From NCBI GenBank assembly GCA_039808105.1, contig JBDHSN010000001.1:1-59461 (forward strand): a stretch of DNA of 59,461 nucleotides, given 5' to 3'. Shown in pieces: positions 1 to 59,461 of this stretch. Within the stretch, counting starts at the first letter, position 1. Every line of letters begins with the position of its first letter. Below the pieces are notes generated by a model. It worked only from the letters and a program-made list of their open reading frames with translations. It was not told the DNA's origin and ran no database searches. The translations under genes and the position numbers were made by a program. The DNA comes from Rhodospirillales bacterium. Its GTDB lineage: Bacteria > Pseudomonadota > Alphaproteobacteria > Rhodospirillales > Defluviicoccaceae.

Positions 1-491
1 TCGTCGAAGTGCAGCGCCGCTTCCTCCTCGACCTTGATCGAATAGCCGAGGAACATCTCGACGCTGGTCATCTCCAGCCCACCCTTGAAGGTCCCGGCGG
101 CAGTGGACATCGCCGGACGCTTCGCCGGCAGCGTCTCGTCACCCTCGAAGCAGACGAGAATGTCCTCGTTGCGAACGATGTACTGGCAGGCGAGGCGGTA
201 GCGCGACGGCACGTCGTAGACTTCGGCGTTTTCCAGTTCCGCGGCGGTGATCTTGCCGAGCTGACGCAGCATTTCCTTTTCTTTTTCTTGCATGTTGACG
301 CCCATCTTCTCGCCTTCGTCGAGACGCGTCACCTCGATCAGGCACGAGCCGCATTCGCCGTCGCCGCAGTCGAACGGGATCGGAATCCGGTGCGCCCTGG
401 CGAGCGACAGAAGGCTGCCGCGCTCGCCGGCAACGGCGTAGACGGTGACGTCCTTCGCCATGACCGGCGAGCGGAAGGTGATGTTGGCCAT
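1..491 (-). CDS. FeSII/Shethna-II-like [2Fe-2S] ferredoxin with a C-terminal extension resembling a rubrerythrin/ferritin-like domain (3' end outside the window)
   Basis: Translated by hand; absent from the ORF track because there is no stop in the window. MANITFRSPVMAKDVTVYAVAGERGSLLSLARAHRIPIPFDCGDGECGSCLIEV...YDVPSRYRLACQYIVRNEDILVCFEGDE...EMTSVEMFLGYSIKVEEEAALHFD. Cys at 42/47/50/102. AAGGA SD upstream of the ATG. Confidence 0.85.
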   Translation of the reverse strand, partial: MANITFRSPVMAKDVTVYAVAGERGSLLSLARAHRIPIPFDCGDGECGSCLIEVTRLDEGEKMGVNMQEKEKEMLRQLGKITAAELENAEVYDVPSRYRLACQYIVRNEDILVCFEGDETLPAKRPAMSTAAGTFKGGLEMTSVEMFLGYSIKVEEEAALHFD

Positions 492-614
492 TCGGGTGGT
501 CCTTGTCCTGACTGCAGTGGCACGGCCGACAGCGGCGAGCAACGGCGGTGCGGCGTTCACCAACCGGCTGGCGCGCGGCAGCTTGGTCACGGAGAACGCG
601 ACGCTCGGGCTGAG

Positions 615-631
615 AGCAAGCGCCATGCCAG
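615..631 (-). promoter_or_regulatory. sigma54 (-24/-12) promoter of the FeSII-like gene
   Basis: Minus strand reads CTGGCATGGCGCTTGCT, i.e. GG-N10-GC, matching TGGCAY-N5-TTGCW. Confidence 0.8.
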
Positions 632-693
632 CACCTCTCCCGGCATTAAGTCTGTTCCAGAACAATCGGTTAGAATAGAACGGCGAGGGGCGC

Positions 694-741
694 TGTCCCG
701 AATCCGACAGACCGCCGGACGCCCCTGTCCGGAACGGAACA
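694..741. promoter_or_regulatory. Two NifA-type upstream activator sequences (TGT-N10-ACA)
   Basis: TGTcccgaatccgACA at 694-709 and TGTccggaacggaACA at 726-741, 32 bp apart and upstream of the sigma54 element. Confidence 0.75.
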
Positions 742-936
742 GTCGGCATCTTGCGGCGTCTCGCCAAATGCGTGGCCAGCGCCTGCCGCCACCCGCCGCC
801 CACCTGCCGCCCGATCGGTGCTTGTCCCGGTTGCGGCAGTGGTCTAGCGTCCGATCGTCGGCGGCTGCCGGCATCGTTTGAGACCTTCCGCTTGCGAGGC
901 CAGCTTGCGGCTTCCTTCCATCTTTCGCGTGCCCCT

Positions 937-2079
937 GTGCGCAACATCGTCATCGGCCTGATCATCGGTACCGTGATCGGCATCGTCGTCGGCGCGACGG
1001 TCATCGCGCCGCGGCTGCAGCGCACGACTCCCGGGACGGCTGCCACCACGCCGGCATCGCCGCCACCGCCGGCAGAACTGGCGAAGCAGCTGCCGCGGGT
1101 GCTGGTTCCGCGGCCGGACGTCTCGATGAAGATGGCCAGCGCCTTCCCGCCGGACACCCCGGTCGCCGGGGATCTCGCCCGGCGCATCGATGCGCGCATC
1201 TGGGAGATCTCGCGCGGCCAGTTCGAAATTCGCAGCTTCCCGCCGGGGGCGCTGGTGCCCCCCGCCGACATCTACGACGCCGTCGCCGTCGGCAGCATCG
1301 ATGCCGCCTTCGCACCGGCCCAGGCGGGCGCCGCCAAGGCGCCGGCGCTGGCGCTGTTCGGCGGCACGCCGTTCGGTCCCGATGCCGAGGAGTTTCTCGC
1401 CTGGCTGGAGTTTGGCGGCGGCGGGCCGCTGTTTGCGGAGATCAACCAGCAGCAGGGCGTGCATGCCCTGGTCTGCGGGCTGCTGCCGCCCTCGGCCTTC
1501 GGCTGGTTCCGGCGCGAGCTGCAGTCGCCGCAGGACCTCCGCGGCATCAACGTCAATGCCTCAGGTCTGCCCGGTCAAGTGCTGGCGCGCCTGGGCGCAG
1601 AGGTCGTCGACCTCGCTTCCGGCGAGCTCATGCTGGCAATCGAGCAGGGGGCGGTCGATGGCGTCGTCTGGGCATCGCCCCTGCTCGACGAGCCGATGGG
1701 CTTCGGTGCCTGGCTGAAAAACTACTATCCGCAGGGCTGGAGCCAGTCGCTGACGCTGCTGTCGCTGATGATCAATCAGAAGAAGTGGCAGTCGCTGAAC
1801 ACCATGCAGCGGACTCAGGTGGAAACGCTGTGCGGCGATAACGTCCGCCAGAGCATCGCCGAGGGCGAGGCCGGGCAATTCCGCGCGCTGCAGAAGATCT
1901 ACAGCGGCGGGGTGAGGCTGCAGCGCCTGCCGCCGGCGATCCGCGATGCGCTGGAGCGCGCCTGGCAGCAGGTCGCCCAGCAGATGAGCAGCGACGACGC
2001 GCAGTTCCGCCAGGTCTGGCAGTCGCTCGGCGCCTTCCGGGGCGAGTTCGCCGTCTGGCGGGAGCTGAGCCGCCCCTGA
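937..2079 (+). CDS. TRAP transporter substrate-binding protein (DctP/TakP-like) with an N-terminal hydrophobic segment
   Basis: MKMASAFP...FPPGALVP...PFG...GWFRREL...DLRG...YYPQGWSQ motifs. GTG start at 937 chosen at VRNIVIGLIIG. Confidence 0.8.
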   Translation: MRNIVIGLIIGTVIGIVVGATVIAPRLQRTTPGTAATTPASPPPPAELAKQLPRVLVPRPDVSMKMASAFPPDTPVAGDLARRIDARIWEISRGQFEIRSFPPGALVPPADIYDAVAVGSIDAAFAPAQAGAAKAPALALFGGTPFGPDAEEFLAWLEFGGGGPLFAEINQQQGVHALVCGLLPPSAFGWFRRELQSPQDLRGINVNASGLPGQVLARLGAEVVDLASGELMLAIEQGAVDGVVWASPLLDEPMGFGAWLKNYYPQGWSQSLTLLSLMINQKKWQSLNTMQRTQVETLCGDNVRQSIAEGEAGQFRALQKIYSGGVRLQRLPPAIRDALERAWQQVAQQMSSDDAQFRQVWQSLGAFRGEFAVWRELSRP

Positions 2080-2106
2080 TACCCCGCCGCACCGCGGCCG
2101 GCATGC

Positions 2107-3225
2107 TCAGGACGGCCGATGGAGCACGCCACCGGTACGCGGCTGGGGAACGCCGGTGGTGGACGGAAGCGTCAGCGGCAGGCCGCGGACCGCGCGGACG
2201 GCGAGGAAGGCGAAGGCCTCGGCCTCCAGGAAGTCTCCCCGCCATCCCTGCGTCTCCACTGCCTCGACCGGCGCGCCGAGGGTCTCTGCCAGCAATGCCA
2301 TCAGCCGCCGGTTATGGCGGCCGCCGCCGCACACCAGCCAGCGCCGCGGCGCCTCCGGCAACAGCAGCACGGCCAGCGCGATGGCGCGGGCGGTGAATGC
2401 CGCAAGGGTGGCGGCGCCGTCGGCCACCGACATTGCCGCCACGGCATCGAGGGCAAAGCGGAAGTCGTCGCGATCGAGCGATTTCGGCGGTGGGCGCAGG
2501 AACCATGGCCGCCGCAGCCACGCCATCACCCGGGCGCCGTCGACCGTGCCCTGTGCCGCCAGCGCGCCGCCCTCGTCGAACGGCTGGCCGGTGCGGGCGC
2601 GCACGAAGTCGTCGAGCAGGGCGTTGCCGGGGCCGGTATCGAACGCCAGCAGCGCCGGCTCACCGTCCTGCGGCCCGATCCAGGTGAGGTTGGCGACACC
2701 GCCGATGTTCACCACCGCCAGAGGCCGCGCCACGCCTTGCGCCAGCGCCTGATGGTAGAGCGGCACCAGCGGCGCCCCCTGCCCGCCGGCCGCCACGTCG
2801 GCACTGCGGAAGTCACTGACCACCGGGACGCCAAGCGTGTCGGCCAGCCGCTGGCCGCAGCCGACCTGCACCGATCGCTGCTTCTCCGGCCGGTGCAGCA
2901 CCGTCTGGCCGTGGAAGCCGACGAGATCGATGCCGGCCGGCGTCAGGCCGGCGCCGGCCAGCAGCCGGCAGACGGCTTCGGCGTGCCGGTCGGTCAGCTC
3001 GTCGATCACCGCCCGGTCGCCGTCGCCCGGCTCGCGGCCGAGCAGACGGCGCAGCCGCTCGCGAAAGGCTTGCGGGTAGGGGAAGGTGGCGGCCGGCCCG
3101 CTCGCGGCGATGTGTTCGCCATCGGTGGTGAGCAGTGCCGCGTCGATCCCGTCCAGCGACGTGCCGCTCATCAGCCCGATGGCCCGCAGCGGCCGGCCAT
3201 CGCCGAGGTCTCGCGCCGTCTCCAT
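2107..3225 (-). CDS. anmK: Anhydro-N-acetylmuramic acid kinase
   Basis: [43 protein letters not shown] and CGGG motifs; divergent from tyrS. Confidence 0.95.
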
Positions 3226-3333
3226 CCCGCCCTCCCGGCCACGCGGCGCTTGCGCCCCGCCTGCCCTGCGTTGTCGCCCTGCCGGCCGCTGTGCTACCAA
3301 GCCGGGGCCCGTTCCTTATCACAGACCTTTCCG

Positions 3334-4587
3334 ATGCCCGATCCCCGTTCCACGTTCGTCCGCACGGTCGTCGACCGCGGCTACCTGCACCAGTGCACCG
3401 ACCTCGACGCCCTCGACGCGCTCGCCGGCGAACGAACGCTGACTGCCTATATCGGCTTCGACTGCACCGCCCCCAGCCTGCACGTCGGCAGCCTCGTCTC
3501 GATCATGCTGCTGCGCCGGCTGCAGCAGGCCGGCCATAGGCCGATCGTGCTGATGGGCGGCGGAACGACGCGGATCGGCGATCCCACCGGCCGCGACGAG
3601 GCGCGCAAGCTGCTCTCCGACGCCGAGATCGCCACCAACATGGCCGGCATCCGCAAGGTCTTCGCCCGCTTCCTCGACTTCGGCGACGCGCCGACGGGCG
3701 CGGTGATGGTGAACAACGCCGACTGGCTCGACGGGCTCGCCTACATCCCGTTCCTGCGCGACTTCGGCCGCCACTTCTCGGTCAACCGCATGCTCACCTT
3801 CGAATCGGTGAAGCTGCGGCTGGAGCGCGAGCAGCCGCTGTCGTTCCTCGAGTTCAACTACATGATCCTGCAGGCCTACGATTTTCTCGAGCTGTCGCGG
3901 CGGCGCGACTGCCTTTTGCAGATGGGCGGCTCCGACCAGTGGGGCAACATCGTCGCCGGAGTCGAGCTCGCGCGCCGGGTCGACGGCCGCACGCTGTTCG
4001 GGCTGACGACACCGCTGATCACCACCGCCTCCGGCGCCAAGATGGGAAAGACCGCCTCGGGTGCCGTCTGGCTGTCGGACGAGATGCTGTCGCCCTATCA
4101 GTATTGGCAGTTCTGGCGGAACAGCGAGGATGCCGACGTCGGCCGCTTCCTGCGGCTGTTTACCGAGCTGCCGCTGGCCGAGATCGAGCGGCTGGAACGG
4201 CTGCAGGGCCCGGCCATCAACGACGCCAAGGTCGTCCTCGCCGATGAGGCGACGCGGCTCTGCCACGGCGAGGCGGCACGGGCAGCGGCCGCCGAAACGG
4301 CCCGGCGGACCTTCGCCGAGGACGGCACCGGTGATGCCCTGCCCAGCATCGAGGTCGGTCGCGGCGAGCTGGCAGCCGGCATCCCGGCATTCGAGCTGTT
4401 CCGCCGCGCCGGCCTCGCCGCATCCGGCGGTGAGGCCCGCCGCCTGATCAAGGGCGGTGGCGCGCGGCTGAACAATCAGCCGTTGGCGGAGGAAACCCGC
4501 GCCATCGGCCTCGCCGATCTCGATCCGGACGGCAAGCTCAAGCTGTCCGCCGGCAAGAAGCGCCACGCCCTCGTGCGCATCGTCTGA
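3334..4587 (+). CDS. tyrS: Tyrosine--tRNA ligase
   Basis: [14 protein letters not shown] (HIGH-like), [15 protein letters not shown] and a C-terminal S4-like domain. Confidence 0.97.
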
Positions 4588-4608
4588 CACGCAGAGGGCG
4601 CCGCGTGG

Positions 4609-7600
4609 TCAGGGTGCGGCGACGCCAAGATCGGTGGTGATGGTTTCGGCCGCCCCGCCTGACCAGCCTGACAGCACCTCCAGCAACCAGCGCAGGAACC
4701 CGGGGAAGAGGACGCTGACCGGGTTGACCGAGACCGCCGGGTCGTCCAGCGGGCCTTTCACGGTATAGGCCGCCGAGAAGACGCCGGCCCCGCGCTCGCC
4801 GCCGGTCATTATGCTGCCCAGCAGCGGCAGCCGGCCGAGGACATTGTTGATGGTGTAGAACGGCACCAGCCGGCCGCCGACATCGACGGTTTCCGCTGCC
4901 ACATCGACCGTCCCGGCGAAGGTCATCCCCAGCGACCAGCCGGCGGCGCGGCCGTCGGTGATCTCCAGCACATCGTTCTTGAAGCTGAATGGCAGTTCGA
5001 AGACATTAAAGGCGATGCCGCGGCCGGTGAGGGTGTCGCGAATGCCGGTGACCGCAAGGATGCTCAGCAGCCTCGCCAGGATCGGCGCATTGACGACGTG
5101 GAAGCGGCGCACCGTCACCCTGCCGGTCAGCGGGCTCGCCGGATCGGTGTCGTCGAACCGTGCCCGCGCCTCCAGTTCGCCGCCGCGCGCGTCGGGGAAG
5201 ATGCGGAAGGCACTCAACGCCTCGCCGGCGTTTGCCGCACTCGCCCGCAATACCCTTCCGCCTTCATTGTCGGGGGCGAGCGAGAGATGCACCGGGCTGC
5301 CATCGATCAGGCGCCCTTCCAGCCTTGCCACCATCAGACGCCCGTTCTGGTGCAGCGCCGACGCCCGGACGTCGCGCAGGGACTCGGTGTGGGAAAGCCA
5401 TACGGTCTCAAGGTCCGCCGCCATCGTGATATCGGGTAACGCGTCCATCCCGCCGCCGTCGCTGCCCTTGCGCTTGCCGAGCCCGTCCAGGATCGGCTGC
5501 AGATCCAGCGCGATGCCGTTAACCGCGACATCCCAGCCACCACCGGCCCTCGCCGCGAGTGTTCCGGTAAGGTTGGTGCGGCCCGCGTTCAGCCGGGCGA
5601 CTTCGGCACTGTCCAGTCCGCCACCGGGGCCGAACCGGCACGACGCGGCGAAATCGAGGCCAGGAGCGAGCAGCTCGAACTGCGGCACCGCCGCCAGGCG
5701 GCCATTCTCGAAGCGCAGCGAGGATTCCCAGCTACCCGCAGTGCCGGCCCGCTTGCTCCAGCCGATCGGCGGGATCGCCAGCGACGCATGAGTCAGATCC
5801 ATGGTAGCGGCGAGGACACCGCCGCCGGCCTGCGACTGATCGAAGGTAACCCTGCCGGACAGCCCCCCCTCGCGCAGGTAGGGACGGAGGTCAGCGACGC
5901 CGCGCAAGGCACGGCGGATCCGCTCCACCGGCGCGTCGGTGAAGCTGAACGAGGCCATCGTCCGCGGCTCGACGTCATCGACGAACGAGTCGCTCACCCG
6001 CAATTCGCCGTCGATACCGGCGATGCCGAGCCGGCCGGCGGCGCGCAGGCCGCGATTGTCGATGCGCAGGCGGGCATTGCCATTGCTGATGTCGACACCG
6101 TTGATCGCATGGCTGATGCCGAGATTGCGCAGCTCGACGTCCGCATCGATCTGCACCTGGTCGGCATCGAGGTCATCGACCAGGGGAAAGCGCATCATCA
6201 GGCGGGTCGTGACCTCCCCCGAGGTCTGTTCCGGGTCGATGCCGATCTTCGAATCGTAGTCGAGCGGTTGCGAGGCGATGATGGTCATCGCCGACCTGAC
6301 CGGGCCGGCGATGAACAGATCGATGTCGATCTGCTGGTCCTGCTGGTCGAAGCCGGAAATCAGGACGAATCCGTCGCCGACCGTCAGCCCGGCCGCATTG
6401 CCCGCATCGATATCGATGCGCAGGCTGTTGAGATCGGCGGTCACCGTTCCGGCAGCGTTTCTGACCACCGGCATCGGCGGCAGGTAGGCAACCGTCAGCC
6501 GCTCGACGTCGAAGCGGGCAGCAAGGGCGGTCGCACGGATTTCGTCGCCCTCGCTGGTGAACGAAATCTCGGCCTCGGCATGCGGCACGATGCCGTCGTG
6601 CAGGTGCTGGGTGCACCACTTCCCGGCGCCGGGCGCGATGCTCGGCGGCCAATAGCGCCGGAAGTCGTTCACGTGGACGTCGCTGGCGGTGACCGTCAGC
6701 TTGCCGGACGGCGCGCCCAGCAAGTTATTGATCTCGGCGGTTATCCGCGCCCGCAGTCCGTCGAGATCGAGATCGAGCTGCTTGACCGTAAGTTGCCCGG
6801 CCCGATAGACGCCCGAGCCGGCCAATTCCATCAGGGGGAAGCGGAAGTTTACCGGGGCCGGGACGAACAGGGTCGTCCCCGGTGCAAAGCCGAGCGCGAA
6901 GGTATCGACCGCGACGGCGTCGGTGGCGGCATCGAAAGCGGCTTTCAGCGCCAGGTTGCGAACCGCCAGATGTTGTTCCGGCGGCGCCAGACCGGCGTCT
7001 TCGGCCAGCGGCCCGGCCAGCCTGAGCGCCCCTTCGGAGCTGGTCAGGTCGATCGCCGCGCTGGCAAGGCGGCCTTCCGCGCCGATCCGCAGATCGATGG
7101 TGCCCTTAAGCGGCAGGTCGAGCATCGCCAGCGGCGCCAGCGCCTGGCTCAGATCGGCAAAAAGCGCCGGGCGAAGGCCGCCGAGGCTGAGGGTCAGCGC
7201 CAGATCGCCGGTGGCGGGCGTTGGCGCCAGCACGGCCGTTGCCTGCGCCTGTTCGTGATCGCGACTCACCGCCAGCGCGACATTGCCACCCAGCCGACGC
7301 TCGTCATCCCGCTGCAGCTCCGCCTGCGTTACCTGCAGCTGCCAGTCGCCGGCCCCGCCTGGCCCGGCGTCGCCGGGCGGCCGGTAGTGCACCTGAACAT
7401 CGTGCAGCCGCGCCGCATCGAGGTAGCTGAGCGGATGCGCCGGATCGCGCGGACCGCGCAGCCCGCGCAGCAGGTCATCGATGGAAGCCCCGTTGGCGTC
7501 CTCGCCACCGCCCGCCGGCACTGCCGACGGCAGGGTGACGGCGATCCCCTCCGCCTCGATCGAGGTTGGGGCGATGACGACGTGGGCCAGTGCCTGGGCG

Positions 7601-7899
7601 CTGAAACCAACGACGACATTGTCGATGCGGGCGTATTCCGTCCCGCCATCGTCGCGCACCCGCACCCCCGCTGCCTGCACCACCAGGCCGCGCTGCCAGT
7701 CCTGCCACAGAATGCCAAGGTTGCCGATCTCGAACCGGTAAGGGGTGACCTTCTCCAGCATCCGCGCCAGCCCCGGCGCCAGTGATCCCAGCGACACCGG
7801 GCCAACCGACAGGCGCAGGGTGATCAGCGCCAGCAGCACCACGATGATCGCCACTGCGCCGGCCAGCAGCCGCACAAACAGATGCACAAGTCGTCCCAT
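4609..7899 (-). CDS. YhdP/AsmA-family protein (bridge-like lipid transport)
   Basis: 1096 aa, N-terminal TM plus GPVSL, YWP motif, and C-terminal GIAF...LVPFYTINN...GPLDDPAVSVNP typical of the AsmA_2 end. Confidence 0.8.
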   Translation of the reverse strand: MGRLVHLFVRLLAGAVAIIVVLLALITLRLSVGPVSLGSLAPGLARMLEKVTPYRFEIGNLGILWQDWQRGLVVQAAGVRVRDDGGTEYARIDNVVVGFSAQALAHVVIAPTSIEAEGIAVTLPSAVPAGGGEDANGASIDDLLRGLRGPRDPAHPLSYLDAARLHDVQVHYRPPGDAGPGGAGDWQLQVTQAELQRDDERRLGGNVALAVSRDHEQAQATAVLAPTPATGDLALTLSLGGLRPALFADLSQALAPLAMLDLPLKGTIDLRIGAEGRLASAAIDLTSSEGALRLAGPLAEDAGLAPPEQHLAVRNLALKAAFDAATDAVAVDTFALGFAPGTTLFVPAPVNFRFPLMELAGSGVYRAGQLTVKQLDLDLDGLRARITAEINNLLGAPSGKLTVTASDVHVNDFRRYWPPSIAPGAGKWCTQHLHDGIVPHAEAEISFTSEGDEIRATALAARFDVERLTVAYLPPMPVVRNAAGTVTADLNSLRIDIDAGNAAGLTVGDGFVLISGFDQQDQQIDIDLFIAGPVRSAMTIIASQPLDYDSKIGIDPEQTSGEVTTRLMMRFPLVDDLDADQVQIDADVELRNLGISHAINGVDISNGNARLRIDNRGLRAAGRLGIAGIDGELRVSDSFVDDVEPRTMASFSFTDAPVERIRRALRGVADLRPYLREGGLSGRVTFDQSQAGGGVLAATMDLTHASLAIPPIGWSKRAGTAGSWESSLRFENGRLAAVPQFELLAPGLDFAASCRFGPGGGLDSAEVARLNAGRTNLTGTLAARAGGGWDVAVNGIALDLQPILDGLGKRKGSDGGGMDALPDITMAADLETVWLSHTESLRDVRASALHQNGRLMVARLEGRLIDGSPVHLSLAPDNEGGRVLRASAANAGEALSAFRIFPDARGGELEARARFDDTDPASPLTGRVTVRRFHVVNAPILARLLSILAVTGIRDTLTGRGIAFNVFELPFSFKNDVLEITDGRAAGWSLGMTFAGTVDVAAETVDVGGRLVPFYTINNVLGRLPLLGSIMTGGERGAGVFSAAYTVKGPLDDPAVSVNPVSVLFPGFLRWLLEVLSGWSGGAAETITTDLGVAAP

Positions 7900-7977
7900 T
7901 CCCGGTTATTCCTGTTGAGTTCGCGCCGGTGGCGGCGCGCGGCCGGTGGAGTTTGCGCGAAAGCGGGTGCTTGGACC

Positions 7978-10900
7978 ATGAGTAAGCTTCACCCGTCGTT
8001 CCGGAGTGATCCGCTGCCGGCGGCAGCGGACGCCGATCAGGCCCGGCGCGGCATCGACCGCTGGCAGGACGCGCTCGCCGCCAAGGCAGATCCGGAGGAT
8101 CGGCAGATGGCCGATCGTCTGTGCGCCGACGAGCGGTGCGCCGCGCTACTCGCCGCCATCTTCGGCAACAGCCCCTTTCTGACGCTGATGGCGGAACTGG
8201 AACCCGCGTTTTTGGTCCGGCTGCTGGTCAGCGGCGCGGATGCCGCACGGGACGGGCTCAATGCCGACCTGCAGGAACTGCGCCGGCGGGCCATCGGCGG
8301 CAACGATCCGGGAGCGGCGCTGCGTCACGCCAAGCGCCGGCTGGCGCTGACGACCGCCATCGCCGACATCGCCTCGGTCTGGCCGCTGGAACGGGTCACC
8401 GGCGCGTTGTCCTCCTTCGCCGGAGCGGCGATGGACGTGGCGCTCTCCTTCCTGTTGGCCAGCGCCGCCGCGCGCAACGAGGTGATTCTCGCCGAGCCTT
8501 CCGATCCGCTGCAGCGGTGCGGCCTGATCGTTCTCGGCATGGGCAAGCTGGGAGCGGGCGAGCTCAACTACTCCAGCGACATCGACCTGATCGTCTTCTG
8601 GGATCCGGAACGCCTGCGCACGGCGGTCGCCGAGACCCGCCAGCGCACGGCAGAGCGCCTGGTCCGCGGTCTCGTCCGGCTGATGGCCGACCGCACCCGC
8701 GACGGCTACGTGTTCCGCACCGACCTGCGGCTGCGTCCCGACCCCGGTGCGACACCTGTTGCGATCCCGATCCTCGCCGCGGAGGAATATTACGAGACGC
8801 TCGGGCAGAACTGGGAGCGGGCGGCGCTGATCAAGGCGCGGCCGGTGGCCGGCGACCGCATCGCCGGAGAAGAGTTCCTGCGTTGGCTGAAGCCCTTCAT
8901 CTGGCGCAAGCATCTGGACTTCGCCGCCATCCAGGACATCCATTCGATCAAGCGGCAGATCAACGCCTATCGCGGCGGCAGCCGGATCAAGCTCGCCGGC
9001 CACAACGTCAAGCTCGGCCGGGGGGGGATCCGCGAAATCGAGTTCTTCGCCCAGACCCAGCAGCTGATCTGGGGCGGCCGCATCCCCTCGGTCCGCCGGA
9101 CCGGCACTATCGACGCGCTCGCCGCCCTCGCCCACGCCGGCAAGATCAGCGCCGATGTTGCCGCGGAGATGACCGTCGCCTACCGCTATCTCCGGCGCGT
9201 CGAGCACCGCCTGCAGATGATCAACGATGCTCAGACCCACTCGCTGCCGGACGATCCGGAGAAGCTGGACGCGCTCGCCGGGTTTCTCGGCTATCCATCG
9301 CTGGAGCCGTTCGCCGAGGCGCTGCTGGCCACCCTGCGCCGGGTCGAGACCCACTACGCCGAGCTGTTCGAGGATGCGCCGGCGCTGACGCTGCCTGGGA
9401 CCGTCGGCGGTAACCTCGTGTTCACCGGCGGCGAGGCCGACCCGGAGACGCTGGCGACCCTGCAGCGGCTCGGCTTCAGCAACGTCCAGACCATCGACGC
9501 CGCGGTCCGCGGCTGGCACCACGGCCGCTGCCGGGCGATGCGCAGCGTGCGGGCGCGCGAACTGCTGACCGAACTGCTGCCTCACCTGCTCAAGGCGCTG
9601 GCAGCGAAGCCCGATCCTGATGCCGCCTTCCTCGCCTTCGACCGCTTCCTCAACGGCCTGCCGGCGGGCGTGCAGCTGTTCTCGATGTTCCACGCCAACC
9701 CGCCGCTGCTCGGCCTCGTCACCGACATCCTGGGGGTGGCGCCGGCGCTCGCCGATCACCTGGCGCGACGTCCGTCGGTACTGGAAAGCGTGCTCTCCGC
9801 GCCGGACTTCTTCCAGCCGCCAATCCCGCTGGAAGACCTGGAAGAGGAACTGCAGGGTATCCTCGACCAGGCCCGGGATTTCGAGGACACGCTGGATCTG
9901 GCGCGGCGCTGGGCCAACGACCGCCGCTTCCAGGTCGGCGTTCAGGCCCTGAAGAGCCTGATCGACACCAAGGCCGCCGGCGCCGCCTGGTCGCGCGTCG
10001 CCGAAGCGGCGCTGCGCCGGCTGCTGCCCCTGATCGAGGCGGAGTTCGCCCGCACCCACGGACGCATCGCCGGCTGTGACATGGCCATCCTGGGAATGGG
10101 CAAGCTGGGGGGAGCGGAGATGACGGCGACCTCCGATCTCGACCTCATCTTCATCTATTGCACGCCGCCCGAGGGTGCCCACTCGGACGGGCGCAGGCCG
10201 CTGCCGGCGCCGCTGTACTTTGCCCGGCTGAGCCAGCGGCTGATCAACGCCATCACCGCGCCAACGGCGGAGGGACGGCTGTACGAGGTCGACATGCGGC
10301 TGCGCCCCTCCGGCAAGGCCGGCCCGATTGCCGTCAGCTCGACCACCTTTGCCCGCTATCAGCTCGAAGACGCCTGGGTTTGGGAACAGATGGCGTTGAC
10401 CCGGGCGCGGGTGATCGCCGGACCGGCGGCCCTCGCCGCCGACATCGAAGCGGCGATCCGCACCGTCCTGACCCGGCGGCGCGATCCGCTGGCGCTTGTC
10501 GTCGACGTCGCCGAGATGCGCGAGAAAATGGCGGCCGAGCATCCCACCAAAAGCCTGTGGGAACCGAAGCACGTGCGCGGCGGCCTGATCGACATCGAGT
10601 TCATCGCCCAGTACCTGCAGCTACGCGAGGCGCACGCCCATCCGCAGGTGCTGTCGCAGAATACCTTCATCGCCCTCAGCCGCCTTGGCGATGCTGGCAT
10701 CCTGATGCCCCAGGCAGCCCGCGAGCTGCGCAACGCGCTGGCCCTGTGGCAGGCAGTGCAGGCGCGGATCCGCCTGAACATCGGCACCGGGATCACCGCC
10801 GAGGGCGGGGACGATGCGCCGCGGTCGCTGAAGGTGGCGGCCGACGGCATCGCCGGCCTCGACTTCCCGACACTGGTGGCGCGGCTGCATCGCGCCGCCG

Positions 10901-11019
10901 CCGACGTCCGCGGGCACTTCCACCGCCTGGTCGAGGAACCGGCCGCGTCAGCGCGCCGCCTGGCCGGCGCCGCTGCCGAACGCCCGCACCCCGGCCCGCT
11001 CATCGGAGAGAAATCATGA
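7978..11019 (+). CDS. glnE: Bifunctional glutamine synthetase adenylyltransferase/adenylyl-removing enzyme
   Basis: Two nucleotidyltransferase modules: GMGKLGAGELNYSSDIDL...DLRLRPD and GMGKLGGAEMTATSDLDL...DMRLRPSG. Start approximate. Confidence 0.95.
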   Translation: MSKLHPSFRSDPLPAAADADQARRGIDRWQDALAAKADPEDRQMADRLCADERCAALLAAIFGNSPFLTLMAELEPAFLVRLLVSGADAARDGLNADLQELRRRAIGGNDPGAALRHAKRRLALTTAIADIASVWPLERVTGALSSFAGAAMDVALSFLLASAAARNEVILAEPSDPLQRCGLIVLGMGKLGAGELNYSSDIDLIVFWDPERLRTAVAETRQRTAERLVRGLVRLMADRTRDGYVFRTDLRLRPDPGATPVAIPILAAEEYYETLGQNWERAALIKARPVAGDRIAGEEFLRWLKPFIWRKHLDFAAIQDIHSIKRQINAYRGGSRIKLAGHNVKLGRGGIREIEFFAQTQQLIWGGRIPSVRRTGTIDALAALAHAGKISADVAAEMTVAYRYLRRVEHRLQMINDAQTHSLPDDPEKLDALAGFLGYPSLEPFAEALLATLRRVETHYAELFEDAPALTLPGTVGGNLVFTGGEADPETLATLQRLGFSNVQTIDAAVRGWHHGRCRAMRSVRARELLTELLPHLLKALAAKPDPDAAFLAFDRFLNGLPAGVQLFSMFHANPPLLGLVTDILGVAPALADHLARRPSVLESVLSAPDFFQPPIPLEDLEEELQGILDQARDFEDTLDLARRWANDRRFQVGVQALKSLIDTKAAGAAWSRVAEAALRRLLPLIEAEFARTHGRIAGCDMAILGMGKLGGAEMTATSDLDLIFIYCTPPEGAHSDGRRPLPAPLYFARLSQRLINAITAPTAEGRLYEVDMRLRPSGKAGPIAVSSTTFARYQLEDAWVWEQMALTRARVIAGPAALAADIEAAIRTVLTRRRDPLALVVDVAEMREKMAAEHPTKSLWEPKHVRGGLIDIEFIAQYLQLREAHAHPQVLSQNTFIALSRLGDAGILMPQAARELRNALALWQAVQARIRLNIGTGITAEGGDDAPRSLKVAADGIAGLDFPTLVARLHRAAADVRGHFHRLVEEPAASARRLAGAAAERPHPGPLIGEKS

Positions 11020-11504
11020 CGCTTGCTGCAGGTACGCCCCTACCCGACTTCTCGCTGCCGCTCGATGACGGCAGCACCCTGACAGCGGCGAGCCTGTCCG
11101 GCCGGACGACCGTCCTCTACTTCTATCCGAAGGACGATACCTCGGGCTGTACCAGCGAAGCCAAGGCCTTCCGCGACGCGCTGCCGGCGTTCGCCGAGGC
11201 AGGCATTGCCGTCATCGGCGTCTCCGTCGATCCGATCGCCAGCCACCTCAAGTTCCGCACCAAGCACGCTCTGAACTTCCCGCTCGCCTCCGACAGCGAG
11301 AAATCGCTGGCGACGGCGCTCGGCCTGTGGGTGGAGAAGAGCATGTACGGCAGGAAATACATGGGGATGGAGCGCACCACCCTGCTCATCGACGCCGCCG
11401 GCGTCATTCGCCACGTCTGGCGGAAGGTGAAGGTGACAGGCCATGTGGCTGACGTTTTGCAGGTAGCGCGCGAACTGGCGGCGCAACAGGCCGCCTCCGC
11501 CTGA
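11016..11504 (+). CDS. bcp: Peroxiredoxin (BCP/PrxQ)
   Basis: YFYPKDDTSGCT and EKSMYGRKYMG; ATGA overlap with the glnE stop. Confidence 0.93.
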   Translation: MTLAAGTPLPDFSLPLDDGSTLTAASLSGRTTVLYFYPKDDTSGCTSEAKAFRDALPAFAEAGIAVIGVSVDPIASHLKFRTKHALNFPLASDSEKSLATALGLWVEKSMYGRKYMGMERTTLLIDAAGVIRHVWRKVKVTGHVADVLQVARELAAQQAASA

Positions 11505-11658
11505 GCGCTCCCGCCGCGGGGTTGACGGGGGCACGCCGCGCGTTGCGTGTCCCCATCGATTCTGCTAGGGCGTTCGGGCAAAGGGCGGCGGCTGGCTCCG
11601 ACCGCGACAAATATCGGCACCGCCGGGCTGACCGATAAGGCCGTGCACACGGGAGACT

Positions 11659-12123
11659 ATGATGTCAGAAACCGAAATCGATAAACCCGCCGTTCTCGCC
11701 ATTCTCAACCAGATCCTCGAAGCCGAGCTGGCCGGCGTCGTCCGCTACACCCACTATTCGCTGATGGTCTACGGCTACGGCCGCATCCCGATTGTCGACT
11801 GGCTGCGTGGCCAGGCGAGCGAGTCGCTGCTGCATGCCCAGGACGCCGGCGAGTACATCACCTCGCTCGGCGGCCATCCCTCGCTCGGCATCGGCAAGCT
11901 GCTCGAAAGCGAAAAGCACGACATCGGCGCCATCCTGCGCGAGTCGCTGGAGCATGAGCGCGCGGCGCTGGCGCTCTACCGCTCGCTGCTCAAGCTCGTC
12001 GAAGACCGCGAGATCATGCTCGAGGAGTACGCCCGCCAGATGGTGGCGGCGGAAAGCAAGCACGTCACCGAAGTCGACAAGATGCTGCGCATGCCGGGCG
12101 AACTGCAGCCGTTCAGCATGTGA
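11659..12123 (+). CDS. Ferritin-like / bacterioferritin-like protein
   Basis: Diiron-type ligands in LEAELAG, ESLLHA, EHERAA and ESKHV; GGAGA SD. Confidence 0.85.
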   Translation: MMSETEIDKPAVLAILNQILEAELAGVVRYTHYSLMVYGYGRIPIVDWLRGQASESLLHAQDAGEYITSLGGHPSLGIGKLLESEKHDIGAILRESLEHERAALALYRSLLKLVEDREIMLEEYARQMVAAESKHVTEVDKMLRMPGELQPFSM

Positions 12124-12263
12124 GAGCGGCAGGCTGACGGTTCACCGCCGTCAGCGATCTACCCTTTCCTCCGGGCGATAGAGCGAAGCGGTCGCCGTCA
12201 CCGCCGATACCCGTAACGAAGAACCGGCTGTCTCCGTCATTCGCGAACGGCTCGCCCGGCCTG

Positions 12264-13661
12264 TTACCCCGACGCATCGGGCCGGGCGGCCGCCGACAGC
12301 GGCGGGAATTCCGGGTCGTCGCTGTCCTCGCGGCGAACGGCGGGATTGTATTTCAGGCAGTTGGGCACACAGGCGCACTCGCGACCGATCCGGATCGGCG
12401 CGATCCGCCCCTCCCCGCGCAGCTGGTAGAGGCGGGGCACCACCTTGTCGCGCAGCCCCTCGGGGTCGATGGTGTTGACGTAAATCCGGGTGCCCCCCTC
12501 GAAGCCGGCGGGATTGGAGATCCGCCACTTGATCAGGGTGCGCCAGGGCATCGGCGTATCCGCATCCGGCGGCTTGTAGTGCCATTCCTCGTTGCACGGG
12601 ATCGCCGAGCCCATCGCCGCATGGCAGGCGTGAACCAGATCGGAGACGTCGCGAAGCTGCTCGGCGGTGTGGTTCCACGGCTGGCTGCGCTCGCCCTTCG
12701 AGTAGATCTCCAGCGTCGGAAAGCGGTGACCGAAGCCGGCGAAGGCGATGGCGTGGTCGTTCTCGGCGAAGACGAGGTTGCGGTACCCCGCGAAATTCAC
12801 CGCCACCTCGTTGTAGATGTTGGGATTGGCCCGGGCGAGGCGGATCTCCATGTCGTTGTAGACGCCGCGCTCGTCGATCGCCACCAGCTGCTTGTGCAGA
12901 TGGTCGAACGACGCACCGGCCGGCGCCAGCCAGTTCTGGAACACCGCGACATAGCGCACGTAGCGGTTCTCCAGGTAGATGTCGCGCAGCGCATCGATGG
13001 TGAAGCGCAGGTACTGGTAGTGCTCCTCCGGCGACAGCGCCCCGGAGGAGGCCAGTTCGCTGTCGTGCGTCGCCCCATCGACGAAGTGCCGCCGGCCGAT
13101 GATCAGTTCGTGGCCGCCGCCGAAAAAGGCCTTGGCCGCCGCCAGCTTGTCTTCCACCGGCATGGTTGCGAGCACGGCGGCGTCAACGCCGGACAGCCGC
13201 ATCCGCGCCTCGATGACGGCAAGGACATGTCGGCGCCCGGCCTCGCTGGTGATATAGGCCCGCATCCGCGCCGCCAGCGGCTCGGTCAGCTCGTGCCCGT
13301 AGTTGTTCTGCCAGTAATCCCAGGAGACGATCTCGAAGAGGTTGGGGACCCGGCGGAACTCGGCCTGCGTCTCGAACAGCGCCTCGGCGGGCAGCGCCTT
13401 CAGGGTCAGCCAGCCCTCGCCGGTGCGGACCAGCCGCGCCTTCTCCGGCGGCGTCTCGAGCAGCCGGCTGGGGCAGAACGCACAGCTGGCGTGATGATGC
13501 CCGGGCTCGATCGGCGCACCGGACTTGCCGTGGTTGCCGAGCGGGCGGTGACCGCGCCCCGGCACCGTCCACACCTCGGTCCCGGTGAACGGGTTCATCT
13601 GCTTGACGGTGCCGTCCGCCATCCGCTGCAGGTAGCTGGACGGGTGGATCTCTGGAAACAT
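12264..13661 (-). CDS. GalT/HIT-like nucleotidyltransferase (DUF4921-like)
   Basis: N-terminal NPFTG..VW..PGRGHRP, CAFCP, FQNW...AGASFDHLHKQ (HxHxQ) and AGFEGGT. Confidence 0.7.
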   Translation of the reverse strand: MFPEIHPSSYLQRMADGTVKQMNPFTGTEVWTVPGRGHRPLGNHGKSGAPIEPGHHHASCAFCPSRLLETPPEKARLVRTGEGWLTLKALPAEALFETQAEFRRVPNLFEIVSWDYWQNNYGHELTEPLAARMRAYITSEAGRRHVLAVIEARMRLSGVDAAVLATMPVEDKLAAAKAFFGGGHELIIGRRHFVDGATHDSELASSGALSPEEHYQYLRFTIDALRDIYLENRYVRYVAVFQNWLAPAGASFDHLHKQLVAIDERGVYNDMEIRLARANPNIYNEVAVNFAGYRNLVFAENDHAIAFAGFGHRFPTLEIYSKGERSQPWNHTAEQLRDVSDLVHACHAAMGSAIPCNEEWHYKPPDADTPMPWRTLIKWRISNPAGFEGGTRIYVNTIDPEGLRDKVVPRLYQLRGEGRIAPIRIGRECACVPNCLKYNPAVRREDSDDPEFPPLSAAARPDASG

Positions 13662-13706
13662 GCTGCTCGCCTTCCCCTCCGCCGGTCCCTACCCGCCCCC
13701 CGCTGC

Positions 13707-14132
13707 TCAGGCCCCGGTCATGAGCTGAAGGCGGCGGAACAACCCGGCTCCGGCATCGAACAGGAAGGCGCCGGGCGCCGCCGCCTCACCGCACCGGACC
13801 GCGACCAGCAGCCAGATCAGCTCCGGCTCGAACGCCATCGCCGCATCATGCGCGGAAGGCTCGTCCGGGCCGTCCGGGTGGGAGTGATAGTGGCCGACGA
13901 TGCCGCTGTCGCCGCCGCGCAGCCTTCGCATCAGCGTCAACCGCAAGGCCGGATCAACCTCGAACCGTCGCCGGCGATCCCCGGCGACGTTGGCGCTTTC
14001 GGCGGCTTCGTCGACATGAACAGCGCGCGCGCTCCGGCGGCCGATCAGCAGACCACAGCATTCCTCCGGATAGGCGCGCTCGGCAGCCGCGGCGATGCCG
14101 CTGATGATCCCGCTGCCGGCGATGACGATCAT
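13707..14132 (-). CDS. Mov34/MPN/JAB (M67) metallopeptidase
   Basis: YPEECCG...GHYHSHP...PSAHD JAMM motif; ATGA overlap with the upstream gene. Confidence 0.9.
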   Translation of the reverse strand: MIVIAGSGIISGIAAAAERAYPEECCGLLIGRRSARAVHVDEAAESANVAGDRRRRFEVDPALRLTLMRRLRGGDSGIVGHYHSHPDGPDEPSAHDAAMAFEPELIWLLVAVRCGEAAAPGAFLFDAGAGLFRRLQLMTGA

Positions 14133-14470
14133 GGCGCCAGCACGATGCTGCCGAGCAGCCGGCCGGCGCCGTCGAAGACGATGATCCGCTCGCACAGGCC
14201 GGTCGGACCGGTGCGCACGTAGAGCCGGTCACCCGCCGGCCGCATCTCGACCGCCGTGCACCCCGGCGGCAGCGGGAAGCGGACCTCGCCAAAGGCGGCA
14301 GCGGCGGGCGCCTGGAACGGCGCCGACCCGGCGAGCGGTGGCGCAACGGCGCTGGCTCCGTCGGCCGGATCCACGCGCTTCAACTTGGTATAGAATCCCC
14401 AGCCCAGCAGGCCGATGCTGACGACGATCAGCACGCCGAGCCCGACAACGACCAGCTTGAGCGCCTGCAT
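14129..14470 (-). CDS. Hypothetical membrane-anchored protein
   Basis: 113 aa with an N-terminal TM (MQALKLVVVGLGVLIV); coupled to the JAB gene. Confidence 0.7.
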   Translation of the reverse strand: MQALKLVVVGLGVLIVVSIGLLGWGFYTKLKRVDPADGASAVAPPLAGSAPFQAPAAAAFGEVRFPLPPGCTAVEMRPAGDRLYVRTGPTGLCERIIVFDGAGRLLGSIVLAP

Positions 14471-15449
14471 GCCGCCTCATCCGCCGGAAAACATCCCGAA
14501 GGGCACCACTTACACTGTCGTGGTCGAGCCCGACAAGGCAGGAAGCCGCCTCGACCGCCTGCTCGCCGACAGCCTGCCAGACCTCTCCCGCACCCGGCTG
14601 CAGGCGCTGATCACCGGCGGCCGCGTCGCGTCCGGTCATGGCACGGCCGACGATCCGGCGATGCGGGTACGGCCGGGACAGGCCTTCACCGTCACGGTGC
14701 CGCCGCAGCCCCCGGAAATGCCGCAGCCGCAGGCGATTCCTCTCGACGTGGTTTACGAGGACGAGCACCTGCTGGTGATCGACAAGCCGGCCGGCCTCGT
14801 GGTCCATCCCGGCGCCGGCAACCCCGACGGTACCCTGGTGAATGCGCTGCTGGCGCATACCGCCGGCAAGCTCTCGTCGATCGGAGCGCCGTTGCGGCCG
14901 GGGATCGTCCACCGCATCGACAAGGACACCAGCGGGCTGCTGGTGGTGGCGAAAACCGATGCGGCTCACCGTGATCTGGCCGAGCAGTTCGCCCGGCACT
15001 CGGTGGAGCGTGCCTATCACGCCATCGTGGCTGGCCAGCCAAGGCCGCCATCTGGAAAGATCATGCGTGCAATTGCGCGTGGCCCCGATCGTGTACGCAT
15101 GACGACGGTGGAACGCGGCGGCAAGCCGGCGGTTACATACTACCGAACGATGGTCGCTTACGGCGCGCGGGCCAGCCTTGTCGAGTGTCGGCTGGCGACC
15201 GGCAGGACGCATCAGATCAGGGTACACATGGCGTTCATTGGACATCCGATCGTCGGAGATGCAGTCTATGGCAAAGGTGGCACAAGGCTTGCTCAGAGGA
15301 ACATCAGTGCCGCACCGGGTTTTTCGCGTCAGGCGCTTCACGCCTGTTTGATAGGGTTTCGCCATCCCGATACCTTTGCCACGCTGCGGTTTCAATCAGC
15401 GATGCCGACTGATATCAATATCTTAATTAGAACTTTAGAGTGTCTTTAA
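14469..15449 (+). CDS. rluD: RluA/RluD-family pseudouridine synthase
   Basis: S4 domain (RLDR..LSRTR), IDKPAGLVVHPG, HRIDKDTSG and TGRTHQIRVH. Start approximate. Confidence 0.92.
   Translation: MPPHPPENIPKGTTYTVVVEPDKAGSRLDRLLADSLPDLSRTRLQALITGGRVASGHGTADDPAMRVRPGQAFTVTVPPQPPEMPQPQAIPLDVVYEDEHLLVIDKPAGLVVHPGAGNPDGTLVNALLAHTAGKLSSIGAPLRPGIVHRIDKDTSGLLVVAKTDAAHRDLAEQFARHSVERAYHAIVAGQPRPPSGKIMRAIARGPDRVRMTTVERGGKPAVTYYRTMVAYGARASLVECRLATGRTHQIRVHMAFIGHPIVGDAVYGKGGTRLAQRNISAAPGFSRQALHACLIGFRHPDTFATLRFQSAMPTDINILIRTLECL
15278..15293 (+). promoter_or_regulatory. Candidate sigma54 promoter inside rluD, upstream of rpoH
   Basis: TGGCACAAGGCTTGCT, a full -24/-12 consensus about 265 nt before the rpoH ATG. 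Confidence 0.45.
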
Positions 15450-15558
15450 CGCATGCTATACTAAAGCCCGATAGTTGGATAAGATCGTAGAGGAGAACGT
15501 GGAGCAGCCAAAGGACGGTGGAGGGATTTCGCTAAACGCTGGGAAGGAGGAATAAGAG

Positions 15559-16443
15559 ATGCCGGGACCCACGTTGGAACTGGGCATTTCACCAGATCGG
15601 AATCTCGCCCGGTATCTGCAGAGCATTCGCAAATTCCCGATGTTGGAGCCCTCGGAAGAGTTTGCGCTGGCCAAGCGCTGGGTAGAGCACGGGGACGAGA
15701 AGGCCGCACACACGCTGGTCACCAGCCATTTGCGGCTGGTGGCCAAGATTGCCATGGGCTACCGCGGCTATGGTTTGCCGCTGGGTGAGCTGATTTCCGA
15801 AGGCAATGTCGGCATGATGCAGGCGGTCATGCGGTTCGATCCGGACCGTGGCTTTCGCCTCGCCACGTATGCCATGTGGTGGATCAGGGCGTCGATCCAG
15901 GAGTACATCCTGCACTCCTGGTCGCTGGTGAAGATGGGCACGACAGCGGCGCAGAAGAAGCTGTTCTTCAACCTGCGCAAGCTGAAGGGGCAGATGCAGG
16001 CGATCGACGAGGGCGATCTCTCGCCGGAGCACGTCAACACCATCGCCACCAAGCTGAACGTCTCCGAGGCGGACGTGGTGCAGATGAACCGCCGCATTGG
16101 TAATCCGGATACGTCGCTCAACGCGCCGCTGCGCGAAGAGGGCGACGGCGAGTGGCAGGACTGGCTCGTCGATCAGGACGAAGGCCAGGAGGTCCGGCTC
16201 GCCGGGGCGGAAGAGCTGACCAGCCGCCGCGAGCTTCTCGCCGGCGCCATGCAGACGCTGAGCGACCGGGAGCGGCAGATCGTCTCGGAACGCCGGCTGA
16301 AGGAGAACCCGACAACGCTGGAGCATCTCAGCCAGCGCTTCGGCATCTCCCGGGAGCGCGTCCGCCAGATCGAGGTGCGCGCGTTCGAGAAGCTGCAAAA
16401 GTCGGTGAAGAACGCCGTCATCGAGCAGCGGCTGTCGCACTGA
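15559..16443 (+). CDS. rpoH: RNA polymerase sigma factor RpoH (sigma32)
   Basis: RpoH box QKKLFFNLR, YRGYGLP, SRERVRQIE; strong SD AGGAGG. Confidence 0.97.
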   Translation: MPGPTLELGISPDRNLARYLQSIRKFPMLEPSEEFALAKRWVEHGDEKAAHTLVTSHLRLVAKIAMGYRGYGLPLGELISEGNVGMMQAVMRFDPDRGFRLATYAMWWIRASIQEYILHSWSLVKMGTTAAQKKLFFNLRKLKGQMQAIDEGDLSPEHVNTIATKLNVSEADVVQMNRRIGNPDTSLNAPLREEGDGEWQDWLVDQDEGQEVRLAGAEELTSRRELLAGAMQTLSDRERQIVSERRLKENPTTLEHLSQRFGISRERVRQIEVRAFEKLQKSVKNAVIEQRLSH

Positions 16444-16457
16444 CGGACAAGGCTGTC

Positions 16458-16490
16458 CGACATACCCGGCGAAGGGGACCGGGTATGTCG
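16458..16490 (+). terminator. Stem-loop after rpoH
   Basis: CGACATACCCGG-N9-CCGGGTATGTCG, a perfect 12-bp stem; no clear U-tract. Confidence 0.5.
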
Positions 16491-16637
16491 ATGGCCGCAA
16501 CTGCCCGCACCACCCGTTTCTCAAACTCGCTAATCCCGCAAGCCTGACCGGGCACTCTTGCCAGCGGGAGCCTGACGGTGTTCTGTTGCGCCGGCGCGCC
16601 CCTTCGCGAGCCGCCGCCGATGAACCGAGGAACGCCG

Positions 16638-17591
16638 ATGCCGCTCACCGTCGCCATCCAGATGGACCCGATCGAACGGATCGACATCGATGCCGATTCA
16701 ACCTTCGCGCTGGCGCTGGAGGCCCAGCGGCGCGGCCACATGCTGTGGCACTACCTGCCGCAGGACCTGACCTTCTCGGCCGGCTCGGTTTTTGCGCGGG
16801 CGCGGCCGCTTGAGGTGAAGCGGCAGCGCGGCGACCATTTCCGGCTGGGTGGCGAGGAAGTGCTCGACCTCGGCTCGCTGGACATGGTGCTGATGCGCCA
16901 GGATCCGCCGTTCGACATGGCCTACATCACCGCCACCCACATCCTGCAGCACATCCACCCGAAGACCTTCGTCGTCAACGATCCGGTCGAGGTGCGCAAC
17001 GCGCCGGAGAAGCTGTTCGTCACCCACTTCCCCGAGCTGATGCCGCCGACGCTGATCACCTCCGACCGGGCGGCGATCCGCGCCTTCCGCGAGGAGCACG
17101 AGGACATCATCTTGAAGCCGCTGTTCGGCAACGGCGGCGCCGGCGTCTTCCACGTCGATCCCGACGACGACAACCTCAACGCGCTGCTGGAGATGTTCAC
17201 CCAGTTCTACCGCGAGCCGATCGTCGTCCAGCGCTACCTGCCGGAGATCCGCGAAGGCGACAAGCGCATCATCCTCATCGACGGCAGGGCCGCCGGCGCC
17301 GTCGCCCGCGTCCCCAGGCCGGGCGAGGCGCGCGCCAACCTGCACGTCGGCGCCCGCGCCGAGAAGGCGACGCTCAGCGCCCGCGACCGCGAGATCTGCG
17401 AGACCATCGGGCCCGAGCTCAGCAAGCGCGGCCTGCTGTTCGTCGGCATCGACGTGATCGGCGACTACCTCACCGAGATCAACGTCACCTCGCCCACCGG
17501 CATCCAGGAAATCGGCCGCTTCGACGGCGTCTCGCTGGAAGCGCAGCTGTGGGACGCGTTCGAGATGCGCCGCCGGCCCGAAACCGCCTGA
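16638..17591 (+). CDS. gshB: Glutathione synthetase
   Basis: [30 protein letters not shown] and EINVTSPTG. Confidence 0.96.
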
Positions 17592-17627
17592 CCTCCGCCT
17601 CCGCAACTCCTGATCAGGACTGCTTCG

Positions 17628-18413
17628 ATGCCCCTTTCCCTGGCCTTCCGGGAGTATGGCGCCGGGCCGCCGCTGGTGATCCTGCACGGGCTGTTCGGCT
17701 CGCAGCGGAACTGGCAGTCGATGGCCGAGCGGCTGGGCCAGCAGTACCGGGTGTTTGCCTGCGACCTGCGCAACCACGGTGACTCGCCGTGGGCGCCCTC
17801 GATGCGCTTCGAGGAGATGGCCGACGATCTGGAAGCGCTGATCGAGGCGAAGGGGCTGGCGCCGGCGACGGTGCTGGGCCACAGCGTCGGCGGCAAGACG
17901 GCGATGCTGACGGCGCTGCGTCATCCCGATGCCCTCGACGCGCTGATCGTCGTGGATATCGCCCCCGTCACCTACAAAGAGCCGTTCCTCGCCTACATCG
18001 CGGCGATGCAGGCTGCCGACCTGGGACCCGGCTGCCGCCGCGGCGATGTCGAGGCGGCGCTGGCCGCGGCGATACCAGACACCGGCACCCGGCTGTTCCT
18101 GCTGCAGAACCTGGAGGAGCAGCCGGCGGCGGGCGGCTACGCCTGGCGGGTCAACCTCGATGCCATCGCCGCGAACATGCCGGTGTTGCTGGGGTTTCCC
18201 GACACCGAGGACCTGGCCTACGAGGGCCGGGCGCTGTTTGTGTCCGGCGCCGCCTCCAATTACATCGGGCGCGCCCACCAGGGCGCCGTCTGGGACCGGT
18301 TTCCGCAGGCGGAGTTCGCCGTCATCAACGGCGCCGGCCACTATCCGCACGTCGAGCAGCCCGACGCCTTCTACGACCGCGTCACCCTGTTCCTCGACAG
18401 CGCCTACGCCTGA
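17628..18413 (+). CDS. Alpha/beta hydrolase (YbfF/ABHD11-like esterase)
   Basis: LHGLFGS, DLRNHG, GHSVGG nucleophile elbow and AGHYPH. Confidence 0.9.
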   Translation: MPLSLAFREYGAGPPLVILHGLFGSQRNWQSMAERLGQQYRVFACDLRNHGDSPWAPSMRFEEMADDLEALIEAKGLAPATVLGHSVGGKTAMLTALRHPDALDALIVVDIAPVTYKEPFLAYIAAMQAADLGPGCRRGDVEAALAAAIPDTGTRLFLLQNLEEQPAAGGYAWRVNLDAIAANMPVLLGFPDTEDLAYEGRALFVSGAASNYIGRAHQGAVWDRFPQAEFAVINGAGHYPHVEQPDAFYDRVTLFLDSAYA

Positions 18414-18437
18414 CGCGTCCCCCGTCGCTGCCCCGCC

Positions 18438-19871
18438 CTACTGCGGCATGCGCACCCGCCACAGGCTCTGCTTGCCGCCGTACTCCAGCACGTAGATGTC
18501 GCGGCCGACGATCTCGGCATCGATGGGACTGCTGAAGCCGCCGACGATGCGGGTGGCGTGCAGCGTATAGCTGCCGCCGGCCTTGGTGAGGGCGAGGAAC
18601 AGCAGATCCTGGCTGGGGTCCTTGAACGGCCCGGCGATCTGGTCGCCGGTGGCCGAGCCTTTCGTCCAGCTCAGCATGAAGCCGCCGCCCCGGTAAGGCG
18701 CGGCGAGCACGCGGGCGCGGTCGAAGACGAGGCCGAGCGGGCTGCGATGCGGCGTGAAGGTGCTGAACGGCAGCCCTTGCGCGCTCGCGTCCTTCACCGT
18801 GCCATCGGCGGGATCCCGGTATTTGTCGGCGTCAGGCCCCAGATTGCGGACCGGCTCGACGAAGGGGATGTTTGGCCGCGGCGGATAGGTGGGATCGTTG
18901 TAGTAGTAGCCCTTCTTGACCGCATCGGAGAACGGGTTGAGCAGCCGGTCGGTTGCCGGGTTGTAGTCCGGATACTGCATCGGGTTGTTGTTGCCGCCGA
19001 TCCGCCAGGGAAAGCCGTAGTGCTTGCCCTGCTGCAGCCAGTTCAGCTCCTCCGGATCGTCGCGTCCCGGCCCGTTCTCGGTGCCGAACAGATCGCCGTT
19101 GGGAGCAAAGGCGAAGTCGAAGGTGTTGCGGATGCCTTCCGCGAAGATATAGCCGCTGCTGCGCAGCCACGCCCGGTCATCGCGCAGCAGCAGATTCTTC
19201 GCTGATGTGGGCAGGCGCAGGATAGAGGCGGTCAGCCCGCTCTCGCGCAGGCCGGGATAGAGACCACCCGCCGTCTGGATCTCGCCGTGATCGGTGCGCG
19301 AGCCGCTGTTGACGTAGAGGGAGGCGCCCGACGGATCGACGATAATGCCGTTGAAGCGATGATCGTACGCCGTGGCACTGCGCGGGTAAGGATCGCTGCG
19401 GGCCAGCACCGACCAGATGCGCGGACTGCCGACCGGCTTCACTCCCTTGACGATGGTCGCGCGGGTCTGGGTGCCGGGCACGTCCTCGTTGTTGACCAGG
19501 AAGAAGGTTCCTGCCGGGCCGATGGCAAAGCCTTGCAGCCACGTCTGACCATGATCACCGGCATCGGCAACCAGCGTCTGGGTGCCGGCGGCGAGGTTGA
19601 CCCGGTAGATCTGGCCGCCGCGCTTGACGTAGTAGAGCGATCCGTCGCTCGGATCGCGGGCCAGCCGGATCGAATCCGAACCGCCCCCGGCGGTATCCAT
19701 CACCTTCGTCAGCGTGATGTTGGCGCGCAGCGACTGCGGCGCCGCCGCCGCCGGATGCAGCCACACCAGCGCCGCTGCCGCCAGCGCCAGCGAGAACGCT
19801 GCAAGACGGCATGCACCGCGCCCCGTGCCGGCCCTGCCGGCGAACGCTGTGGCGAAAGCGCGCATGGACAT
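18438..19871 (-). CDS. Secreted PQQ-dependent glucose/sorbosone dehydrogenase-family beta-propeller protein
   Basis: Signal peptide, GIRNTFDFAF, TENGP..DPEELN, HYGFPW and HRSPLGL. Confidence 0.75.
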   Translation of the reverse strand: MSMRAFATAFAGRAGTGRGACRLAAFSLALAAAALVWLHPAAAAPQSLRANITLTKVMDTAGGGSDSIRLARDPSDGSLYYVKRGGQIYRVNLAAGTQTLVADAGDHGQTWLQGFAIGPAGTFFLVNNEDVPGTQTRATIVKGVKPVGSPRIWSVLARSDPYPRSATAYDHRFNGIIVDPSGASLYVNSGSRTDHGEIQTAGGLYPGLRESGLTASILRLPTSAKNLLLRDDRAWLRSSGYIFAEGIRNTFDFAFAPNGDLFGTENGPGRDDPEELNWLQQGKHYGFPWRIGGNNNPMQYPDYNPATDRLLNPFSDAVKKGYYYNDPTYPPRPNIPFVEPVRNLGPDADKYRDPADGTVKDASAQGLPFSTFTPHRSPLGLVFDRARVLAAPYRGGGFMLSWTKGSATGDQIAGPFKDPSQDLLFLALTKAGGSYTLHATRIVGGFSSPIDAEIVGRDIYVLEYGGKQSLWRVRMPQ

Positions 19872-20114
19872 TTGTACCCCCCGATTGGCTAGCCCAAGCG
19901 GCTTATAGCAAGACCCCTGTACTGATGCCAAGAAAATGACGTAATCCTGCCCCGAACGAGGTCTTGCAGCGGCGCCAGCCCCCCCCCCGGTCAGGTACCC
20001 CGTGGCGGCCGGCCCCGGGTTTTGCCGGAGTCACACCCAGATCCCGCTCCTCTGTCGCCACTGCGCCGGTGGATTGGCAATCGGCGCAATGCGACCGCCC
20101 CGTAAACGGCCGTG

Positions 20115-20143
20115 TTGACCGGAGCGCCGGTGCTGCGTATCGT
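20115..20143 (+). promoter_or_regulatory. sigma70-type promoter of rpmJ
   Basis: TTGACC-N17-TATCGT. Confidence 0.5.
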
Positions 20144-20199
20144 TCGGGGCCTTGCAGCCGGCAGGCCGGTGCGATGATGGGGATGTATTGGACGGCGTC

Positions 20200-20325
20200 A
20201 TGAAGATCAGACACTCAATCAAGTCGGCGAAGACGCGCGAGCGGAGCTGCCTCGTGGTCCGGCGCAAGCGCCGTCTCTACGTCATCAACAAGAAGCAGCC
20301 GCGCTACAAGACCCGCCAGGGCTGA
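20200..20325 (+). CDS. rpmJ: 50S ribosomal protein L36, type B (zinc-independent)
   Basis: Translated by hand: [41 protein letters not shown] (41 aa, below the ORF-track cutoff). Confidence 0.92.
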
Positions 20326-20441
20326 GCGCAGCGCCTGCCCGCCGGCCAACCCGGATCGTCCGCATTGGCGCGGTCAAACCGCGCGCCGTGAGCCGCGGGC
20401 GTTTGGCGGGGCAGGCCGGCCCGATCCCCGATACGCCCGAC

Positions 20442-22271
20442 CTATGGCAGTTCGCGCAGCCGGTCGCGGCGACGGCGTTGCTCGTGCCACCACCGGCGGA
20501 AGGCGGCGATGATCTCGTCGCGGGTCTGGAACAGCGGCAACTTGGGGCGCGCCGCCCGGCTGGGTTCGACGGCGAGGCCGATCTGGGTGACTTCGCGGTT
20601 CGGCCCGACGTCGCGCACGATCAGCTCGACATCCTCCAGAGGCACCCGATCGCCGATCTCGGCGCCGGACAAGCGGCGCCCCATGAACTCGCCCACCGTC
20701 AGCGGTCCGTCGGCAGCGGCGATCGCCAGCCCGTAGACCTCCGCCAGTTCTGCCATCTTCGTCGCCGGATCGATGCGGAAGTCGCCATAGAACTCGCGAT
20801 CGCCCGGGTCGAGCGCCGCCGGGCGGGCAAACAGGCGGTCGAGCAGGTGCACCAGCTTCGGCTGCGCGAAGATGTAGACGTAGTCGCCGGCGCGCAGCCG
20901 GCCGGCTTCGTGGATGCGGATCGAGCGGCCGTCGCGGACGATGAGCGATGGCCGGGCCCAGCGCGGAATGCGCTCGCCTGACGCGACCGGACTGTCCGGT
21001 GCGATCCGGTAGGCGATGAGCTCGTGGCTGGCGCGGCCGGGTAGTTCCAGCTCGACGCGATCGAGCGCGCCGAAGCGCGGCGGCACGATGAGGCCCAGCC
21101 AGCGCGCCATCGGCCCGATCGTCCAGCCCTGCACCAGCAGCGACGCCAGGACAATGACGAACGTGACGTTGAACAGCAGCTTGCCATGGGGCAGGTCGGC
21201 GACGATCGGCAGGATGGCCAGCAGGATCGAGACCGCACCACGTAGACCGACCCAGGCGACGAAGGTCGTCTCGTTGCGGCTGAAGCCGAACGGCAGCAGC
21301 GACAGCCAGACGGCCAGCGGCCGGCCGATCAGGGTGAGGAACAGCGCCAGGCCGACCGCCGGCAGCGCGACATCGAGGAACTGCGAGGGCGTCGCCAGCA
21401 GGCCGAGCGTCAGGAACATCGCGATCTGGCTGAACCAGGTCATGCCGTCCTGAAACCGGCGCAGCAGCGGCAGCGCGTGCAGGCGGGAATTGCCGGCCAT
21501 GATGCCGGCCACATAGACGGCAACGAAGCCGCTGCCGTCGATCATGCCGGTCGCCGCAAACAGGCACAGCGCGAGGCTGAGAACCACGATCGGGTAGAGC
21601 CCGACCTCCAGCTTCAGCCGGCTGATGGCAAAGATGATGAACCGGCCGCCGGCAAAGCCGGCGAGCAAGCCGAGCCCCATCTGCCTGCCGAAGGCGATGA
21701 GAACTTCCCATCCCGCCATCTCCGGCTGGGCGCCGCTGGCGATCAGCTCCACCAGGGTTATGGTCAGGAAAATGGCCATCGGATCGTTCGAGCCGGATTC
21801 GATCTCCAGCGTCGAGCGGACCCGCTCGCGGATGGTGATGCCGCCAACGCGCAGCAGAAAAAACACCGCGGCGGCGTCGGTGGAGCTGACAATGGCGCCG
21901 AGCAGCAGGGCTTCCAGCCAGGGCAATGGCAGCAGGAAGTGGGCGGCGACCCCTACGAAGCTGGCGGTGAGGACGACGCCGACGGTGGCGAGGACCAGAG
22001 CCGGCGCCAGGGCGATGCGGATCGAACGCGTCTGGGTATTGAAGCCGCTGTCGAACAGGATAACGGCAAGGGCCAGCGAGCCGATGAAATAGGCGGCGGG
22101 AGCGTCATCGAACACCAGCCCTCCCGGCCCGTCGATGCCGGCGCCGAGGCCGACCGCGAGGAACACCAGCAGCAGCGGCGCGCCAATGCGGAACGAGATC
22201 AGGCTGGTGAATGTCGAGATGGCGATGAGGCCGGCGCCGATGAGAATCGCGAGGTTCATCGCCTCGAACAT
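20442..22271 (-). CDS. cvrA: K+/H+ antiporter (CPA1, NhaP2/CvrA) with a TrkA-C-like C-terminal region
   Basis: SSTDAAAVF, LEIESGSNDPMA and WVGLRGAV. Confidence 0.88.
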   Translation of the reverse strand: MFEAMNLAILIGAGLIAISTFTSLISFRIGAPLLLVFLAVGLGAGIDGPGGLVFDDAPAAYFIGSLALAVILFDSGFNTQTRSIRIALAPALVLATVGVVLTASFVGVAAHFLLPLPWLEALLLGAIVSSTDAAAVFFLLRVGGITIRERVRSTLEIESGSNDPMAIFLTITLVELIASGAQPEMAGWEVLIAFGRQMGLGLLAGFAGGRFIIFAISRLKLEVGLYPIVVLSLALCLFAATGMIDGSGFVAVYVAGIMAGNSRLHALPLLRRFQDGMTWFSQIAMFLTLGLLATPSQFLDVALPAVGLALFLTLIGRPLAVWLSLLPFGFSRNETTFVAWVGLRGAVSILLAILPIVADLPHGKLLFNVTFVIVLASLLVQGWTIGPMARWLGLIVPPRFGALDRVELELPGRASHELIAYRIAPDSPVASGERIPRWARPSLIVRDGRSIRIHEAGRLRAGDYVYIFAQPKLVHLLDRLFARPAALDPGDREFYGDFRIDPATKMAELAEVYGLAIAAADGPLTVGEFMGRRLSGAEIGDRVPLEDVELIVRDVGPNREVTQIGLAVEPSRAARPKLPLFQTRDEIIAAFRRWWHEQRRRRDRLRELP

Positions 22272-22458
22272 CGACAACTTGGCCCTTCCATCCGCAAGTC
22301 TGGCTAGCGGTGGGCATCGCGCATTCTGCCGGTGACGTCAAGCCGTCGTCTCGAGGGGCGGATTGGTCTTTATGATGTAAGGAGCCGTGGCGGCCGCTCA
22401 TTTCCACCCCGAATCTGGAAAATTTGTGCGTTGTACGCAAATGAAAGCACCCATTGGC

Positions 22459-22487
22459 TTGCCCGCAGCGGCAGTGAGCGATAGATT
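22459..22487 (+). promoter_or_regulatory. Candidate sigma70 promoter ahead of the long structured leader
   Basis: TTGCCC-N17-TAGATT with an AT-rich upstream region. Confidence 0.45.
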
Positions 22488-22493
22488 AGGCGC

Positions 22494-22911
22494 TGGTCCG
22501 GACGGAGAAACGTCGCCGGAGGTTGCGGCTTGTTGCCGTATCGCGCGGGCACATTGGATCAACGGGCGTCCTGCCGCGTTTCCGGAGACGGGATCAGGCT
22601 GTCGAAAGGCAGCTTGTCGCCGGTCCGCAGCGAGCGTCGGCTGGCATGGTCGGCAAGCTGGCTCGCCGGGGGGAGCAGCAAAGTGGCCCGCGTGAGGATA
22701 AGAGCGCCCGCTCCGCGATTATGGGCTCCGCTTCCCGGCGAATTGCCGTACCGTATGGCCGCCGGCGGCCATCTTTCTGAGATGGGCAGCCGGGAGACGC
22801 TCCCCGCAGGGCTTACCGCGGGTGTGGCCGGTAACGTTGGCTTGCGTTCGCGACAGAGAGGATATCTGCCTTTCCCGTCGTGTTATTGTTCAGCAGACGG
22901 AGGGAGGTTGG
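22494..22911 (+). ncRNA. Candidate structured RNA / long 5' leader
   Basis: Successive hairpins, including a GAAA-tetraloop stem (22596-22615), an 18-bp palindrome (22755-22772) and an anti-SD/SD stem (22869-22907). No convincing CDS. Confidence 0.35.
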
Positions 22912-23109
22912 ATGGGCTTCAGGCCGAACTACAATCAGCAGAGAGCCGAGCGGGACCGCGCCAAGCAACAGAAAAAACAGGAAAAACTGAAGCAGCAGCA
23001 GGAAGAGACGGCACGGCGGAAAGCGGCGCGGGAAGAGGGGCCGGCCGAAGCCGTGACGTTGGAAAGTGACGTGAACAAGGTGATGATGAGCAATGATGCG
23101 AAAAGGTAA
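22912..23109 (+). CDS. Small charged (K/Q/E/R-rich) hypothetical protein
   Basis: MGFRPNYNQQRAERDRAKQQKKQEKLK...; strong SD GGAGGGAGG; overlaps the start of the csp gene. Confidence 0.7.
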   Translation: MGFRPNYNQQRAERDRAKQQKKQEKLKQQQEETARRKAAREEGPAEAVTLESDVNKVMMSNDAKR

Positions 23110-23761
23110 GGGGTTTCGGGAACCACGCCGCCGCGGCTTTGACGACGACGAGCCGTTTTCCCGAGAGACGCGGGGCTTGCGCCCGTCGGGCGGACGGCCG
23201 TTCGGCGACTTCCCGCGGGACACGACGCCGGTCGAAGGGCCGACCTCCGAGGCGACAGTGAAGTGGTTCAACCCGGAAAAGGGCTTCGGCTTTGCGGAAC
23301 TGGCGGACGGTTCCGGCGATGCCTTCATCCATGTGGCGGCGGTGCAGGCCGCTGGTCTCGAGACCATCCAGCCGGGAGCAAAGCTCAAGGTGGTCGTCGG
23401 CCAGGGTGCCAAGGGACCGCAGATCACGCGACTGCTGGAGGTGGATGACAGCGGCGTCAGCCAGGCGCCGGTGCGTCGCCCGGGCAGCTATGGTGGCGGC
23501 GGTGGCGGCGGCGGCTCGCATTCGCGCCGTACCGTCGACCTGTCGAGCGCCGTCGAGATGGTCGGCACGGTGAAGTGGTTCAACACGGAGAAGGGATTCG
23601 GCTTTGTCGCCTGCGACGACGGCGGCAAGGACGTCTTTCTGCACATCTCCGTGCTGGAGCGCTCCGGACTGGGCAATCTCGCAGAAGGGCAGCGCGTCGC
23701 GATGGGTGTGGTTGACACGCCCAAAGGACGGGAAGCAGTGACCATCGCCACTGCCGGGTAA
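23093..23761 (+). CDS. Cold-shock protein with two CSD domains
   Basis: Two VKWFN.EKGFGF...F.H repeats, a Gly-rich linker and an Arg-rich N-terminus. Confidence 0.92.
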   Translation: MMRKGKGFREPRRRGFDDDEPFSRETRGLRPSGGRPFGDFPRDTTPVEGPTSEATVKWFNPEKGFGFAELADGSGDAFIHVAAVQAAGLETIQPGAKLKVVVGQGAKGPQITRLLEVDDSGVSQAPVRRPGSYGGGGGGGGSHSRRTVDLSSAVEMVGTVKWFNTEKGFGFVACDDGGKDVFLHISVLERSGLGNLAEGQRVAMGVVDTPKGREAVTIATAG

Positions 23762-23900
23762 CTGCCGGACCGCTTTAGGTCGATAATCGAATCCGCTGCG
23801 GCAACCGTTACCAGAAGCGTGCCGGACCTTGCGTGTGCGTTTCGCGCAGACGCTGGCGTCCGGCCGCTGACGTGTGCCAGCGGGCGGCAAGGAGAGGGAG

Positions 23901-24149
23901 ATGGCGCGCAGAAGGCCTGACGCCGGCAATCGGCGAAAATCGTCGGACAACGCCTTTGTTCTGTTCGACGTCGTCTACGAAGATGGATCGCGCAGCTCCA
24001 ACCGCCGGATCGCGCGCGAGGAACTGGAAGGCTTGGACGGCGATGCGCCGGCGCGGTGGCTGATCGAGGCCCAGGACCGCAAGATCGCCGAGTTGTCGGG
24101 AAGGCCGCGGGGACCCATCAAGTCGATCATGCGTTCCCCCAACCAGTAG
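23901..24149 (+). CDS. Small hypothetical protein
   Basis: FVLFDVVYEDGSRSSNRR...GLDGD...IEAQDRKIAE; SD GGAGAGGGAG; coding-like codon use. Confidence 0.75.
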   Translation: MARRRPDAGNRRKSSDNAFVLFDVVYEDGSRSSNRRIAREELEGLDGDAPARWLIEAQDRKIAELSGRPRGPIKSIMRSPNQ

Positions 24150-24302
24150 CCGCGTCCGCCAGCCGGACGGGCTGCGTTGCGCCGCGGTGCCTGTCTCTGC
24201 CGCGGCCCCCCCTGAAACCAACATCGCCGATGCCGGGCCGTTGTCGAGCGGGACACCGCCGTCGCGTGGCCGGATCCGCGCACAGGTGCGCTACCGCACC
24301 AG

Positions 24303-24320
24303 TGTTGCGTTATCGCAACA
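24303..24320. promoter_or_regulatory. Palindromic operator-like site upstream of the MipA-like gene
   Basis: TGTTGCG-TTAT-CGCAACA. Confidence 0.35.
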
Positions 24321-24419
24321 TCACAGGGCGTGAGGCAGCCCGGAATCGCAGTTTCTGATGCAATGGGGACGCCCTGGCGGCGTACGGTGCCGCAGAACCT
24401 CACTCAACATGGTGGAGAG

Positions 24420-25298
24420 ATGCGTAAGAGCATGATGGCGGCGCTGGTGGTTTCGGCCACAGCATCGCTCGCTGCCGGTCACGCGCAGTCGGCTGCGATC
24501 GGCGTGGGTGACTTCGGCGATGCCAACGCCGAGAGCGCCGCAGCAGATAGCACAGGCCTCGGCGTCGTCAACGGAGCCGTCGGCATCGGCATCGGCGCCG
24601 GCCCGGATTTCGAGGGCTCCGATTCCTACAAGGGCAGCATCACCCCGTTCGGCCGGCTGCACTACAAGGACTTTCCGCAGTACCTGGAATTCGGACCGAA
24701 CCCCGGCAGCCGCACATACCAGATGCGGGTCAACGTCCTGCCATGGCAGGGGATCGAGGTGGGGCCGATGCTCACCTACCGGGCCGAACGGGACCACGTG
24801 GAGAGCCAGGCGGTCCGGCGGCTGGGCAAGATCGACGCCGCCGGCGAGGCGGGCGCCTTCCTGCGCTACTGGCTGCCGGTGGATCTGCCGCGCCAGGGCA
24901 TCGCTGCGGAATTCTCCGGCGCCGCGGACTTTGCCGATGCCTACAACGGCTGGTGGATTCAGCCGGGCATCTCCTACAAGAACGCCGTTACCGACGACGT
25001 GATGCTCACCGGCCGCGTCTATGCCGACTACGCCAGCGACAACTACATGGACACCTACTTCGGCGTCGATGCCAGCCAGTCGGCGCGCAGCGGCCTGCGC
25101 GAGCGGTCGGCGGATGCCGGCTTCAAGGATGTCGGCCTGACGCTGGGGGCGCGGTGGCAGTTCACCGATCACTGGTTCACGGGCGCCGTCGGCACCTACG
25201 AGCGGCTCGTCAACGACGCCGGATCGAGCCCGATTACCCGCGAAGTGGGTAGCAAGAACCAGCTGTTCGGCGGCGGCTACGTTGGCTATCGCTTCTAG
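24420..25298 (+). CDS. MipA/OmpV-family outer-membrane protein
   Basis: Signal peptide, PDFEGSD, YASDNYMDTYFGV, DAGSSPI and a terminal Y-R-F beta-signal. Confidence 0.88.
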   Translation: MRKSMMAALVVSATASLAAGHAQSAAIGVGDFGDANAESAAADSTGLGVVNGAVGIGIGAGPDFEGSDSYKGSITPFGRLHYKDFPQYLEFGPNPGSRTYQMRVNVLPWQGIEVGPMLTYRAERDHVESQAVRRLGKIDAAGEAGAFLRYWLPVDLPRQGIAAEFSGAADFADAYNGWWIQPGISYKNAVTDDVMLTGRVYADYASDNYMDTYFGVDASQSARSGLRERSADAGFKDVGLTLGARWQFTDHWFTGAVGTYERLVNDAGSSPITREVGSKNQLFGGGYVGYRF

Positions 25299-25313
25299 GC
25301 GCGCCGCAGCGGC

Positions 25314-25739
25314 ATGAACGCCGACGCGGTCGTCGCGCACTTCGGACTGCAGGAGCATCCGGAAGGCGGCTGGTATCGCGAGACCTTCCGCGATGCCCCG
25401 GCCGCCGACGGCCGCGAGCGCGCTGCCCATATTCTCTACCTGCTGAAGGCCGGGGAGCGATCGCGCTGGCACCGGATCGACGCCACCGAGATTTGGCATT
25501 TCTCGCTGGGCGGGCCGCTATTGCTGTCGATTGCGCCGGGCGGCGGAGCGGTGCGCTCGGTCACGCTCGGCGGCGATCTTCAGCACGGGCACCTGCCGCA
25601 CGCGGTCGTCCCGGCAGGTGCCTGGCAGGCGGCACAGCCGCTTGGTTCATTCACCCTGGTCGGCTGCACCACCGTCCCGGCGTTCCGCTTCGACGGCTTC
25701 GAGCTGGCGCCGGCAGGATGGGAGCCGGGGCCGGCGTGA
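25314..25739 (+). CDS. Cupin (DUF985/Cupin_5) protein
   Basis: HPEGGWYRET, SRWHRID..EIWHF, VPAGAWQAA and LVGCT..PAFRF. Confidence 0.88.
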   Translation: MNADAVVAHFGLQEHPEGGWYRETFRDAPAADGRERAAHILYLLKAGERSRWHRIDATEIWHFSLGGPLLLSIAPGGGAVRSVTLGGDLQHGHLPHAVVPAGAWQAAQPLGSFTLVGCTTVPAFRFDGFELAPAGWEPGPA

Positions 25740-26782
25740 CTCCCGGGCAGCAGCAGTTCGCCAGCGACAATTATGCCGGCATCTGCCCCGAGGCGTGGGC
25801 GGCGATGGCGCTCGCCAACCACGGCTCCGCCGCCTCCTACGGCGATGATGCGTGGACCGAGCGCGCCGCCGACGCGCTGCGGGCGCTGTTCGAGACCGAT
25901 TGCCAGGTCTTCTTCGTCTTCAACGGCACCGCCGCCAACTCGCTGGCGCTCGCCGCGCTCTGCCAGTCCTATCACGGCGTCATCTGCTCCGCGCTGGCAC
26001 ATGTGGAAACCGACGAATGCGGCGCGCCCGAGTTCTTCTCCAATGGATCAAAGCTGCTTGTCGCTCCGTCCGCCGACGGCAAGCTGACCGCCGAGGCCGT
26101 TCGCAGCATCGCCACCAGCCGCTCCGACATCCATTTCCCGAAGCCACGGGTGGTGACGATCACCCAGCCGACCGAAACCGGGCTGGTCTATACGGCCGAT
26201 GAGATCCGCGCCCTCGCCGCGACCTGCCGCGCGTGCGGGCTCAAGCTGCATATGGACGGCGCGCGCTTTGCGCATGCCTGTGCGACCCTCGGCTGTGCGC
26301 CTGCCGATATCTCCTGGCGGGCCGGGGTCGACGTGCTGTGCTTCGGCGGCACCAAGAACGGCCTCGCCGTCGGCGAAGCGGTGCTGTTCTTCGACACCGC
26401 GCTCGCCCGCGACTTCGATTATCGCTGCAAGCAGGCGGGCCAGCTCGCCTCGAAGATGCGGTTTCTCGCCGCCCCATGGATCGGCCTGCTGGAGAGCGGC
26501 GCCTGGCTGCGCAACGCCCGGCACGCCAACGCCTGCGCGAGACGCCTGGCAGCGCAAATCGCCGGGCTGGCTGACGTGGCACCGATGTTCCCGGTCGAGG
26601 CCAACGCGGTGTTCCTGCGCGCCTCGCCGCCGCGCCTCACCGCGCTGCGGGCGCGCGGCTGGCGCTTCTATACCTTCATCGGTGGCGGCGCCCGCTTCAT
26701 GTTTGCCTGGGATGCCGATGTGGCGCGCGTCGATCAGCTGGCCGCCGACATTCGCGCCGGCGCCGATGAGGAAGGCGCCTGA
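25736..26782 (+). CDS. Low-specificity L-threonine aldolase
   Basis: FASDN, FNGTAAN, HMDGARF and GGTKNG (PLP lysine); GTGA overlap. Confidence 0.9.
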   Translation: MTPGQQQFASDNYAGICPEAWAAMALANHGSAASYGDDAWTERAADALRALFETDCQVFFVFNGTAANSLALAALCQSYHGVICSALAHVETDECGAPEFFSNGSKLLVAPSADGKLTAEAVRSIATSRSDIHFPKPRVVTITQPTETGLVYTADEIRALAATCRACGLKLHMDGARFAHACATLGCAPADISWRAGVDVLCFGGTKNGLAVGEAVLFFDTALARDFDYRCKQAGQLASKMRFLAAPWIGLLESGAWLRNARHANACARRLAAQIAGLADVAPMFPVEANAVFLRASPPRLTALRARGWRFYTFIGGGARFMFAWDADVARVDQLAADIRAGADEEGA

Positions 26783-26893
26783 CGAAGCATTCGCCCGACC
26801 CCTCGTGGCGAGGCGGTTGTCCGACGCCGGGTCGTTTGCACAGCGGCCCTGAGGAGGGCCGCCCTCAAGCCATTTCCGTCCACGATCCCGAGC

Positions 26894-28027
26894 ATGAAGC
26901 CTGATCCTGTTGTCCTCGCCGCCCGGCGCGGCTGCGCCTTTTTCTTCGCCATCAACGGATTGGCCTACGGCAGCATCGTCGCCCGCATGCCGCTGCTCAA
27001 GCAGCAGTCCGGGCTCGATGCCGCGGAACTGGGCCAGGCGATCTTCTGCCTCGGCATCGGCGGCCTCGTCGCCTTCCCCCTCGCCGGCATCCTGCAGGGG
27101 CGCATCGGCAGCAGGGCGGTTGCCACCATCGGCGCCGTCCTGCTGCTTCTGGCCTGGCCGATGGTCGGCCTCGCCACCGGCTGGTGGAGTCTCGCCATCG
27201 CCTTCTTCGTCTTCGGCTACGCCAACGGCATGCTCGAAGTGGGCGGCGGCGTGCAGGCCGTCACCGTCGAGCGCGCCCTCGGCGCGCCGGCGATGTCGGG
27301 CCTGTTCGCCCTCTACAGTCTCGGCAACCTCGCCGGTGCGATTGGCGCGGCGGCACTCGCGCAGCTGCCGCTGGTCACCCACTACGGCCTGCTGGCGGCG
27401 GCGGCGCTGGCGGGGTTGCCGCTGGCCGCCCGGCGGCTGCTGCCGGATGGGGTGCGCGCCGGCGCGCCGAGGCCCCGGCTTCGCCTGCCGCCGCTGGCGC
27501 TGTTCGGCATCGCCGGCATCGCCTTCTGCGCCATGGTCGCGGAAGGCGCGGTTTCCGACTGGAGCGCGCTGCTGATGAAGGCGCTGCACGACAGCTCGGA
27601 TGCGGTCGCGGCGCTCGCCTACGCCGGCTTCTCGGCGACGATGATCATCGGCCGGCTGTTCGGGGACCGGCTGCGCGCCGCCTGCCCGCCGGTGGCGCTG
27701 GTCCGCGGGATGGCGCTGGTCGCCACCGCCGGCATGCTGATGGCAATCGCCGCGCCGCATCCCGCCCTCGGCATTGCCGGCTTCGCACTCGCCGGCCTCG
27801 GCCTCTCGGTGATCGCCCCGATCATGTTCAGCACCGCCGGCAGTCACCCGTCGGTCGATCCCGGCGTTGCCATCGCGTCGCTGTCCACCCTCGGCTATGG
27901 TGGTTTGCTGCTCGGTCCCGCCGGCATCGGCTTTCTCGCCGAAAGCGTCGGGCTGCCGGGGGCAATGCTGTCGGTCGCCGGCCTGTGTGCCGTCATCGGC
28001 CTGCACGCCGGCACCGTGCGCCGCTGA
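26894..28027 (+). CDS. MFS transporter
   Basis: About 12 hydrophobic segments, EGAVSDW and GRLFGDRL. Confidence 0.85.
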   Translation: MKPDPVVLAARRGCAFFFAINGLAYGSIVARMPLLKQQSGLDAAELGQAIFCLGIGGLVAFPLAGILQGRIGSRAVATIGAVLLLLAWPMVGLATGWWSLAIAFFVFGYANGMLEVGGGVQAVTVERALGAPAMSGLFALYSLGNLAGAIGAAALAQLPLVTHYGLLAAAALAGLPLAARRLLPDGVRAGAPRPRLRLPPLALFGIAGIAFCAMVAEGAVSDWSALLMKALHDSSDAVAALAYAGFSATMIIGRLFGDRLRAACPPVALVRGMALVATAGMLMAIAAPHPALGIAGFALAGLGLSVIAPIMFSTAGSHPSVDPGVAIASLSTLGYGGLLLGPAGIGFLAESVGLPGAMLSVAGLCAVIGLHAGTVRR

Positions 28028-28068
28028 GCGCGTTGTCCGCTGGGCGGATTCTGGCTGCGAGGACGACC

Positions 28069-28920
28069 ATGACCCATCCCGTGCTCACCTCCGGGGCTGT
28101 CGCCGTCATCACCGGCGGCGCTTCCGGCATCGGCCTTGCCGCGGCCAGGCGCTTTGCCGCCCTCGGCCTGCGCGTCTGCATCGCCGACCTCGGCACCGAG
28201 CGGCTCGCCCGCGCCGCGGCGGAGATTGCCGGGCAGGCGCGCGGCGGCAGTGATGACGTGATGGCGGCGGAAGTGAACGTCGCCCGTGCCGCCGAGGTGT
28301 CTGCTCTGGAAGCGCTGGTCCGCGAGCGCTTCGGCGGCACCGACGTGCTGATGAACAACGCCGGCATCGGCCCGGCCAGCAGCGTCTTCGGCCCACCGGA
28401 GGTCTGGCACCACCTCCTCGACGTCAACCTGTGGGGGGTCATCCACGGCGTGCAGGCGTTCGTGCCGACGATGATCGAACGCGGCCGCCCCGGTCTCGTG
28501 ATCAACACCGGCTCGAAGCAGGGGATCACGACGCCGCCCGGCAACCCCGCCTACAACGTCGCCAAGGCCGGCGTGAAGGTGTTTACCGAGGCGCTGCAGC
28601 ACGAGCTGCGCAATACCCCCGGCTGCCGGCTAAGCGCGCATCTGCTGATTCCTGGCTTCGTCTTCACCGGGATGACCGCGGGTGGCAGGACGGAGAAGCC
28701 GGATGGCGCCTGGACGGCGGAGCAGACCGTCGATTTCCTGCTGGAGCGGCTGGATGCCGGCGACTTCTACATCCTCTGCCCCGACAACGAGGTATCGCGG
28801 GCACTGGACGAGCGGCGGATCCTGTGGGCGGCCGCCGACATCGTCGAGAACCGGCCGCCGCTATCGCGCTGGCATCCCGACTACACCCACGCCTTCGCCG
28901 CTTTCGCTGGCAAAAAGTGA
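28069..28920 (+). CDS. SDR-family oxidoreductase
   Basis: TGGASGIG, NNAG and YNVAK (YxxxK). Confidence 0.9.
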   Translation: MTHPVLTSGAVAVITGGASGIGLAAARRFAALGLRVCIADLGTERLARAAAEIAGQARGGSDDVMAAEVNVARAAEVSALEALVRERFGGTDVLMNNAGIGPASSVFGPPEVWHHLLDVNLWGVIHGVQAFVPTMIERGRPGLVINTGSKQGITTPPGNPAYNVAKAGVKVFTEALQHELRNTPGCRLSAHLLIPGFVFTGMTAGGRTEKPDGAWTAEQTVDFLLERLDAGDFYILCPDNEVSRALDERRILWAAADIVENRPPLSRWHPDYTHAFAAFAGKK

Positions 28921-28931
28921 AGAGGCACCGG

Positions 28932-29801
28932 CTAGGCGCCAGCCATCTCCCTGAGCAGCGCCGCTGCGGCCAGCTTGCCAAGCGCGTTTGACGCGAACGG
29001 GCTGTCACCGGTAATGACCTTGCGATCCACCCGGGTGGCGCCGGTCACGTCGTCATTGACGATGATCATGCCGAGGGCCTTGAGCTTCTCACCGAAATAC
29101 CAGGTCAGATGACCCGGCATGTAGCCGATGTCCGGCGTCTTGCGATCGGCATCGTCAGGGAAGGCGCAGATCGCATAGCCCGCGAGCGGATGGCCTGCCG
29201 CTTCTCGGTCAAACGAGGGCGCGATGAACGCGGCGGGGCCGTGGCACAGCGAGATCAGATGCCTGTCGTTCGCCATTGCCCAACGGATCGCCGCGGCGAC
29301 GTCCGCGCTCTCGGGCAGCCCGATCAGCGCGCCGTGCCCGCCGGGAATGAACAGCGCTGCATACGCTGAATCCGCTCGGAGCCCGGCAACGATATCTGCC
29401 AGCTTGTGCGGGTTTCGAAAGCCGTCGAGATAGTGCCGGTGCAAGCCGGTGATCGCCTCGTCCTCGGTCGGCATCGCCCACAACTCGAACTTGACCGAAT
29501 TGCCCGACAAGGTGGCAATGTCGAACGTAAAGCCAGCTTTGTGCATATGATACATGGGCACCAGAGTCTCGACCGGGTGATTGCCGGTTGAGAACAGTGT
29601 GCCGTTGTCGGTGAGCAGGTAGCGCTCATCGGCCGCTATCATCAGGACTTTGCGATCACCGGTATAGGGGTTCGGATAGTCTGTGCCGTCGAGATCGGTC
29701 CTTCGGCTGGTAAACTTGGACAGCGCGTAGGGTGACGGGAAAAACGCGTTGAACTCGGCTGCATCCGGGGCCGGCTGTCTGCTCAACTCCTCTTCGGTCA
29801 C
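28932..29801 (-). CDS. hchA: Glyoxalase III / deglycase Hsp31
   Basis: AFFPSPY, FSTGNHPVE, FIPGGHGA, SLCHGP and GYMPG; GTG start behind GGAGAG. Confidence 0.9.
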   Translation of the reverse strand: MTEEELSRQPAPDAAEFNAFFPSPYALSKFTSRRTDLDGTDYPNPYTGDRKVLMIAADERYLLTDNGTLFSTGNHPVETLVPMYHMHKAGFTFDIATLSGNSVKFELWAMPTEDEAITGLHRHYLDGFRNPHKLADIVAGLRADSAYAALFIPGGHGALIGLPESADVAAAIRWAMANDRHLISLCHGPAAFIAPSFDREAAGHPLAGYAICAFPDDADRKTPDIGYMPGHLTWYFGEKLKALGMIIVNDDVTGATRVDRKVITGDSPFASNALGKLAAAALLREMAGA

Positions 29802-29974
29802 TGTTCTCTCCAACGACGTGCGCCAAGGGCCGTGTTTGGTCCTGGATCCGCATCAAGAGGACATGTGCAACCCGTGTCCGGATGTCTACCCGAGCGCGGA
29901 CCCGCGTCACCCATCGCAAGAGCCGTGCTCGACACGCGATCCCGCCTGAACTGCGCGGCGCGGAAGCCGGCAGA

Positions 29975-31351
29975 TCACCGGTTGCCGGCCGGCTCAACAG
30001 CCGCCCGCTTCTCGCGCATGGTGACGAACTCCTCGGCGGCAGTGGGGTGGATGCCGATGGTGGCGTCGAACTGCGCCTTGGTGGCGCCGCACTGCAGCGC
30101 CACCGCGAGGCCCTGGATGATCTCCGGGGCATCCGCCCCGACCATGTGGCAGCCGAGGACGCGGCCGCTGTCGGCGCACACCACCAGCTTCATCAGCGTG
30201 CTCTCGTCGCGTCCGGAAATGGTATGGCGCATCGGCCGGAAGCGGCTGAGGTAGACGTCGATCGGCCCGCGCAGCATCGCCTGCGTCTCGGTCAGGCCGA
30301 CGACGCTGACCGGCGGCTGGCTGAACACCGCCGACGGGATGTTCTCGTAGGACACCCGCCGGGGATTGCTGTTGAAGTTGGTCTCGGCGAAGGCGTGGCC
30401 CTCGGCGATGGCGACCGGGGTCAGGTTTACCCGGTCGGTACAATCGCCGACGGCGAAGATGCTGGGCACCGAGCTGCGGTTCCAGTCGTCGACGACGACG
30501 GCGCCATTGAGCGCCAGCTCGACGCCGGCCTCTTTGAGACCGATGCCGTGCGTATTGGGGGCACGGCCGGTCGCATACATCACCACATCGGCAGGCAGCG
30601 CCTCCTCGCCGTCGTCGAGCGTCACGACGATGCCTTCGTTGGTCCGGGAAAGTGCGCTCACCTTCGTTTGCCGCCGCAGCGTGATGCCGCGCTTTTCGAT
30701 CTGCGTGCCGAGGAAGGCGCGAACGTCCTCGTCGAAGCCGCGCAGCAGCTCGGTGCCGCGGATGATCTGGGTCACCCGGGCGCCGGCAGCGCGAAAGATG
30801 CCGGCGAACTCGACGGCGATGTAGCCGCCGCCGACGATGACGACACGCTCCGGCAGATCCGGCAACTCCAGCGCCTCGTTAGAGGTAATCGCGCATTCGA
30901 TGCCGGGGATGTTGGGCAGCGTCGGCCAGCCGCCGCAGGCGATCAGGATCTTCTCGGCGGTGAACCGCTGCCCGCCGACACCAACGGTATGGGCATCCTC
31001 CAGGACTCCCTTGCCGTCGATCAGCTCGACGTTGTTGCGGCGCAGGATGCCGCCGTAGACGCCCTCAAGGCGGTCGAGCTCGCGGTTCTTCGCCTCGATC
31101 AACGCCCCCCAGTCGAGTTCCGCCCCCATTACCGTCCAGCCGTAGCCGCGCGCGTCCTCGAACTCCTCGGCATAATGGGCGCCATAGATCAGCAGCTTCT
31201 TCGGCACGCAGCCGCGCATCACGCAGGTGCCGCCGACCCGGCTCTTCTCGACGACGGCGACGCGCTTGCCCCAGCCCCCCGCCAGACGTGAGGCGCGGAC
31301 GCCGCCGGAGCCGGCGCCGATGGTGATCAGATCGTAGTCGTATTCGCGCAT
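29975..31351 (-). CDS. gor: Glutathione reductase
   Basis: GAGSGG, GGTCVMRGCVPKK, GGGYIA..RG (NADPH) and HPTAAEE. Confidence 0.95.
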   Translation of the reverse strand: MREYDYDLITIGAGSGGVRASRLAGGWGKRVAVVEKSRVGGTCVMRGCVPKKLLIYGAHYAEEFEDARGYGWTVMGAELDWGALIEAKNRELDRLEGVYGGILRRNNVELIDGKGVLEDAHTVGVGGQRFTAEKILIACGGWPTLPNIPGIECAITSNEALELPDLPERVVIVGGGYIAVEFAGIFRAAGARVTQIIRGTELLRGFDEDVRAFLGTQIEKRGITLRRQTKVSALSRTNEGIVVTLDDGEEALPADVVMYATGRAPNTHGIGLKEAGVELALNGAVVVDDWNRSSVPSIFAVGDCTDRVNLTPVAIAEGHAFAETNFNSNPRRVSYENIPSAVFSQPPVSVVGLTETQAMLRGPIDVYLSRFRPMRHTISGRDESTLMKLVVCADSGRVLGCHMVGADAPEIIQGLAVALQCGATKAQFDATIGIHPTAAEEFVTMREKRAAVEPAGNR

Positions 31352-31617
31352 CGGTTTGCTCGACCTGTGCAGAAGCCGGCCGCTGGCCGCTTGCCGGAGT
31401 GCATCGCTCCGGCAAGTCCGGCGCACCCCCTGGGCGGACGACGGCGGATCGAGCTTATACGCCCCCGCCCGGATCACAAGCCCGATACGGAAAGGCGCAG
31501 GGCATCCGCACCACCGAGTACAATTGAAGCCGTCCCTGCGGCCGGGTAGGGTTCGCTCTCCCCGCATCCCGAGTTGCGGGAAACGACAGATCAGGGGCAA
31601 GCAGGGGAGCGGCGCGG

Positions 31618-33426
31618 GTGAGCTACGAGATGCTGATCGTCTTCGCCGTCCTCGGCGGCGCTGCGATCCTGTTTGCGACCAATGCCATCCGCTCGGACAT
31701 CGTCGCCATGCTGGTGGTGGTGGCCCTGCTGCTGACCAACATCCTTTCCGTTCCAGAGGCGCTCGCCGGATTGGCGGACCCGGTGGTGGTGCTGCTCGCG
31801 GCGCTGTTCGTCGTCGGCGATGCCCTGGTCAACACCGGCCTCACCCAGCGGGTCAGCCATACGCTGCTGCGGGTCGGCGGCGACAACGAGACGCGGCTGA
31901 TCCTGCTGCTGATGGGCGCCGTCGCCGGCATCGGCGCCTTCATGAGCTCGACGGCGGCGGTCGCCGTGTTCATCCCGGTGGCCCTGACCATCTCGGCGCG
32001 GGCCGGCATCAATCCGCGGCGCCTGATGATGCCGCTCTCCATTGCCGGGCTGATCAGCGGCATGATGACGCTGATCGCCACCGCTCCGAATCTGGTCGTC
32101 GCCAATGTGCTGCGCGAACGGGGCCTGCCGCCGCTGGAGTTCTTCTCGTTCACCCCGTTCGGCATCCTCGTGCTGATCGTCGCCGCAGCCTTCATCATCT
32201 TTGCCGGCCGCACGATCCTTGGTTCCGGCGCGGCGCCGAAAACTGCCGCGGCGCCGTCGCTCATGGAGCTGGCGCAAAACTACGGCCTGGGGCAGGCGAC
32301 CTACGTCCGCATCCAACCCAATTCGCCGTGGCACGATCACACCATGCTCCGTCTCGACTTCGAGCGCTCCGGTCTCATCGTTCCCATGGTCATCCCGGGA
32401 GGAGATTTCGCCTGGATCCGGCCGGCGACCCCGGACACCGTCGTCGTCGCCGGCGACATCCTGCCGGTGATCGGCGACGAGAAGGCGATTGCCGATATCA
32501 TCCGCACCGCCGATCTGGAACCCGTCGCCATCGATGACGAGCAGCGTCGCGCCGCCCTGCAGCACGTGGGCGCCGCCGAGATCATGCTGACACCGCAGTC
32601 GCAGCTGATCGGCGAGACCGTTCGCGAAATTGGTACGGCGCTTCCCGAAGATGTCACCGTGATCGCGCTGCGCCGGCGGGGCAAGCCGATGCTGGCGACG
32701 ACGCCTGACCTCCATCTCGATTTCGGCGACGCCCTGCTTGTCGCCGGCCGGTGGAGCGACATCATGCTCCTGCGCCAGGATGCCGCCAACGTGGTCGTGC
32801 TGACCGTGCCGCAGGAATACAAAGACGTGGCGCCGGCGGCGCAGTGGGCGCCGCGCGCCCTCGCCATCCTGGTGCTGATGGTGGCCGCCATGGCCTCCGG
32901 TATCGTCGCCAACGTGACCGCCGCCCTGGTCGCGGCGCTGGCGCTGCTGGCGACCCGCTGTGTGCCGCTCGATCGAATCTACACGGTGATCCACTGGCCG
33001 ACGATCCTGCTGGTCGCCGGCATCCTGCCCCTGGCGACGGCCTTGCAGAACACCGGCGCCACCCACCTGATCTCCACAATCCTGGTCGATCTCGTCGGCG
33101 GGCTGGGCCCTTACGCCATGCTGGCGGTGGTGTTCCTGGTAACGGCAACGATCGGCCTGTTCATCTCCAACACCGCCACCGCGGTGCTGATCGCGCCCAT
33201 CGCCGTCGATACGGCGCTGACCATCGGCGTGCCGCCCTACGCCTTCGCCATGACCGTCGCCATCGCCTGCTCGGCAGCGTACGTCACGCCGGTCTCGTCA
33301 CCGGTAAACACGCTGGTGGTGGAGCCGGGCGGCTACAGCTTCATGGATTTCGTCAAGGTGGGCGTTCCGCTGCTGCTGCTGACGATGGTGGCCACCGTCG
33401 GCCTCGCGGGCCTGCTCTACCTTTGA
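31618..33426 (+). CDS. SLC13/CitMHS-like permease with TrkA-C domains
   Basis: Two hydrophobic blocks with FMSST and FISNTAT, a central soluble region and TPVSSPVN...PGGY. Confidence 0.85.
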   Translation: MSYEMLIVFAVLGGAAILFATNAIRSDIVAMLVVVALLLTNILSVPEALAGLADPVVVLLAALFVVGDALVNTGLTQRVSHTLLRVGGDNETRLILLLMGAVAGIGAFMSSTAAVAVFIPVALTISARAGINPRRLMMPLSIAGLISGMMTLIATAPNLVVANVLRERGLPPLEFFSFTPFGILVLIVAAAFIIFAGRTILGSGAAPKTAAAPSLMELAQNYGLGQATYVRIQPNSPWHDHTMLRLDFERSGLIVPMVIPGGDFAWIRPATPDTVVVAGDILPVIGDEKAIADIIRTADLEPVAIDDEQRRAALQHVGAAEIMLTPQSQLIGETVREIGTALPEDVTVIALRRRGKPMLATTPDLHLDFGDALLVAGRWSDIMLLRQDAANVVVLTVPQEYKDVAPAAQWAPRALAILVLMVAAMASGIVANVTAALVAALALLATRCVPLDRIYTVIHWPTILLVAGILPLATALQNTGATHLISTILVDLVGGLGPYAMLAVVFLVTATIGLFISNTATAVLIAPIAVDTALTIGVPPYAFAMTVAIACSAAYVTPVSSPVNTLVVEPGGYSFMDFVKVGVPLLLLTMVATVGLAGLLYL

Positions 33427-33529
33427 GCGGTGCCGGCGGCGTTTCGATGCTGCCGCACCCACCCCACATGCAGAGGCAAGCAAGGAACAGCGCCGGTTCG
33501 CCGGAGAGCGCCGCGCGAGGGGATAAATC

Positions 33530-34630
33530 ATGACGCATCTGTTCGAGCCGCTGAGCCTGCGCTCGGTGACGCTGCCCAACCGCATCGCCGTCTCGCCGAT
33601 GTGCCAGTACTCCTGCAGCGATGGCCTGCTCAACGACTGGCACCTCGTCCATCTTGGCAGCCGCGCCGTCGGCGGCGCCGGCCTCGTCATCGTCGAGGCG
33701 ACGGCGGTGCTTCCCGAGGGACGGATCAGCCCGCAGGATTCCGGCCTGTGGAGTGATGCCCACATCGAGCCGCTGGCGCGCGTCGTCCGCTTCATCCACG
33801 AGCACGGTGCCTTGGCCGGCGTCCAGCTGGCGCACGCCGGCCGGAAAGCCAGCACCTTGCGTCCCTGGGACGGCGAGGGCATCGCCGGCGAGGCGGACGG
33901 CGGCTGGCGCGACGTGCTCGCGCCCAGCCCGCTGCCCTTCGCCGACAACTACCCGCCGCCCCGGGAGATGACGGCGGACGATATCGCCATGCTGACGGCA
34001 GCATTCGGTGCCGCAGCCCGGCGGGCGCTCGCCGCCGGCTTCGATGTCGTCGAGATCCACGCGGCGCACGGCTACCTGCTGCACCAGTTCCTCTCGCCGC
34101 TGAGCAACCGCCGCCGCGATGGCTATGGCGGCGAGCTGGGAAACCGGCTGCGACTGACGCGTGAGGTCGTGGAGAAAGTCCGCAGCGTCTGGCCGGAGCG
34201 CCTGCCGCTGTTCATGCGCCTCTCGGCGACCGACTGGACGGAAGGCGGCTGGGACGTCGGGCAGTCGATCGAGCTGGTGCGGATGGTGGCGCCGCTCGGC
34301 GTCGATCTCATCGACTGTTCGACCGGCGGCAACATCGCCACCGCCCGCATTCCGGTCGGCCCCGGCTACCAGACCACTTTTGCCGAGCAGATCCGCCGCG
34401 CCACCGGCGTTGCCACCGGCACCGTCGGCATGATCATCGATCCGGCGCAGGCGGATCACGCCATTCGCAGCGGCCAGGCCGACCTCGTCCTGCTCGCGCG
34501 CGAGCTGCTGCGCGATCCCTACTGGCCGCTGCGCGCCGCCCGCGAACTGGGGGTGACGACCGCATGGCCGCCGCAGTACCTGCGCGCCGGGCCCCGCGGC
34601 AGCGTCGCCCGCAAGCCGGTGGTCCCGTAG
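33530..34630 (+). CDS. NADH:flavin oxidoreductase (Old Yellow Enzyme, NamA/XenA-like)
   Basis: SPMCQYS, QLAHAGRKA, HAAHGYLLHQFLSP and RELLRDPYW. Confidence 0.92.
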   Translation: MTHLFEPLSLRSVTLPNRIAVSPMCQYSCSDGLLNDWHLVHLGSRAVGGAGLVIVEATAVLPEGRISPQDSGLWSDAHIEPLARVVRFIHEHGALAGVQLAHAGRKASTLRPWDGEGIAGEADGGWRDVLAPSPLPFADNYPPPREMTADDIAMLTAAFGAAARRALAAGFDVVEIHAAHGYLLHQFLSPLSNRRRDGYGGELGNRLRLTREVVEKVRSVWPERLPLFMRLSATDWTEGGWDVGQSIELVRMVAPLGVDLIDCSTGGNIATARIPVGPGYQTTFAEQIRRATGVATGTVGMIIDPAQADHAIRSGQADLVLLARELLRDPYWPLRAARELGVTTAWPPQYLRAGPRGSVARKPVVP

Positions 34631-34633
34631 GCG

Positions 34634-35683
34634 TCAGGCGATGTGACGCAGGTTGGCGAGGAACTGCGCGGCGCTGTGCTGCCAGGAGAATGCGAGAGCG
34701 TACTGGCGGCAAACCTCTGGCGGGATGGCGAGGGCGCGGTGGACCGCAGCGCCGAGATCGTCGTCGAGCGCCCCGGCGCCGGAGCCGTCGATGACGTCGA
34801 GCGGACCCGGCACCGGATAGGCCGCGACCGGCACACCGCAGGCCAGCGCCTCCAGGAGAACGAGGCCATAGGTGTCGGTCCGGCTCGGGAAGACGAAGAC
34901 GTCGGCGGCGGCATAGTGATGGGCGAGGTCCTCGCCCAACCGGGCGCCGGTGAAGACCGCCTGCGGGTATCGCCGGCGCAGCTCCGGCAGCAGCGGCCCA
35001 TCGCCAACCAGCACCTTGGTGCCCGGCATTTCCAGGCGCAGGAAGTCCTCGATGCTTTTCTCGACGGCGATCCGCCCGACATAAAGGCTGATCGGTCGCG
35101 CGTAAGGGTAGAAATTCTTCTCCCGCGGGCGAAACAGCGCGGTATCGACACCGCGCGACCAGCGGCGCAGGTGCTGGAAGCCGCGCTCCTGCAGCAGCCG
35201 CTCCAGCGACGGTGTCGAGACCATGACGGCGTCCGAGGGACCGTGGAACCAGCGGAAGAAGCGGTATGTCCAGTCCCGTGGCATCCGCCAGCGGACGGCG
35301 ACGTACTCGGGAAAATGGGTGTGATAGGAGGTGGTGAAGGGTACCCCGTTGCGCCGGCAGCACCAACGGGCAGCGAGACCGAGCGGCCCTTCCGTCGCAA
35401 TATGAATGGCGTGGGGATGGAACATCCCGATCATCCGCGCCACCGCCGCCGGCGACGCCAGCGCCAGCCGGATTTCGGGGTAGCTCGGGCAGGGAATGCT
35501 GCGAAAGCGGTTGGGCGTCACCAGGACGACGCTGTGCCCTTCCGCCACCAGCTGGCGACGCAGCGCTTGCAGCGTCGTTACGACACCATTGACTTGCGGA
35601 GACCAGGCGTCGCTGACGATGAGGATGCGGAGACGCTCGACGGAACGGTCGACATCGCACTGACGTGTGGCATTTCCGCCCAC
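34634..35683 (-). CDS. GT4 glycosyltransferase, Agt-like glycolipid synthase
   Basis: SDAWSPQVNGVV, HIATEGPLG, YHTHFPEY and FPSRTDTYGLVLLEA. GTG start uncertain. Confidence 0.85.
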   Translation of the reverse strand: MGGNATRQCDVDRSVERLRILIVSDAWSPQVNGVVTTLQALRRQLVAEGHSVVLVTPNRFRSIPCPSYPEIRLALASPAAVARMIGMFHPHAIHIATEGPLGLAARWCCRRNGVPFTTSYHTHFPEYVAVRWRMPRDWTYRFFRWFHGPSDAVMVSTPSLERLLQERGFQHLRRWSRGVDTALFRPREKNFYPYARPISLYVGRIAVEKSIEDFLRLEMPGTKVLVGDGPLLPELRRRYPQAVFTGARLGEDLAHHYAAADVFVFPSRTDTYGLVLLEALACGVPVAAYPVPGPLDVIDGSGAGALDDDLGAAVHRALAIPPEVCRQYALAFSWQHSAAQFLANLRHIA

Positions 35684-36423
35684 CGCAAAATCTCCAGCTT
35701 GCCGTCCATGTGTTCGACGAGAGCGGTGCAGCTCTCCACCCAGTCACCGTCGTTGCAGTAGAGGATGCCGTCGAGGTCGCGGATCTCGGCCGTGTGCACA
35801 TGGCCGCAGATGACGCCATCGGCGCCGCGCCGGCGTGCTTCCGCCGCCACCGCCTGCTCGTAGCGGCTGATGTACTCCACCGCGTTCTTGACCTTGTGCT
35901 TGAGGTAGGCGGACAGCGACCAGTAGGGGAAGCCCAGCCGGCGGCGCACCCGGTTGAACCACAGGTTGAGGGTCAGCGCGGCGTTGTATGCATGGTCGCC
36001 GACGAACGCCAGCCACTTGGCGTATTTGACCACGCCGTCGAACTTATCGCCATGCAGCACGAGATAGCGCTTGCCGTCGGCGGCGGGATGCATCGCTTCC
36101 GGCAGGACGGCGACCCGGCCGAAACGGTGACCGGCGAGGTCGCGGAAGCTTTCGTCATGGTTGCCTGGGACATAGATCACCCGCGTGCCCTTGCGCGCCT
36201 TGCGCAGGACCTTCTGGATGACGTCGTTATGGGTCTGGCGCCAATACCAGGCCCGGCGCAGCCGCCAGACGTCGATGATGTCGCCAACTAAATAAAGGTA
36301 GTCGGACTCCGTCCTGCGCAAGAAATCGAGAAGCAGATCGGCATTACAGCCGCGCGTTCCCAGGTGGATATCGGATATCCAGATGGCGCGGTAGCGAAGG
36401 CCAGTATCATTCAGCGCGTTCAT
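35578..36423 (-). CDS. Metallophosphoesterase, PlcP-like phospholipase C (often annotated LpxH-like)
   Basis: SDIHLG, GDIID, GNHD, LHGD, GHVH and NDGDWVESCTAL; directly upstream of the Agt-like gene. Confidence 0.85.
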   Translation of the reverse strand: MNALNDTGLRYRAIWISDIHLGTRGCNADLLLDFLRRTESDYLYLVGDIIDVWRLRRAWYWRQTHNDVIQKVLRKARKGTRVIYVPGNHDESFRDLAGHRFGRVAVLPEAMHPAADGKRYLVLHGDKFDGVVKYAKWLAFVGDHAYNAALTLNLWFNRVRRRLGFPYWSLSAYLKHKVKNAVEYISRYEQAVAAEARRRGADGVICGHVHTAEIRDLDGILYCNDGDWVESCTALVEHMDGKLEILRWAEMPHVSAMSTVPSSVSASSSSATPGLRKSMVS

Positions 36424-36569
36424 CGCAGGCCGTAACCAGACAGCGGCAGAATCAGTCGCGCCGGATTATAGGAGCAGGCCCTCCCGGTTCATGATCTTTT
36501 GTCGCGTGTCATCGAACTTAGCGGCGATGACTTGTAGCGTTCATCATCAGCGCTTTTCGCCGCCGGCGA

Positions 36570-37943
36570 TCAGCGGCCGGCGACGGTCATTCCGTCGATG
36601 CGGATCGTCGGCGAATCCATGCCATAGCGGAAGACGAGGTCGGAAGCCGGGGTGAGCTGCTGAAACATGGCGAGAAGATTGCCGGAGACGGTGATCTCGC
36701 TGACCGGATAGGCAATCTCACCGCGTTCGATCCAGAAGCCGCTGGCGCCGCGGCTGTAGTCGCCGGTCACGCCGTTGACCCCGAACCCCATCAGATCGGT
36801 GACCAGCAGGCCGTCGTCGATACCGGCGATCAGCTCGTCGGCGGTGAGGCTGCCGGCTTCCAGGTAGACGTTGCTCGGCGCCGGCGACGGCGGCGAGGAG
36901 GTTCCGCGCGAGGCATGGCCGGTGGAGCGCAGGCCAAGCTGACGGGCGGAGCGCAGGTCGAGCAGCCAGGTGGTCAGCACGCCATCGTCGATCAGCGCGC
37001 GGCGGGCGGACGGAATCCCCTCGCCGTCGCAGGGGCGCGAGCGCAACGCCCGCCGGCGCAGCGGATCGTCGATGATGCGGATGCCGGGGGCGAACAGCCG
37101 CGTGCCCAGCCGGTCACCGAGGAAGGTGGTGCCGCGGGCAACGGCACCGCCGTTGATTGCCGCGGTCAGGTGGCCGAGCAGGCTGCGCGCCATCCGCGGC
37201 TCGTAGACGATGGGGACCTGCGCCGATCGCGCCTTGCGGGGATGAAGCCGGCGCACCGCCCGCTCGCCGCAGCGGCGGCCGAGCGTCGCCGCGTCCTCCA
37301 GGTCTTCCTGCCAGACGGCGCTCGCATACTCGTACTCCCGCTCCATCGCCGTGCCCGCGCCGGCGAGCACGGAGACGGAGACGCCGTGCCACGAGCGGGC
37401 ATAGCTGCGGCGCAAGCCGTTGGTTGCGGCGATGGCGGTACGGTCGGTGCCGGCCGATGCTTCCGCACCTTCCGAGTTGGTGACGTCAGGCACGGCGAGG
37501 GCGGCGGCCTCGGCCGTCGCCGCGCGCACCGCCACCACGTGCGGGTCCGGCTCTCCCGGCTCGCAGGCCTCGACGTCGACCTCCTCGCGCAGGATGTCCG
37601 CCGGATCGGCGAGGCCGCAGTAAGGGTCCTCGGGGACGACACGGGCCATGGCGACGGCGCGATCCAGCATCTCGTCGAGGGCAGCCGGCGATACATCCGA
37701 CGACGATACGATCGCCTGGCGGCGGCCGACGAAGACGCGCAGGCCGACGACCTGAGCCTCGGACCGCTCCAGCTGCTCCTGACTACCGAGCCGCCAGGCC
37801 ACCGACAACGCCCGCCGGTCCGCGAATACCGCATCTGCAGCATCCGCGCCGCGCGCCCTGGCGCGCGCCAGCAGCCCGTCGAGGACGTCCAGGGGTTCCC
37901 GTTCGGGGGCGAGTGCGCCTGCCATTCCTTGCTTTTTGTTCAT
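36570..37943 (-). CDS. pmbA: PmbA/TldE metalloprotease subunit
   Basis: NSEGA, DGEG, STGHA, GVNGVTGDYSRG and GMTVAG; no HExxxH. Start may be 37925. Confidence 0.88.
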   Translation of the reverse strand: MNKKQGMAGALAPEREPLDVLDGLLARARARGADAADAVFADRRALSVAWRLGSQEQLERSEAQVVGLRVFVGRRQAIVSSSDVSPAALDEMLDRAVAMARVVPEDPYCGLADPADILREEVDVEACEPGEPDPHVVAVRAATAEAAALAVPDVTNSEGAEASAGTDRTAIAATNGLRRSYARSWHGVSVSVLAGAGTAMEREYEYASAVWQEDLEDAATLGRRCGERAVRRLHPRKARSAQVPIVYEPRMARSLLGHLTAAINGGAVARGTTFLGDRLGTRLFAPGIRIIDDPLRRRALRSRPCDGEGIPSARRALIDDGVLTTWLLDLRSARQLGLRSTGHASRGTSSPPSPAPSNVYLEAGSLTADELIAGIDDGLLVTDLMGFGVNGVTGDYSRGASGFWIERGEIAYPVSEITVSGNLLAMFQQLTPASDLVFRYGMDSPTIRIDGMTVAGR

Positions 37944-38155
37944 GACCGTGTGTGCTATTCCTCTTCGCCGCTCCGCGCGTTGGCGCGGCGGAGCCGGGCG
38001 GCCCGGACGCTGATTGATTGGCGTGCTGCGACGCAATGCCAATATGGTGTCATTGAACAGTTAACGTGGCCACCGATCTGAAACAACCCCGGCTTCCCTG
38101 AGATGTCCTGCCATCCGCAGCGTTCGCGTCCTCAGGGCGTGGTAACGAAATCCCG

Positions 38156-40042
38156 ATGACAACGATGACTTTGACCTCCCCAGGCCAGCACGACGCCGCG
38201 GCACGCGAGATGCTCGATTCCGTCGTCGTGCGCTTCGCCGGCGATTCCGGCGACGGTATCCAGCTGACGGGGAACCGCTTCGCGTCGGCGACGGCGCTGG
38301 CCGGCAACGACCTTGCCACCTTCCCCGATTTTCCGGCCGAGATCCGCGCCCCCGTTGGCACCACATACGGGGTATCCGCATTCCAGATCAACTTCGGCGC
38401 GCGGGCGATCAAGACCTCCGGCGACGCTCCGGACGTGCTGGTGGCGCTCAATCCGGCGGCGCTCAAGGTCGAGCTGTCGCGGCTGAAACCGGGCGGCATC
38501 GTCATCGTCGACACCGGCACCTTCAGCGAGCGCAACCTGAGCAAGGCGGGTTATGCCGCCAACCCGCTCACCGACGGCACGCTCGCCAGTTACCGCGTGA
38601 TCGAGGTCGACGTCTCCCGGCTGACGATGGAAGCGGTCAAGCCGCTGGGCGTCTCCAAGCACACGGCGCTGCGCTGCAAGAACTTCTGGACGCTCGGCCT
38701 CGTCTACTGGATGTTCGGCCGCGATCGCTCAGTGACCGCCGAATGGCTGAAGCGGAAGTTCGCCGACGAGCCGCTGGTGGCGCAGGCGAACATCGCCGCG
38801 CTCGACGCCGGCCACGCGTTCGGCGAGACCGCCGAGGTCAACGGCGATCTGACCGGCTATTCCGTCGGCCCGGCCGCGCTGACGCCGGGGCTCTACCGCA
38901 CCATCACCGGCGGCGAAGCGCTGGCCTGGGGCCTGGTGGTCGGCGCCCACCTGGCGGGACTGCGGCTGTTCTTCGCCTCCTACCCGATCACCCCGGCGTC
39001 GCCGCTGCTGCATGCGCTGGCGCGGCTGCGGCCGCTTGGCGTTGCCACCTTCCAGGCCGAGGACGAGATCGCCGCCGTCTGTGCCGCGATCGGTGCCTCG
39101 TACGCCGGCTCGCTTGGCGTGACCTCCAGTTCAGGTCCCGGCATCGCGCTGAAGGGCGAGGCGATGGGGCTCGCCGTCGCCGCCGAGTTGCCGCTGGTAG
39201 TGGTCAACACCCAGCGCGCCGGCCCCTCCACCGGCATGCCGACGAAGACCGAGCAGTCGGATCTGATGCAGGCGCTGTACGGCCGGCACGGCGAAAGCCC
39301 GGTGGCGGTGCTGGCGGCACGCGCGCCGTTCGACTGCTTCGATACCGCCATCGAGGCGGTGCGGATTGCCACCAAGTTCATGATCCCGGTGATCATCCTT
39401 TCCGACGGCTACATCGCCAACGCCGCCCAGCCGTGGCGAATCCCGGCGGTCGAGAAGATGACGCCGTTCCCGGTGCACTTCCGCACCGACCCGGAAGGCT
39501 TCCAGCCCTACGCCCGCGATCCGCAGACGCTGGCCCGGCCGTGGGCGGTCCCGGGGACGCCGGGCCTGGAGCACCGCCTCGGCGGCATCGAGAAGGACTC
39601 GCTGACCGGCGCGATCTCCTACGATCCGGCCAATCATCAGCGGATGACCGACACCCGCGCCGCCAAGCTCGAGCGCATCGCCGACGACATCCCGCTGCAG
39701 ACGGTCGAGGCCGGCCCCGACCACGGCCCGCTGGCGGTGGTCGGCTGGGGATCGACGTATGGGCCGATCAACCGGGCGGTGAGCTCGCTGATCGAGCGCG
39801 GCTACAGCGTCGCCCATATCCACCTGCACCACCTCTGCCCGCTGCCGCGCAACCTCGGCGAGCTGCTGCGCCGGTACGACCACGTGCTGGTGCCGGAGAT
39901 GAACAAGGGCCAACTGGTGACACTGCTGCGAGCGAACTATCTCGTGCCGGCAGAAGGGCTGAACAAGATTTCCGGACAGCCGTTCAAGATCGGCGAGATC
40001 GAAGCAGCGGTGCTCGCCCGCCTGGAGCAGACAGCGCAATGA
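38156..40042 (+). CDS. 2-oxoacid:ferredoxin oxidoreductase alpha subunit (fused gamma-alpha)
   Basis: FAGDSGDG, YPITP, QAEDE, QRAGPSTGMPTK and EMN.GQL. Confidence 0.93.
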   Translation: MTTMTLTSPGQHDAAAREMLDSVVVRFAGDSGDGIQLTGNRFASATALAGNDLATFPDFPAEIRAPVGTTYGVSAFQINFGARAIKTSGDAPDVLVALNPAALKVELSRLKPGGIVIVDTGTFSERNLSKAGYAANPLTDGTLASYRVIEVDVSRLTMEAVKPLGVSKHTALRCKNFWTLGLVYWMFGRDRSVTAEWLKRKFADEPLVAQANIAALDAGHAFGETAEVNGDLTGYSVGPAALTPGLYRTITGGEALAWGLVVGAHLAGLRLFFASYPITPASPLLHALARLRPLGVATFQAEDEIAAVCAAIGASYAGSLGVTSSSGPGIALKGEAMGLAVAAELPLVVVNTQRAGPSTGMPTKTEQSDLMQALYGRHGESPVAVLAARAPFDCFDTAIEAVRIATKFMIPVIILSDGYIANAAQPWRIPAVEKMTPFPVHFRTDPEGFQPYARDPQTLARPWAVPGTPGLEHRLGGIEKDSLTGAISYDPANHQRMTDTRAAKLERIADDIPLQTVEAGPDHGPLAVVGWGSTYGPINRAVSSLIERGYSVAHIHLHHLCPLPRNLGELLRRYDHVLVPEMNKGQLVTLLRANYLVPAEGLNKISGQPFKIGEIEAAVLARLEQTAQ

Positions 40043-41055
40043 ACGTCGTATCGCCCATCAAGCCACGGACCGCCAAGGACTACGCGTCGGATCAGGAGGT
40101 CCGCTGGTGCCCCGGTTGTGGCGACTATGCGATCCTCAAGGCCGTCCAGAAGACGCTGGCGGATCTGGCGGCCGATCCGGCGCGCACGGTGTTCGTTTCC
40201 GGCATCGGCTGCTCCTCGCGGTTCCCCTATTACATGGCGACCTACGGGTTCCATACGATTCACGGCCGCGCACCGGCGATCGCGACCGGGGTGAAGCTCG
40301 CCAATCCCGATCTCGACGTGTGGATCGTCACCGGCGACGGCGATGCGCTGTCGATCGGCGGTAATCACCTGCTGCATCTGCTGCGGCGCAATGTCGATGT
40401 ACAGCTGCTGCTGTTCAACAACGAGATCTACGGCCTGACCAAGGGGCAGTACTCGCCGACGTCGCGCCCGGGGACGCGTTCGCCGTCGTCCCCCGCCGGC
40501 TCGATTGATCAGCCGGTTGCGCCGGCGTTGTTCGCGCTGGGCGCCGGCGCCCGCTTCGTCGCCCGGGCGATCGATACGCAGAAGCAGCTGGTGGATGTGC
40601 TGAAGCAGGCCTACGAGCATCGCGGCGCCTCCTTCGTCGAGATTTTCCAGAACTGCATCGTCTACAACGACGAGGTGTTCGCCGGCTTTACCGAGAAGGC
40701 GGTGGCGGCGGACGCGCAGCTGCACGTCGAGCACGGCAAACCGCTCCTCTTCGGCGCTGACCGCCGCAGCGGCCTGCGCCTGTCCCCCGGCCGTCTGGAG
40801 CTGGAAACGGTGCGCATCGGCGAGGACGGCATCACCGAGGCGGATATCCTCGTCCACGATGCCACCAGCCGGCCGCTGGCAACGATGCTGGCCGCCTTGA
40901 CCATGCCGGTCGCCCTCGGCGTCCTCTACTGCAACCCGTCCGAGCCGCTGGACGCGGCGATCCAGCGCACGAACGAGGGGATTGCGGCGCCGGCGGCGGC
41001 CGCTGAGCTGAACGCCCTGCTGCGCGGCGGCGATACCTGGACCGTCGCCTCCTGA
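40039..41055 (+). CDS. 2-oxoacid:ferredoxin oxidoreductase beta subunit
   Basis: WCPGCG, SGIGCSS and GDGD...NN (TPP motif); ATGA overlap. Confidence 0.93.
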   Translation: MNVVSPIKPRTAKDYASDQEVRWCPGCGDYAILKAVQKTLADLAADPARTVFVSGIGCSSRFPYYMATYGFHTIHGRAPAIATGVKLANPDLDVWIVTGDGDALSIGGNHLLHLLRRNVDVQLLLFNNEIYGLTKGQYSPTSRPGTRSPSSPAGSIDQPVAPALFALGAGARFVARAIDTQKQLVDVLKQAYEHRGASFVEIFQNCIVYNDEVFAGFTEKAVAADAQLHVEHGKPLLFGADRRSGLRLSPGRLELETVRIGEDGITEADILVHDATSRPLATMLAALTMPVALGVLYCNPSEPLDAAIQRTNEGIAAPAAAAELNALLRGGDTWTVAS

Positions 41056-41081
41056 GCCAACAGCGGCGGGGCGAGGGTGTG

Positions 41082-42440
41082 ATGCCCGTCTCGGTTGCCA
41101 TTATCGGTGCCGGCCCCGCCGGCTTCTATACCGCCGAGGCGCTGCTCGACCGCCTGCCGGATGTGCAGATCGACATCATCGAGCGACTGGCGACGCCGTT
41201 CGGGTTGATCCGCGCCGGTGTCGCGCCGGACCATCAGCACACCAAGCTCGTCACCCGGCGCTTCGAGCAGACCGCGCTGGAGGATGTCGTCCACTTCTAC
41301 GGCAACGTCGCCGTCGGCGAGGCGGTCAGCCTCGCCGAGCTGCGCGGCTTCTATGATGCCATTGTCCTCGCCGTCGGCGCCGGCGTCGACCGGCCGCTCG
41401 GCATTCCGGGCGAGCATCTTGCCGGCGTCTACGGCTCGGCCTTGTTCGTCGGCTGGTACAACGGCCATCCCGATTTCCGTGACCTGCATCCCCGCCTCGC
41501 GGCCGACACCGCCGTCGTCATCGGCAACGGCAACGTCGCCCTCGACGTGGCCCGCGTCCTGGTCAAGTCGCCAGCCGAGATGGCCAGCTCGGATCTCCCC
41601 GATTATGCCGCCGCCGCCATCGCCGCGTCCGGAATTCGCGACGTTTACATCGTCGGCCGCCGCACCGCCGCCGACGTCAAGTTCACCGCCGCCGAATTGC
41701 GCGAGATCGGCCAGCTTGCCGAGGTCGAACCGGTGATCGATCCCGCCGATCTGGAGGTCCCGGTAGCCGCCGCCGATGCCCGCGACCGGCGCCTGCGCGA
41801 GAAGAACCTCGCGATCCTGCGCGGCCTGGCGTCAGGGCCGCGCGGCGACGCCAAGCGCCTGCACTTCTGCTTCGGCCTTGCCCCGGTGGCGATCGAGGGC
41901 GACGATGCGGTGACGGCGATGCTGTTCCGGCGGACGCAAGCCGGCGCCGACGCCATGCCGGTGTGCCTTGCCTGCGGGCTCGTCGTCGCGGCCATCGGGT
42001 ACCGCGCCAGCCCCCTGGATGGCATTCCCTTCGACGCCAGTCGCGGCCTCTATCCCAACGACGACGGCCGCGTCGCCCCCGCCGTCTATGTCGTCGGCTG
42101 GGCGAAGCGCGGCCCCTCGGGGGTCATCGGCAGCAACCGTCCCGACGGCGAGACCTGCGCGGAACAGATCGCCGCCGATACCGCCGCCCGCGACACCCGC
42201 CTTGCCAAGCCGGGCCGCGCGGCCCTGGAGGAAACCCTCGCCGCGCGCGCGGTCCGCACCATCACCTTCGACGACTGGCAGAAGATCGACGCCGCCGAGG
42301 TCGCCGGCGCGCGGCATCCCGCCCCCCGTCGCAAGTTCACCACGCTGGGCGAGATGCTGTCGGTGCTCGCTGACCGCGGCCGACGCGATGCTGCGCGGGA
42401 CGATGCCAGGCACGGTTCAGCCGTGCTGCAGGATGACTGA
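41082..42440 (+). CDS. Ferredoxin--NADP+ reductase (adrenodoxin reductase/FprA-like)
   Basis: GAGPAG, PFGLIRAGVAPDH, WYNGHP, GNGNVALD and GWAKRGPSGVIG. Confidence 0.9.
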   Translation: MPVSVAIIGAGPAGFYTAEALLDRLPDVQIDIIERLATPFGLIRAGVAPDHQHTKLVTRRFEQTALEDVVHFYGNVAVGEAVSLAELRGFYDAIVLAVGAGVDRPLGIPGEHLAGVYGSALFVGWYNGHPDFRDLHPRLAADTAVVIGNGNVALDVARVLVKSPAEMASSDLPDYAAAAIAASGIRDVYIVGRRTAADVKFTAAELREIGQLAEVEPVIDPADLEVPVAAADARDRRLREKNLAILRGLASGPRGDAKRLHFCFGLAPVAIEGDDAVTAMLFRRTQAGADAMPVCLACGLVVAAIGYRASPLDGIPFDASRGLYPNDDGRVAPAVYVVGWAKRGPSGVIGSNRPDGETCAEQIAADTAARDTRLAKPGRAALEETLAARAVRTITFDDWQKIDAAEVAGARHPAPRRKFTTLGEMLSVLADRGRRDAARDDARHGSAVLQDD

Positions 42441-42882
42441 TGCAGACAAAGGAATGGGTCCGATGAGCACCTATGCGGGAGACGTATCGCCACAGCAGGC
42501 CTGGGACGTGCTGGCGGGAGAGGCCAATGCCGTCCTCGTCGACGTGCGCACGCCGGCGGAGTGGAACTATGTCGGCGTTCCCGACCTCGGCCAGCTCGGC
42601 AAGAAGCCGCTGTTCCTGCCGTGGCTGTTCTTCCCGTCAATGGAGATCAACCCGCAGTTCGTGCAGAACCTGGAGACCGTCCATCTCAGCCAGGAGGCAC
42701 CGCTGCTGTTCCTCTGCCGCTCCGGCGTCCGCTCCAAGGCGGCGGCCGTCGCCATGACGGCTCGCGGCTACACCCGCTGCTACAACATCATCGGCGGCTT
42801 CGAGGGCGACGCCGATGCCGCGCATCACCGCGGCACGGTCAGCGGCTGGAAGGCGGGTGGCCTGCCCTGGCTGCAGGGCTGA
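42433..42882 (+). CDS. Rhodanese-like domain protein
   Basis: DVRT.AEW..VG.P, CRSGVRS and GFEG...GW...GLPW.Q. Start may be 42454 or 42463. Confidence 0.88.
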   Translation: MTDADKGMGPMSTYAGDVSPQQAWDVLAGEANAVLVDVRTPAEWNYVGVPDLGQLGKKPLFLPWLFFPSMEINPQFVQNLETVHLSQEAPLLFLCRSGVRSKAAAVAMTARGYTRCYNIIGGFEGDADAAHHRGTVSGWKAGGLPWLQG

Positions 42883-42914
42883 GACTGCCGGCGGCAACGG
42901 CGCTGCCGGCAGTC
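42883..42914. terminator. Stem-loop between convergent genes
   Basis: GACTGCCGGCGGC...GCTGCCGGCAGTC. Confidence 0.5.
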
Positions 42915-42927
42915 CGTAGCGCGGCGC

Positions 42928-44130
42928 CTAGGCCGCCCGCCGCAGCGCCTGATCGAGGTCCTCGATCAGGTCGGCCTCGTCCTCCAGGCCGATCGACAGC
43001 CGTACGGTGCTGTCGAAGATGCCGACCTCGGCGCGTTCTTCCGGCGTGAAGCGCTGATGCGTCGTCGTCGCCGGATGCGTCGCCAGCGACTTGGCGTCGC
43101 CGAGGTTGTTGGAGATGTCGAAGACGCGCAGGCTGTCGAGGAGGCGGTAGGCGTTGTCCTTGCCGCCGCGGACGTCGAGCGTCACCAGGCTGCCGCCGCG
43201 GCGCATCTGCCGCATCGCCAGATCGTGCTGGGGATGGCTGGGGAGCGCCGGATGCAACACCCGTTGCAGGTCGTTGCGGCCGCCCAGGTGGCGGGCGACG
43301 GCCTCGGCGTTGCTGCAGTGGCGCTCGACGCGCAGGTCGAGCGTCTCCAGCCCCTTCAGCAGCAGCCAGGCGTTGAACGGGCTGAGCGAAGGTCCGGTAT
43401 GGCGGTGGAACGGCACCAGCAGCTGCTCGAACCATTCGGCGTCGTTGGCAAGAATGGCGCCACCCAGCGCCCGGCCCTGGCCGTCGATGTGCTTGGTCGC
43501 CGAATAGACGACGATATCCGCACCCAGCTCCAGCGGCCGCTGCAGGATCGGCGTGGCGAAGACGTTGTCCACCACCACCCTGGCGCCCGCGGCATGCGCC
43601 GCCTCGCAGACGAACGGCAGATCGACGATCTCCAGCATCGGGTTCGAGGGGGTTTCGAGAAAGACCGCCTCGGCCGGCCGGGCCAGCGCCCGCTGCCACG
43701 CCGCATTGTCGCGGCCGTCGACAAGCTCCGTCTGGATGCCGAAGCCGGGCAGGATCTCCGAGACGACGTAGTGGCAGGAGCCGAACAGCGCACGCGAGGC
43801 CACCAGCCGGTCGCCGGCGCGCAGGAAGCAGGCGAGCGCGGTGAACACCGCCGCCATGCCGGTCGCCGTCGCCTTGCACAGCGCCGCACCTTCCAGCAGC
43901 GCCAGCCGGCGCTCGAACATCTGCACCGTCGGGTTGGCGAAGCGGGAGTAGACGAAGCGGTCGCGTTCGCCCTTGAACGCCGCCTCCGCTTCCGCGGCCG
44001 AGGCATAGACAAAACCGGAGGTCATGAAGATGGCCTCTGCAGTCTCGTCGAAGCCGGAACGGCGGGTGCCGCCCCGTACCAGGCGCGTCGCCGGGCGCCA
44101 GTTGGTTTCGTCGGAAGGCTCTTTCTTCAT
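42928..44130 (-). CDS. metZ: O-succinylhomoserine sulfhydrylase
   Basis: YSRFANPT, ALFGSC, YSATKHIDGQGR and SNNLGDAKS. Confidence 0.93.
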   Translation of the reverse strand: MKKEPSDETNWRPATRLVRGGTRRSGFDETAEAIFMTSGFVYASAAEAEAAFKGERDRFVYSRFANPTVQMFERRLALLEGAALCKATATGMAAVFTALACFLRAGDRLVASRALFGSCHYVVSEILPGFGIQTELVDGRDNAAWQRALARPAEAVFLETPSNPMLEIVDLPFVCEAAHAAGARVVVDNVFATPILQRPLELGADIVVYSATKHIDGQGRALGGAILANDAEWFEQLLVPFHRHTGPSLSPFNAWLLLKGLETLDLRVERHCSNAEAVARHLGGRNDLQRVLHPALPSHPQHDLAMRQMRRGGSLVTLDVRGGKDNAYRLLDSLRVFDISNNLGDAKSLATHPATTTHQRFTPEERAEVGIFDSTVRLSIGLEDEADLIEDLDQALRRAA

Positions 44131-44139
44131 TGTCTGTGA

Positions 44140-44220
44140 TCCTGTTTCGGCGATCGCTGAGCGCTGCAAGGCAGGCCGGGACGCAGAGGGGCGCCCGGCC
44201 GCATCACCCGCCACACTCGA
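44140..44220 (-). promoter_or_regulatory. Possible variant SAM-II (SAM-alpha) riboswitch in the metZ leader
   Basis: GAGUG...UGAU-[GGCCGGG..CCCGGCC hairpin]-CUUGCAG-CGCUC...UCGCCGAAACAGG next to the SD; only a partial match to the remembered consensus. Confidence 0.35.
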
Positions 44221-44306
44221 CGGGCGCACGATAAAATCCCACTTAAGGGCTGTTGAGGTCGAGCGTTTTTGCTTTCGACGGCCGGTTGGCACAAGCATGG
44301 GGTAAG

Positions 44307-45740
44307 ATGAGCACCATTTCCGACACCGACGACCTGTTCTTCAACCGCATCGGCCTCGACCGACGGCGGCTCGATGCCATCATCGGCGAGGCGCTCAACG
44401 GCGCCGACGATGGCGAGCTTTTCCTGGAATATCGTCAATCGGAAAGCATGGTGCTCGACGACGGCTGCCTGAAGAGCGCTGCCTTCGACACCACCCAGGG
44501 CTTCGGCCTGCGCGCCGTCGCCGGCGAGGCGACCGGCTACGCCCACGCCACCGAGCTTACCGAGGAGGCGGTCAGGCGTGCCGGCGAGGCGGTCGCCGCC
44601 GTCTGCCGCGGCCGCAGCGGCACCGTCGCACTGCCGCCGGCCCGGACCAACCGGTCGCTCTATACCGATGCCAACCCGCTCGCCCTGGTACCGTTCGAGA
44701 CCAAGACGAAGCTGCTGGCGGACATCGATGGCTACGCCCGCGGCCGGGACAGCCGGGTCCGCCAGGTCATCGCCTCGCTGGCGGGCGAATGGCAGGCGGT
44801 CCACGTGCAGCGCCCGGGAGGCGAGCACGCGGCCGATATCCGGCCGCTGGTCCGCCTCAACGTCAGCGTCGTCGTCGAGCAGGACGGCCGCAAGGAGACC
44901 GGCAGCCATGGTACCGGCGGGCGGATCACCTACCAGAGCCTGCTCGATGCCGGCATGTGGCGCGGGGCGGTGGACGAAGCGTTGCGCCAGGCGCTGGTGA
45001 ACCTCGAGTCGGTGCCCGCCCCCGCCGGCGAGATGACCGTCGTGCTGGGTCCGGGCTGGCCGGGCATCCTGCTGCACGAGGCGATCGGCCACGGACTGGA
45101 AGGCGACTTCAACCGCAAAAAGACCTCCGCCTTCGCCGGCCTCGTCGGCCAGCGGGTCGCCTCGCCGGGCGTGACCGTCGTCGATGACGGCACCATCGGC
45201 GATCGCCGCGGCTCGCTGACCATCGACGACGAGGGCACCCCCAGCCAGTGCACGGTGCTGATCGAGGACGGCATCCTCACCGGCTTCATGCAGGATCGGA
45301 TGAATGCCCGGCTGATGGGCGGCACCTCGACTGGCAATGGCCGCCGGCAGAGCTTCGCCCACCGGCCGATGCCGCGGATGACCAATACCTACATGCTCTC
45401 CGGCGCTCACCAGCCGGAAGAAATCCTGCGCTCGGTGAAGAACGGACTCTATGCCACCTCGTTTGGCGGCGGGCAGGTCGATATCACCTCAGGCAAGTTC
45501 GTCTTCTCCTGCACCGAGGCCTACCGAATCGAAGATGGCCGGCTGGGCGCACCGGTGAAAGGAGCAACGCTGATCGGCAACGGCCCGGACGTACTGACCC
45601 GCGTCGCCATGGTCGGCAACGACATGGCCCTTGATCCCGGCATCGGCACCTGCGGCAAGGACGGCCAGGGCGTTCCGGTCGGTGTCGGCCAGCCGACGCT
45701 GCTGATCGAGAACCTGACTGTCGGCGGCACGGCACTCTAA
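44307..45740 (+). CDS. tldD: Metalloprotease TldD
   Basis: LLHEAIGHGLEGD, PRMTNT and CGKDGQGVPVGVGQPT. Confidence 0.96.
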   Translation: MSTISDTDDLFFNRIGLDRRRLDAIIGEALNGADDGELFLEYRQSESMVLDDGCLKSAAFDTTQGFGLRAVAGEATGYAHATELTEEAVRRAGEAVAAVCRGRSGTVALPPARTNRSLYTDANPLALVPFETKTKLLADIDGYARGRDSRVRQVIASLAGEWQAVHVQRPGGEHAADIRPLVRLNVSVVVEQDGRKETGSHGTGGRITYQSLLDAGMWRGAVDEALRQALVNLESVPAPAGEMTVVLGPGWPGILLHEAIGHGLEGDFNRKKTSAFAGLVGQRVASPGVTVVDDGTIGDRRGSLTIDDEGTPSQCTVLIEDGILTGFMQDRMNARLMGGTSTGNGRRQSFAHRPMPRMTNTYMLSGAHQPEEILRSVKNGLYATSFGGGQVDITSGKFVFSCTEAYRIEDGRLGAPVKGATLIGNGPDVLTRVAMVGNDMALDPGIGTCGKDGQGVPVGVGQPTLLIENLTVGGTAL

Positions 45741-45823
45741 GGACCGGCCGGCAGGTCAAGTCTCGACGCCGCCGCAATCCGCTGCTTTGATCAGCCGGGG
45801 AACAACTGCGAGAGGATTGCCGG

Positions 45824-46819
45824 ATGCAGACCCGTCGTCTTGGCCTGTCGGGCCCGGTCGTCTCATCGCTCGGGCTCGGCCTGATGGGCATGTCCGACTT
45901 CTATGGTCCCGCTGATCGCGGGGAGAGCATTGCCACCATCCACGCGGCACTCGACGCCGGCGTCACCCTGCTCGATACCGGCGACTTCTACGGATCGGGC
46001 CACAACGAGATGCTGCTGGCCGAGGCGCTGCAAGGGCGGGTGCGCGATAATGCCATCGTCAGCGTGAAGTTCGGGGCGATGCGCGATCCGGCCGGCGGCT
46101 TCATCGGCAACGATACCCGGCCGGCGGCAGTGAAGAACTTCCTCGCCTACACCCTGCGGCGCCTGCGCACCGACTACATCGACATCTACCGGCCGGCCCG
46201 CGTCGACCCGCAGGTGCCGATCGAGGACACCGTCGGTGCCATCGCCGATATGATCCGCGCCGGCTACGTCCGTTATCTCGGCCTCAGCGAGGCGTCCGCC
46301 GCGACCGTCCGCCGCGCCCACGCGGTGCATCCGGTTGTCGATCTGCAGATCGAGTATTCGCTGCTCAGCCGCGGCATCGAGGAGGAGATCCTGCCGACGC
46401 TGCGCGAGCTCGGCATCGGCGTGACGGCGTATGGGGTGCTGTCGCGCGGGCTGATCAGCGCCGGCGCCGCCCGCGGCGAGAGCGCTTCCGGCTTCCGCGC
46501 CCACCTGCCCCGCTTCCAGGGGGAGAACCTCGCCCGCAACCTGGCGCTGGTCGAGGCGCTCGGCGCGATCGCCAAGGGAAAGGGCATCAGTGTCTCGCAG
46601 CTTGCCATCGCCTGGGTCGCGTCCCGCGGCTCCGACATCGTGCCGCTGGTCGGCGCCCGGCGGCGGGATCGCCTCGCCGAGGCGATCGCCGCGCTCGACG
46701 TCAGCCTGAGCGAGACCGATCTTGCGGCGATTGGGGCGGCGGTACCGCCCGACGCCGTCGCCGGCAGCCGCTACGATTCCGGCCAGATGGCGATGCTGGA
46801 TAGCGAACGCGCCCCCTGA
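45824..46819 (+). CDS. Aldo/keto reductase
   Basis: GLGLMGMS, DTGDFYG, GLSE and QIEYSL. Confidence 0.92.
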   Translation: MQTRRLGLSGPVVSSLGLGLMGMSDFYGPADRGESIATIHAALDAGVTLLDTGDFYGSGHNEMLLAEALQGRVRDNAIVSVKFGAMRDPAGGFIGNDTRPAAVKNFLAYTLRRLRTDYIDIYRPARVDPQVPIEDTVGAIADMIRAGYVRYLGLSEASAATVRRAHAVHPVVDLQIEYSLLSRGIEEEILPTLRELGIGVTAYGVLSRGLISAGAARGESASGFRAHLPRFQGENLARNLALVEALGAIAKGKGISVSQLAIAWVASRGSDIVPLVGARRRDRLAEAIAALDVSLSETDLAAIGAAVPPDAVAGSRYDSGQMAMLDSERAP

Positions 46820-46835
46820 GGCTGGCTTGCGAGAC

Positions 46836-46873
46836 GATCGTCAGGGCGGGGCTCCGTTCCGGCCCTGACGATC
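46836..46873 (+). terminator. Stem-loop after the aldo/keto reductase gene
   Basis: GATCGTCAGGGC...GCCCTGACGATC. Confidence 0.4.
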
Positions 46874-46925
46874 CGCTCACGATTTTGCCGGCACCCGGGT
46901 GCCGGCGGTGTGGACTGGATCGGAA

Positions 46926-47801
46926 ATGGGCATCAAGACCAGCGTGGCGGCCCTGCTGCTGCGTGCCAGGGAAAGTGGGACGCGGTTCGATACGACGGCA
47001 ACGATCGGCCGGCAGTCGCTGACCGTCCCGGTTGCGGACCTCGCAAAGCTGGCCAAACGCCGCGGGATCGCCGAGCCGGACTGGCGCCGCTTCGCCGCCG
47101 ACGGCTACTGCGAAGACTTCCTCCGCAGCTACCTCGACGCGCAAGCCGTGACCTCGTTCGATGCCTCGCCCTACCAGGACGCCAGCGTCGTCCACGACTT
47201 CAACCAGCCGCTGCCCGCTGCCTACCATGCAGCGTTCGATGCCGTGATCGACGGCGGGACGATGGAGCACATCTTCGATGTCCGCCAAGTGCTGGCCAAC
47301 TACATGGGCATGATCAGGGAAGGCGGCAGCCTGTTCATCGTCACTCCCGCCAACAACCTGTGCGGCCATGGCTTCTACCAGTTCAGCCCGGAGCTGTTCT
47401 ACCGGGTGTTCAGCGCGGACAACGGCTTTCAGGTCGAGAGCCTGTGCCTGATCGAGACGGCCTCGCACTTCGTCGAGCGCAGCCGGCGGCAGGCGGTCTA
47501 CCGGACGGTCGATCCGGCGACGCTGCGCCGGCGCATCTCCATCGTCGGCGACAAGCCGGTTTCGCTCTTCGTGCACGCCCGGCGGACCGCGGTGCAGCCG
47601 CTGTTCGCCACCCCGCCGCAGCAGAGCGACTACAAGGCGAGCTGGCAGGCGGCGGAGAGCGGCGACGAGCCGACGCGCGGCCGGGATGCCACCAAGCCGT
47701 TCGCCTACTTCTCGCCCTGGGAAGCCGGCCGCCGACGCCTGCGCCAGCGCCGCAAGAACTCGCTGCGCAACCGCAAATGGTTCGAGCCGCTGGAGCCGTA
47801 A
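46926..47801 (+). CDS. Class I SAM-dependent methyltransferase-like protein
   Basis: SFDAS.Y..A....DFNQP, FDAVIDGGTMEHIFD and PANN..GHGFYQFSPELF. Confidence 0.65.
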   Translation: MGIKTSVAALLLRARESGTRFDTTATIGRQSLTVPVADLAKLAKRRGIAEPDWRRFAADGYCEDFLRSYLDAQAVTSFDASPYQDASVVHDFNQPLPAAYHAAFDAVIDGGTMEHIFDVRQVLANYMGMIREGGSLFIVTPANNLCGHGFYQFSPELFYRVFSADNGFQVESLCLIETASHFVERSRRQAVYRTVDPATLRRRISIVGDKPVSLFVHARRTAVQPLFATPPQQSDYKASWQAAESGDEPTRGRDATKPFAYFSPWEAGRRRLRQRRKNSLRNRKWFEPLEP

Positions 47802-47889
47802 GCGGCGCCGGCGACGCTGCTCACGGCGGTTGACAGGCGGCGGCGAGGCTGCAAACTCCGCCCCCGATCCTTCCGGGGGCTGGCCCGCC

Positions 47890-48921
47890 ATGGCGACAGG
47901 TCGCGTGATACCGCCGATGCTCGGACTGTGCACGGCGCTGCTGGTTCTGGCGGCGCTCTATGCGGCGCAGTCGATCCTTGCGCCGGTCGCCTTCGCCCTC
48001 TTCGCCATCGCCATCGTCTGGCCGTTGCAGCGGGCGCTGAAGGCGAAGATGCCGGCGGGGCTGGCGCTGGTGATCACCCTCATCGTCGCCGTTACCGTCA
48101 TCTCGGCGCTCGGCTGGCTGGCGGTATGGGGCTTCGGCACGGTTGGGGAATGGGCGATCGACAACAGCGGCCGCCTGCAGACCCTCTACCGCCGGTGGGC
48201 GGTGCTGCTGGAGCAGCAGGGTCTCTATTCCGCCGGACTGCTGGCCGAGACGTTCGACATGATGTGGCTGCTGCGGGCGCTGGGGGACGTCGCCGGCCAC
48301 CTTCGCGAGATCATCAGCTTCACCGGCATCACGCTGGTGTTCATGATCCTCGGGCTGCTGGAGGTGCCGGTAGTGGCACGCCGGCTGCGGAGCTTGCAGC
48401 AACCGGTCTGCGGGCAGACGGTGCTCCACACCTGCACCTCGATTGCCCGCAAGTTCCAGAAGTACATGCTGGTGCGCACGCTGATGAGTGCCATTACCGG
48501 CCTCGGCGTGTGGGGTTTCGCCTCGCTTGCCGGGCTGCAACTCGCGCGCGAGTGGGGCGTCATCGCCTTCGTGCTGAACTATATTCCGTTCATCGGCCCG
48601 CTGGTGGCGACGGCGCTGCCGGCGCTGTTCGCCATTGCCCAGTTCGAGTCGTGGCAGATGCCGGTGGTCGTCTTCGCCGGGCTCTACGCGCTGCAGTTCC
48701 TCACCGGCAGCTACATCGAGCCGCTGATCGCCGGCAAGGCGCTGGCCGCCTCGCCGTTCATGGTGCTGTTCGCGGTGTTCTTCGGGACTTTCCTGTGGGG
48801 AATTCCCGGTGCGTTCATCGGCGTTCCCATCCTGATCGCGCTGGTGACCATCTGCGAGAACGTCGCGGCGCTGCGCTGGATAGCGGGTTTGCTGTCCGGC
48901 CCGCCCAGCGCCGCCGGCTGA
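47890..48921 (+). CDS. AI-2E family transporter
   Basis: LNYIPFIGP, IEP..AG and LWGIPGAFIGVP. Confidence 0.88.
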   Translation: MATGRVIPPMLGLCTALLVLAALYAAQSILAPVAFALFAIAIVWPLQRALKAKMPAGLALVITLIVAVTVISALGWLAVWGFGTVGEWAIDNSGRLQTLYRRWAVLLEQQGLYSAGLLAETFDMMWLLRALGDVAGHLREIISFTGITLVFMILGLLEVPVVARRLRSLQQPVCGQTVLHTCTSIARKFQKYMLVRTLMSAITGLGVWGFASLAGLQLAREWGVIAFVLNYIPFIGPLVATALPALFAIAQFESWQMPVVVFAGLYALQFLTGSYIEPLIAGKALAASPFMVLFAVFFGTFLWGIPGAFIGVPILIALVTICENVAALRWIAGLLSGPPSAAG

Positions 48922-49088
48922 CGCGAGCCTTGGGCGATGGATCGCCCTGCTTTTCCCGTCCTGCGTGCAGCGAATACACTCTCTGCTCCGCCTTCGACGA
49001 CTTTCGCTTGACTGCAACGGCGGGGTACGCCCTTGATCCCGCCATCGTCCCTCGGCGCGGCCGCTCACCAGCGGCCAAACTTTATGAA

Positions 49089-50216
49089 ATGGGAAGGGGT
49101 TGCGTGTCCGCACAGGCAAGACGGGCTGGAAGCGCGTTGAGGCGGAAACTGACGGCCTTGGTCGTCGCCGGGTGCTCGGCGGTGGTGCTGTCCTGCCGGC
49201 CGGCCGAGGAACCCGCCGCCGAGCCGATCCGGCCGGTGCGGGTGGTCACCGTCGGCGAGCAGGCGAAGGGCGAGACCATTTCCCTCACCGGCCATATCCA
49301 CGCCGAAGAGGAGGTGAATCTGTCCTTCCGCACCGGCGGTCGGGTGATCGCGCGATCGGTCAATGTCGGTGACCGGGTTCGGGCTGGCCAGGTCGTCGCC
49401 CGCCTCGAGGAAGAGCCGGCGCGCAATGCGCTGATCTCGGCGCAGGCCAATCTGGTTTCGGCGCGCGGCCTGCTGACCCGGGCGCAAAACGACTACGAGC
49501 GCCAGCGTTCGCTGCTGGATCGGGGCTTCACCACCTTCGTGCGCTACGATCAAGCCCTGCAGGAGCGGCTGGCGGCGCAAGCGCAGGTGGATGCGGCGCA
49601 GGCACAGCTCAACAAGGCTCGGGACGACCTCGGCTTCACCCAGATGATCAGCGATCAGGCTGGCGCCGTCACCGCCATCGGCGCCGAGCCCGGGGAGGTG
49701 GTGCAGGCCGGTCAGATGGTCGTACAGGTGGCGCATCAGGGCGGGCGGGACGCGGTGTTCGAGGTTCCCGAGCGGGTGATCCGCATCGCCCCGCCCGATG
49801 CGCTGGTGACGGTCGCGCTGGCGTCGGATCCGGCGGTGCAGACGACCGGAAAGGTTCGCGAGGTCTCCCCGCAGGCCAATCCGGTGACCCGCACCTTCCG
49901 CGTCCGGGTGGGCCTCAGCGACGTGCCGACGGCGATGCGACTGGGCTCGACGGTAATCGGCACGGTGCAGCTGGCCGAGGCGGCGGGCACCCAGGTCCCG
50001 GCGTCGGCGCTGACCCGCGCCGACCGGCAGCCGGCGGTGTGGGTCGTTGATCCCGTCACCACCACCGTCTCGCTCCGCCCCATCGCCGTCGAGCGCTACG
50101 ACCTCGCCCGCGTCATCGTCGGCTCCGGCCTGCAGCCGGGCGACGTGGTGGTGGTCGCCGGTGTGCAGACGTTGCGACCCGGCCAGAAGGTGCGGCTGCT
50201 CGGGGCGACCTCGTGA
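49089..50216 (+). CDS. RND efflux periplasmic adaptor (MFP)
   Basis: Lipobox-like LSC, RPVRV, LSFRTGG, V..GD.V..GQ and TRTF.VR. Start approximate. Confidence 0.9.
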   Translation: MGRGCVSAQARRAGSALRRKLTALVVAGCSAVVLSCRPAEEPAAEPIRPVRVVTVGEQAKGETISLTGHIHAEEEVNLSFRTGGRVIARSVNVGDRVRAGQVVARLEEEPARNALISAQANLVSARGLLTRAQNDYERQRSLLDRGFTTFVRYDQALQERLAAQAQVDAAQAQLNKARDDLGFTQMISDQAGAVTAIGAEPGEVVQAGQMVVQVAHQGGRDAVFEVPERVIRIAPPDALVTVALASDPAVQTTGKVREVSPQANPVTRTFRVRVGLSDVPTAMRLGSTVIGTVQLAEAAGTQVPASALTRADRQPAVWVVDPVTTTVSLRPIAVERYDLARVIVGSGLQPGDVVVVAGVQTLRPGQKVRLLGATS

Positions 50217-53200
50217 GCGGTTTCAACCTTTCGGAATGGGCGCTGCGCCACCGCTCGCTCATTCTCTTCTTCATGATCGTCTCGGTCGTCGCCGGCCTCA
50301 TCTCCTACTCCCGCCTCGGCCGCGGCGAGGATCCCCCGTTCACCTTCCGGGCGATGGTGGTGCAGGCGCAATGGCCAGGGGCGACGCTCGACGATACCCT
50401 GCTACAGGTCACCGAGCGGCTGGAGCGCAAGCTGCAGGAGGTGCCGCACCTGGACTTCCTGCGCAGCTACACCAAGGCCGGCGTCACCACCATCTTCGTC
50501 AACCTGCGCGGCGATACGCCGCCGGCGATCGTGCCCGACCTGTGGTACGAGGTGCGCAAGAAGATCGGGGACATTCGCCACACCCTGCCGAACGGCATCG
50601 TCGGCCCCGGCTTCAACGACGATTTCGGCGATACCTTCGGCATCATCTACGCCTTCACTGCCGATGGCTTCAGTCACCGCGAGCTGCGCGACAAGGTCGA
50701 GGATATCCGCTCGCGGCTGCTGCAGGTGCCCGACGTTTCCAAGATCGAGATCCTCGGCGCCCAGGACGAACGCATCTTCGTCGAATTCTCGATGGAGACG
50801 ATCGCCGGCCTCGGCCTCGACCGCGGCGAGCTGCTGCAGGCCCTGCAGGCACAGAACATCGTTCGCCCGGCGGGCGTGCTGCAGACCGACGAGGACGCGC
50901 TGTCCGTCCGCGTCTCCGGCGCGTTCCGGTCGGAAGACGATATCCGCAACGTCAACTTCGTCGCCGGCGGCCGCATGCTCCGTCTCGGCGACATCGCCGA
51001 GGTGCGCCGCGGCTACGCCGATCCGCCGCAGCCGATGTTCCGCATCAACGGCCAGCCGGCGATCGGCCTTGCCATCGCCATGCGCGACGGCGGCGACATC
51101 CTGGCTCTCGGCCGCAACGTCAAGACGGTGATGACCGAGCTGAGCGCCGACCTGCCGATCGGCGTCGAGGCAAAGCTGGTCGCCGACCAGGCGGTCACCG
51201 TCGACGAGGCGATCGGCGATTTCACCGAGTCGCTGTGGCAGGCGATCGTCATCATCCTCGTCGTCAGCTTCGTCAGCCTCGGCCTGCGCCCCGGCACCGT
51301 CGTCGCCACCGCCATCCCGCTGACGCTGGCGCTGGTGTTCCCGGTGATGGAGATGATGCACATCGACCTGCAGCGCATCTCCCTTGGCGCGCTGATCATC
51401 GCGCTGGGGCTGCTGGTCGATGACGCGATGACCACCGTCGATGCGATGATCCGCCGCCTCGCCGAGGGCGACGACATGATCAGCGCCGCCGGCTTCGCCT
51501 ACCGCACCCTCGCCTTTCCGATGCTGACCGGCACCTTCATCACCATGGCCGGTTTCGTGCCCATCGGCTTCGCCCGCAGCGCCGCCGGCGAATACACCTT
51601 CTCCATCTTCGCCGTGGTCAGCATCGCGCTCGTCGTCTCGTGGTTCGTCGCGGTGCTGTTCACGCCGCTGGTCGGAGCGGCGATGCTGAAGAAGCCGGCG
51701 CAGAAAGAGGACGCCTCCGACGGCGGTCCCACCTTGCGCATCTACCGGGGACTGCTCGTCGGCGCCATGCGGGTGCGCTGGCTTACCATCCTGGTGACGG
51801 TCGGCGTCTTCGTCGCCTCGATCCTCTGCCTGCCGCTGGTGCCGCGCCAGTTCTTCCCGCCGTCCGACCGGGTGGAGCTCCTCGTCGACCTGCGGCTGCC
51901 GCAGAACGCCTCGATCTTCGCCTCGGAAGCGATGGTCGAGCGCTTCGAGGCGGCGCTGCGCGATGACCCCGACATCGCCCGCTGGAGCACCTATATCGGC
52001 CGCGGCGCCATCCGCTTCTACCTGCCGCTCGATGTCCAGCTCGCCAACCCGTTCTTCTCGCAGGTGGTCATCGTCGCCAAGGACATCGACGCCCGCGAGC
52101 GCCTGCACGCCAAGCTGGAAAAGAAGCTGGAGGAGCAGTTCCCCGAGGTCGTCTCGCGCATCTCGCCGCTGGAACTGGGGCCGCCGGTCGGCTGGCCGGT
52201 GCAGTACCGGGTGAATGGCCCCGATATCAGCATGGTGCGTGATATCGCGCTGCGTCTTTCGCAGATCATCGCCGCCGATCCCAACACGCGGCTGACCAAC
52301 TTCGACTGGATGGAGCCGGCGCGCGAGCTGCGGATCAGCGTCGATCAGGATGAAGCCCGCCAGCTCGGCGTCAGCTCGGAGATGCTGGCGCGGGTGCTCA
52401 ACGCCCACATCACCGGCACCGTCGTCACCCAGGTCCGCGATTCCATCTATCTCATTGACGTCGTCGCGCGCGCCGCCGGCGGCCAGCAGATGTCCATCGC
52501 CACCCTGCGCAACCTGCCGGTGCCGCTGCCCAATGGCAGCACCATCCCGCTCAGCCAGTTCGCCACCTTCGAGTACGGCCAGGAGTACCCGTTGGTCTGG
52601 CGCCGCGACCGGGTGCCGACGCTGACCGTGCAGGCCGACGTGGCGCCGGGCATCCTGCCGGAGACGGTGGTCGATGCACTGGCGCCGGAAATTGCGAGAC
52701 TGAACGCCGAGCTGCCGCCCGCCTACGCCGTCGACCTCGGCGGCATCGCCGAGGAGAGCGCCAACTCGCAGGCGTCGGTGGCGGCGGTCGTGCCGCTGAT
52801 GCTGCTGCTGATGCTCAGCCTGCTGATGATCCAGCTGAAGAGCTTCCAGCGCATGCTGATCGTGCTCAGCGTCGTGCCGTTGGGCCTGATCGGCGTCGTT
52901 TTCGGGCTGCTGCTCTCGGGACGCCCGCTCGGCTTCGTCGCCATCCTCGGCATCCTCTCGCTGGTCGGGATGATCGCCCGCAACGCGGTGATCCTGATCG
53001 AGCAGATCGAGATCGAGCGCGCCGAAGGCCGCGACGTGTGGACCGCGGTGATCGCCGCCAGCACCTCGCGATTCCGGCCGATCATGCTGACCGCCATCTC
53101 GACGGTGCTCGGCCTCATCCCGATCGCGTTCACGGTGTTCTGGGGGCCGATGGCCTTCGCCGTCATGGGCGGCATGCTGGTGGCGTCGGTGCTGACACTG

Positions 53201-53263
53201 ATCTTCCTGCCGACCCTCTACGTCACCTGGTTCAAGGGCACGGAAGGAGCGGCCGCCGCCTGA
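50213..53263 (+). CDS. RND efflux permease (AcrB/AcrD/AcrF family)
   Basis: FNLSEWA, EDPPFT, GLLVDDA and RFRPIMLTA. Confidence 0.95.
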   Translation: MSGFNLSEWALRHRSLILFFMIVSVVAGLISYSRLGRGEDPPFTFRAMVVQAQWPGATLDDTLLQVTERLERKLQEVPHLDFLRSYTKAGVTTIFVNLRGDTPPAIVPDLWYEVRKKIGDIRHTLPNGIVGPGFNDDFGDTFGIIYAFTADGFSHRELRDKVEDIRSRLLQVPDVSKIEILGAQDERIFVEFSMETIAGLGLDRGELLQALQAQNIVRPAGVLQTDEDALSVRVSGAFRSEDDIRNVNFVAGGRMLRLGDIAEVRRGYADPPQPMFRINGQPAIGLAIAMRDGGDILALGRNVKTVMTELSADLPIGVEAKLVADQAVTVDEAIGDFTESLWQAIVIILVVSFVSLGLRPGTVVATAIPLTLALVFPVMEMMHIDLQRISLGALIIALGLLVDDAMTTVDAMIRRLAEGDDMISAAGFAYRTLAFPMLTGTFITMAGFVPIGFARSAAGEYTFSIFAVVSIALVVSWFVAVLFTPLVGAAMLKKPAQKEDASDGGPTLRIYRGLLVGAMRVRWLTILVTVGVFVASILCLPLVPRQFFPPSDRVELLVDLRLPQNASIFASEAMVERFEAALRDDPDIARWSTYIGRGAIRFYLPLDVQLANPFFSQVVIVAKDIDARERLHAKLEKKLEEQFPEVVSRISPLELGPPVGWPVQYRVNGPDISMVRDIALRLSQIIAADPNTRLTNFDWMEPARELRISVDQDEARQLGVSSEMLARVLNAHITGTVVTQVRDSIYLIDVVARAAGGQQMSIATLRNLPVPLPNGSTIPLSQFATFEYGQEYPLVWRRDRVPTLTVQADVAPGILPETVVDALAPEIARLNAELPPAYAVDLGGIAEESANSQASVAAVVPLMLLLMLSLLMIQLKSFQRMLIVLSVVPLGLIGVVFGLLLSGRPLGFVAILGILSLVGMIARNAVILIEQIEIERAEGRDVWTAVIAASTSRFRPIMLTAISTVLGLIPIAFTVFWGPMAFAVMGGMLVASVLTLIFLPTLYVTWFKGTEGAAAA

Positions 53264-53277
53264 CCTCACGGCGGCCG

Positions 53278-53428
53278 TTGGAGACCTAGAGCTTGACCGA
53301 AAATGACGTAAGCAAAATCAATGCGCTAGGGCACTTCCCGCGTCATGCGCGGACTTGTTCCGCGCATCAGGTGGGGACTTTGCCTGCCGCAAGACGTGGC
53401 TGGCCGGGGCAAGCCCGGCCATGACGGT
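53278..53428. repeat. REP-derived element, left copy (AT-rich arm plus CGTC-tagged palindrome dimer)
   Basis: CGTCATGCGCGGACTTGTTCCGCGCAT...TGGCCGGGGCAAGCCCGGCCATGACG; its reverse complement aligns with 56185-56338. Confidence 0.8.
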
Positions 53429-54262
53429 TTAGCAGGCAGCGCCGAAAGCGCATTCCCCCTCGGGCGGCAGGGCGAAGGCGACGTCGTCCGTCGGGACCAC
53501 CGGCGCCTCGGCCACCGTTTCCGCCAGCGGCTGCGGCGGTGCGGCGGTGTCGGTGGCCTCGACCGCCTCCGGCGCTGCCGCAACGTCGGCCGCCGCCGCG
53601 CTATCGGGCTCGCTGTAGACGGCGTAGGTCTCCGGCTCGACGCTGCGCTGGCGACGCGCGCCGAGATTGATGCCGGCCCGCCAGTCGTAGAAGCGATGAT
53701 CGCCGATCTCGGCGACCGGCGGCGTACCGCCGAAATCGACCAGATAGGAGGAGACGCGGCCGCGCGCCGCCCGCGCCGCCACGATCTCGGCATTCTGGAA
53801 GAAGAGAGCGCCGTTGGTCAGATCCGGCAGCCGTCCGGCGAGAATGAGATTGAGGATGGTATCGAACTGGACGGTCTGCCACGGATCGAGCGGTGGCAGA
53901 TAGCGCCAGCCGCCGGCGCGGGTGGCCGGTTCGAACTGGTTCGGGGCATCGATGACGCCCTGCACCGTGCTATCGAAATGGCCGGAGTTGACGCGGTTGA
54001 GAATGGTGAAGATGACGGCAGCGATGCCTTCTTCGCCCTGATTGCCGGCCTCGGCATAGCTTACCCGGCCGAGGGCATCGCGATCTTCGTACGACAGGTA
54101 CGGTGAACCCGGCCATTGCGGTGCGGCGCCATCGACATAACTCGTGGTAGCCCCGCCCCCGGCGGCGGACGGGTCACCCGGCGCGTCGGCACCGGCGCAC
54201 GCGGCAAGCATCAGCAAGGCGGGAGCGGCAAGGAGGGAAAACCGCGCCTGGCGACTGACCAT
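53429..54262 (-). CDS. Cell-wall hydrolase (SleB/Hydrolase_2) lipoprotein
   Basis: Lipobox LAAC, YAEAGNQ, ILNRV, QFEP, GALFF and IGDHRFY. Confidence 0.85.
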   Translation of the reverse strand: MVSRQARFSLLAAPALLMLAACAGADAPGDPSAAGGGATTSYVDGAAPQWPGSPYLSYEDRDALGRVSYAEAGNQGEEGIAAVIFTILNRVNSGHFDSTVQGVIDAPNQFEPATRAGGWRYLPPLDPWQTVQFDTILNLILAGRLPDLTNGALFFQNAEIVAARAARGRVSSYLVDFGGTPPVAEIGDHRFYDWRAGINLGARRQRSVEPETYAVYSEPDSAAAADVAAAPEAVEATDTAAPPQPLAETVAEAPVVPTDDVAFALPPEGECAFGAAC

Positions 54263-54430
54263 CTTCCTCATCCTCTCAAGACGCCTGATACTTGCATCGG
54301 CCGCCGCACGATGCAACCGAACCCGCGCTATCGGCCGCTGTTCAGGGTGTTGCCGGCGGCAGGGCTGGCCAGATGGCCGTCGCGGGCGCGAATCGGCAGC
54401 CCGCGACGATGCGGCCGGACCGATGTCGGC

Positions 54431-54703
54431 TCAGTCGCCCTTGAGGCAGGTGCTCATGAACCGCTTCCTCGGGTCGCCCTTCAATCCCTTGAATTTCGCC
54501 TCGCGGCTGCAGTCCTTCATCCTTTTCTGCTGCGGCGTCAGGTCCTTCTTCGTCGTCGCCTTCGCGTCCTTGCCGGTGCTGCCGGTCTGCGGCGCGGTCG
54601 TTGCTGCCGCCGGGGCCGCCGGTGCAGCCTGCTGGGCGAACGACGGCGGCACCACCGCAAGCGTCACGGCGGCGATGAGTGCGGTTCCGAGAAGTCTTTT
54701 CAT
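54431..54703 (-). CDS. PsiF-repeat exported protein
   Basis: Signal peptide plus a single TPQQKRMKDC..EA...LKGD.RK.FMSTCLK repeat. Confidence 0.85.
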   Translation of the reverse strand: MKRLLGTALIAAVTLAVVPPSFAQQAAPAAPAAATTAPQTGSTGKDAKATTKKDLTPQQKRMKDCSREAKFKGLKGDPRKRFMSTCLKGD

Positions 54704-54990
54704 GGTTCCTGCTCCAAGTCGCTCCGATCGGTGCCATCCGATCATTGCCGCCGCCGAAGCCGCGTGCGGCGGGCGATTTCGGCGGCATTGTGGCATCGCC
54801 GGTCGTTATCAAAGGGTTGTGCCTGGATCACTGCCGCAGCTTGCGCGATACTATTCGCCGCCCGGTTGGCGCGAAATGAAAAGATGCGAAGCACAGCCGG
54901 GGCTAGGCTCGTCAGCCAATCAGCGGCGCATGGCGTCGCCCAGCGTCTCAAGATCCATGGTCATTCTGCAGCAGGCAGGGAGGAAGAAGC

Positions 54991-55620
54991 ATGAGCACAC
55001 CTGGTAACGGCCGGCACAGCCAGTGCGGGCGGAAATACGGCCTCGCGCTCGGTCTGATGCTGATCTCGGCGCTCGCGCTCTCCGCTCCGACGGCGCCGGC
55101 CTGGGCTCAGGCGGCCGGCATGTTCGGCACCGGCGACAGCGATACCATCACCATCAAGGCGACGGTGAAGGCCGTCGACCAGAAGAACCGGACCGTCACC
55201 CTCGTCGGCTCGAGCGGCGAGACCAAGACCGTCAAGGTCGGGCCCGACGTGCAAAACCTGGCGCAGGTGAAGCCGGGTGACATCGTCGTGGCGCGCTACA
55301 CCGAATCCGAGGCGTACGTCGTGGCGCCGGCCGGCACCAAGTCTCCTGACGACATGCTGGCTCTGGCTGCCGCACAGGCCGCGCCCGGCCAGTTGCCGGC
55401 GGGCGGCGTTGCCGGGATGACCGTCGCCACCGGCCTCGTCGTCGGCGTCAACCCGCCGGCCCACACCGTCTCGGTCGTCAATCCGGACGGCGGTGAGGTT
55501 CGCACCTTCACCATCAAGAACCCCGACTACCAGGGCATGCTGTCGTCCGTCAAAGTCGGCGACACGATCACCGCGGTCGTCTCGGAAGCCGTCGTTCTGG
55601 CGGTCGAGCCGGGGAAATAG
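54991..55620 (+). CDS. Exported hypothetical protein with two beta-rich repeats
   Basis: Signal peptide; repeats ATVKAVDQKNRTVTL...VKPGD.V and VVGVNPPAHTVSV...VKVGD.I; SD GGAGG. Confidence 0.75.
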   Translation: MSTPGNGRHSQCGRKYGLALGLMLISALALSAPTAPAWAQAAGMFGTGDSDTITIKATVKAVDQKNRTVTLVGSSGETKTVKVGPDVQNLAQVKPGDIVVARYTESEAYVVAPAGTKSPDDMLALAAAQAAPGQLPAGGVAGMTVATGLVVGVNPPAHTVSVVNPDGGEVRTFTIKNPDYQGMLSSVKVGDTITAVVSEAVVLAVEPGK

Positions 55621-55760
55621 CCGCAGGCCATCCCGAAGCGCCGGCGCGGCCGCTCCGTCCCGATTCTCGCGCGAGAGGCCGGTGCCGGGGGTTTAACGGT
55701 CGCGCCACCCGCACCGCCAGCGCGCGGTGCGGGCAAGCCGTGATTGCCAGGAGAAAGCCC

Positions 55761-56129
55761 ATGAACGGCCGCCGTACGATCGCCGTCTTTGTCCTTGCGC
55801 TGCTGCTGACCGGGCCGGCAAGGGCGGCATTCGAATGCCCGCGCCCCGAGCTCAGCGGACCGGGCGTGATCAGCCAGACGCCGCAGGAGCAGCAGGCTCT
55901 CGGCACGATGCTCACCGGCAGCGATGCCGAGAATCACCTTGGCGTCGCGGTCGCCGATCTGCAGAAGCGCTACCCGGGGGTCAGCGACAGCGAGATCGTC
56001 AACTACCTGCTCGGCGCCTATTGTCCGGTCGTCGCCGGAATGCCGGGACTGAGCGACGCCCAGCGCACCGGCAAGGTCGAGCAGTTCGCCGCAACCCTGT
56101 TCCGGCTGCTGTCGGCGCAGAAGCTGTAA
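55761..56129 (+). CDS. Exported hypothetical protein (two Cys)
   Basis: Signal peptide, FECP...LLGAYCPVVA...LSDAQRT; SD AGGAG. Confidence 0.7.
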   Translation: MNGRRTIAVFVLALLLTGPARAAFECPRPELSGPGVISQTPQEQQALGTMLTGSDAENHLGVAVADLQKRYPGVSDSEIVNYLLGAYCPVVAGMPGLSDAQRTGKVEQFAATLFRLLSAQKL

Positions 56130-56184
56130 TCTCGCTCAGCGTCTGACTCGAAATAAATCGCTTCGAATCAATGCCCTTCGACGT

Positions 56185-56338
56185 ACCGTGATGGCCGGGC
56201 TTGCCCCGGCCACCCACGTCCTGCGGCCGGTAAAGTCAACCAGGGATGCGCGCCACAAGTCCGCGTACGATGCGGGAAGTTGCTATAGCGCATTGATTTT
56301 TCTTACATTGTTTTCGGTAAAATCCTCGGTTCCTCCAA
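56185..56338. repeat. REP-derived element, right copy (inverted relative to 53278-53428)
   Basis: ACCGTGATGGCCGGGCTTGCCCCGGCCACCCACGTC...TAGCGCATTGATTTTTCTTAC...TTTTCGGT; roughly 80% identity by eye. Confidence 0.8.
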
Positions 56339-56384
56339 AAAGGCGCCCGGCCCTGTCGCCGGCGGGCGGCCGGCGAGCGCGCGC

Positions 56385-57608
56385 ATGGACCTGACGCTGC
56401 TGATCTTCCTCGTCGTTTATCTGGCGATGGGCCTTGGCCACCTGCCGGGCTTCCAGGTGGATCGCACCGGCGCCGCTCTCGTCGGCGCGCTGGCCATGCT
56501 CGGCGCCGGCCGGATCTCGCCCCAGGCGGCCTGGATGGCGATCGACTACGCGACCCTGGGCCTGCTGTTCGGGCTGATGGTGGTTTCCGCCGCCTTCGTC
56601 GTCTCCGGCTTCTACGCCTGGACGGCGGCGCGCATCGCTACCCTCGACGTGAAGCCACCGCTGCTGCTCGGCATCCTCGTTGCCGTCGGCGGCGGTCTCT
56701 CGGCGCTGCTGACCAACGACGTCGTGGTCGTGGCGATGACGCCGCTGCTGGTGACAATCACCCTGTCGCGCGGCCTGAACCCGATCCCCTTTCTCCTCGG
56801 CTTCTGCTTCGCCGCCAACACCGGCTCTGCCGGAACCATCATTGGCAGCCCGCAGAACATGATCGCAGCGCAGGGCCTCGGCCTGTCCTTCACCGGTTTT
56901 CTGAAGGTGGCCGGTCTGCCAGCCCTGCTCTCGCTGCCGATCGTCTGGGCGGTCATCACCCTGCTCTACCGCGGCCGCTGGCAGCGATCTCCCGCCGCCC
57001 CCACGGTCGCCACCACCATCACCGTCAACCACTGGGAAACGGCCAAGGCCGCCGTCGTCACCCTCGTCGTCGTCCTTGCCTTCATCGCCAGCGCGTGGCC
57101 GCGCGAGCTGATCGCCCTGTCCGCCGCCGCCCTGCTGCTGATCAATCGTCGCATCGCCTCGACCGACATGATGAAGAACGTCGATGGCAATCTCATCGTG
57201 CTGCTGATGGGGCTGTTCGTGGTCAACGCCGCGCTTGCCGCGACCGGCCTGCCGCAGCACCTGCTCGCCGAGCTGCGCACCGCCGGCTTCGACCTGCAGC
57301 AGCCGCTGTGGCTGTTCCTCGTCGCCTCGGTGCTCAGCAACATCGTCGGCAACAACCCGGCGGTGATGCTGCTGGTCCCCTCGCTCCATGCCAGCGGCGG
57401 GATCGACGCGATGGGTGCCGCGCTCGCCCTCGGTACCGGTTTTTCCAGCAATCTCGTGGTCTTCGGCAGCCTCGCCGGCATCATCGTCGTCGAGGCGGCG
57501 GCCAAGCATGGCGTCGTCATCTCGTTTGGGGAGTTCTGCCGCGCCGGCATTCCCGTGACCCTGGCCTGCATGGTCGTCGCCATCGCCTGGATCGCACTGC
57601 TGGTGTAG
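56385..57608 (+). CDS. ArsB/NhaD-superfamily anion permease
   Basis: DRTGAAL, LTNDVV, ANTGSAGTIIGSPQN, SNIVGNNP and GSLAGIIV. Confidence 0.85.
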   Translation: MDLTLLIFLVVYLAMGLGHLPGFQVDRTGAALVGALAMLGAGRISPQAAWMAIDYATLGLLFGLMVVSAAFVVSGFYAWTAARIATLDVKPPLLLGILVAVGGGLSALLTNDVVVVAMTPLLVTITLSRGLNPIPFLLGFCFAANTGSAGTIIGSPQNMIAAQGLGLSFTGFLKVAGLPALLSLPIVWAVITLLYRGRWQRSPAAPTVATTITVNHWETAKAAVVTLVVVLAFIASAWPRELIALSAAALLLINRRIASTDMMKNVDGNLIVLLMGLFVVNAALAATGLPQHLLAELRTAGFDLQQPLWLFLVASVLSNIVGNNPAVMLLVPSLHASGGIDAMGAALALGTGFSSNLVVFGSLAGIIVVEAAAKHGVVISFGEFCRAGIPVTLACMVVAIAWIALLV

Positions 57609-57641
57609 CCGGTTCAGGCGTCAGACCGAAACGGGAGTAAA

Positions 57642-57673
57642 CGGCCGGCCGGGATTTGACCCCCGGCCGGCCG
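57642..57673. terminator. GC-rich stem-loop between convergent genes
   Basis: CGGCCGGCCGGG-N8-CCCGGCCGGCCG. Confidence 0.6.
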
Positions 57674-57707
57674 ACCAATGCTCACCATGCGCCGCGAGCG
57701 GTCGCGC

Positions 57708-59063
57708 TCAGAACCGCGCCGCGGAAGCTTCGGCGTGACCGATGATGATCTCGCTGCCGACCGGCAATCCCAGCAGATTGGCGGTGGTGACGAAGATATG
57801 CAGCCCGTTCACCTGGGTCTTGCCGCCGGCGCTCGGGACGATCTGCTCGTTGACGATCACCCGGCCGAGACCCGGCAGCGGCACCTGGGTGTTCGGCGGT
57901 GCGATGATCGGCACGCTCACCCCGCCGATGCGCAGGCCGGCGAAGCCCGAGCCGTCCGTCGACCGGCTCCGCACGCCGTTCTTGAACATCTCCCGCGCCA
58001 CCGCCCGGATCGAGGCCGCCGTGATCAATCCATTGAGCAGACTGGCATTCTCGATCGTCGATGTGGTCACCGCGACGGTCCCGCCGTTCTGCGGGCCGCC
58101 GAAGGCAGTGCTGACACTGTTGCCGAGGGTAAACAGACTGCCGGCAGAAAATGTGCTGATCGTGTTGCTGAGCGTCTTACCGCCGGTACCCTCGCAGCCC
58201 ATGGTCACCAGCGCCGCCTTGCCGGTGCGGTTTTGCAGGCTGGTGCCGGCCGTGGCGTTGGCGAAGGTGGCATAGGCCTGGCCGCTGACCACCGCCGCCG
58301 GCTGGCTGCGGGTAAATGTCGCTGTCGCGGAAGCGACGACGATCTGCGCTCCCACCGGCAGACCGAAGCCGTTCGCCTGGCTGATATCGACGGTCAGCAT
58401 CTGCACCGTGATCCGCCCGAGACCGGAAAAGTCGCCGCCGCGCTGCACCTTCTTCAGCGTCACCTTGCCCAAACCCGGCAGCGGTATCTGGGTGTTGGCG
58501 GCGACGGTCGCGCTGATCGGATTGCCGGCGATCCTGAGGTTGGTGAAGACGGATGTGTCGGTATTGGCCGTGATCGCCGCAGCGGTGGCGGCGACATTGG
58601 CAGCTGCCTTGATCGAGGTTGCCGTGATCAGCCCGTTGAGCAGGTTGAGCCCACTGACCGTCGACGTGTTCTGGATTGTCGCCGTCGCCGCCGTCTTGTT
58701 GGTGAACACCGTGCTGATCGTCGCCGTGGCCTTCAGCACCCTGCCGCTGTCGCCGGCCTGGATGGTGTTCACCGTGTTTGAGAGAACCTGGCCATTGGTG
58801 CCGCGGCACGGGCACGGCTGATACGCAGACCTGCCGAGCTGAGCGGCCACGGGGCCGGCGGCCGCGTTGGCGAAGGTGGCGAACGCACTGCCCCTGAACG
58901 AACCGGGCAGATCGGCGGCATGCAGCCCCTGGCCGCCGACAACCATCGCGAGTGCGAACACCAGGACTGCCGAGGCAATCCGCCAAACATGGCGGCGGTC
59001 ATACGCGGCCCCTGGGGGCATCGGCAGCGGTGCCTGCCCACATCTCCTGTGCATTTTTGCCAT
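57708..59063 (-). CDS. Secreted Thr/Ala/Gly-rich protein with two tandem ~190-aa repeats (choice-of-anchor P-like)
   Basis: Signal peptide; each repeat runs A(F/Y)ATFANA.AG...C.GT.G..LSNT...LLNGLITA.SI.A...NTQ.PLPGLG.V...GLPVG..I; SD GGAGGG. Confidence 0.7.
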   Translation of the reverse strand: MAKMHRRCGQAPLPMPPGAAYDRRHVWRIASAVLVFALAMVVGGQGLHAADLPGSFRGSAFATFANAAAGPVAAQLGRSAYQPCPCRGTNGQVLSNTVNTIQAGDSGRVLKATATISTVFTNKTAATATIQNTSTVSGLNLLNGLITATSIKAAANVAATAAAITANTDTSVFTNLRIAGNPISATVAANTQIPLPGLGKVTLKKVQRGGDFSGLGRITVQMLTVDISQANGFGLPVGAQIVVASATATFTRSQPAAVVSGQAYATFANATAGTSLQNRTGKAALVTMGCEGTGGKTLSNTISTFSAGSLFTLGNSVSTAFGGPQNGGTVAVTTSTIENASLLNGLITAASIRAVAREMFKNGVRSRSTDGSGFAGLRIGGVSVPIIAPPNTQVPLPGLGRVIVNEQIVPSAGGKTQVNGLHIFVTTANLLGLPVGSEIIIGHAEASAARF

Positions 59064-59461
59064 CCCTCCCTGGTCCCAATGACTTATCGAAATTTATAGA
59101 GCAGCTAGACTACTTCGGGTTCAGGCACAGACTGAGCTGTACCCGCGACAATGAGTTGCCGCAATTTTGTATATGACTGGGTTTTAATATGGATTTATAC
59201 CAAGATGATACTTCCATATGCCAATGTTGTTCATGTTAGTAGCCCGAGCGGGTTACGTGAGTCAATGAAATCAACCATTCCGACGCAATCATTCGGATTA
59301 GTTCACGCATTGTACGATATGGAATCGATATGGACACGCTATGGGAGAGAATCCCGGCAGTGAAGCGCATGCGATATCGAGTAAAGCCGCGGCAACGCAC
59401 AGGGAGGGGACGCATCGGAAGGGGCGGCAACCCTGGCAGGCCGGTCCGATCGCCGGCAGGG

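Follow-up and report, generated by a model that had tools for sequence, protein, structure and literature searches.

Does a single polypeptide at this locus join a nitrogenase-protecting ferredoxin to a domain that itself meets the oxidant? The gene in question lies at the left edge of the window, i.e., the whole stretch of 59,461 nucleotides analyzed here; contig C1 of a 3.4-Mb Rhodospirillales genome (309 contigs in all) begins with it. The original prediction held that a minus-strand ORF at this edge encodes a ferredoxin resembling FeSII (Shethna protein II) of Azotobacter vinelandii, that it continues past residue ~120 into a rubrerythrin/ferritin-like domain, and that such a protein could combine conformational protection of nitrogenase with sensing or scavenging of reactive oxygen species. 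We assign a probability of about one half to the reading that the fusion is a NifA-induced oxygen guard for Mo-nitrogenase, in which the ferredoxin would dock on NifH and a putative iron site in the second domain would react with O2 or H2O2. Three things are shown below: both domains, the promoter motifs, and the association with nif genes.

The features of the gene within the window are as follows.

3..491, minus strand: 5' part of the FeSII/ferritin-like fusion gene, residues 1-163 of 299 aa (from the ORF, the join to contig C66, and database protein P0003)
138..491, minus strand: residues 1-118, a [2Fe-2S] ferredoxin domain of the FeSII type with the long N-loop (C42, C47, C50, C102)
78..137, minus strand: linker, residues 119-138, in place of the free PGGA C-terminus of FeSII (model confidence about 60)
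3..77, minus strand: first 25 residues (139-163) of the ferritin-like domain, in helix A, which carries E155 and the fusion-specific H161; this segment is the overlap with C66
500..504, minus strand: Shine-Dalgarno-like AAGGA, 8 nt before the ATG (from the sequence)

The ORF begins with an ATG at 489-491 on the minus strand and runs for 163 codons to the window edge with no stop. All of the ferredoxin motifs quoted in the original prediction are present from position 491, including the cysteines at 42, 47, 50, and 102, and there is an additional C114. The GC3 is coding-like throughout (0.85 over the ferredoxin part, 0.89 over the extension). The first 77 nt of the window are also the last 77 nt of C66; this 77-mer is found at these two places alone, and 77-nt contig-end overlaps are usual for this assembly (187 cases). 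Extending the contig leftward through this overlap, C66 supplies residues 139-299 and the stop codon (residues 164-299 and the stop at L001:15910-16395, minus strand), with no early stop past the window edge, which gives a complete product of 299 aa across the two contigs. The predicted run into a second domain is thereby borne out. In addition, P0003 contains both gene pieces letter for letter, and a 659-nt contig from another DNA study is identical over positions 1-458, with ~200 nt beyond the part aligned to the window. A contig-end artefact or read-through is excluded by the unique 77-nt overlap, P0003, and this further contig. We also rejected the longer N-terminus annotated in P0003 (344 aa), because that start shares sequence with the sigma54 site described below and because homologues start with MAN/MSN.

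The genes around this copy are housekeeping genes, and it lies outside any nif cluster. An operon with the downstream chaC gene was considered and rejected, as the arrangement is seen in the closest relative only, and no terminator-like site was found. Public sequencing runs that match the locus are mostly sludge metagenomes; in the 4 of 24 matching runs that were aligned to it, all of the data are contigs, and those from RNA runs also span intergenic DNA. In a study of Defluviicoccus genomes, nifHDK is present and the lifestyle is one of alternating anaerobic and aerobic conditions (PMC9041414).

The ferredoxin domain

Residues 1-118 align with A. vinelandii FeSII without gaps, with 56 of 118 residues identical (47%) and the same cysteine spacing. 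Pfam Fer2 matches the ORF at E = 3e-9, and a PDB sequence search gives FeSII at E = 4e-31. In the AlphaFold2 model of the full fusion (pLDDT 75, pTM 0.51, with the domain orientation not fixed by the model), the N-domain fits FeSII structure 9CU1 with a Z-score of 20.2 and an rmsd of 1.1 Å over 117 residues. Both the ungapped alignment and this fit contain the long N-loop insertion with its two helices (hN1 and hN2), which is absent from other adrenodoxin-type ferredoxins. The references for FeSII were the A. vinelandii and A. beijerinckii proteins (PDB 5FFI, 8RHO, 9CU0-2, and 9IEY; PMC11754109). The fit is best to 9CU1, which is nitrogenase-bound, and could thus be read as a "pre-locked" fusion. 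We rejected this reading, because a control model of A. vinelandii FeSII prefers the same conformer (rmsd 1.6 Å), i.e., the conformer is a default of the predictor, and the fit is evidence of fold only, with no functional weight.

In a quick tree (77 rows, 122 columns, many forks poorly resolved), the long-loop ferredoxins split from ISC-type outgroups with a support of 99. Membership among the ISC/adrenodoxin ferredoxins is excluded by this split together with the fdx_isc score, which is far below the cut-off (13.8 bits versus 132). Within the long-loop group, the fusion N-domains form one clade (SH-aLRT 87), which also contains 4 short database representatives and is distinct from the Azotobacter FeSII clade (99); they do not branch inside the latter. 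The predicted grouping with FeSII instead of adrenodoxin/ISC ferredoxins is thus supported at the level of the long-loop group. Given the ungapped identity, the PDB search, the fold match, and the separation from ISC outgroups, the N-domain of the fusion belongs to the FeSII sequence and fold family.

This genome carries two further stand-alone FeSII-like ferredoxins, on contigs C85 and C50 (L002:1240-1596 and L003:2427-2780, both minus strand), which are 36% and 30% identical to the N-domain and belong to a distant clade, in which a gene of the non-nif genome G026 is also found. Genomes G004, G008, and G009 have a similar-scoring FeSII-like gene on the nifD contig, 10-15 kb away. In G052, a flavodiiron-protein gene and a small ferredoxin gene are followed by an FeSII-like gene of 115 aa, between nifB and draG (L125:13854-15832, minus strand), and this module is a candidate further oxygen-defence set within a nif cluster.

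The fusion itself is widespread. A family search restricted to proteins of at least 287 aa gave 891 matches among 1565 candidates, and both the Fer2 and the Rubrerythrin Pfam marks are present in 120/120 of the matches listed. The 42 genome loci that we collected come from Rhodospirillales, Methylocystis, Skermanella, Azospirillum, Bradyrhizobium, Pelomonas, Derxia, and others. Database names go no further than "rubrerythrin/ferredoxin" or similar, the ESM Atlas offers unnamed ferritin/rubrerythrin-family clusters and nothing more specific, and literature searches of openly readable texts listed no paper on this fusion.

Which nitrogenase-facing residues does the family keep? Across 115 fusions, the predicted [2Fe-2S] ligands C42, C47, C50, and C102 are invariant, and so are R24, D44, E71, D93, R99, and the linker residue P122. 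K70 is retained in 113 and position 76 is R or K in 114; E41 and E118 of FeSII are each an invariant Asp, R72 is an invariant Lys, and N73 is Glu. Over the redox-switch and NifH-contact set (E41, D44, K70, E71, R72, K76, R99, E118), the residues are therefore identical or of the same charge in 113-115 of 115 fusions. Several FeSII positions are lost, namely K63 (Y, M, C, or H in the fusions), K53 (E or Q), N73, R92, and the free A122 carboxylate; K16 is replaced by Thr, and position 62 is K or R in 88/115. In contrast, within the Azotobacter clade (114 sequences), K63 is found in 114 and K53 in 109, and P119-G121 are invariant. The fusion is also acidic, with a net charge of -7 versus 0 for Azotobacter FeSII.

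The switch and interface residues of FeSII were named by Franke et al. (PMC11754109). In that paper, K63 forms a salt bridge with NifD, K53-D93' is a dimer contact, R24 faces NifD, and the A122 carboxylate is positioned over the NifH cluster in the locked complex. The K53-D93' contact and the R92-A122' partners are both altered in the fusions. The same source describes FeSII as fully buried within the locked particle, which would leave little room for an extra domain of 160 aa. Since the fusions form a separate clade and have lost the free A122 carboxylate, K63, and K53, Azotobacter-style filament locking is uncertain for them. Not all nif-linked members carry PGGA, however: the stand-alone ferredoxin relatives encoded directly behind nifK end near residue 115 without it.

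Modelling with NifH, proposed as a check on the original prediction, gave weak support. The complex of residues 1-140 with NifH2 of this genome scores an ipSAE of 0.37 (best control 0.00), with a contact agreement of at least 62% and a partner pLDDT of at least 70. The mark applied to such models was reached by 116/157 solved pairs and 2/215 mismatched pairs; at 0.60 or under, where this score falls, it was reached by just 18 solved pairs and by both mismatches. The pass may also reflect likeness, because like complexes are already solved structures. The fusion resembles FeSII in fold and probably also in docking on NifH.

The ferritin-like domain and its putative metal site

The Pfam Rubrerythrin model (PF02915) matches the part encoded on C66 with E = 1.8e-13 (51.5 bits versus a cut-off of 22.8). 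Residues 139-299 have their best sequence match in 2OH3 (E = 4.7e-18), a stand-alone, uncharacterised COG1633 protein of Magnetospirillum magnetotacticum. The modelled C-domain has four long helices, with the protein ending after helix D, and fits 2OH3 with a Z-score of 15.4 and an rmsd of 4.4 Å over 145 residues. The second domain, of which the window holds the beginning only, is thus a full four-helix bundle of the ferritin-like superfamily, of the COG1633/2OH3 type, in agreement with its tentative initial assignment.

The putative metal site departs from what a rubrerythrin, with two ExxH motifs and hence two bridging carboxylates, would predict. Of the expected E...ExxH pair of diiron motifs, the second is intact (EEAEH, E275xxH278), but the first reads SxxH (YSRLH). 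Its Ser188 aligns with the ExxH Glu of TM1526/1VJX and is Ser in 113/115 fusions; 2OH3 shares this SxxH. Rubrerythrins further have a rubredoxin domain and, three residues beyond the helix-C ligand, an extra Glu. In the fusions, the extra Glu position is G or A (G248 in 113/115), and an N-terminal [2Fe-2S] partner stands in place of rubredoxin, although rubrerythrin likewise pairs a small iron domain with a bundle. The NCBIfam rubrerythrin model scores 14 bits versus a cut-off of 200, and no NCBIfam ferritin-family match near the cut-off was found for the fusion. A canonical rubrerythrin is excluded on its ligands, Ser188 replacing the first bridging Glu and Gly the extra one. Altogether, the fusion lacks three features of Azotobacter-type FeSII (the free PGGA end, the K63/K53 contacts, and membership in the clade) and two of rubrerythrin.

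The remaining ligand set is strongly conserved. E155, H191, E245, E275, and H278 are invariant in the 115 fusions, likewise E274 and Y252, and E221 is present in 114; these five canonical ligand positions together with E221, E274, and Y252 are nearly invariant in both fused and separate forms. By contrast, H161 distinguishes the two forms: it is His in 115/115 fusions versus Arg in 30/33 separate matches, the single His among the latter being the C66 half of this very gene. E277 is conserved mainly in fused forms, and the pattern of H161 and E277 suggests a fusion-specific contact or ligand. RbrA of Anabaena heterocysts is a rubrerythrin-type diiron peroxidase, but such activity cannot be assumed for the fusion, because Ser188 replaces the first bridging Glu. 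Sulerythrin (PMC12851003) shares with the C-domain the four-helix bundle and the E, H, E, ExxH ligands; its E92 and E95 are the helix-C ligand and the extra Glu three residues on. In its E126A variant, from which one bridging Glu has been removed, two Fe(II) are still bound and hydroxide-bridged, and O2 reacts faster than it does with the unaltered protein, at 11.4 compared with 3.1 per M per s. A diiron site is thus possible in the fusion despite Ser188, since sulerythrin E126A keeps its two Fe(II).

A second, stand-alone ferritin-like match lies nearby in 24/42 fusion loci. Elsewhere in two genomes (G000 and G057), stand-alone ferritin-like paralogues are encoded directly behind 2-oxoacid:ferredoxin oxidoreductase genes (L118:1100-1543 and L123:6502-7781, both minus strand), and this adjacency hints at a low-potential electron source for the ferritin-like family.

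Two alternative readings turn on the residues described above. In one, the protein would act purely as a scavenger, with the FeSII-type domain serving as an electron input that feeds the ferritin-like site from NifH or ferredoxin for the reduction of O2 or H2O2, and with no shielding or locking. In favor of this reading, K63, K53, and the free C-terminus are gone, an electron carrier fused beside a four-helix metal site recalls the rubredoxin of rubrerythrin, and a distant ferritin-like paralogue adjoins the oxidoreductase genes in G000 and G057. FeSII itself can accept an electron from NifH at 12.5 Å (PMC11754109). We nevertheless regard this reading as unlikely, given that the N-loop switch (D44, K70, E71, D93, R99) and the NifD-facing R24 are almost invariant, that nifK-adjacent stand-alone relatives also lack PGGA, so that its loss need not mean lost protection, and that the metal site is degenerate.

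In the other, the protein would protect nitrogenase conformationally as FeSII does, and the C-domain would be redox-inactive (e.g., with one metal or none), serving for dimerisation or as a scaffold in place of the lost dimer contacts. This would account for the missing bridging Glu, for the changed K53-D93' and R92-A122' partners, and for H161 and E277, whose conservation mainly in fusions is what an interface would show; the stand-alone ferritin-like matches in 24/42 loci also fit. However, the near-invariant ligand positions together with E221, E274, and Y252 point to a real metal site, and separate ferritin-like genes are retained in nif operons, which makes a purely structural C-domain improbable.

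Promoter layout and the link to nif genes

Upstream of the ATG of the fusion gene lie three promoter features.

616..630, minus strand: sigma54 (-24/-12) promoter consensus, ~125 nt upstream of the ATG
694..709, no strand: NifA-type upstream site TGT-N10-ACA, ~78 nt upstream of the sigma54 site
726..741, no strand: second NifA-type site TGT-N10-ACA, ~110 nt upstream of the sigma54 site

The consensus for NifA-regulon promoters is a sigma54 -24/-12 element with TGT-N10-ACA about 80-110 nt upstream. The window contains only two TGT-N10-ACA sites, both upstream of the sigma54 site of the fusion; since 3.5 would be expected anywhere in it, their position, not their number, is the signal. Sigma54 consensus matches are more frequent than expected (2 observed versus 0.25). 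Genome-wide, 3/18 strict sigma54 sites have TGT-N10-ACA upstream, namely those of the fusion gene, nifB, and iscA-nifV, and nifH has two TGT-N10-ACA sites upstream without a sigma54 site by the pattern used. Among 57 distinct fusion loci, a sigma54 site occurs in 26, an upstream site in 41, and the full layout (within 350 nt) in 20, versus 0/57 in each of two in-gene controls. Judged by these motifs, the fusion gene has a promoter layout of the NifA-regulon type, as at nifB and iscA-nifV. The other strict sigma54 consensus of the window (15278-15292, plus strand) is without an upstream NifA-type site. Positions 640-690, which are flanked by the NifA-type sites and the sigma54 site of the fusion, are 49% AT versus about 32% genome-wide, and this AT-richer stretch could be an IHF bending site.

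The genome carries nifHDKENX on contig C7, nifB on C36, and iscA-nifV on C41, so the nif genes without which the original prediction would have lost its basis are present. Co-occurrence was counted in three samples, in which kin are not independent, so that the counts overstate the association, and two of which include a carrier chosen as centre; for these reasons Fisher tests on the counts carry no weight here. Among 61 relatives, all 22 fusion carriers have nifD and nifH (one carrier holds a broken copy), 11/33 nifD genomes are without the fusion, and 0/8 same-family genomes without nif carry it; 8/22 copies are no farther than about 13 kb from nifH. Among 351 Alphaproteobacteria, 8 genomes match at least one of the two domains, and nifD is present in these 8 and in no others: 3 have the fusion (including this genome), 4 have both domains as separate genes, and 1 has the ferritin-like domain only. 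Among 251 genomes of the family of G428, nifD is present in 13/15 matching genomes and in 10/10 of those with the ferredoxin domain, while 3 nifD genomes match neither domain. The predicted co-occurrence with nif genes thus appears in all three samples, and exceptions arise among distant metagenome-assembled genomes (MAGs). Specifically, 28 of 37 more distant carriers have nifD (27 over the cut-off), and MAGs make up all 9 in which it was not found: nifB or nifEN-type genes are present in 4, nitrogenase-like genes only in 3, and nothing in 2. Distant paralogues of each domain are present in non-nif genomes (G026, G055, G467, and G566).

At the gene level, nif/fix genes lie within 8 kb in only 10/42 fusion loci, and nifS/nifU-like genes are neighbours at some. 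Where the two domains are separate genes, the order nifH-nifD-nifK-ferredoxin-ORF-ferritin-like is found in 3/3 loci fetched, followed by nifE in L129. The ORF between the two split genes is unnamed (L129:2777-3358, L130:4927-5469, and L131:5371-5724) and has no NCBIfam match at 1e-15 in the three genomes. Four fusion MAGs without a nifD match (G411, G423, G434, and G437) have 3-4 nitrogenase-like component genes each, and the G434 copy (L052) is cut at 237 aa. In genome G000, an 817-aa ORF (C124:2052-4505, minus strand; L005:58-2508) joins a reductase resembling NifH/CfbC (both matches below cut-off) with a nitrogenase-component-like domain and is followed by a second component-like gene, i.e., a nitrogenase-like system separate from nifHDK.

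These data bear on two further readings. A general redox protein with no role in nitrogenase, whose link to nif is historical, would suit the housekeeping neighbours at this locus and the 5/37 distant carriers, all MAGs, without a bona fide nif gene, but it is hard to reconcile with the promoter layout and the co-occurrence in three samples, and we consider it highly improbable. Alternatively, the fusion could be a NifA-induced iron store or an Fe-S repair or assembly helper for nitrogenase, with no direct guarding function. The ferritin-like fold, the promoter type shared with nifB and iscA-nifV, the nifS/nifU-like neighbours at some loci, and the split form between nifK and nifE in L129 are all compatible with iron handling. 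Such a role would leave unexplained why the long N-loop of FeSII and its nitrogenase-facing residues are retained, and the NCBIfam search placed no ferritin family near its cut-off; we therefore rate it as quite improbable.

A proposed oxygen guard

We return to the reading favored at the outset, a NifA-induced oxygen guard for Mo-nitrogenase, for which we infer every biochemical step. Judging from the promoter, NifA very likely switches the fusion on together with the nif genes. The ferredoxin would then, rather probably, bind NifH over its [4Fe-4S] cluster in the manner of FeSII and so shield that cluster. Whether the bundle binds iron through E155, H191, E245, E275, and H278, perhaps with E221/E274 and with a solvent bridge in place of the missing Glu, is an even bet. 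More tentatively, an oxidant could react at the C-terminal site and pull an electron from the [2Fe-2S] cluster, a step that would trigger the binding to NifH and divert electrons of NifH into the reduction of O2 or peroxide. Recruitment of NifDK into Azotobacter-like filaments is doubtful and the least certain step. The idea that conformational protection and the sensing or scavenging of reactive oxygen species reside in one protein is accordingly upheld in part: the FeSII switch residues are kept and the ligand set is conserved, but the locking contacts and the first bridging Glu are lost.

How does this compare with known systems? A. vinelandii and A. chroococcum are the only two species in which protection by FeSII has been demonstrated (PMC11301756), and protection of the FeSII type has been proposed for FdxD of Rhodobacter capsulatus and others (PMC11301756, PMC6925177, PMC2607301, PMC12628686). 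FdxD is a NifA-activated "Shethna ferredoxin" that is reported to protect Mo-nitrogenase from oxygen (PMC6925177, PMC11301756); it is a stand-alone small ferredoxin, and we liken it to the fusion by description. The oxidant of FeSII in the cell (O2, peroxide, or the general redox state) is described as unclear in PMC11754109.

The family counts hundreds of database relatives, is associated with nif genes and NifA-type promoters across Alpha-, Beta-, and Gammaproteobacteria, and combines the FeSII fold with a site that is a candidate for reaction with oxidants. It is conceivable, if on balance unlikely, that its members represent a second, widespread class of guard (NifH to [2Fe-2S] to a non-canonical diiron centre), in which one protein would sense the oxidant, consume it with electrons from the Fe protein, and simultaneously shield the Fe protein. 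Both the breadth of FeSII protection and the cellular oxidant of FeSII become testable in culturable Methylocystis, Azospirillum, Skermanella, and Derxia, and the fusion could serve as a one-gene protection part in nitrogenase engineering.
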